NCBI GenBank assembly: GCA_043754515.1
Contig: JAYUUO010000160.1
Location: 1-36,102, forward strand
DNA: 36,102 nt
From: Armatimonadota bacterium
Lineage (GTDB): Bacteria; Armatimonadota; Armatimonadia; Armatimonadales; Armatimonadaceae
Reading direction: 5' to 3'
Both the position numbers and the translations under genes were made by a program. How positions within the stretch are numbered: the first letter of the stretch is position 1; every line of letters starts with the position of its first letter. This document shows, piece by piece, positions 1 to 36,102 of the stretch. The notes beneath the pieces are model-generated. The model was not told the DNA's origin. It saw only the letters and a list, made by a program, of their open reading frames with translations, and did not search any database.

Positions 1-103
1 ATTCGGCGTCTTCTACGTCGGAAGGATAGCGTTTCTTGATTTTTAATGTGGTTTCCACATTATTTGATACACTATTTGACTAGAACTAGTTCATAACACT
101 GTC
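1..103 (-). mobile_element. Left end and 5' part of an IS5-family (IS1031-like) transposase, running off the window edge
   Basis: Minus strand from GTG at 58 reads METTLKIKKRYPSDVEDAE(W), the YPSD..D.EW N-terminus typical of IS5 transposases. The putative terminal IR begins GACAGTGT at 103 and is flanked by TAA (104-106), a possible 3-bp target duplication. Locally AT-rich. Confidence 0.75.
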
Positions 104-104
104 T

Positions 105-433
105 AAAGAGCAAGGGGTTGTGTTGTCGTATTCCGCCGTGCATCAGAACTTCGCCCGGCGGGGCTACACGTTTAAGAAGAGACAATTATTGCCAGTGAAC
201 GCGACGCCGTGAAACGCGAGGCATTCCGGCGGGAGATCCGCGCGGTTCCGACATCAAAGCTCACGTTTTTGGATGAGTCAGGATGTCATCGAGCTTTCAC
301 ACGCTTGTACGGGTGGGCAAAGCGCGGTGACCGGTGCGTAGAAGCAGTGCCGTGCAATCGTGGTAAAAACCAGAGTGTTATCGGCGTTTGTAGCCTCTCA
401 AAAATGCTCTGCTGGCGAATCCAGGTAGGATGA
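105..433 (+). pseudogene. IS630-family transposase internal fragment (ORF1 end and ORF2 start), truncated at both ends
   Basis: One frame reads KEQGVVLSYSAVHQNFARRGYTFKK. The -1 frame continues KTIIASERD..TFLDESG..RLYGWAKRG..RGKNQSVIG, which contains the first catalytic D of the DDE motif. It stops at 433. Confidence 0.8.
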
Positions 434-701
434 AACCGACGCTAAAGAGCATCAGGTAGCCGACGAAAATGCACCCGTACCGGCCATCCTCCCGCGCGTC
501 CTCATGCGGCAAGAACCCCCACTCCTCCCACCGCTCGGGCTGACGCGTCCCGCTTCGGAGCAGGTACGCCACGGTCGCGACAATAACGGCCGCCATCACG
601 CCGGGGAAATAGCGCGACGAGAGCGGCGCGAATGCTATCACGAGGAACAGCCCTAGGAGCGTGGCCACCAACTCCGTGGAAGTTTGTTTTTCGCTGTTCA
701 T
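378..701 (-). pseudogene. Small membrane protein, probably 3'-truncated at the IS630 junction (~428)
   Basis: Three hydrophobic segments. The last ~15 codons are the antisense of IS630 sequence. ATG at 701, alternative TTG at 722. Confidence 0.45.
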
Positions 702-751
702 AAAGGGACGTAACGCCTTCAAGAAATAGTTTTGATATGCTCGTCGCGGTG

Positions 752-782
752 TTTAGCAGACCTCGCCGTCGCCGCGATATAG
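752..782 (+). promoter_or_regulatory. Putative alternative-sigma (sigma28-like) promoter for the leader/tRNA transcript
   Basis: TTTAGCAGACC-N12-CGATATAG. The same motif and spacing occur at 34217-34187 (-). CGATA resembles the sigma28 -10 element (GCCGATAA). Confidence 0.45.
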
Positions 783-809
783 CCCCCGAAGAGTAGCCGA
801 TACACGACC

Positions 810-926
810 ATGTACACCACGCCGATTTACCACAGCCCGATACCCGCGCCCTTTACCCTCTGGCAGCCAATGCCCTGGTTTATGGTCATGGTGGCGCGTA
901 CCCAAGCCGCGAGGCATCCCCGATAG
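810..926 (+). CDS. Putative leader (attenuator) peptide, 38 aa: MYTTPIYHSPIPAPFTLWQPMPWFMVMVARTQAARHPR
   Basis: ATG 810 to TAG 924-926. Codons 18-27 are TGG CAG CCA ATG CCC TGG TTT ATG GTC ATG, of which 8 of 10 are W/P/M/F, matching the downstream tRNAs. It ends 29 nt before a terminator hairpin. Only a weak SD (GAAGAG). Confidence 0.65.
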   Translation: MYTTPIYHSPIPAPFTLWQPMPWFMVMVARTQAARHPR

Positions 927-955
927 CGTAACAACGAACGCGGGGTTTCTCCTCT

Positions 956-1005
956 AAACGGCTCGGGGCGTACATCGGTTACGCGGACGGGCCGTTTTTG
1001 TTTTT
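956..1005 (+). terminator. Intrinsic terminator (attenuator) upstream of the tRNA cluster
   Basis: AAACGGCTCG (956-965) pairs with CGGGCCGTTT (988-997). Inner stem GCGTA/TACGC. Followed by TTTTTGTTTTT. Confidence 0.7.
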
Positions 1006-1056
1006 CATTTTTTACACCGTACGCTTCGTTTGTCGTTTCTGATCGTCGTTTTTTAT

Positions 1057-1130
1057 AGGGGCGTGGCGCAACCCGGTAGCGCAGTGGATTCCAAACCCAC
1101 CGGTTGCAGGTTCAAATCCTGTCGCCCCTG
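1057..1130 (+). tRNA. tRNA-Trp (CCA)
   Basis: Acceptor AGGGGCG/CGCCCCT, D stem GCGC/GCGC, anticodon arm GTGGA-TTCCAAA-CCCAC, T loop TTCAAAT, discriminator G. No encoded CCA end. Confidence 0.92.
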
Positions 1131-1142
1131 CTCGGCTCACTT

Positions 1143-1213
1143 CGGGATGTAGTGAAATGGTATAACCGCTGTTTTGGGAACAGCAATCGCTGGTTCGATC
1201 CCAGCCATTCCGA
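1143..1213 (+). tRNA. tRNA-Pro (UGG)
   Basis: Acceptor CGGGATG/CATTCCG, anticodon arm GCTGT-TTTGGGA-ACAGC, T arm GCTGG-TTCGATC-CCAGC, discriminator A. Confidence 0.92.
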
Positions 1214-1224
1214 TCATGTTTTGG

Positions 1225-1298
1225 TGCCGCGTAGCTCAGTCGGTCAGAGCAACGGTCTCATAAACCGTAGGTCACGGGTTCGAATCCCGTCGCGGCTA
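1225..1298 (+). tRNA. tRNA with CAU anticodon (elongator Met, or Ile2)
   Basis: Acceptor TGCCGCG/CGCGGCT with a U1.U72 mismatch, D stem GCTC/GAGC, anticodon arm ACGGT-CTCATAA-ACCGT, T arm ACGGG-TTCGAAT-CCCGT. Confidence 0.9.
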
Positions 1299-1339
1299 TC
1301 GCGGAAGGTGTCCCTTTCGCGTGGCAGGTGTGTCATTGA

Positions 1340-1414
1340 TCCGGTGTAGCTCAGTCTGGTAGCAGCGTCTGTCTGAAGAACAGAAGGTCGGCGGTTCAAA
1401 CCCGTTCGCCGGAA
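1340..1414 (+). tRNA. tRNA-Phe (GAA)
   Basis: Acceptor TCCGGTG/CGCCGGA, anticodon arm TCTGT-CTGAAGA-ACAGA, T arm GGCGG-TTCAAAC-CCGTT. The 3' part overlaps the end of the integrase gene. Confidence 0.88.
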
Positions 1415-2394
1415 TCCGTTTCGTCCGTAGTACCCGCGACTAGCGCGGCGATCTGCCCCTGCACATTGCGCTCGCGGTCGCGGTAGATCATCAGAACCTT
1501 GATGTCACGATGCCGCGAAAAGTCCATCACTTCTTCGAGCGGCATTCCGGCGGCTTGCGCGGCTTTGCACGCCTCGGTAATCGCGGTGTGCCGCAAACCG
1601 TGCGGCGCGACCGTCACCCCGACATCCGCCCCGCGCCCGCGCACCATACGGTAGATACTCGTCCCGGTCAGTCGCCGCGTCGCGCCCTTGTCCGCGTGGT
1701 CGAAGTTCACGAACAGCGGCCCCGGCTGGCTACCGCGCACCCCCAGCCACTCCGACAGCGCGGTCTTCGTCGCCGGGGCGAGCGTGAGCAACGTCCGCGT
1801 CGTGCGCCGCTTCCCGAGCACATGAACCGTGCCCCGGCTCAGATCCAGATCCGCGACATCGAGCGACGCCACCTCTGCCCGACGCAGTCCCAGATCGTAC
1901 AGGAGCCGCAGGATCGCACGGTCACGCCGGTTCGCCCGGTCGTTCTCGCCAACCGCCGTGGTCGCCAGCACCCGCTTCACCCCAGCCACGCCCGGCCCGC
2001 GCGTGTCTCTGTAAGGCTCGTCGGGCATGTTCGGGACGTCGAGCGTCCACGGTACGACGCCGAGCATCCGCGCCAGTTTCAGCAATGCACGGAGCGCGGA
2101 CAACGCCCGGTTTATCGTGGACGGAGCGAGTGCGCGCTCGCTCAAGTGGGCGCGGAAACGTAGCACCTCGCCGTTCGCCGCGCCCTGCCCCCCGGCGATC
2201 AGCGCGTGTACGGCGGCGGCGGCGGTCAGCGCACCGGAAAAGGCGCGGAACGTTTCGAGGTCGCTTTTATACGCGCGGAGCGTGCGCTCGTTGCGCCCGG
2301 CGAGGAACGTTTCCAGCAGGCGGAACGCGTCCGGGGCGACGACGGGCACCGGAACGAGTGGAGCGGGTTCGGGGGGCGGCGCGAGGTCTGACAT
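1396..2394 (-). CDS. Tyrosine recombinase/integrase (XerC-like)
   Basis: Catalytic motifs LGLRRAE, GK, HGLRH, SRH and IY. SAM-like N-terminus (RTLRAYKSDL, STINRALSALR). Start taken at ATG 2394, with a TAAAAT -10 at 2419-2414. Confidence 0.92.
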   Translation of the reverse strand: MSDLAPPPEPAPLVPVPVVAPDAFRLLETFLAGRNERTLRAYKSDLETFRAFSGALTAAAAVHALIAGGQGAANGEVLRFRAHLSERALAPSTINRALSALRALLKLARMLGVVPWTLDVPNMPDEPYRDTRGPGVAGVKRVLATTAVGENDRANRRDRAILRLLYDLGLRRAEVASLDVADLDLSRGTVHVLGKRRTTRTLLTLAPATKTALSEWLGVRGSQPGPLFVNFDHADKGATRRLTGTSIYRMVRGRGADVGVTVAPHGLRHTAITEACKAAQAAGMPLEEVMDFSRHRDIKVLMIYRDRERNVQGQIAALVAGTTDETDSGERV

Positions 2395-2860
2395 GGTGCG
2401 AGTTCCGTGCGCTATTTTACCGCGATAGGGGTTAGGGCGGTGTGAGCGGGCGAAAAATTGTTCCCGTTTGCGAGCCACAAATAGGAAGCCTCCGGCACAG
2501 GTTTTTTCGCGCCGGAAAAGACCAGGTAGGCGCATAGCGTCGCGCTTGTATTTCTATTGGGAATTACCGCGCTTGGCGGTTCGGACGGAGTGGCGTTACT
2601 CGTTCGTGAAAACACCGGCGATAGGCCGGATAGGAAGCACCGTGTTTATGTGGGATAACGTTTCGTCATCATGCGCCTGACCTCATCACCTTCGCGACGG
2701 CGGCGGGGTATGTCCGGTATATTCCCCTTGAGGCCGACTCGTTTTTCGTTAATGTAGCGGGAGTGGCCCTATCTGTTAATGTTCACGTTCTGACTATGCC
2801 GCCCGCCGACGAGAGTCGCCAGGCGATTCCTTTGACCTGAGAAGAACACACCACCGAATC

Positions 2861-4185
2861 ATGTACATCACCCGCGTCGAAATCAAAGCCATACGCTCGA
2901 TAAAGCATCTCGTGTGGGAGATTGACGTCGCGAGTGCCGCCGGCTGGCACGTCATCCTCGGCGATAACGGCTCGGGTAAGTCAACGTTCACCCGATGCGT
3001 TGCGCTCTCCCTCATCGGTCAACGGGACGCCCAATTTCTGAGACTGGAATGGGATTCGTGGATCCGAGTTGGCGAAAGACAAGGATCGTGCGAACTCAAT
3101 ATCAGTATTCACGAGAACATAGATTTTGACACAGGTTCAGAAATCGCGCCGGGGCCGTTTCATATGGATGCGAATAATAACTACACAATGGATGTGGGCG
3201 TGATGGTTCTTGAAGGATACATCCAGAACAACGGATCAATACGTAGGATTCCCGCGTTTCTGACAGATGCCACAAACGCAACCCATAATCATCTGATTGC
3301 CGAGAAGAAGTTCGCGGGCTTTAGTAATTCGTTCGGTCCCTTCCGGCGTTTTACAGGGGGCGAATTGGAGGACGAGAAACTCTCCGAGTCGAACCCGCAA
3401 GCCTACAGGCATCTTTCCGCCTTTAGCGAAAGGGTGGCATTGACCGAAGGACTGAAGTGGCTTAAACAGCTACAGTTCGAGGCCATAGATACGGTTGACA
3501 GAAATCCCGACGCGGCATTGTTAATTGAAAGTGTGCGGAACTTCGTGAACCAGGGGGGATTGTTGCCAAACGGTGTGCGGCTACTGCATATCTCATCCGC
3601 TGGCGTCAAGTTTCAGGATGGTAACGGGAGCGAGATACTCGCCGAGGAGATGAGTGACGGCTACCGCTCCGTGCTCGCGTTGACCTTCGAGCTGTTGCGC
3701 CAACTCTCCGTCGCCTACGGCCCCGATATATTTCAGACGCAAGACGGCGGGAAGGTGACGGTGAGTTTCCCGGCGTGGTGCAGATTGACGAGGTGGACGC
3801 GCACCTGCACCCGACGTGGCAGAAGCGCATCGGGTTCTGGTTCCGCGAGGATTTCCCGCAGATGCAGTTCATCGTCACCACCCACAGCCCGCTCGTTTGC
3901 CAGGCCGCCGAGATTGGTAGCATCTTCCTTCTGCCTCGTCCCGGCTCCGAAGAAAATGGTCGGATGCTCGCGGGTATGGAGCGCGATAGGCTCATTTACG
4001 GCAACATTTTAGACGCGTATGGCACCGAGGCGTTCGGGAGTGGGGCCGCAGCGCGTTCTGACCGGACGGGGGAACTGCTGACCGAACTCAGCGGGCTGAA
4101 CATTAAGGAGATCCGAACCGGGCTCTCCGACGCGGAGAAGAAACGTCAGGCAGAGTTGCGGGCGATGTTGCCCACCGGCTCTCCC
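2861..4185 (+). pseudogene. ABC/AAA ATPase (PtuA/AAA_21-like), frameshifted at ~3770 and lacking its own stop
   Basis: Walker A GDNGSGKS and signature-like MSDGYRS. Walker B/D-loop IDEVDAHLHPTWQ and H-loop FIVTTHSP lie in the -1 frame starting at 3766-3772. Confidence 0.8.
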
Positions 4186-4990
4186 CTGTTACAACTTCCT
4201 GCCACCACCCTCCCTGATCACGCATCCCGTGCGCTCCAGTTGTGGCAGTCCGACATTGACGTCTTGCCGGACTACGCCAGCCGGGTCGCTGAGGCGAAGC
4301 GCTCATGGTCTTTGAGAAACACGAAGGCGAACAAGACACTCACCGCCGTGAAGGAGACGTTGGCGTCCATGCAAGGCATGTTGCGTCGTTATGCCTACTG
4401 CGAGGATTCTTGCGCCGATGAGGTGGGGCATATTCGTCCTAAAGACCTATATCCCGAACTAGTCTTCGCCTGGGCGAACTACCTGTACGCATGCGGCTGC
4501 TGCAATGTCGAGAAGCGCAACGACTTCGCCGTCTTCGCCGGCGCGACGGACGAATGGCACGATGTGAAACGTGGGCGAGATGCCCCGGTTCTCCCGCCTC
4601 GAACCGGAGAACCGGTCCTCATCAACCCTCGTCATGAAAACCCGGTTGACTTTCTGATACTCGATCTTGGCACATTCCAATTCGTCCCACTGGCCGACCC
4701 CGGAACACGCGATCATACGCGGGCAGTTTACACGATGAGTGTGCTCTCTCTTGGACGTGAACCGCTCCGGAAGGCACGGGAAAACGCGGTGCATGGCTTC
4801 CGTGATCGGTTATACGCTTACGGACGGGCAAAAGCAGAGGGTCACGCCGCTGGGGAGTTGAGCCGAAGTCAAACCTCGCTTCTGCACAGTCCTCACCAAA
4901 CTGTCTGGCGGGAGATGCAACGGCAATCGCTCATCTCGCCAAGGTTAGCAACTCTCTATCGAAGCCGCGCCCGAAGCCCTCCAATGGTGA
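4186..4990 (+). pseudogene. HNH endonuclease (PtuB-like), in frame with the ATPase C-terminus and degenerate
   Basis: RRYAYCEDSCADEVGHIRPKDLYPELVFAWANYLYACGCCN and LINPRHENP. The first CxxC reads YAYC. Removing one base at ~4958 restores a natural-looking end LFEAAPEALQW* (TGA 4988-4990). Confidence 0.75.
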
Positions 4991-5110
4991 ACCGCGAGTC
5001 GCTCGCCTGCGCCATGACACGATGCCCACTAAAAAAGTCGCTCCGTTTCGGCTCACCCCCTCAGTACTTCTACCGCCAGAATATCGCCCGCCCTCTCCAC
5101 CGCGAGCGCA

Positions 5111-5926
5111 TTACTTCCGCAAACTCCGCTCATAAAGCAGGCGCAATCCCGTCAGCGTCAGGTTGACGTCCACGATCTCAATGGAGTTCGTGTACGGCGC
5201 GATCAGCGGCGCGATGCCCCCGGTCGCGATCACGCGCACATCCGCGCCGCGCTCCGCTAGCTCGCCGACGAACCGCGCCGTCATACCGTCCGTCTGCGCC
5301 GCGAACCCGTACAAGATGCCGCTCCGCAATGCCTCCGCCGTGTTCGTCCCGATCGCGTTTCCGGGCTTCGACAACTCGACCTGCGACAGCATCGCGGCGC
5401 GGGCGAACAGCGCGTCCATTGAGATCCCGATGCCCGGCAGAATCGCCCCGCCCAGATACTCGCCCTTCGCTGTCACTGCGTCCAGCGTGGTCGCCGTGCC
5501 GTAGTCCACGATCACGCAGGCGGCGGTCGCGAACGCGCTCTGCCGCGCCTCCCCGGATCGCGCGTACAGGGCGTGGGCCGCGAACGCGTTCACGATGCGG
5601 TCCGCGCCCACCGCGTGCGGCGGATTGTACAGGTTTTTCAGCCCGGTATCGGTGTCGGCGGTAACTATCAGCGGCTCCACATTGAGGTGTCGGGTCGCCA
5701 GTTCGCGCAGGGTTCCCCCGACCGGCGGTACCACGTATGCCATCGCCATGCCGGTTATGTCACCGAGGCCGTACCCTTTCGTGAGCAGAAGGGACGCGAT
5801 CAGCGCGGCGAACTCGTCCGCCGTCCGGTCGCGACGCGACTGCAAACGGAAGTCGCAGAGCAGGGTCTCCCCATCGAATAGACCGAGCGTGGTGTTCGTG
5901 TTCCCGATGTCAATGGCGAGTAGCAT
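5111..5926 (-). CDS. coaX: Type III pantothenate kinase
   Basis: MLLAIDIGNTN, VGADR, IVDYGTATT, GGAILPG and IATGG motifs. Confidence 0.96.
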   Translation of the reverse strand: MLLAIDIGNTNTTLGLFDGETLLCDFRLQSRRDRTADEFAALIASLLLTKGYGLGDITGMAMAYVVPPVGGTLRELATRHLNVEPLIVTADTDTGLKNLYNPPHAVGADRIVNAFAAHALYARSGEARQSAFATAACVIVDYGTATTLDAVTAKGEYLGGAILPGIGISMDALFARAAMLSQVELSKPGNAIGTNTAEALRSGILYGFAAQTDGMTARFVGELAERGADVRVIATGGIAPLIAPYTNSIEIVDVNLTLTGLRLLYERSLRK

Positions 5927-5927
5927 G

Positions 5928-6677
5928 TTATAAATTGACGCGGACGTCGGTGCCTTTCTTCATGCCCCGTTCGCGGTAGCGCACGATGGTGTAGACGAGT
6001 GCTTTCGGCTCCCATGCCGCGGGGACGCGGAAGACCAGGGCGAATCGGATGTTGGCACCGGCAAGCGCGTAGGCACCGGGCGGGTTGAACTCGTCGGCGG
6101 CGACATCCACTGAAAAGGGTGATAGCGACTGACCTTCCTTATCGAACAGCACCGTGTTCTCGGCGTACAGGTCGCGCGAAAAGCAGAACTCCTCGCGCCC
6201 CGCCGTCGCGTTCGTCAAAACGCAATCCAGCACCACCAGTTTCTCGTTCGCCTCCGCCGTTATGACCTCCCCGGACGGCTTCGTGTACCTGCGCTCGTAC
6301 TTCGGAACCTCGGCGATGGAGACCACGCGGAAGCGGCAGTTCTCGGCGCGGATTTCGTCGCCGCGCGTGCCGGTCGCCATCCCGGCGGGCGCGAGCGACG
6401 TATTGCCGCCGCGCGCCACCGGCGGAACGGGCGGTTGCAGACTGATCGCATTGCCGACGACTTTTAACTTCCAGCCCATCGCCTTCGCGACGTCGGCTAT
6501 CGGGACATACACCCGCCCGCCGATCTTGCGGGCGTCGGTCGAAACAGTGTTAGATAACACGGTCAGCCGGGCGCGGCCCTGCGCCACCGCCGCGCCGACC
6601 GCGACGCCTAGCGCGAACAGGACGAATAGGGCGAACAGAGACAGCGTGTGAGCCGCGCCGCGAGTAATTTTATTCAT
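5928..6677 (-). CDS. Secreted protein with an N-terminal Cu-amine-oxidase-N-like segment and a DUF4352-like domain
   Basis: Signal peptide after ATG 6677, VYVPIADVAKAMG motif, and clear paralogy with the upstream gene. Confidence 0.7.
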   Translation of the reverse strand: MNKITRGAAHTLSLFALFVLFALGVAVGAAVAQGRARLTVLSNTVSTDARKIGGRVYVPIADVAKAMGWKLKVVGNAISLQPPVPPVARGGNTSLAPAGMATGTRGDEIRAENCRFRVVSIAEVPKYERRYTKPSGEVITAEANEKLVVLDCVLTNATAGREEFCFSRDLYAENTVLFDKEGQSLSPFSVDVAADEFNPPGAYALAGANIRFALVFRVPAAWEPKALVYTIVRYRERGMKKGTDVRVNL

Positions 6678-7422
6678 GGGTTTGTAGCAGGCGTTGTCAG
6701 GTGGACACGCAGATCGGTGCCCTTCTTGTCGCCGCACTCCTGTACCGAACGACGGTGAATACGAGATCCTTCACCGAGGCGGTTTTGGGCACCCGAAACA
6801 CGATCACGAACGGGATGGCGGACCCGGGCAGCGCGTGCTTGCCGTAAGGCGCGCCCTCATCGGCGGCGACATCGTAGAAGGCGGGCTGATACGACCCCTC
6901 GTTCGTGTCCGTAAGCGTCGTGTTCTCGCCGTACTCGCGGGAACTGAACGCGTACTCCTCCTTTTCCTTCGTCCCGTTCTTCAGGCGGCAGGTAACCAGC
7001 ACCAACTTCTCGTCGCCCTCCGCATTCGCCACGGTTTCTGTCATAAATCGGTTCGTGTACAGGAAGTTATACGTGGCAGCTTCCTTAACGCTCTGAACCT
7101 GGAAGCGGTACCGGCCGGTAAATATCTCCTCGCCGATAGCACCCACCGATTTCGCGGCCAACTGGTTCGCGCCGCCCACCGGGGCGAGCGTGATCCGACT
7201 ACCGGTTGTGGTGACGCTCATCCCCAGTGCCCTGGCGACATCCTTCACGGGCACATACACCGTGCCGTTAATACTGGTGCTGCTGGTAGAAATGGGCGTC
7301 CCTCCGGATATTATCAGCGTAACGGGGGTGCGGGCGGCGGCGGCACCGACCAAGAGGGAGACGAGCGACGCGGCGACCAGCACGCCGGGCGGTAGTAGTA
7401 GTCGAAGATGGGATTGGTTCAT
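6674..7422 (-). CDS. Secreted paralog of 5928-6677, with a 1-nt frameshift near 6741 altering its last ~20 residues
   Basis: Strong SD (GAAAGGAA) and VYVPVKDVARALG. The shifted frame gives ECGDKKGTDLRVHL..., matching the paralog end ERGMKKGTDVRVNL, and stops in an ATGA overlap with the next gene. Confidence 0.7.
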
Positions 7423-7550
7423 AGTATTCCTTTCAAATGTGAACTATGGGTCCGAGCCCGTGTCTGGCTGCGAACGGTTGCGCAGAGACTTGCGCCCGCC
7501 TGTTTCTAGAGGATACTGCTCCGCGCGACGCCTGACCTGTTAGTGTGGAT

Positions 7551-8903
7551 TTATTCACCGAGTGCCGCCCGCACAGCGCCCGCCACCGCGTCTACTACGC
7601 TATTCACGGTGTCCGCGTCGGGACCTTCCGCCATCACTCGGATGCGCCGCTCCGTCCCCGACGGCCGCACGTTCAGCCGACCGGCACCCGCGAGCCGCGC
7701 CTCGCCGTCCTCAATAGCTGCCTGTATCGCCGGAATCGTCGCCCAACCCTCTTTCGTTCGGACTGGCACGCTAACCAGTTTTTGCGGGTACTCGGTCATG
7801 TCACCCACCCAATCTGACAAGGCGCGCCCCGTCTCCACGCAAGCCGCGAGCACCTGCAAGGCGGATAACATGCCGTCCCCGGTCGGCGACAGGCGCGGGA
7901 GCAGGAAATGTCCCGACTTCTCGCCGCCTAAAATCGCGCCTTCGCGCTCCATGGCTTCGGCGACATAGCGGTCGCCGACGGGCGCGGCGACAAAGCGCAC
8001 GCCGCGCTCGCGCAACGCGACGCCCAGGCCCATGTTGCTCATGATCGTGCCGACCACCACGTCGCCCGCCAGCTCGCCGCGCCCGTGCAAAAAGGTGCCG
8101 AGAAGGTGGAGCACGCGGTCGCCGTCGAAAACGCGCCCCGCGCCGTCCGACAGGATCACCCGGTCGGCGTCGCCGTCGAACGCCAAGCCCGCGTCCGCGC
8201 CCGACTCTTTCACGCGTGCGAGCATCGCGGCCGGGTGGAGCGAGCCGCAATCGTCATTGATGTTCACCCCGTCTGGCTCGCACGACAGCGTCTCCACCGT
8301 AGCGCCCAGCCCGCCGAACACCTGCGCCGCGAGGAACGACGCCGCGCCGTTCGCGCCGTCAATCACCAGTCTCAAGCCGTCCAGCCGCGCCGGGCACGAC
8401 TCCCGCAAATGCCGGACGTATTCGGCGACCGGCTCGGCGGTGCGCGTCACGGAGCCAACCGCCGCGCCGGTCGGTCGCGCCCACGATTCCCAGGCCGGTA
8501 GGCCCGCCTCGATACGCGCCTCGGTCTCGTCGGCAAGTTTCCTGCCGTCGGAGCCGAAGAACTTAATCCCGTTATCCGCCATCGGGTTGTGCGATGCCGA
8601 GATGACCACGCCCGCCGCCGCGCCGCGCTCGCGGGTGAGGTACGCGACGCCGGGAGTCGGTAGCACTCCCACGCACAGCACGTCTACCCCTTGCGAGCAG
8701 ATCCCCGCGACCAGTGCCGCTTCGAGCAGGTCGCCCGAGCGGCGCGGGTCGCGCCCGACCACGATCTCATTACTGCCGGGTTTGTTCTCGCGAAGCACGT
8801 GCGCGGACGCCGCGCCGATCGCCATCACGAGTGTCGGTGATAGCTCGCTGTTCGCCACGCCGCGCACGCCGTCGGTGCCAAAATAATGTCTCTCGGTTGC
8901 CAT
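7551..8903 (-). CDS. glmM: Phosphoglucosamine mutase
   Basis: YFGTDGVRG, ISASHNP, FDGDADR, GGEKSGH and VRPSGTE motifs. Start at ATG 8903. Confidence 0.96.
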   Translation of the reverse strand: MATERHYFGTDGVRGVANSELSPTLVMAIGAASAHVLRENKPGSNEIVVGRDPRRSGDLLEAALVAGICSQGVDVLCVGVLPTPGVAYLTRERGAAAGVVISASHNPMADNGIKFFGSDGRKLADETEARIEAGLPAWESWARPTGAAVGSVTRTAEPVAEYVRHLRESCPARLDGLRLVIDGANGAASFLAAQVFGGLGATVETLSCEPDGVNINDDCGSLHPAAMLARVKESGADAGLAFDGDADRVILSDGAGRVFDGDRVLHLLGTFLHGRGELAGDVVVGTIMSNMGLGVALRERGVRFVAAPVGDRYVAEAMEREGAILGGEKSGHFLLPRLSPTGDGMLSALQVLAACVETGRALSDWVGDMTEYPQKLVSVPVRTKEGWATIPAIQAAIEDGEARLAGAGRLNVRPSGTERRIRVMAEGPDADTVNSVVDAVAGAVRAALGE

Positions 8904-9119
8904 ACGCCGGTAGGATTCGCCGCGAGGGGGGCGGGTTCCTGCGTCCGTCGTGCCCCTACCGAAACGGTTTACCGCCCGCCCCCCACGAGCCGGGGGGGGG
9001 GCGCTACAAACCACATACGCCCGCTCCCCGGCGAATATGCGCACACCGTGGAAGCAGTGTAGGGCGATCGCATCATAGACCGATCGCTCGACTAGCAATC
9101 GCCCTGGGAAGCAGTATGG

Positions 9120-9147
9120 GGAACCCATCCCGCCCTCCGACTGTATT
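9120..9147 (+). promoter_or_regulatory. Putative ECF-sigma promoter of msrA
   Basis: GGAACC-N16-TGTATT, just upstream of the SD AGAAGGAG. Confidence 0.4.
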
Positions 9148-9168
9148 ATTAGAAGGAGATATTGACCG

Positions 9169-9645
9169 ATGAGTACCGAAACCGCTATGTTCGGCGCGGG
9201 TTGTTTTTGGGGCGTGGAGATCACGTTCCGCGATGTGCCGGGCGTTCAGGACGCCCTGGTCGGCTACAGCGGGGGGCACACAGTAAACCCCACTTACCAC
9301 GACATTTGCACCGACACGACCGGGCACGCCGAAGTCGTGCAGGTGACATTCGACCCGGCGAAGGTGTCATACGACACACTACTGGAAGTGTTCTTCGACA
9401 ACCACAACCCGACCACGCTCAACTACCAGGGACCCGATCACGGCTCGCAATATCGCTCCGCTATCTTCACCTACAGCCCCGAGCAGGAAGCGGCGGCAAA
9501 GGCGATGATCGAGAAGTTGACCGCCGAGAAGAAGTTCAAGCGGGCCATTGTAACGCAGGTCGAACCCGCGAAGCCGTTCTACAAGGCAGAGGAGTACCAC
9601 CAGCGGTACCTGGAGAAGCGCGGCCTGGCCAATTGCCACGTATAA
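9169..9645 (+). CDS. msrA: Peptide-methionine (S)-S-oxide reductase
   Basis: GAGCFWGVE, GHAEVV, QYRSAIF and AEEYHQRY motifs. Confidence 0.97.
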   Translation: MSTETAMFGAGCFWGVEITFRDVPGVQDALVGYSGGHTVNPTYHDICTDTTGHAEVVQVTFDPAKVSYDTLLEVFFDNHNPTTLNYQGPDHGSQYRSAIFTYSPEQEAAAKAMIEKLTAEKKFKRAIVTQVEPAKPFYKAEEYHQRYLEKRGLANCHV

Positions 9646-9656
9646 ATCGGTCGTGG

Positions 9657-9680
9657 GGGGCGGGCTTGACTGCCCGCCCC
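9657..9680 (+). terminator. GC-rich hairpin after msrA (no U-tract)
   Basis: GGGGCGGGC-TTGACT-GCCCGCCCC. Confidence 0.45.
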
Positions 9681-10080
9681 GGTCTGAGTCCGGCGTCCAC
9701 TGGTCATTCCGCGTTATCAGAGAAGCCTCCACGGATACGACCGTGCATCGGGCTTTGAGAAGCTAAAGCGCACCCGCTCTGGCTGAGGTGGGCGGCGTTA
9801 CCCGTGTCGTCTGGGATGAGAGTACACCGGTTTGGCGTTGTGGCACCGGGGGCATGAACCATTCCATGGGGTACGGATAGGTCCTACCCGTGGCGTGTCG
9901 GTACCGGTTGAGAAACCCGTCGGGCAGCGCGTACAACGCTCACCTCTCACGGGATGCCGCCTCCTCGACCGCTCGCAGTGCCACCCGCGCGGCCCCGTAT
10001 ACCGTGGGGCTACCAAGTGACACCAGTTGTTTTTGTTCGCGCTTTCTGAGACCATTATATTCAGAAGGCGACTTCCACAG

Positions 10081-10484
10081 TCACTTACCGTTGTCATAGT
10101 TGATGGTCCGCAGCAGGCCCTTCTTTCGCGCGAGAAAAACGATGCAATTCTCGCCTACGCGGTACCAGACGTTCGGGCACGCCGCGCCATCGTTGAAATA
10201 CAGGGTCGAGCCGCGCCCCGTAGAACCCTTCAACTACCTCGACGGTGGCGACGCAGTATATATCCTGGGCGCGTACCGAGAACTCACCCGAGTCCTTTCC
10301 ACGAAGTGGGTTGCGGCGCGTCGCGAGCACCCGAACCCGCACGATCACGTCCGATTGCGCGGTTATCTCGACATCCGACAGCGCGAGATAGTCGGCGAAT
10401 GCGGGCGCGGCGAAGCCAATCAGTAGGAGAAGAATAGCAAGTGCAGTGAAGAATAGTAAGTGCAGTAACGGCGGATAGTTTCAT
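10081..10484 (-). pseudogene. Small secreted protein disrupted by a 19-bp tandem duplication and a second frameshift
   Basis: Removing one repeat copy gives MKLSAVTALAILLLLIGFAAPAFA-DYLALSDVEITAQSDVIVRVRV... After a second shift near 10210 it reads TLYFNDGAACPNVWYRVGENCIVFLARKKGLLRTINYDNGK*. Confidence 0.7.
10429..10466. repeat. 19-bp tandem duplication (one mismatch)
   Basis: GAAGAATAGCAAGTGCAGT / GAAGAATAGTAAGTGCAGT. Confidence 0.95.
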
Positions 10485-10592
10485 GGGCGACTCCGGGCGT
10501 TCAGACACTCGTATCGCGCTGGTGCTTCATTTTGTGGGCAGGGGCCTCGCGCGGGTTTCGCCGCGCCTGGGAAGTTGTCGCCTGGTCGGCCC

Positions 10593-10669
10593 CGGGACCT
10601 CACCGCCATCTATCACAAGTGCCCTCCGACACGGAGAGGGCACTTGTGGTAGATCGCGGTGAGGTCCCG
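10593..10669. repeat. Long near-perfect palindrome (~34-bp stem), terminator- or REP-like
   Basis: CGGGACCTCACCGCCATCTATCACAAGTGCCCTC ... GAGGGCACTTGTGGTAGATCGCGGTGAGGTCCCG, 8 nt after the metalloprotease stop. Confidence 0.85.
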
Positions 10670-10677
10670 CATTCCCG

Positions 10678-13600
10678 CTAAGGCCGCGCTCCCCCCACGC
10701 CATCCGGGACCGTCACATTATCCATGTTGACGTTCTCCGTCTCCGTGCCGTCCGTCTTATGCCCGCCGAGCAACAGCGAGAGCAGCCCCCCGAGCGACGG
10801 CGCGTTGTTCGACTGGCCGAGCGTGATCCGCGCGTCCAGGGCGCGGTTGATCTTGTCCAGCGAATCGGCGTAGTGCGCCTTCGTGTACACGTCCAGCGTC
10901 GGCACCGATTTTGCCGTGACTAGTTTCGCCTTCATGCCGCGTAGTTCGCCCCACGCCAGCATCTGCGCGTCGGCGTTCACCCCGCCCTTGAGCGCGACGT
11001 CCACCATGCGGTCCACGTACGCGCGTTGCAGATTGCGACGGAGCGGACCGACGTTCTTTTTCGCTGGGATCTCCGCCCAGACGTTGCTCCCCACCGTCTC
11101 GAACAGATACGGGAGCGTCACCGGCTGTCCTGCCCCGCCCGCCTTGTACTCATTGTTTGCGATGCGCGAGAGCATCGTCGCCGAAAACAGGCGCGACAGG
11201 GCGGAACGTTGGATGCCTGACAAGCGGTCCAGCATCGGTGCCTCGTCCGCGCCGAACCCAGTCGGGTCGGAGGCGAGTTTGCCGAAATAGCGGCTTGGCA
11301 CCGGCAACGCGTCGGGCGCGAACACATAGGTCACTAAAATGCTCAGTGCCTGCCGCTGCGTGTCCGCCGAAACGGGGGCGAGCGCGGGCCGCTCGCCGAC
11401 GTCACCCCGGTGGGTGCGCGACAGATTCTGCCCGCCGATAAATCGGGTCGCGTATCCCGCCCCCCGCGCGTACAAGCCGAGGAGCGTGTTGAAGTCCTGC
11501 GTAAACTCCCAGTACGACTCGCCGTTCTTCGGCTCGCGCTTGTCGAGCGTCGTCAGCAACTTGCGCGACAACGCCATCGCCGCTTTCTGGTACGTCAGGT
11601 TGTCCTTCGCCATGTCGAAACGCGCCGCGTCCGGGTCGAAGCTATCAGCCACTTCGTCGGACAGGTACGCGTGTCCGGGTATCCCCGACTGCTTCGCGAT
11701 CTGGGCGAGCGCGAACTTCTCGTCATCTGGTGATTTCGCCGAAGGTACCGACGAGTAGCCGTACAGAATCGCCCAACGGTCGTACGTGCCGATATTGGTC
11801 GAATAGAACGTCGCGCCCTTCTTATCTAAAGCGGCGATGTTGAACGCGTTGTAATCCATCAGAGACGCGCCGATACCGTTCTGCTCGGTGAGTTCCTTGT
11901 TCCCGAGTTGCGCCAGCGTGTACTCCTTCGAGGCGACGAAGTTGTGACGCAGCCCGAGGATGTGCCCGAACTCGTGCCCGACCACCTCCACGATGAACTG
12001 ATCCGTGTACTTCTTCAGGTCCGTCGGCGAGATGGCACCCGTGCTCGAAAGAGCGGACAAAGCCTGGTAGCCGAAGAACGCCTGCGTCCGCGCCTCACGG
12101 GCGAGCGAGCAGTAGCGTGGGTCGGCGGTTTTGTTACCGGTCATGCCCGCGAACGCCGGGAGGGCGGACTCGGCGTCCGGGCTGGCGGCGCGGGCGATCT
12201 TCTGCCGGAGCCGCTCCTCTTCCTGCGGGATGCCCGCGCCGTACGCGAACGCCTGCGCCGGGTCTACCTCTTTCTGATGCTCGACCTTGGTGAAGCGGAT
12301 GATGCCTGCGTCCACCGTGATTGAGGCGTTCAGGATCTGGCCTGTGATGGGGTTGACGCGGAACAGTGCCACCGCGTAGGCGTTATCAGGCGAGTGGACA
12401 TAGCGCACGCAGTTGTAGCGCATATCCGCCGTATCGGAAGGCGTGTTTTGGTCTTTCGGGTCCACGTTGTCCGGCATCTGCTTGACCACGATCGCGTCCT
12501 TGATGCCGCCCTTCTCGAAAGCGGCGTTCCAGATTAGGAACGCTTTCGCGAACGATGGGCGATACTCCTTCGGGATAGCGTTGTCTAGCCAGAACGTGAT
12601 CGGCTTCACCGGCTCGGAGAGCGCGGCGGATGGGTCCTTCTTGCGCAGGTTCCAGCGCAGGATGTAGCGCGTGATCGCGTCCCGTTTGCTGTCGTCGTCG
12701 AACGACTGGAAGCCGGTCTCGAAGAAGCCGACCCGGTCATCAGCGAGGCGCGGCATGTAATCCGTGCTCGCGGGCAGCACCGACAGGTTGTAGATCACGG
12801 TCAGCGGCGCGGAGCGTGCGTCCGCCAGTGCCGCCGAGGAAGGGCGACCACCGCGCATGAAGTGGTACTGCGTGGTGACGACCAGGTTCTCGGGGAAGTT
12901 CTTCACTTCCTTGATAAAGGTCTTGTCCCGGTCCATGCCGAACCCGCCCCCGCCGCCCATCGCGGCGAACGGGTTGCCGCCGCCGGAGAACGCCGCCGAA
13001 ACCTGCGCGAGATCGCCCCGGAACAGGTCGGAGACGTCAATCAGCACCGACTTGCGTTCCGCCTGCTTCGCCTCGATCTTGAAGGCTTGCAGGTAGCCGT
13101 CCGCGAACGACCGGCGCACCGAGCGTGCGATCTCAGGGCTCATGGCGCGGTACGAGAAGTTCGGGATGGTGAAGAAGATGCGGTCGTCTATCTTCTCTAG
13201 CTTAAAAACGATGTCGTTGATCGGGTCGCCCGCGACGATCTGTTCGGCGGTGCCGGTCGAGGCGGTCGCCTGCAACATCATCAGCCGGCCGAGTTGCGCT
13301 TCCGGCAGTTCAGCGTAGATCTTATCGGAACCGGCCTCTTTCTTGCGGAACAGGGTGACGACACCGGGTATCTTCGTGAATTCCTTCACCACCTCGTCAA
13401 TCGTCTTGTCCTTCTTGGTATCTCCCGGCTTGCTGGCTTCGATGGGACTCATGTCGCCCGGCTTCGGCGGTGCGGCGAGGTCGCCCTTCTTGCCGTCGGC
13501 TCCTGATGCCAGCATCTTCGGGGCCTCGGTCAGCGGCTTGGGCGTCTGCCCCGCCGCATATGGCCCGCCGTCAACGCGCTCGTCGTGGAAAGTCCCGATC

Positions 13601-14463
13601 GCCCGCGTGCCGGCGGGACCGACGGGAACCGGCACCCCGACCGCCTCGAAGTCATCTTTAATGGGGTCGCCGGTCGCCACGTCAACGTACACCGTGCCCC
13701 GCGCCTTGATCGCGTCCGCGCCGGATTCCGCGTAGGAGACCATTATCTTCGCGGTTTTCGTGCCGCCCACAGTCTCGAAACCCGCCAGTTCGTAGTCGGC
13801 GTGCGCATCCCGCGTGCCTAATACCTTGCCCCCCTTGTACTCGTGTGACCATCTGTCACCGACGCTTACGGTGTTCACGGGGAATACTACCGTCGTCGCC
13901 GCTTGCAGTCGCACTTCGGAGTGATCGTCGGTATGCTCATCGTCCTTGTCCTCACCTGTCTTCTTCGGCGGGGTGTAGGCGACGATTTCGCCGTTCGACG
14001 ACAGCGTTATGGAGGAGGTATCGTCTTCGGGTGGCTTGGACGGTGCCTTCTGGCCGTTGACCGAAAACTCCTCGGACTCGGTTCTGTCTTCCAGGGTGAC
14101 CGCGCCGCCGGGTGCCACTTTCACGAACGACGCCTTGCTCGTGCCCTTGTACTCAATGATGACGGACTGGCCGGATGCTTCCGCCTTCAGGGTGGCGGTC
14201 CCCGCCATCTTCTTCACCTGACCCACCTGGGCGCGGTAGGCCAGGTAGAACTTTTCGGCGGTGGAAGCCTTATCGGGAGCAGAAGCCTTGTCGGGAGCGG
14301 GCTTGTCGGCGGCGAACGCGGCGCGGGGCGACTGCGACGCGACCGAGCCGACGCCGAGCATGAGCGTCAGCACGGCGGAGGAGACGCGGAGCGCGGCGGG
14401 CGCGCGGCGGGCACGGGACACGGACAGGGACTTCGCCTTATCCGGGAAAATGGTACTGGTCAA
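10678..14463 (-). CDS. Large secreted zinc metalloprotease (EcxA-like Met-zincin; DUF5117/DUF4953-type) with an extra N-terminal domain
   Basis: HEFGHILGLRH zinc motif, SLMDY Met-turn, PRLADDRVGFF and LSEPVKPITFW. Start taken at TTG 14463 with AGGAG upstream, followed by a signal peptide. Confidence 0.88.
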   Translation of the reverse strand: MTSTIFPDKAKSLSVSRARRAPAALRVSSAVLTLMLGVGSVASQSPRAAFAADKPAPDKASAPDKASTAEKFYLAYRAQVGQVKKMAGTATLKAEASGQSVIIEYKGTSKASFVKVAPGGAVTLEDRTESEEFSVNGQKAPSKPPEDDTSSITLSSNGEIVAYTPPKKTGEDKDDEHTDDHSEVRLQAATTVVFPVNTVSVGDRWSHEYKGGKVLGTRDAHADYELAGFETVGGTKTAKIMVSYAESGADAIKARGTVYVDVATGDPIKDDFEAVGVPVPVGPAGTRAIGTFHDERVDGGPYAAGQTPKPLTEAPKMLASGADGKKGDLAAPPKPGDMSPIEASKPGDTKKDKTIDEVVKEFTKIPGVVTLFRKKEAGSDKIYAELPEAQLGRLMMLQATASTGTAEQIVAGDPINDIVFKLEKIDDRIFFTIPNFSYRAMSPEIARSVRRSFADGYLQAFKIEAKQAERKSVLIDVSDLFRGDLAQVSAAFSGGGNPFAAMGGGGGFGMDRDKTFIKEVKNFPENLVVTTQYHFMRGGRPSSAALADARSAPLTVIYNLSVLPASTDYMPRLADDRVGFFETGFQSFDDDSKRDAITRYILRWNLRKKDPSAALSEPVKPITFWLDNAIPKEYRPSFAKAFLIWNAAFEKGGIKDAIVVKQMPDNVDPKDQNTPSDTADMRYNCVRYVHSPDNAYAVALFRVNPITGQILNASITVDAGIIRFTKVEHQKEVDPAQAFAYGAGIPQEEERLRQKIARAASPDAESALPAFAGMTGNKTADPRYCSLAREARTQAFFGYQALSALSSTGAISPTDLKKYTDQFIVEVVGHEFGHILGLRHNFVASKEYTLAQLGNKELTEQNGIGASLMDYNAFNIAALDKKGATFYSTNIGTYDRWAILYGYSSVPSAKSPDDEKFALAQIAKQSGIPGHAYLSDEVADSFDPDAARFDMAKDNLTYQKAAMALSRKLLTTLDKREPKNGESYWEFTQDFNTLLGLYARGAGYATRFIGGQNLSRTHRGDVGERPALAPVSADTQRQALSILVTYVFAPDALPVPSRYFGKLASDPTGFGADEAPMLDRLSGIQRSALSRLFSATMLSRIANNEYKAGGAGQPVTLPYLFETVGSNVWAEIPAKKNVGPLRRNLQRAYVDRMVDVALKGGVNADAQMLAWGELRGMKAKLVTAKSVPTLDVYTKAHYADSLDKINRALDARITLGQSNNAPSLGGLLSLLLGGHKTDGTETENVNMDNVTVPDGVGGARP

Positions 14464-14874
14464 CGGGAATGCACTCCTAACCGGGATTATTGGGCACCAA
14501 AGAACGGGGCGCGGCGTAGCGCGTTTCGCGCGAAGGGCGGCGGTGAGGCCGTACGGCGGCGCGGTAATGAACATCGGCGGCGGCAAGTGTCGCCGCAACT
14601 TACTACCATGATACGCGCGGCGCGGGCGATTGGTTGCGGTTCGCGCGGAACTTTTTTCGCGGCGCGGATCCCGCCGCCGCTTCGCCCCCCGCGACACAAT
14701 GCCGCTGGGGCGAAACGCGGGTAAGGGGCTCGCTTCAGTTTTTATTACGGGGAAGCGAGACCTATTTCAAATCAACCGCTTAGACAGGTATAAACGCGGC
14801 TAAGTTGCCGCGTGACTAGCCGGGGCCATGTCGCGATACAGGATTCCTCCCCTCCAACGCCGAATCTACCCCCG

Positions 14875-15915
14875 ATGAACTTCCCCGACTTCGTAGCCGC
14901 TTTCTTCGCCCTGTTCGCCGGTTCCGCGTTCAACGGGCGTACCTACCTTGATTACCTCACCTCGCCGTAACCGGGAGACGAAGTCGCCGTCGTGGACGCC
15001 GCTATTACCGCCCCGATCCTTTCCCTGCTCGGATTCGCCCCCGCCGAACAGGTCTACAACTTAGCCAAGAACGGCGACCGGCCCGACTTCGCCCCGAACC
15101 CGCCCGGCTCCGGGACCTGCTTCCTCGTGGAGGATAAGAACACCTCGCTCTAACTTGACCTCGCTCTAGGCGACCCCAAAAGCCACCTGTCGCAGTTGCG
15201 TCGCTACGCCGCCGCGAACGGCGTTTCGCTCGGCTGGCTCACCAACGGCAGACGCTTGCAGGTGTACCGCTTTGCCGATTCGCGCGACGCCGCCCCGCTC
15301 CTGCTCGCCGAACTCAACGCCCTGCGCGACCTCGGCTATACGATCAAGCAGACCCGGAAAGGCGAGCCGAATATCGCCATCCCGTACGATCACCTGATAG
15401 CGGAGTTGCAACGCGCCGACCCGTCATACCCCGTTTTGACTCTGTTCAACGCCCGGTTCGCGGGCGTCTGGTCGCTCCCCGACGCTTGCGTCGCCCGCCG
15501 AACCGATACTGCCATTGCCGAAAACGTGTTCAGCCCGACACGGTTTCCCGACACGCTAGTGCTCAAACACAAACTACTCTGGCTCGAAGTCCCCGACGAC
15601 GGATACCGCCGCTACCTCGAGCGACTGCTCCGTCTGCCGCGCTACACGGGGCGCACGCTCGCCGCGCTCGAACCCGACGCGCTGGTGCCGTCCGACCCGA
15701 CCGCCCTGCAATCGTTGTTCGACGCCGAAGCCCGCGAGATAGCCCGCGTCCAGGCGTTGCAAGCCGAAGTCGCCGCGATTGACAGCGAGATTGATAACCG
15801 CGTCCTTGATCTGTACGGCGTTACCGACCCGGCTGACCGCCTTCGCGTGCTCGGCGCGGCTCCCGCCACGGAGGATGAGGTCGTGGGGGAGTCGGAGGTT
15901 TCGCCCCCCGTGTAG
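14875..15915 (+). pseudogene. Remnant of a restriction-modification enzyme (HsdR_N / type IIG-like nuclease domain joined to a C-terminal segment)
   Basis: RPDF...LVEDK...QLRRY...GWLTNGR, a PD-(D/E)xK nuclease pattern. In-frame TAA at 14968 and 15151. No methyltransferase motifs. Ends ...IDSEIDNRVLDLYG, typical of type IIG C-termini. Confidence 0.7.
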
Positions 15916-16041
15916 CCTCCAGGTTAGAGTGATTGCTTCGTCGCCTGGTTCCTAATGTGATACGTCGGTGGCGTGCCGGGTTAGGCGTGCCGTCGGCTTC
16001 CCGCGCGACCCCATTGTGCCCCCAACGCCACCTCTCCTACT

Positions 16042-16917
16042 CTAACACGCAGTAGCAACCAACGCCCTAGCAAACTCAACGTTGAGCCGGTGGCTCGGCT
16101 TCACCGCGAACACGTCCATATCCGGGAGCGGCAAACCCGCGAGCGCGAGATCGCCCATCAGGTCGAGGAGTTTATGCCGTGCTAGCTCGTTCGGGAAGCG
16201 GAGCGGCCGCGAGTAATGGTCGGGGTACACGATCAGGGCGTTCTCCTCGCTCCCGCCGAGGGCGAGTCCGGCTTTGCGCAGGGCTTCCACTTCTTCAATG
16301 AACCCGAAGGTACGGGCGGGGGCGATGTCCGCGAAATAGTTGTCGGCGGTCTCGTCGTAGCGGGCGATTTGGGTGCCGACGAGCGAGTGATCGAAACAGA
16401 TCGCCGCCGTCAGCGTGAGTTCATCGGACGGGTACGCCGCTATAAACGCGCCGTTCTTGCCCGTCACGATCAATGGTAGGATGGGCACCGCCGCCTCGTA
16501 GGTGTGTATATACCGGGCACCAACCTGGGCGATAGCGTCGGTCCATATCGAAGCACTACCGTCCCCGATGGGAAGTTCGGAACCGTCTACCTCGACCGTT
16601 AGATGCGTAATTCGCAACCCCGCGAGGGCCGACATCAGATGCTCGACCGTGGAGATCGTCGCGCCGTCTTTGCCAAGCACCGTGCAACGCGACGTGTCAA
16701 CGACGGAGGTGGTGGTGGCGGGAATTGTCACCCCGGCGGCGGTTCGGAAGGACACGCCGTCGTGCTCATCGGCGCGGATGACGCGGTTGTTGAAGCCGTC
16801 ATGCGGCAGGAGAGTCACCCGCGACGCGGTTCCAGTATGGATACCGATCCCCTCGACCGTGACGGGGGCCTGGATCGTTCGCGCGCGGGTGGATGACTCC
16901 CCAGACTCATGCCGCAA
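16042..16917 (-). CDS. lpxC: UDP-3-O-acyl-N-acetylglucosamine deacetylase
   Basis: GIGIHTG, TVEHLMSAL, ELPIGDGSA, APARTFG and HKLLDLMGDL motifs. Confidence 0.95.
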   Translation of the reverse strand: MRHESGESSTRARTIQAPVTVEGIGIHTGTASRVTLLPHDGFNNRVIRADEHDGVSFRTAAGVTIPATTTSVVDTSRCTVLGKDGATISTVEHLMSALAGLRITHLTVEVDGSELPIGDGSASIWTDAIAQVGARYIHTYEAAVPILPLIVTGKNGAFIAAYPSDELTLTAAICFDHSLVGTQIARYDETADNYFADIAPARTFGFIEEVEALRKAGLALGGSEENALIVYPDHYSRPLRFPNELARHKLLDLMGDLALAGLPLPDMDVFAVKPSHRLNVEFARALVATAC

Positions 16918-16920
16918 GAT

Positions 16921-18036
16921 CTACTCCCCCCGCGCCGCGAGTCTCGATTCGAGTTCGGCGACCCGCTTCTCCATCTCGCGGAACGCCTTGATCATCTCGG
17001 GCAACTGGTTCGCCGCCGCGCTCGCCTTCAGGCTTTCCTTGTGCGGGCGGGCCGGGTAGCCGGAGATATGTGCCCGTGCGGGGACGTCGCCGAACACACC
17101 GGACTGCGCCGCGATCACTGCCTGGTCGCCTATCTTGACCTGCTCCTTGACGCCGGCTTGACCCGCGATGATGACGTTTCTTCCGGTCTCCACGCCGCCC
17201 GCGAGCCCCACCTGCGCCACGATCAGACAATCCTCGCCGATCTCGCAGTTGTGCCCGATGTGAACCAGGTTGTCAATTTTCGTCCCGCGCCCGATGCGCG
17301 TGGTGCCGGTGCGGGCACGGTCAATCGTGACGTTCGCGCCGATCTCGACGTCGCTACCGACCGCGACGTTGCCGATCTGCGGCACTTTGCGGTGCTTGCC
17401 AGCCGATGTCAGGTAGCCGTAGCCGTCCGCGCCGAGTACCGCGCCGCTGTGAATGATGCAGTTATCGCCGACCACCGTGCCGCGCAAGAGCGAAACGTTG
17501 GGATGGACCGTGGTGTTGTCGCCGATCTCGACGTCGTCGCCGAGATAGACGAGCGCGTGAATCGTGACGTTCTCGCCGAGGCGTACGTTCTCGCCGAAGA
17601 CGCAGTTCGCGCCGACCGAGGCGTTCGCGCCGTGCCGGAAATCGGAGCCGATCACGGCGGTTCGGTGAATCTCGCGCGTCTGGTACCGTTCCGGCGCGAA
17701 AAGGTCGAGGAGTTGCGCGAACGCGAGGCGCGGGTTCGCGACCTGGATCAGCGTCTTCGACGACAATCCGCCGTTCGCGAGCGCGTCCTTCAGGTCGGCT
17801 TCGGGGGCGAGGATGGCGGAGGCTTGCGACAGCGCGGCGTTCGCGAGGAATCGGACGCTTTCCGCGAAGGTGATGTCGCCGCTCTGTGCGTCCTCAATGG
17901 CCGCGATGCCGCTGATCACGGTATGGGGGTCTCCGAAGACGCGCCCCTGTACCAGATGCGCGAGTTCGCTGACCGTGCGCGCCTTGTTGGTTGAATTATC
18001 CTGGTTGACCATCGCTGTGTTCAGTTCGCTTCCCAA
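16921..18036 (-). CDS. lpxD: UDP-3-O-(3-hydroxyacyl)glucosamine N-acyltransferase
   Basis: Hexapeptide repeats, GADGYGY, KVPQIG, TIDR and KIDNLVHIGHN. The start may be ATG 18012. Confidence 0.95.
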   Translation of the reverse strand: MGSELNTAMVNQDNSTNKARTVSELAHLVQGRVFGDPHTVISGIAAIEDAQSGDITFAESVRFLANAALSQASAILAPEADLKDALANGGLSSKTLIQVANPRLAFAQLLDLFAPERYQTREIHRTAVIGSDFRHGANASVGANCVFGENVRLGENVTIHALVYLGDDVEIGDNTTVHPNVSLLRGTVVGDNCIIHSGAVLGADGYGYLTSAGKHRKVPQIGNVAVGSDVEIGANVTIDRARTGTTRIGRGTKIDNLVHIGHNCEIGEDCLIVAQVGLAGGVETGRNVIIAGQAGVKEQVKIGDQAVIAAQSGVFGDVPARAHISGYPARPHKESLKASAAANQLPEMIKAFREMEKRVAELESRLAARGE

Positions 18037-18117
18037 AGGGCATCTTTTGCCGGTTAACGCGTCGCAGGCAGTACCATCAATCCGCGCCCGTGATTCCCGA
18101 TTCTTGCAAAGAGTGTC

Positions 18118-19410
18118 TTATCGGGGTTTCGCTTGATTTGACAGCGGAACTGTATCAACGTTACCAAAAATCCAGCGGCGGAACTCGGGGGTGCGATCCG
18201 GCAGATTCGGGGCGGGGGAGAAAACCGGCTCGACGTTGTGCGCCTGCCCCGCGTCGCGCACGGCGGCGACCACATCGCGCCGGATCGCGTCGCGGATGTC
18301 GGCGCGTTCGGCGACTATCTGGCGGTAAACGGCGTCGGAATCGGGGCGAGTGACCATGACGGGCGCGACCGCGGGGAGCGGCGGCAGGCGGGCACCGGCA
18401 CCATCCGCCATTGCGGCCCGCGCTGCGACACGCTCGGTGGCTTCCAAATCTTGCAGAAGGGCGAGGAGTTCGCGGCGTAGCGCGGCGATCTCCGTGCCCT
18501 GCCCGTCGTCCGCCGGTAGTTTAGCGAGTTGTTTCCGCACCCACTCGTCGTTCTCGGCGCGGATGGTGGCAATCGCGTCCGCGATCAGGCCGTTATTGAA
18601 TGTGACGTCCCGGTCGTTTGCGTCGCGGATGCGGTTGACTTCCTTCTCCCAGTCGCGCAGGAGTTTAGTCAGCCGCGCCTCATCGCTGGTCACGAAAGGG
18701 GTCGGGCGCGGCGGGGGCTTCTCCGCGTGTGCGCTGAGCGCGGCGATCTGCTCCTCCAGCCGCTTGTCGGAAGGAAGTTTGGTGACGGGATCGCGGGCGA
18801 CGGAGACGACATTCTGATTGCTGAGGTTCAGTTTCGCGGCGTCGCGGCGGATGCGCGCCTGCCGCGCGGCGTCCGAACGCGAAACGATGGCGTCGCGGGT
18901 CTCATTCTCGATGCGGGTTCTGGCTGCCGCTTCGCGGTCGGCACCGCGCGCGCTGGCAATCCCCTCGAACTCGGCGCGCTTCTCAACCCGTATCCGCGCG
19001 CCGATCGCGGCTATCGTGGCGACATAACGTGTCAGGGTCGTCTCCGCGCTACGCCGCAGGGCGAGCCGCGCGTCCGCGTTGCGCTTCGCGTCGGTGCCGG
19101 AGCGCGTCGGCGTGTCAGAGAGAATCGGCGCGAACACCTCCGGCGTTCCCACTCGCGCGGGGACCGCCGCGTCGCCGCGCAGACGTTGCGCAGCGGCGTC
19201 GAGGTCGCGTAAAGACGCCGCGAGCGGGTGGGCGGCGACGAGAGTCTCGACGCCCACGTAAGCCCGCTCCGGCTTCGCCGCCGCTTGCGGCGCGGGAACG
19301 GCGCAACCACCGAGCGTCAGAACGGCCGCGCCGATAATCGCGGTCGCCCCCCAGGGCGGGGAACGCCGGTAGGATCCCTGGCTACTTGTTGACTTCTTTG
19401 AGCACTTCAT
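18118..19410 (-). CDS. Coiled-coil lipoprotein, an elongated Skp/OmpH-like protein
   Basis: Lipobox LGGC. AYVGVETLVAAHP and the C-terminal AVRDAG...VF...DRT resemble Skp termini. Lies between skp and lpxD. Start uncertain. Confidence 0.6.
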   Translation of the reverse strand: MKCSKKSTSSQGSYRRSPPWGATAIIGAAVLTLGGCAVPAPQAAAKPERAYVGVETLVAAHPLAASLRDLDAAAQRLRGDAAVPARVGTPEVFAPILSDTPTRSGTDAKRNADARLALRRSAETTLTRYVATIAAIGARIRVEKRAEFEGIASARGADREAAARTRIENETRDAIVSRSDAARQARIRRDAAKLNLSNQNVVSVARDPVTKLPSDKRLEEQIAALSAHAEKPPPRPTPFVTSDEARLTKLLRDWEKEVNRIRDANDRDVTFNNGLIADAIATIRAENDEWVRKQLAKLPADDGQGTEIAALRRELLALLQDLEATERVAARAAMADGAGARLPPLPAVAPVMVTRPDSDAVYRQIVAERADIRDAIRRDVVAAVRDAGQAHNVEPVFSPAPNLPDRTPEFRRWIFGNVDTVPLSNQAKPR

Positions 19411-20056
19411 CGGTGATGTCCACGACGGCGTAGATGGCGATATCGCCGGTGAACACCACGGAAAGGTTCTTCGCCTTAGCGACGCGAGCGACCGCCGCCC
19501 GCACCTGGGTCAGCGACTTCAGATCCGCTTCGCGCGCCCTGTCCGACAGCCGCGCTTCGAGCGTGCCCACTAGTTTCTGTAGCGAGGCACCGCCCTTCTC
19601 CTGGGTGTCGGTGAGTTGCGCCATCCGGGCGGTCTGCGCGTCGTCCATTTTGGGAGTGTTCTGGAGCGTGGTCAACTCGCGCTTCTGCTTATCGCCTTGC
19701 TCTTCGAGCTGCCCGATCCGCTTCTGCTCGGCGTCGGTCGGCTTCGCCTTCTCATACAAGGAGGCGAGTTCGGTGATCGCCGTGTCCGGGATAAACCGCG
19801 CGGACCCTTGATCGAGTCGGCGCAGAACGGCGGTCATGTTTTGCTTCATCGCCTGAAGATTATCGGACGCGGCGAGGCGCCCCTTCGATTCGTTGAGCAC
19901 TCTGCCTACGTCCACCATGCCGAACTGCGCGGCGTCCGGCGGGGCGGCTTGCGCGGGCGGGATGGGCGCAACGGCGGTGACGATCAGGCCCGCTGAAACA
20001 GCGAGCGCGGGAACGAGAAACCTTCTAAACGCTTGAAATACGGTGACCAAGAACAT
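19382..20056 (-). CDS. skp: OmpH/Skp periplasmic chaperone
   Basis: Signal peptide, GMVDVGRVL, and VAKAKNLSVV...DITDEVLK. Directly after bamA. Confidence 0.85.
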   Translation of the reverse strand: MFLVTVFQAFRRFLVPALAVSAGLIVTAVAPIPPAQAAPPDAAQFGMVDVGRVLNESKGRLAASDNLQAMKQNMTAVLRRLDQGSARFIPDTAITELASLYEKAKPTDAEQKRIGQLEEQGDKQKRELTTLQNTPKMDDAQTARMAQLTDTQEKGGASLQKLVGTLEARLSDRAREADLKSLTQVRAAVARVAKAKNLSVVFTGDIAIYAVVDITDEVLKEVNK

Positions 20057-20093
20057 AACTCCTTAACAAAACGGCGGGAATACCGCGGACCGG

Positions 20094-22019
20094 CTAGAAC
20101 GCCTGGCCTATCGAGAAATGGGTGCGGTTCGTCTCGCCGATGCCGTAGTCGAGGCGCACCGGACCGACCGGGGTTTTGACGCGGATGCCGATCCCGAAGC
20201 CGACGCGCGGCGAGAAGGAGCCGTGTTGCGCGAAGCCAGAGATGTTCTCCTTGTTGAAACTGTTCGCGCCCCAGGCGTCCCCGATGTCTACGAAAAAGAC
20301 GCCGTTCAGCGTTCCGGATTTGCGGTCCAGCGGGAACCGCACTTCGTTCGAGAGGAGCAGGGTGTTGTTCCCCCAGAAACGGTCGTCGTTGTAGCCGCGC
20401 AGGTTGTCCGCGCCGCCCATGAAGTACTGCTCCGAAAAGCCGATGTTGCCCGCCGACGTCCCGAACAGGAGCCGACTCGCCAGCACCGCCTTCGGCTTCT
20501 TGAGTTCGTCGAGTGACCGCTTCCTGCCGTCCAGGGGGTAGTAGTTGCGGATGTCAACGTTGCCTTTGGTGAATGACCCGTTTTGGCGACGGGCATCCAC
20601 CAGCGCGTGCGAGATGTTCGGGGTCGTCGTGTCGTCCACGAAGGCCGGGTTCGGGCGCGGGTCCTGGTAGTCGTAGTTGCCGACGCCGAACTCGAGGGCG
20701 GGCGAGAAGTAGATGCCGCTCGCCGGGTCCGTCTCGACGTCACGCATGTTGGTCACGCCGCGCAGGGTCACTGACGAGACGTTACCCCGTGACACCAGCG
20801 AGCCGCGGATGTTGCTGATCTCGGTCGTCGTCAAGGCGTCGTAGTTGGCTTGCAGGTTGTTCGCGCGCACGTTCTCCGCCCGGAAGGACGCGAAAACGCG
20901 GGTGAAGTCGGAGATCGGCCGCGCGACGGTCACCGATCCACCGCGCCGCTCCTCGTAATACTGGTTGTCGTTCGTGCCGCTCGTGAGCGAGTTAGAAAGG
21001 GCACGGTTGAACCGGTAGGAGACCCGGTTATAAACGTTCACCGAAGCCGACGTATTGTGCTTGTCTATCCACGGCTCGGTGAACCCGACGTCGAACTGGT
21101 TCGCCGAACTCGAGCCGCCCACCGTCCACGACAGGTTCAGCGTCTGGCCACGTCCCTGGAAGTTGTTCTCGTTTAAGGAGAGCGTGCCCGTCAGCCGCTG
21201 GCGCACCGAGTAGCCGACCGAGACGCCGACCTGGCCCGACCGCTGCTCCTGCACGGGCACGACGAGGCGTAGTTTGCCCAGTTCCGAGCCGTCGTCCACG
21301 CGCCACCCCTCGACGTTCGCGAACAAGCCGAGGTTGTAGATGCGTTGCAAGTCGCGCTGAATCGTGTTTTTGTTGAACGGCTCGCCCACTTTAGTGCGCA
21401 TCTCGCGCAGGACGACGCCGGGGCGGGTCTTCTTCAGTCCTTCGATCGTGATCGTCTCGACCGTGGTCTCCTGGATCGGGATCGTGAGCACGCCGGTCTT
21501 GGGGTCAATGCCGACCTCGTTCGTCACGAACGCCGCCAGGCCCCGTTGCTGATACTCCTGCTGGATTCGGAGCAGATCCTGGTCGAGAGTGACCGTGTTC
21601 AGTACCGTTTTGGGGACGGTCTGGAGTTTCGGTAACAGGTCCTTGAGCGCGACTGATTTGTTGCCGGTGATGATGACCTGCTGGATGACGGGGTTCTCGA
21701 CCATCTCGAAGATCACGTGCAGGCGACCATCCGTCGTGGTCTCCGTACGCCCGACCACGGACTGGTACAGGCCGATCTCGCGGATGCGTTGCCGCGCCTC
21801 GGTGTAGGCGGCGGATGTGAACGGCGCGCCCGCCTTGATCCCCGCGCCCGCCGAGGCGGTCCGCGCGACCTGCGCGTTGGTGCTCGCCGTGCCGCGGATG
21901 CGTATCTCTACCTCGGAGACGATCTGCCCCTCCTGCGCCCACGCGATCGCCGCGCAGAGCAGGGTGGGTAGGGTTACGGCGAAAAGGGCGGGCGTGCCGC
22001 GACGAAAGCGATCAAACAT
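20094..22019 (-). CDS. bamA: Omp85/BamA-family outer membrane assembly factor (about 3 POTRA domains)
   Basis: POTRA repeats (ITGNKSV, IEGLKKT), GGADNLRGY, and C-terminal GPVRLDYG...FSIGQAF. Confidence 0.9.
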   Translation of the reverse strand: MFDRFRRGTPALFAVTLPTLLCAAIAWAQEGQIVSEVEIRIRGTASTNAQVARTASAGAGIKAGAPFTSAAYTEARQRIREIGLYQSVVGRTETTTDGRLHVIFEMVENPVIQQVIITGNKSVALKDLLPKLQTVPKTVLNTVTLDQDLLRIQQEYQQRGLAAFVTNEVGIDPKTGVLTIPIQETTVETITIEGLKKTRPGVVLREMRTKVGEPFNKNTIQRDLQRIYNLGLFANVEGWRVDDGSELGKLRLVVPVQEQRSGQVGVSVGYSVRQRLTGTLSLNENNFQGRGQTLNLSWTVGGSSSANQFDVGFTEPWIDKHNTSASVNVYNRVSYRFNRALSNSLTSGTNDNQYYEERRGGSVTVARPISDFTRVFASFRAENVRANNLQANYDALTTTEISNIRGSLVSRGNVSSVTLRGVTNMRDVETDPASGIYFSPALEFGVGNYDYQDPRPNPAFVDDTTTPNISHALVDARRQNGSFTKGNVDIRNYYPLDGRKRSLDELKKPKAVLASRLLFGTSAGNIGFSEQYFMGGADNLRGYNDDRFWGNNTLLLSNEVRFPLDRKSGTLNGVFFVDIGDAWGANSFNKENISGFAQHGSFSPRVGFGIGIRVKTPVGPVRLDYGIGETNRTHFSIGQAF

Positions 22020-22189
22020 CGGTGGTGCTACAATCTCCGGAAAGGTCGGAAGGGCGGGCCTGACGCGACACCCTCTGAGCGGCTATCGCGCGGCCCTGGG
22101 CGGAACCGCTACCCGGTTTTCGTACCCCCGCCGTTCATCCGCGCCGCCCCGCGCCGCCCGCGATTTCTCGCCCGCGGCAGGTGTTATGA

Positions 22190-22996
22190 CTACAGGCCGC
22201 GGTAATACGGTTCGAGTTTTTGTCGCACCATGTTTCGCGCGCGGTGCAACCGGGTCTTGACGGCGGGCACCGTTAGGTCGGTGACGCGGGCGATCTCGTC
22301 ATAGGACAGGTCATCTACTTCGGCGAGTACGAACACGACTTTGTAATCCGGCTTGAGCGATTCCACGGCGCGGTGCAGTCGCGCGGCGAACTCCTTGTCC
22401 ATGAGGGCCTGTTCGGGGACGTTACGCCAGTCGGCCACTTCGCGCCCCAGCTCGCCCGAATCGGTCTCGATGTGGTCGTTCAGGCTGACCGGCTCGCGCT
22501 CGCGCTGTCGGTCGCGCTGCTTGAAGCGGTTTTTGCAGTTATTGACCGCTATCTGGTGGAGCCACGTCGAGACGCGGGCGTCGCCCCGGAACCGATCCCA
22601 GGCACGGAACGCGTTCAGGAAGGTTTCCACGGTCAGGTCCTCGGCGTCGTCGTGGTCGCCTATGATGCGCAGGATCAGGTTGTATATCTTGGCGCGGTAC
22701 TTCTCGACGATCTGGTCGAAGGTGAGTCGGCGATCGTCATCCACCGAAGCCGCCATCGTGTCACGGGTGTTCGTCGCGGCGGCGGGCGTCTCGTCCGCCG
22801 CGCCCTGCTCGCCCTGGTGCGGCGGCGGTGCCGACCCGGACGGCGACAGCGGGCGCGCGGGCGGTGACAGAGGAGATGGTTTGGAGAATGACATGGCGCG
22901 TCCGTGCCGGGGCGCGGCGACCGCCGCGCTGATCGCGCCCCAGACGCTGGTCAGGGGGGAGTCATCTCGCTCGGTTGTCGCCATCGCCGATCCCAT
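22190..22996 (-). CDS. ECF sigma-70 factor with an N-terminal low-complexity extension
   Basis: Region 2 DAEDLTVETF..STWLHQIAVN and region 4 SYDEIA..VKTRLHRAR. Start uncertain (22996, 22984 or later). Confidence 0.9.
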   Translation of the reverse strand: MGSAMATTERDDSPLTSVWGAISAAVAAPRHGRAMSFSKPSPLSPPARPLSPSGSAPPPHQGEQGAADETPAAATNTRDTMAASVDDDRRLTFDQIVEKYRAKIYNLILRIIGDHDDAEDLTVETFLNAFRAWDRFRGDARVSTWLHQIAVNNCKNRFKQRDRQREREPVSLNDHIETDSGELGREVADWRNVPEQALMDKEFAARLHRAVESLKPDYKVVFVLAEVDDLSYDEIARVTDLTVPAVKTRLHRARNMVRQKLEPYYRGL

Positions 22997-23089
22997 TATA
23001 GTTTGCCCGCACTCTTTCTTGCCAGGAAGGTCACTTCCCGCGTTTCGGTCTCGTTCAAATGGCGGATGATCCCGGCCCCATCTTTTTTC

Positions 23090-23117
23090 TAGACGTGTTT
23101 TGACGGGGGCAGTTTCA
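23090..23117 (-). promoter_or_regulatory. ECF (SigW/SigE-like) promoter upstream of the sigma gene, probably autoregulatory
   Basis: TGAAAC-N16-CGTCTA on the minus strand. Confidence 0.6.
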
Positions 23118-23260
23118 GTTTTCCCGCTAAAGTTTAACCGATATTTTCCCAATTGTCCAACGGACGCCGATATTTAAAGACGGCGTCCGTCGGTGGAACT
23201 CCTGCAAGACGCCGCCGGAGCGGCATTCGTGACATTTCCGGGCGTGGTAGGAGACGGCTC

Positions 23261-25342
23261 CTACCAGACCGTCGCCGAAACCTCCGGTGCCTTCCCCCCG
23301 AACGCCTGCCAGAACGCGGGCGTGTCCGCGAGCGGCCCGCGCACCCGGAACGGGGCCGGGGAGTGCGGGTCGGTGTTCATCTGGAGAACCGCCGCCTCCG
23401 GGCGTAGTTTCGCGCGCCACGCCTGCGCGTAGGCAAGGAAGAACCGTTGCTCGCCGGTGAACCCGTCTATCGCGGGCGGCTCCTTCCCGCCGAGGGACTT
23501 CTTGTAGGCGAGGTACGCTATCTTCAGGCCGCCCAGGTCGGCGATATTTTCGCCCACGGTTAGTTTGCCGTTGATATGGGTCCCCGGCACCGGCTCATAG
23601 GCGTCGTACTGCTTCGCCAGTGCCGCCGCCTTCGCCTCAAAGCGCTTCGCGTCCTCCGCGGCCCACCAGTCCTTGAGGTTGCCGTCCGCGTCGAACTGTC
23701 TGCCTTGATCGTCGAACCCGTGCGTCATCTCGTGACCGATGATGCTTCCTATCGCCCCGTAGTTCGAGGCGTCGTCGGACTGCGGATCGAAAAGCGGCGG
23801 TTGCAAAATCGCGGCGGGAAACACGATCTCGTTAAACGTCGGGGTGTAGTAGGCGTTCACCGTGGCGGGCGTCGTATCCCACTCGGCGCGGTCTACCGGC
23901 TTGCCTATCTTACCCAGGGTCCTTTCGAACTCGAACGCGCTGAAGCGCGCGGCGTTGGCGTAGTACGAATCCATCTTGACATCGAACCTGCTGTAATCGC
24001 GCCATTTCTCCGGGTAGCCGATCTTGATCGTGAGTTTGTCGAGTTTGCGCCGCGCCTCCTTTTTCGTCGCGTCGCCCATCCAGTCCAGCGTTTTGATCCG
24101 ATCCGACAGAGCGGCTTTCAGATTCAGCACCAGGGCGAGTGCTTTCGCCTTCGATTCTGGGGTAAAGTTCTTCGCCACGTACAGTTGCCCCACGGCTTCG
24201 CCGAGCGCGGCGTCGGTGGCCGACGCCGCCCGCTGGGCGCGCGGACGCAACGTTATCTGACCGGTCAGTGCCGAAACGAGGCGGAGGTTTTCGTCCACGA
24301 ACGGCTTGCTCAGGTAGCCCGCCGCCGTCGCCACGAGGTGGAAGCGCAAGTAGGTTTTCCAGTCGGCGACCGGCACGGACCGCGTCATCGCGGCGAACTC
24401 CGCGAGGAATGCGGGGTGCGCGACGTTGATGATGCCGGGATCGGGTTTTCCGATGCCGGCGAGGTAGGCGTCCCACGGCGCTGGCGCGGCGGCCTTGAGT
24501 TGCGCGAGCGTCATCGGGTGGTAGTTCTTGGCGGGGTCGCGTAGCGAAACGTTATCGAGCGCGGCTTTGGCGAGCCGTGTCTCGAACGCGAGAACCGTCT
24601 GAGCCTGCGCGTCGGCGTCGGCGGGCTTGTCGCCGAGTAGCACCAAGTAGCGCGCGACGTGACCCGCGTAGGCTTTGCGTATCCCTTCCGACGCCGCATC
24701 CGTTTTCAGGTAATAGTCGCGGTCGGGCAGACCCAAGCCGCCCTGTCCGAGCTCGGCGATATTGCGCGTGCTGTCTTTGAAGTCGGGACCGACGCCGATG
24801 CCGAAACCGGAATCTATGCCTATCCGGTCGAAATGCGCGAGCGTCGCCATGACATCGTTCGCGCTCAGTATCGCCGCGATTCGGTCGAGTTCGGGCTGTA
24901 TCGGCGTCGCGCCCAGTTTATCGGCGAGGGCTTCGTCGGCGGCGACGCGGTAGTAGTCGCCGACCTTCCGCTCGTTGGAACCGGGGGCGGCTTTGCCGCT
25001 CGCCGCGTTCGCCGCCGCCGTGACCAGGAGTTGTCGCACCGCGTCGTTCGCGCGCTGGAACGCCTCCATGCCCGCGCCCGCCCGTGTGAAGGCGTCGGGA
25101 ATCCGGGCAGTTTTAAGCCACGCGCCGTTGGCATATTCGTAGAAGTCGGCGGTCGGTTTCACCGAGCGGTCTATATATGCCGGGTTGATGCCGTGAACGG
25201 CGGGCGAGGCGGGAGCGGCGGCCACCGGGGTCACGGGCGGCGCGGCGGAAACGGGCGCGGCGAGCGCGGTCAAACCGAGTGTCGCGGCGAGCGGCGCGGC
25301 CAAGCACCGGCGGGCGGCGCGAGGCCGGGAAAACAGAATCAT
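23261..25342 (-). CDS. M13-family (neprilysin/PepO-like) zinc metallopeptidase, secreted
   Basis: VNAYY, HEMTHGFD and GENIAD motifs. ATG 25342 with SD AAGGAG. Confidence 0.95.
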   Translation of the reverse strand: MILFSRPRAARRCLAAPLAATLGLTALAAPVSAAPPVTPVAAAPASPAVHGINPAYIDRSVKPTADFYEYANGAWLKTARIPDAFTRAGAGMEAFQRANDAVRQLLVTAAANAASGKAAPGSNERKVGDYYRVAADEALADKLGATPIQPELDRIAAILSANDVMATLAHFDRIGIDSGFGIGVGPDFKDSTRNIAELGQGGLGLPDRDYYLKTDAASEGIRKAYAGHVARYLVLLGDKPADADAQAQTVLAFETRLAKAALDNVSLRDPAKNYHPMTLAQLKAAAPAPWDAYLAGIGKPDPGIINVAHPAFLAEFAAMTRSVPVADWKTYLRFHLVATAAGYLSKPFVDENLRLVSALTGQITLRPRAQRAASATDAALGEAVGQLYVAKNFTPESKAKALALVLNLKAALSDRIKTLDWMGDATKKEARRKLDKLTIKIGYPEKWRDYSRFDVKMDSYYANAARFSAFEFERTLGKIGKPVDRAEWDTTPATVNAYYTPTFNEIVFPAAILQPPLFDPQSDDASNYGAIGSIIGHEMTHGFDDQGRQFDADGNLKDWWAAEDAKRFEAKAAALAKQYDAYEPVPGTHINGKLTVGENIADLGGLKIAYLAYKKSLGGKEPPAIDGFTGEQRFFLAYAQAWRAKLRPEAAVLQMNTDPHSPAPFRVRGPLADTPAFWQAFGGKAPEVSATVW

Positions 25343-25527
25343 AACAAACTCCTTATCATTTTTCTCAATCGAACCTTTTTGTGTTGACGAGGGCAGGACG
25401 GAACTATCACGTTCCGTCCCCCTCGGTCTATCTGACGGCGTCACGCGGGTGTAAGTCACGAACGCGGTGGGGGAAGGCGTTCTGGAAATTGCCGACTCCA
25501 GAGGGCGACGTTTCCAGAAGGCAACAA

Positions 25528-26082
25528 TTATGACTCAGCCCCCGTCGCGCCGTCATCCGGTAGCGTCAGGCGACCGATATAAAAACGCCGCCGGTCGGGG
25601 CGCGGCGCGTTGTCCTGAAATCGCCGGGTCACGGCGCGCATCTCCTTTCGTAGTTCATCCATCTCTTCCGGGGTCAGGTGAAGAACTTCCCCGTAGAAAG
25701 AGACTCCGTCGCGGTTCGGGTCGGTGTCCGCCCCCGCTCCCGCCGCATAACGACGATACGTCTGTCGCAGGCCTTCGATAAACTGGAAGAAATAGCGCAG
25801 GTAATCGTCCTGTGTCATGCCGCCGCGCTCGTCTGGCTCGATGTATGCTTTCGTCTCGTCGAGGGCATAGACACGCTCGGTGAGTGCGCGAGCCGGCTTC
25901 TCCTCGGCGACGTACAAGATGCCCGCCTCCGCGAGCACGGCTATATGGCGGTACACCGATGCCTGCGAGATGTCTGGGAGTGCCTGAGCGATCTCGCGGG
26001 TGGTCATCCGTCGCCGGCTGATCGTTGACAGGATACGCCCGCGGACGGGGTGCATGAGTAGGTCGGCTTTGGATAGTGGCAT
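25528..26082 (-). CDS. ArsR/HTH_20-family transcriptional regulator
   Basis: LLMHPVRGRIL...ISQASVYRHIAVLAEAG...ERVY. Confidence 0.85.
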   Translation of the reverse strand: MPLSKADLLMHPVRGRILSTISRRRMTTREIAQALPDISQASVYRHIAVLAEAGILYVAEEKPARALTERVYALDETKAYIEPDERGGMTQDDYLRYFFQFIEGLRQTYRRYAAGAGADTDPNRDGVSFYGEVLHLTPEEMDELRKEMRAVTRRFQDNAPRPDRRRFYIGRLTLPDDGATGAES

Positions 26083-26110
26083 TGAAGTACAGTCGGTGAT
26101 ATTCTCACAG

Positions 26111-26139
26111 AGATTACATTATCATTGTGATAATGTCAA
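26111..26139 (-). promoter_or_regulatory. Sigma70 promoter of the regulator, overlapped by a palindromic operator
   Basis: Minus strand TTGACA-N17-TAATCT. Palindrome ACATTATCA-TTG-TGATAATGT at 26116-26136. Confidence 0.75.
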
Positions 26140-26172
26140 GGATCAGCGAACTTTTCTTGGAGGTACATTCCG

Positions 26173-27398
26173 ATGCAGAGGCAGAAATGGACGGCATTGC
26201 TGTGCGCGGTCACCGTGGGGTTCGCGGCGGCGGGGTGCGTGGCGCGAGCGCAAGACGGGAACCCCGCGTCCGCTACGGTGATCCCCTTCACCGTCGAGCG
26301 CGGCGCGATTGTGGTAACCGCCATTACCAACGGCAAACCGGCGCGACTCAACGTGGATACCGGCTCGACTCAACGTGGATACCGGCGCGAACGCGAACGT
26401 GATCGGCGCGGAGGTGGCGGATTTGTTCAGCGTAAAGGGCGGCGGTAAGAAAGTGAAAGCCATGGGCGCGGGCGAGGTCCGGGTAACCCCGGTGACCATC
26501 GCGCACGCCTCGCTGGGGAACCTGCCGATGGACGGGGCGGATGCGGTGATCGCTCCGCTCGGCGAGAACTTCGGTGCCGACGGTCTGATCGGTCGCCCCT
26601 TGTTTCAGCAATTCGTCGTCACGCTCGATTTCGTCAGCGGCACCGTGACGCTCACGGAACCGGACAAAGCGGTCCCTCCCCCCGGCGCGCTCGCGCTCGA
26701 TTTAACCTTCGAGAACGGCGTTCCGGCTATCCCCGCCGTGGTAGATAAATGCCCCCGTTCGGCTTCTCGTTGACTCCGGGCTTTACAACGCGCTCCTGAT
26801 CTACCCCCGCTTCGTGAGCAAGCATCACCTGACGACGCGCCTGCACCCGCTTATCGAGGATAATAGCTCGGTCGGGGTAGGCGGTGCCATCACGACATAT
26901 CTCGCCCGAATCCCGGAGATGACGCTCGGCGACACGCGGAACGGCGTCACCTTTAAGGGGTTCGAGGGCGGCTTGAAGCAGGCGCAAAAGAAGAGCGGGT
27001 TCGACCCGAAAAGCAAAGATATAGCCGGGTCCATCGGCACGCGCACCCTGCAACATTTCACGGTGACGTTCGATTATGGACACCGGAAGCTGTATCTAGT
27101 GAAAAACAAGAACTTCGACGCGCCGTTCCCGATGCTGCGCCACGGGTTCACCGCGCCGTTCGGCGGTGCCGAGCATGCCGTGCTGTCGGTAATGCCGAAT
27201 AGTCCGGCGGCGGAGGCCGGGATGAGTGTCGGCGACAAGATCGTCTCCGTGGACGGGGTGACTTACGAATCGGAAAATCTGGACGCCGTTCGTGCGCGAC
27301 TACGCCAGCCCGCCGGGATGGTGGTGGAGATCGTCATTGTGCCAAAAGGGGGCGGGGAAAAACGTTCCCTGAAACCGACGCTCCGCGACCTGCTTTAG
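26173..27398 (+). pseudogene. Secreted aspartyl protease (two retropepsin-like domains plus PDZ), broken by two frameshifts
   Basis: Signal peptide, VDTGAN, DGLIG, LVDSG, GSIG, and PDZ (PNSPAAEAGMSVGDKIVSVDG). A 22-bp duplication at 26344-26386 and a 1-nt shift at ~26748. Confidence 0.85.
26344..26386. repeat. 22-bp-period tandem duplication over the catalytic DTG codons
   Basis: CGACTCAACGTGGATACCGGC-T-CGACTCAACGTGGATACCGGC. Confidence 0.95.
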
Positions 27399-27560
27399 CC
27401 CGCCGCCCGGTCGCGCGAACCGGGTGAGACACGGTCGGCGGGCGCGCCGAGCGGATGAAGGACGTCGCGATCTCCTTGCACCGGGGCGAAACACTAACAC
27501 CGATCCCGATCGCTTTGGATCGTCAAGGTCGGGATCGCTCCTCATCAGTCGAGGGTCGAA

Positions 27561-27596
27561 GGTGATTGGTGCCGCATGCCTCCGGCACCAATCGCC
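27561..27596. terminator. Hairpin between convergent genes
   Basis: GGTGATTGGTGCCG-N8-CGGCACCAATCGCC. Confidence 0.55.
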
Positions 27597-27625
27597 GGAG
27601 ATGTCGCGCTCGCCGTGAGGTGCCT

Positions 27626-28159
27626 TTAGAAGCGGTAGCCGATGTTCAGGCGGTAGCCGGACGGGTCGTACCCGTTCACCTTGCTGATGACGTCGTATTC
27701 CGCCTCGCCGAAAACGCCGAACGGCAGTTCGTAGCCCAGTGCTACTTTGCCGCCGAGCCGGTTGTTCGTGTTGCCCCCGCCCGCCTTGACGCTGTAGTAG
27801 CCAAGCCCGGCTTCCACGAACGGCGAACCGATGATGTGGAGCGCGGGGGGTATCAAGTTGAAGTGTACCGACGCGCCGAAGTCGAAGATCTGCAGCCGTC
27901 CGCCACTTTTACTCTGATCGGCGTAGTCCGCGTACGCCTCGAACGGGAGGAGCCGGACGAGGTGGTAAGACGCCCCCACGGCATACAGGTTTTTGCCGAA
28001 CGCGTTCTTCGTGTTTCCGCTGGTCGGGAAGTACCCGCCGATCTTTAAGCGTAGCGGCTTGCTACCGGTGATGATTTCAGTCTGGGCGTGCGCCGCTCCC
28101 CCGAATGCGATCATTGCCGCGACGCCAGCCGCCGCGAAAAACTTGCCGATGCCGATCAT
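27626..28159 (-). CDS. Small outer-membrane beta-barrel protein (OmpA-TM/OmpW-like)
   Basis: Signal peptide ending AHA, alternating aromatic strands, and a C-terminal IGYRF Bam signal. Confidence 0.85.
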   Translation of the reverse strand: MIGIGKFFAAAGVAAMIAFGGAAHAQTEIITGSKPLRLKIGGYFPTSGNTKNAFGKNLYAVGASYHLVRLLPFEAYADYADQSKSGGRLQIFDFGASVHFNLIPPALHIIGSPFVEAGLGYYSVKAGGGNTNNRLGGKVALGYELPFGVFGEAEYDVISKVNGYDPSGYRLNIGYRF

Positions 28160-28457
28160 AACTGGTTGCTCCTTACCAATAGGGCAGGTACGATCCCCGC
28201 GCCGGTTTTATAGATGCGGCGCGTCGCGGGTAAGTTTCTTTTAAGTGTCCGGTGGAGTCGCGCGAACGGCGACCGGTCGGCCCGGGCGACGATCCATTCC
28301 CACCCGCGCCGACCTGACAAAACGCTCGCGTCCCGAACTCGCGCAACACAATCCTCGGAATCCGCGGAGCTATGACGCAACCACTCCACTGGTTACAAAC
28401 CCGGCTTATAGACCCGTCGCGCGAACCCGGCGCAAAATCGGATACTATAGCCACGGC

Positions 28458-29597
28458 TTGGACATACGAACCTACACCGATTTCGACGCGTTCGCCGCGA
28501 CGCGCCACGCCGACCTGCGCCGCCTCGTCTCTGGCTCCCCCCGCGCCAGTGTTTTCCAGACCTGGGAATGGAACGCCGCCTGGTGGCGGCACCACGGCGG
28601 GCGCGGACGCCGGTTCCTCGCGCTCGCCTTCGAGGAGGGGGGGGCCGCCGCCGGGTTCGCTCTCTGGTGGCGCGACCCCCTGACCGCCGAACTGCGCCCC
28701 TTAGGCGACGGGGATGCCGACTACCTCGACATCGTCGCGCGACCGGAGAGTGAGCACCCCGTCGCCCTCGCGCTCCTCGAATGGCTGGCGGGCGACGGCG
28801 GGCGGTACCGCATAGACATCCGGCAGGCGCGGCCCGGCGGAATGCTCGCGGCGCATCTGCCGACCTGTCAGGGAAAGGTTTCCGGCGCGACGGTCTGTGT
28901 CGTCCTCGGCGAAACGTGCCCCGCCGCCGACCTGCCGCCGACCTGGGACGAGTACACCGGGCGGTTCGGGAAGAAACGCCGCGCCAACATCGGCTACTAC
29001 GAACGTAACCTGCGCAAGCACTTCCGGGAAGTGGTATTCTCGCTTGCCGACGCCGACACGCTCCCCGAAGCCACCGAGGCGTTCTTCACTCTGCACCAAC
29101 GCCGTTGGAATGCCCGCTGGCTCCCCGGCGCGTTCGCGAACGCGTCGGCGCGCCGGTTCCACTTCGACATGGCGCAGTCTCTCCTCGCGGGCGGTCACCT
29201 GCGGCTCCACACGCTGACGCTAGACGGGCGGATCGAGGCGGCCCTGTACTGCTTCCACAAGGGCGACACGACGTACTACTATCTGGGCGGTTTCGAGCCG
29301 GAACTGGCGCGCTTCTCGATCGGGTCGGTGCTAACCGCGCGCGCTATTCGGCACGCCATCGAGCAGGATGGCGCGGCGGTTTTCGACTTCCTACGCGGCA
29401 ATGAGTCCTACAAATACACATGGGGCGCGACCGACCGACACAACGCGCGGATAATGGCGGGCAAGAAGGGCATCGGCGTGCCGCTCGCTTCTTTCGCGGC
29501 GCGGGCAACTTTAGCCGTTGAGCTGGGTCTGAAACAGGGGATGCACGCCCGTTTCGGCGGCGCGGGCGACAAAACAAAGGAAACTAAGCATGGGTAA
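28458..29597 (+). CDS. GNAT acetyltransferase, CelD/BcsL (Acetyltransf_6) type
   Basis: VFQTWEWNAAWW, DYLDIV, YYYLGGF and FDFLRGNESYK motifs. Start taken at TTG 28458. Confidence 0.85.
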   Translation: MDIRTYTDFDAFAATRHADLRRLVSGSPRASVFQTWEWNAAWWRHHGGRGRRFLALAFEEGGAAAGFALWWRDPLTAELRPLGDGDADYLDIVARPESEHPVALALLEWLAGDGGRYRIDIRQARPGGMLAAHLPTCQGKVSGATVCVVLGETCPAADLPPTWDEYTGRFGKKRRANIGYYERNLRKHFREVVFSLADADTLPEATEAFFTLHQRRWNARWLPGAFANASARRFHFDMAQSLLAGGHLRLHTLTLDGRIEAALYCFHKGDTTYYYLGGFEPELARFSIGSVLTARAIRHAIEQDGAAVFDFLRGNESYKYTWGATDRHNARIMAGKKGIGVPLASFAARATLAVELGLKQGMHARFGGAGDKTKETKHG

Positions 29598-30066
29598 GGC
29601 ACTCGGGGCTATCGTCCGGTTCCTGTTCGCGCTGTTTATCGTCGGCCTAGTCGGGTACAACACGTATCAGGTCGGTCTGTTGCGGGCGCAAGTCGCGGAG
29701 CTTCAGGTGGCACGTCGCCCCGGATCCCCGGCCGTGCGTGGGGTCAGCCCGACGCACGGGTCAGGAACCGTGGAGCAGATCGCCGAGGCACAGTCACACG
29801 TGGACCACGCTTCGGCGTTACTCAAGCGGAAGAAGTTCGTCGAGGCCGCGGCCGAAATGCAAGCGGCGTCCGACGCTATGGCGCGGGCGGGCGGCAACGC
29901 GCAGGCGCGGAGCCGCGGTGCCATCGCGGAGGCGCAACGGTCGCTGACGAAACTGTCCGACCAGACAGCCGCCCTTTGGAAGCAGGCGGAGATGATGAAC
30001 GGCGGCAAGAACGCGCCGTCACCTACGAGCGAAAAAAATGATAAACACTCCGAAAAGTCGCGATAA
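29590..30066 (+). CDS. Hypothetical membrane-anchored helical protein
   Basis: N-terminal TM helix, SD AAGGAA, and overlaps with both neighbours in an operon. Confidence 0.7.
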   Translation: MGKALGAIVRFLFALFIVGLVGYNTYQVGLLRAQVAELQVARRPGSPAVRGVSPTHGSGTVEQIAEAQSHVDHASALLKRKKFVEAAAEMQAASDAMARAGGNAQARSRGAIAEAQRSLTKLSDQTAALWKQAEMMNGGKNAPSPTSEKNDKHSEKSR

Positions 30067-30853
30067 TAACGTCGCGCTCACTATTAAGCGGGCGGGAGCA
30101 TGCCTCGCAGCCACGGCGATGATGGCCAGTACGACACTCGGGACGTCCGGTTGCAAAGGGGTGAATTTCGGCAACGTTATGAGTATGTCGAAGTCACAGG
30201 AGATTGATCTGGGTCAGCAATCGGCAAAAGAAGTCGAGCAGAAGGCGAAGATCATCACCTCCGGCCCGGATAATGAGCGGTTGCAACGGGTAGCGGCGCG
30301 GATCCTGCCGCTGGCGCGACGCGACTACGACGTGCCGTTCTCTGTGAAGTTGATTGATTCCAAAGACGTCAACGCGTTCGCGCTACCGGGCGGGCCGATC
30401 TATTTCTACAAAGGGCTGATGGACCTCGCGTCGTCGGACGACGAAGTGGCGTCGGTTCTCGGGCATGAGGCCACGCACATCGTCAAGCGGCACTCGGTGA
30501 AGCAGATCTCCGACTCGCAAACCAAGGGATTAATCGCGTCGCTGGCACTGGGGAAGTCGAGCGACCTCGCAAAAGCGGCGACGGGCATCGTGCTCCAGCT
30601 AGACCAGTTGCGCTTCTCCCGCGGGGACGAGACCGAGGCGGACGAGAACGGGTTCAGATACCTGACTAAAGCGGGGTACAACCCTGAGTCCATGGCCTCG
30701 TTCTTCCGCAAGATGGGCGCGAAAACTGGCAACGGCGGCATCGCCTTGTTGCAGTCACACCCGCTCACCTCCAAGCGCATAGAGGCAGCGGAAAGGCGTG
30801 CGAAAGCCTACGAAGCGGCTCAGGCGAACGCCATCCCGAGCAGGGTAAACTAG
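30038..30853 (+). CDS. M48-family metalloprotease (lipoprotein)
   Basis: VNAFALPGG, HEATH, FSRGDETEAD and SHP motifs. TSGC lipobox-like. Confidence 0.92.
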   Translation: MINTPKSRDNNVALTIKRAGACLAATAMMASTTLGTSGCKGVNFGNVMSMSKSQEIDLGQQSAKEVEQKAKIITSGPDNERLQRVAARILPLARRDYDVPFSVKLIDSKDVNAFALPGGPIYFYKGLMDLASSDDEVASVLGHEATHIVKRHSVKQISDSQTKGLIASLALGKSSDLAKAATGIVLQLDQLRFSRGDETEADENGFRYLTKAGYNPESMASFFRKMGAKTGNGGIALLQSHPLTSKRIEAAERRAKAYEAAQANAIPSRVN

Positions 30854-30891
30854 CCGCGCATGACGTCCGAAACAGGAGCCACGGCGCGGAC

Positions 30892-31596
30892 GTGAGCGGA
30901 TCGAACGAGGAGACCAGACTCTCCGTCTGCGCGGTAGTCCCCGCCTACAACGAGGCGGGGCGCATCGGCGCGGTGCTAGACACGCTCGCGTCCGCGCCCG
31001 AAGTAGACGCTGTGCTGGTCGTGGACGACGGATCTACCGACGACACGTCCGCCGTGGTGTCCGCGCACCCGGCGGCGCAGGGCAAACAGGCGAAGGTGAG
31101 CGTGATACGCCAGTCGCCGAATCGCGGCAAGGGCGCGGCCATGGGCCTCGGCGCGAGTCAGGCGGCGGAGTTCGACGTGCTTTTGTTCTTCGACGCCGAC
31201 CTGGTGGGACTGACCGCCGCGCACGTGATGGATATTCTAGAGCCGGTCACTTCCAGGCGCGTGGTGATGGCACTCGGCGTATTTCGCGGCGGGCGCGGCG
31301 CGACCACGCTCGCGCAGAAAATCGCCCCGAACATCTCCGGCCAACGCGCGATCCGCCGCGACGTGTTTCTGTCGGTGCCCCGCCTGAGCGAGTCCGGCTA
31401 CGGCGTGGAACTCGCGATCACGAACCACATCCTTGGGAGCGGCCTGCCGATGATCCAGGTGATCCTCCAGGATGTAACACACCCGATGAAGGAGGAGAAA
31501 CTGGGGTTCGTGCCCGGCTTCCTGTCGCGAATGCGCATGTACTACCAGATGCTCCCGCAGATTCTCCGACGCTTCACCCGGAATCGGCGCGGCTAA
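30892..31596 (+). CDS. Glycosyltransferase family 2
   Basis: VVPAYNE, VVDDGSTD, NRGKGAA and FDAD motifs. Confidence 0.92.
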   Translation: MSGSNEETRLSVCAVVPAYNEAGRIGAVLDTLASAPEVDAVLVVDDGSTDDTSAVVSAHPAAQGKQAKVSVIRQSPNRGKGAAMGLGASQAAEFDVLLFFDADLVGLTAAHVMDILEPVTSRRVVMALGVFRGGRGATTLAQKIAPNISGQRAIRRDVFLSVPRLSESGYGVELAITNHILGSGLPMIQVILQDVTHPMKEEKLGFVPGFLSRMRMYYQMLPQILRRFTRNRRG

Positions 31597-32165
31597 GCAC
31601 CAGGCACGGGCGGTCGCGCGATGAACTCGTGATCGAGCAGGGCGAACAACACCGTATCTCGCCAGAGACCCTTTTCCCACTTGTGCTGTATCAGGCACCC
31701 TTCGCGACGCATCCCGGCCTTGTCCAGAACTCTGGCCGACGCCGCGTTTCCCGGATGACACCCGGCGGTCAACCGGCGCAACTGTAGCCGGACGAAGGCC
31801 GCTTCGATCACGACCCGCATGGCTTCGGTCGCAATGCAACGTCCCCAAACGGCGCGGTCCAAAACATAGCCGATGTCCGCCTCCCGGAGATTCGGGTCGC
31901 GTATGATCAGTGTAACAACGCCCAGCAACACTGACTCCTCTACGTCACGCCACTCAATGCCCCAAACGAAGACCGGGCGCGGCTCTTTCAGCGACTCTGT
32001 CCGCGCCCAACCTAGTAGCCACAGTGCCTGCGATATCCCCTGGAACGGCTCCCATTCGATGAACTCCACGGTAGGCGGGTCGGAGAAGATCGAGAACAGG
32101 GTATCGGCGTCGCCAGCGGCGAGGGGGCGCAGCCGATCCGTTTCCAGATCGGGCGACGTAACCAC
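31593..32165 (-). CDS. GNAT N-acetyltransferase (RimJ/RimL type)
   Basis: LETDRL, IGYVL...WGRCIATEA and NAASARVLDKAGM. Confidence 0.88.
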   Translation of the reverse strand: MVTSPDLETDRLRPLAAGDADTLFSIFSDPPTVEFIEWEPFQGISQALWLLGWARTESLKEPRPVFVWGIEWRDVEESVLLGVVTLIIRDPNLREADIGYVLDRAVWGRCIATEAMRVVIEAAFVRLQLRRLTAGCHPGNAASARVLDKAGMRREGCLIQHKWEKGLWRDTVLFALLDHEFIARPPVPGA

Positions 32166-32167
32166 CG

Positions 32168-32903
<736 letters not shown>

Positions 32904-32911
<8 letters not shown>

Positions 32912-33680
32912 CGTCGTCTTCCTCCTTGCCGAGATATGCCTCAATCACCTGAGGGTCGTTTCGGATCTGCCCCGGCGTCCCATACGCGATAGGCTTACCA
33001 TAGACTAGCACGGTAATCTTGTCACAGATGCCCATCACGAACGCCATATCGTGCTCGATCAGCAGTATCGTCAGGCCGAACTCGTCGCGCAAACGCCGCA
33101 CGATGCCGCGTAAATCCGCCGATTCTTTCTCGTTCATGCCCGCCGCCGGCTCATCAAGGAGTAGCAGTTCGGGCTTGGTCGCGAGGGCGCGGGCGATTTC
33201 GAGACGCCGTTGCGCCCCGTACGGCAGGTTTTTCGCCTCCTCGTTCTTGAGTGGCAAAAGGTCGAAAAGATCGAGTAGCCGTTCGGCGTCCGCAGTGACG
33301 GCCTTTTCGCAGGCATAAAACGCCGGAGTGCGGAACGCGGTAGCGAACAGTCCGACGGTGGTACGGGTCGAGGCGGCGGTGCGGACGTTGTCGAGCACGG
33401 AGAGTTCGGGAAACAATCGGATATTTTGGAATGTACGGCAGACCCCCGCGCGGGCGATCTGGTACGGCTTCCAGCCGCCGATGTTGGTACCGTTAAAGGT
33501 GATGGAGCCGGAAGTGGGCGCATAAACGCCGGTGAGCAGGTTGAACACTGTTGTCTTCCCCGCGCCGTTCGGCCCGATCAATCCTGCGAGGTCGCCCTTC
33601 TCTAGCGAAAGACTGACGCCGTTGACAGCCACCAGGCCGCCGAACTCCTTGGTCACGTTGTCGAGGGATAGGACAGGCAT
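32904..33680 (-). CDS. livG: Branched-chain amino acid ABC transporter ATPase LivG
   Basis: FGGLVAV, GPNGAGKTT, RTFQNIRLF, LPYGAQRRLEIARAL, LDEPAAG and VIEAYLG. Confidence 0.92.
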
Positions 33681-33712
33681 CTATAGAAAAAGGAAGGTGG
33701 TGAAAAAAGAAA

Positions 33713-33783
33713 TTCCCAGACAGGGATTCGAACCCCAGTCTTCAGAACCAGAATCTGACGTGCTGCCGCTGCACCATCCGGGA
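33713..33783 (-). tRNA. tRNA-Gln (CUG)
   Basis: Acceptor TCCCGGA/TCTGGGA, anticodon arm TCAGA-TTCTGGT-TCTGA, T loop TTCGAAT. Confidence 0.93.
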
Positions 33784-33810
33784 GTAACGACCCGTTTTCG
33801 GGCCCCGTAT

Positions 33811-33838
33811 ATTGTATCATAGCTGATTCGGATTTCAA
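33811..33838 (-). promoter_or_regulatory. Sigma70 promoter of tRNA-Gln
   Basis: TTGAAA-N16-TACAAT with a TGn extension. Confidence 0.7.
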
Positions 33839-34141
33839 GTCAGCCCGAAACGAAAAAGTCTGCGGACCTCCACCGTCGCGCCAAACTCCTCCAGTTGTTC
33901 CTTCGCCCGTAGCGCGTCCGACAGCGTCACGTTATCAAGCACCGTCCTAGGGGCACGATCAACGAGTACCATCGCGTCCCCCAGGCCGAGGCCGGTGATC
34001 TCGCGAACCACCTTAGATGACCTGAATCTTCTTGTCACCCGATGTCAGTAATACTATGGCGTGAACGGGGTCGGTGCCTTCGACGCGCTCGGTGTCGTTG
34101 TACCGGGTGTTGTCGTCGAGCGGATAAAGTCGGGAATACAT
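33835..34141 (-). pseudogene. Second L7/L12 C-terminal-domain gene with a novel N-terminus, split by a 1-nt insertion
   Basis: [42 protein letters not shown] (TAA 34015-34013), continuing in the +1 frame as [22 protein letters not shown]...LEEFGATVEVR. Confidence 0.85.
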
Positions 34142-34186
34142 GACGGCCTCTGTTCTGTTTTGTTTGTGCTGTTTTGTAACGCCCTG

Positions 34187-34217
34187 CTTTATCGGATGGG
34201 TTTGGGGGTTTGCTAAA
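34187..34217 (-). promoter_or_regulatory. Putative alternative-sigma promoter of the L7/L12 paralog
   Basis: TTTAGCAAACC-N12-CGATAAAG, the same architecture as 752-782. Confidence 0.45.
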
Positions 34218-34325
34218 GGGGTCACGACTACCGCGGGCGGCCACCGGGGAGAGGGACCCACGACCACACGCAAGGCAAACCGACCACCGGTGCCACGACA
34301 TCCACAAAGCCACCACGGCACAAAT

Positions 34326-34358
34326 AAAAAACAGGGCGTAGTCATAACGACTACGCCC
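34326..34358 (-). terminator. Intrinsic terminator of rplJL
   Basis: Minus strand GGGCGTAGTC-GTTAT-GACTACGCCC-TGTTTTTT. Confidence 0.85.
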
Positions 34359-34443
34359 CGCTTCCTTCGCGCATGTCAAACTATGTGGGCCGCGCGATCT
34401 CGCCGGGCCACCCGGTCCGGTCGGATCGCGCGATACCGATAAA

Positions 34444-34827
34444 CTACTTGATCTCGACCGAGGCACCTTCGGCGACGAGTTGCGCCTTGATCTTCTCGGC
34501 GTCCTCTTTCGACAAACCTTCCTTGACAGCCTTCGGCGCGGTGTCTACCACTTCCTTGGCTTCCTTCAGGCCGAGACCGGTGATCTCGCGGACGACCTTA
34601 ATGACCTGAATCTTCTTGTCACCCGCCGCCGTCAGAATGACGTCGAACGCGGTCTGCTCCGGTTCGGCTTCAACGGCCGGGCCGGTCGAGGCGGTCGAGG
34701 GACCCTGCGCGACCGGAGCCGCCGCCGAGACGCCGAACTCTTCCTGGAGAGCCTTGACGAGGTCGGATAGTTCGAGAACGGTCATACCCTTGATCTGTTC
34801 GATCAGTTCTTCTTTAGTTACTGCCAT
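34444..34827 (-). CDS. rplL: 50S ribosomal protein L7/L12
   Basis: [23 protein letters not shown] and [20 protein letters not shown]. Confidence 0.98.
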
Positions 34828-34945
34828 CTGTTTTCAATTTCTCTTTCGTAATTTATCGTCGCGGGAAGTTCGGTAACGCCGCGCCGCGCGTGTTAGACGC
34901 GCCTACTTTACAAACACCGCCGGAACCGTTGTCCCGTCGCTTCGC

Positions 34946-35536
34946 CTACTGCGCCGGGGTCGCCTCGCCGCCGCTCTGCTTGTCAACGATCGCCTGGAGC
35001 GTAAACACGAAGTTGCTCACGATGCCGTTCAGCGTGCCGACGAGACCCGCTATCGGCGAGTTGAACGCGCCGAGGATCTGCGAGATGAGCACGTCGCGCG
35101 GCGGGATCTTGCTGAGTTGCTCGATCTGCGCCGGGGTCGCGAACTTGCCGCCGACCACGCCGCCCTTGACCTTGAACGGTGAGTTGCGCACGGACGCGAT
35201 GTAGTCCGACACCGCCTTCGCGGCCGCTACCGGGTCTCCCGTCGCGAACACGGCCGCCGTGGGGCCGTTTAGCGCGGCGTCCAGACCGGCGTCCGAGATG
35301 GAGAGTTCGTTCGCCGCCCTCTTGAACAGGGTGTTCTTGATCACCGAGAAGTCCGCGCCGCTGTCCTTCAACTTGCCGCGAATGTCATTCACCTGCGGCA
35401 CCGTCAGGCCGCGATATTCGGTCAGAATAACCGCCTGCGAATCTTTCATCATCTGCGCGGTCAGGGAAAGGGCGGATCGCTTGAACGTGATCGGCTTCTT
35501 CTTGATCTGATGACTGACTTTGGTTTTCTTTGCCAT
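34946..35536 (-). CDS. rplJ: 50S ribosomal protein L10
   Basis: TEYRGLTV, VIKNTL, LNGPTA and KGG motifs. ATG 35536 with SD AAGGAGGTGA. Confidence 0.96.
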   Translation of the reverse strand: MAKKTKVSHQIKKKPITFKRSALSLTAQMMKDSQAVILTEYRGLTVPQVNDIRGKLKDSGADFSVIKNTLFKRAANELSISDAGLDAALNGPTAAVFATGDPVAAAKAVSDYIASVRNSPFKVKGGVVGGKFATPAQIEQLSKIPPRDVLISQILGAFNSPIAGLVGTLNGIVSNFVFTLQAIVDKQSGGEATPAQ

Positions 35537-35608
35537 GGTATATGTTTCACCTCCTTCGTTTTGTCCGCGCCCCGCTCGAACAGCGGAAGCGGCGGGAGTT
35601 TGGAACCG

Positions 35609-35800
35609 AAACAAAAACGCCCTCCGCCCGATAGACAGGGCAGAGGACGCTTGTTTCGACACGCCGTGCTATTAAACACGGCGCGGCGGAGAAGTGTGTG
35701 TCTTACCTCGGCAGGCGAGCCATCGTGGGGCACTTTCGCGCCCGGCCTGGCTCATTATCCGCTCCGCCTATATCCTGGAGCGTACCGGCTGTCTTCGGTG
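35609..35800 (-). promoter_or_regulatory. L10 leader RNA with an attenuator terminator
   Basis: Minus strand CCGAAGACAGCCGG...TAAT...CCTGCCGAGG, then hairpin AAGCGTCCTCTGCCC-N8-GGGCGGAGGGCGTTT with TTGTTT (35652-35609), upstream of rplJ. Confidence 0.8.
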
Positions 35801-36070
35801 AACGAGACGAACGCCTCGCGGCATTTATCCCAAACGAAAATTGGTTTTGTATCGCGCGGACCGTGGTCCACATGGGGAGGAGGTTACCACGTCACCCGCC
35901 CCATGTCAAGCCCGGAGCGTCCCCGCGCGTCCGCTCGTTCGGGTTCGTGCGCCGGTAGCGCGGGCGAGAGACGTCCCCGGCAGGCCCGCCTCGTCAGGCA
36001 CCCGGCCCCCTATCCCGGACGGAGGAGCCGGTGGAGTGACGCTCCGCTGGTCGGACTCCCACCCCCCTAG

Positions 36071-36101
36071 CCCCCCTCCCTCAATCCTTGAGAGAGGGGG
36101 G
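36071..36101. repeat. C-run/G-run REP-like hairpin
   Basis: CCCCCCTCCCTCAA-TCC-TTGAGAGAGGGGGG. Confidence 0.55.
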
Positions 36102-36102
36102 A

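What the first reader, a model, noticed from the sequence alone, without database searches (positions are those of the whole stretch)
810..1414. Candidate new system: a tRNA operon controlled by a leader peptide rich in the codons those tRNAs read
Seen: a 38-codon ORF (810-926), below the ORF-track cutoff, sits ahead of a terminator and four tRNA genes. Codons 14-27 are P F T L W Q P M P W F M V M (10 of 14 W/P/M/F). From codon 18, first appearances run W, P, M, F, which is the tRNA gene order Trp, Pro, CAU, Phe. Pro20 uses CCA, the exact cognate of the UGG anticodon. Known: leader-peptide attenuation (trp, his, phe, ilv, pheST) controls biosynthesis and synthetase genes; I know of no described case where the regulated products are the tRNAs themselves. 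Inference: when these tRNAs are depleted, uncharged or cleaved (anticodon nucleases, VapC-type toxins, phage defence), the ribosome stalls and a backup tRNA set is transcribed, giving direct feedback on tRNA supply.
Basis: partly seen in the sequence, partly recalled or inferred. Interest (0 to 1): 0.95.

Follow-up and report, generated by a model that had tools for sequence, protein, structure and literature searches.

The report
Codon-matched attenuators gating backup tRNA genes
A tiny "test" gene written in the amino acids Trp, Pro, Met and Phe sits before a transcription stop signal and four spare tRNA genes for those same amino acids, and related bacteria repeat the design with other amino-acid sets, so these cells probably make more of exactly the tRNAs their ribosomes are running short of.

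Summary
Confirmed and extended. The 38-codon ORF (810-926), terminator (956-1005) and tRNA-Trp/Pro/CAU/Phe genes are real, and the tRNAs are second copies. A promoter-like motif TTTAGC-N17-CGATA (752-779) is shared with RNA-repair and ribosome-rescue genes. The same genome has two more units: a Leu-rich leader before three tRNA-Leu genes, and a leader with no Pro, Trp, Phe or Leu before a 16-tRNA array lacking them. Across 26 units in 12 genomes (6 genera), leader amino acids track the downstream tRNA set (mean z 3.7 vs 0.2 permuted, 0 of 200,000; 19 of 19 leaders best match their own cluster). A Phe-to-Ile anticodon shift goes with a TTT-to-ATT leader change. Geometry and folding fit trp-type attenuation, but the window's antiterminator is not significant against shuffles (p 0.19). 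Codon-exact matching and gene-order collinearity are not supported. Best reading: a stress sigma factor plus codon-family-specific ribosome stalling switches on matching spare tRNAs. No expression data. Host is very probably Armatimonadota. No published tRNA-gene attenuator turned up in my searches; this scan noted similar designs earlier in phages and CPR bacteria (unchecked).

The parts
752..779 (+). Predicted promoter TTTAGC-N17-CGATA of a translation-stress regulon, probably read by a family-specific group-2 sigma factor
   Evidence: 23 copies of TTTAGC-N17-CGA[TC]A in the genome vs 0-10 at other spacers; exact motif 21 vs 2 for the reversed control; conserved in orthologous units; precedes rtcB, RNA ligases, pnkp, thg1, mutS2, hflX, rsgA, metG
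810..926 (+). Leader ORF, 38 aa, 14 of 37 codons W/P/M/F
   Evidence: orthologous ORFs in G002 and G003; 10 of 15 identical residues vs G002 are synonymous changes
837..890 (+). Sensing stretch, codons 10-27 (P-I-P-A-P-F-T-L-W-Q-P-M-P-W-F-M-V-M)
   Evidence: core P-F/I-x-x-W-Q-P-x-P-W shared by three orthologues
890..914 (+). Predicted antiterminator 5' strand (leader codons 28-35), pairs with the terminator 5' arm at about 948-978
   Evidence: MFE folds; duplex -22.7 kcal/mol, p 0.19 vs shuffles, 1 of 17 foreign ORF ends pairs as well
956..1005 (+). Intrinsic terminator: hairpin 956-997 plus T run 995-1005
   Evidence: compensatory pairs across three orthologues
1057..1131 (+). Auxiliary tRNA-Trp(CCA)
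   Evidence: another Trp gene on C211
1142..1215 (+). Auxiliary tRNA-Pro(UGG)
   Evidence: another Pro(UGG) gene on C23
1225..1298 (+). Auxiliary tRNA-CAU, most likely elongator Met
   Evidence: 59 of 74 positions match the C194 CAU gene vs 45-54 for the four other CAU genes; typing C194 as elongator Met rests on recalled identity elements
1340..1414 (+). Auxiliary tRNA-Phe(GAA); in G003 the same gene body carries GAU (Ile)
   Evidence: another Phe gene on C286

Best explanation
A two-key switch for spare tRNAs. (1) Under translation stress an alternative sigma factor fires the promoter at 752-779, together with RNA-repair and ribosome-rescue genes (motif and gene list shown; sigma identity and stress induction inferred). 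(2) A ribosome translates the leader. If Trp, Pro, Met and Phe codons are read quickly, it covers codons 28-35, the terminator forms and transcription stops near 1000. If it stalls at about codons 10-26 for lack of one of these aminoacyl-tRNAs, the end of the ORF pairs with the terminator's 5' arm and RNA polymerase reads into the four tRNA genes (composition match shown; structures predicted; switching inferred). The genome's spare tRNA set is split into modules (W/P/M/F; Leu x3; a 16-gene array), each with a matched leader, so the family that is short is the one resupplied. The most likely trigger is loss of functional tRNA (cleavage, damage, sequestration under antibiotics) rather than amino-acid starvation, because the co-regulated genes repair RNA and more tRNA cannot cure an amino-acid shortage (inference).
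For: Composition match: 26 units, mean z 3.68 vs 0.19+-0.37 permuted, 0 of 200,000; 15 non-redundant units 3.86 vs 0.17+-0.50; 23 of 26 individually P<0.05; 19 of 19 leaders in 6 genomes match their own cluster best. With misses and metagenome units added (20 units): 3.43 vs 0.24, 0 of 100,000; one unit per genus: median P 0.0014. Nested gains and losses: the W,P,F unit (L094) has no internal Met; the P,F unit (L047) has no Trp or Met; the W,P,CAU,Ile unit has ATT where the Phe units have TTT. G000's big array lacks Leu and Thr genes and its leader has 0 Leu and 2 Thr, whereas G002's array has both genes and its leader has 5 Leu and 5 Thr. Fixed-rule test on 39 metagenome loci: 5 had the promoter and all 5 had leader plus terminator; 3 repeat known leaders; the new ones gave z 4.5 and 1.3. 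Stop-to-terminator distance is 12-46 nt in all 26; ORF end pairs with the terminator arm better than ORF start in 25 of 26. Of 49 G000 tRNA units with enough upstream DNA, 3 have a terminator in front: the two leader units and one with a sigma-70-like promoter downstream of it. All 9 internal gaps in four alignable orthologue pairs are multiples of 3. In the second family a 16-bp antiterminator is 93% paired over 6 loci.
Against: No RNA or ribosome data. The window's antiterminator is not significant against shuffles (p 0.19), and only 8 of 26 units reach p<=0.05. At equilibrium the full window transcript favours the terminator at nearly all ribosome positions, so read-through must be kinetic; a clear equilibrium switch appears in only 4 of 26 units. 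The 16-bp helix has only 1 pair with double change and does not beat shuffles. No preference for codons read by the cluster's anticodons (201 vs 196 expected of 317, z 0.6). Three of 26 leaders show no significant match (L033, L105, L106), nor do G009's two tandem leaders (z 0.4 and 0.0). Some units have the promoter but no leader (g6 Met/Phe/Arg/Trp unit; G000 Thr and Lys). The window's ATG has no clear Shine-Dalgarno. The leader-picking rule was set after I had seen most of the 26 units, and the CAU gene of L125 was scored as Ile after seeing its leader.
Confidence: 0.75

Rival explanations
1. Same attenuator, but it is an amino-acid-starvation sensor of the classical kind: uncharged tRNA from Trp/Pro/Met/Phe limitation is the natural trigger, and extra tRNA serves to capture scarce amino acid.
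For: Matching is at amino-acid level, not anticodon level, which is what a starvation sensor would show. Classical leaders work this way (PMC8079986, passages).
Against: The promoter's other targets are RNA-repair and ribosome-rescue genes, not biosynthesis genes, among the 20 I annotated. The overlap with the Anabaena TrcR regulon (rtcB, rsgA, GNAT, HNH) points to translation damage (PMC10272220, passages). Amino-acid groupings differ between genera and do not follow biosynthetic families.
Confidence: 0.12
2. A general translation-slowdown sensor, like antibiotic-responsive uORFs: any stall in the leader gives read-through, and the codon match is a by-product.
For: Long arrays in the second family and in Chthonomonadaceae have mixed leaders with most of the 20 amino acids and little or no enrichment (z about -0.2 to 2.9). 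Ribosome antibiotics would stall any leader.
Against: It does not explain why leaders gain and lose amino acids together with the tRNA genes behind them. Mixed leaders before near-complete arrays are also what the matched model predicts.
Confidence: 0.08
3. The ORF is a chance or relic frame, the terminator ends an unrelated short RNA, and the tRNAs are silent or made from a promoter in 1005-1056.
For: No expression data; peptide sequences drift quickly (41 synonymous vs 134 non-synonymous codon differences over 8 pairs).
Against: Permutation results; frame-preserving gaps; no sigma-70-like site on the + strand of 1-2500; orthologues have only 0-9 nt between T run and tRNA.
Confidence: 0.04

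Closest known systems
Ribosome-mediated (leader-peptide) transcription attenuators: enterobacterial trpL, hisL, pheL, multivalent thrL and ilv leaders, pheM-pheST (recalled); Streptomyces leuL/trpL/ilvL leaders (PMC8079986, passages); cysS uORF (PMC8632094, passages)
   Same: Short upstream ORF rich in cognate codons, predicted antiterminator overlapping the ORF end, intrinsic terminator before the regulated genes; multivalent like thrL and ilv.
   Different: Regulated genes are tRNA genes, not biosynthesis, transport or synthetase genes; several modules in one genome share out the genetic code; the unit sits under a stress-type promoter.
Anabaena PCC 7120 trn operon (L-array) repressed by TrcR (PMC8421152 and PMC10272220, passages)
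   Same: Supernumerary tRNA set tied to translation stress; co-regulated with rtcB, rsgA, GNAT and HNH genes.
   Different: There, one 26-gene operon is controlled as a block by a ribbon-helix-helix repressor; the words leader and attenuation do not occur in either main text. Here the set is split into small modules, each behind a matched leader and terminator, with an apparent alternative-sigma promoter.
Streptomyces WblC/WhiB7 regulon (PMC7157823, passages)
   Same: Translation-stress regulon that includes tRNA genes, hflX, GNATs and synthetases; a uORF attenuator takes part.
   Different: The uORF controls the regulator wblC, not the tRNA genes, and the passages read report no match to tRNA content.
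T-box riboswitches (PMC2965389, passages; otherwise recalled)
   Same: Conditional termination that reads tRNA status.
   Different: T-boxes bind uncharged tRNA directly with no ORF; no Rfam T-box match here.

Membership tests
Leader-peptide transcription attenuator | Short ORF in the 5' leader, downstream of a promoter | tested here: met
   ORF 810-926 downstream of motif 752-779; conserved in G002 and G003. Promoter activity itself is predicted.
Leader-peptide transcription attenuator | Enrichment in codons for amino acids tied to the regulated genes | tested here: met
   14 of 37, P 7.5e-5; permutation over 26 units 0 of 200,000
Leader-peptide transcription attenuator | Intrinsic terminator between ORF and regulated genes | tested here: met
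   Hairpin plus T run 29 nt after the stop, with compensatory changes; prediction only
Leader-peptide transcription attenuator | Mutually exclusive antiterminator whose 5' strand is covered by a ribosome that passes the sensing codons | tested here: inconclusive
   Predicted in the window but p 0.19 vs shuffles; 8 of 26 units p<=0.05, mean z -1.3
Leader-peptide transcription attenuator | Read-through depends on leader translation and cognate aminoacyl-tRNA supply | not testable with these tools
   Needs reporter or Term-seq work
Leader-peptide transcription attenuator | RNA polymerase pause hairpin that synchronises the ribosome | not tested
   Not searched for
Classical amino-acid operon attenuators (trp/his/thr/pheST type) | Regulated genes encode biosynthesis, transport or synthetase proteins | tested here: not met
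   Only four tRNA genes follow, then a convergent recombinase
L-array / trn operon | Supernumerary tRNA genes besides a housekeeping set | tested here: met
   Other Trp, Pro(UGG), CAU and Phe genes in G000
L-array / trn operon | One long array transcribed as a block | tested here: not met
   4 genes here; the set is split into 4+3+16 genes in G000
L-array / trn operon | Repression by TrcR at direct repeats over the -10 box | not tested
   No search for TrcR or its repeats was run
T-box riboswitch | T-box fold with specifier loop | tested here: not met
   No T-box match in 1-3000 at E<=5

The most novel reading that the evidence does not exclude
These bacteria run a genome-wide tRNA homeostat: the spare tRNA set is divided into modules that together cover 19 of the 20 amino acids in G000, most modules have a ribosome sensor rewritten in step with their tRNA content, and an autoregulated stress sigma factor arms them, so the cell replaces specifically the tRNA family destroyed by an anticodon nuclease, toxin or drug with sequence-divergent copies. 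It would have evolved by splitting a long array with one all-amino-acid leader, as still seen in sister families.
Probability: 0.4. Interest if true: 0.93.

Novelty: new variant of a known kind. Interest (0 to 1): 0.85.

Why it matters
Bacterial tRNA genes are known to be controlled in bulk (growth rate, stringent response, or repressors such as TrcR). Here a tRNA operon appears to measure the decoding speed of its own amino acids and switch itself on, which is direct feedback on tRNA supply. It offers a testable function for spare tRNA arrays, shows leader codons changing together with tRNA gene content down to a single anticodon shift, and provides a natural library of short amino-acid-specific sensors that can be assayed in E. 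coli or in a cultured Armatimonadota strain. The search also yielded a promoter motif, a translation-stress regulon and a candidate sigma factor for a poorly studied phylum.

Tried and rejected
Codon-order collinearity: mean Spearman rho -0.07 (first appearance) and -0.26 (mean position) over 18 units with 3 or more amino acids; rejected. Anticodon-exact matching: 201 of 317 informative codons vs 196 expected with wobble; 182 of 558 vs 224 expected for exact pairing; rejected. Whole-leader folding is no better than shuffles (z +0.74). T-box or other Rfam element: none; YrlA and Plastid-ycf2 hits lie far below their cut-offs and overlap the tRNAs. No Pfam match for the leader peptide. Sequencing runs: no RNA holder listed; contigs of four DNA runs showed no listed difference within the leader and one at 955, too close to be informative. 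A BLAST with the Leu unit found 2 of 32 family genomes only, although orthologous Leu units exist in G002 and G003, so DNA search is too insensitive. A phylum-wide BLAST with tRNA-Trp/Pro returned mostly ordinary tRNA genes outside the family. Viral contigs: 0 of 23 loci show promoter plus leader plus terminator, but the 2.5-kb flanks often missed the array start. The one non-Armatimonadota genome hit, a Mycolicibacterium locus, showed no such leader. An attB-type duplicate of the tRNA-Phe 3' end was not found in the window. Regions fetched from G006, G011, G013 and G014 showed no matched unit, but only some clusters were fetched, tRNA lists were cut at 150 rows, and no region of G026 from its tRNA list was fetched. 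Literature: searches found no paper describing a leader-peptide attenuator of tRNA genes; the library lacks most subscription papers, and no supplements were read (those of PMC8421152 list L-arrays and could bear on the arrays, not obviously on the leaders). Two Breaker-lab uORF surveys had no relevant passage under the terms tried.

Full report
OBSERVATION. The leader has 14 W/P/M/F codons in 37 against a genome background of 12.4% (P 7.5e-5); 8 of 13,141 short ATG ORFs in the genome reach 8 of 10. The genome has other genes for Trp, Pro(UGG), CAU and Phe, so these four are second copies. The CAU gene is closest to the C194 CAU gene (59 of 74), which I take from recalled identity elements to be elongator Met. 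A pattern from the tRNA-Pro gene hit 13 GTDB loci, 12 of them titled as Armatimonadota taxa, so the host is very probably an Armatimonadota.

TTTAGC-N17-CGATA lies at 752-779. The motif with CGA[TC]A occurs 23 times at spacer 17 and 0-10 times at other spacers. The exact motif is enriched in 4 of 6 family genomes tested (21, 12, 20 and 16 copies vs 2-3 for the control; 4 and 1 in G013 and G007) and in none of 8 genomes of the sister family. Twenty downstream ORFs chosen from 65 weight-matrix hits include RtcB, three RNA ligases, a Pnkp-like protein, Thg1, MutS2, the HflX N-terminus, RsgA, MetRS, an HNH nuclease, two GNATs, DUF4291 and DUF7873; 2 of 20 had no Pfam match. An RpoD-like group-2 sigma factor on C150 has close orthologues (74-82%) in 5 of 5 family genomes and at most 55% elsewhere. 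The motif or a one-letter variant precedes it in G000, G008, G011 and G012; G013 shows a similar variant on inspection and G007 none. That this factor reads the promoter is an inference.

INTERNAL REPLICATES. In the same genome the promoter also precedes a 24-codon leader with 7 Leu, a terminator and three tRNA-Leu genes (C75), and a 63-codon leader with no Pro, Trp, Phe or Leu before a terminator and a 16-tRNA array lacking those species (C128 overlaps C219). Each leader scores high on its own cluster (z 4.7, 3.4, 4.4) and below zero on the other two. Of 49 tRNA transcription units with at least 150 nt upstream, 3 have a terminator within 200 nt: the two leader units, and Thr-Tyr, which has a sigma-70-like promoter after the terminator.

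RELATIVES. I listed tRNAs in 18 of 32 family genomes (some lists cut at 150 rows), fetched likely clusters, and found 26 promoter-leader-terminator-tRNA units in 12 genomes of 6 genera. Examples: K/T/R/Q-rich leaders before Lys-Thr-Arg-Gln-Lys genes; S/C/G/H-rich before Ser-Ser-Cys-Gly-His; Y/D/N/Q/A/L-rich before Tyr-Asp-Asn-Gln-Ala-Leu3; G/A-rich before Gly-Gly-Ala; Ile-rich before Ile-CAU; Pro-rich before Tyr-Pro. Mean enrichment z is 3.68 vs 0.19+-0.37 for shuffled pairings (0 of 200,000); 23 of 26 are individually P<0.05; 19 of 19 leaders in the six genomes with several units match their own cluster best, G010's two only weakly. Kin are not independent; drawing one unit per genus gives a median P of 0.0014. 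Left out of the 26: G009's tandem leaders (z 0.4, 0.0; added), units cut by contig ends (G001's W/P/M/F unit, L085, L052), and units with promoter but no leader (the g6 Met/Phe/Arg/Trp unit, G012 Glu-Glu, G000 Thr and Lys). The picking rule was made after seeing most units. Run unchanged on 39 metagenome loci, it found the promoter in 5, all with leader and terminator; three repeat known leaders and two are new (z 4.5 and 1.3). Four further loci have an A/H/Y/P-type leader and terminator without this promoter (z 3.5 for L215, 1.9 for L199).

CO-VARIATION. Within the window's own module type, the W,P,F unit has no internal Met codon and the P,F unit has neither Trp nor Met. In G003 the fourth gene is the Phe gene body with anticodon GAU, and the aligned leader codon is ATT where G000 and G002 have TTT. 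G000's big array lacks the Leu and Thr genes that G002's carries; its leader has 0 Leu and 2 Thr against 5 and 5. Between G000 and G002, 10 of 15 identical residues differ synonymously; all 9 internal gaps in four alignable pairs are multiples of 3, while the W/P/M/F leaders are too diverged for that test; overall the peptides drift (41 synonymous, 134 non-synonymous), as expected where composition and not product matters. The match is at amino-acid level only: codon-exact and order tests were negative.

RNA SWITCH. The stop lies 12-46 nt before the terminator in all 26 units, and in the small modules matched codons thin out in the last eight codons. In the window, codons 28-35 can pair with the terminator's 5' arm; with the transcript ending in the terminator loop, arm sequestration is 0.65 with the A site at codons 18-25 and 0.2-0.4 beyond codon 27. 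A fall of this kind is seen in about 24 of 26 units, but shortening the free RNA lowers pairing by itself. The stricter controls are weaker: ORF end beats ORF start in 25 of 26; against shuffles 8 of 26 reach p<=0.05 (about 1 expected), the window p 0.19. At equilibrium the complete window transcript favours the terminator, so read-through would rest on the antiterminator forming first. The terminator has compensatory changes in three orthologues.

WIDER DISTRIBUTION. In the sister family and in Chthonomonadaceae, long arrays have a leader with most amino acids and a terminator; several carry two leader-terminator units in tandem behind a sigma-70-like promoter. One has a 16-bp antiterminator, 93% paired over six loci, with one doubly changed pair, not above shuffles. 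I infer that the matched modules arose by splitting such an array; no tree test was run.

MECHANISM AND RIVALS. Best reading (0.75): stress promoter and cognate-codon stalling together allow read-through into the matching spare tRNAs. Loss of functional tRNA is the likelier trigger, given the RNA-repair regulon; the title of PMC10264068 (search listing) proposes that divergent phage tRNAs evade anticodon nucleases, a parallel I did not test. Rivals: amino-acid-starvation sensing (0.12), general slowdown sensing (0.08), chance or internal promoter (0.04).

KNOWN SYSTEMS AND NOVELTY. It works like a multivalent trp/thr-type attenuator but fails the feature that the regulated genes encode enzymes. 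It shares purpose and co-regulated genes with the Anabaena trn operon, whose two papers (passages read) describe repressor control and never use the words leader or attenuation. Nine searches found no leader-peptide attenuator of tRNA genes; the library is partial. This scan's earlier notes report similar designs in three phages and in CPR bacteria; I did not check them and do not count them as support, and nothing was on file for this genome or look-alike stretches. What this case adds is the modular partition of the code with gain-and-loss co-variation. Verdict: new variant of a known kind, interest 0.85.

Noticed in passing
window 34190-34217 (-) and 34013-34142 (-): A second copy of the stress promoter lies just downstream of rplL and precedes a 43-aa ORF whose end repeats a stretch of the L7/L12 sequence.
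   Followed up: no
window 1396-2394 (-): Tyrosine recombinase convergent on the cluster; its stop codon lies inside the 3' end of tRNA-Phe. No duplicate of the tRNA end was found in the window.
   Followed up: partly
window 209-433 (+): Remnant of a DDE_3 (IS630-like) transposase.
   Followed up: no
window 2861-5166 (+): AAA_21 ATPase split over two frames, running into a region with HNH-like Cys/His motifs (seen by eye); looks like an ATPase-nuclease defence pair with a frameshift or assembly error.
   Followed up: no
G000:C150:89954-90967 (-), loci L267, L275-L280: Group-2 sigma factor with an altered region 2.4, a distinct orthologue group in this family, and the motif upstream of its own gene: candidate master regulator.
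   Followed up: partly
L085 and L146, inside auxiliary tRNA arrays: A segment that I recall as matching 23S rRNA helices 69-71 (the I-CeuI site) sits between tRNA genes; no Rfam family matched it.
   Followed up: partly
L204, L209, L217, L223, L040, L147, L143, L191, L157: Two leader-terminator units in tandem before long tRNA arrays.
   Followed up: partly
L263 (G000:C100, minus strand): A promoter-like motif and a 48-codon Ala/Arg-rich ORF precede an EF-G-like gene; possible further attenuator.
   Followed up: no
26 leaders: Leaders use codons that pair exactly with the cluster's anticodons less often than genome usage predicts (182 vs 224), for example TTT and ATT; may raise sensitivity or only reflect lower GC.
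   Followed up: no
16 of the 26 units: The start codon lies 36-39 nt from the promoter's first base, so those leaders are probably leaderless or nearly so; the window's unit has about 23 nt of 5' UTR.
   Followed up: no
L259 (G000:C39:11127 onward): Behind another copy of the promoter, a short sequence ending in CTTCCTTCTA recurs about five times in the 5' region of a long ORF.
   Followed up: no
L186, L191, L220: RNA-ligase-like and RtcB-like ORFs (judged by eye from translations) are embedded within long tRNA arrays, and one array (L143) holds a group II intron.
   Followed up: no
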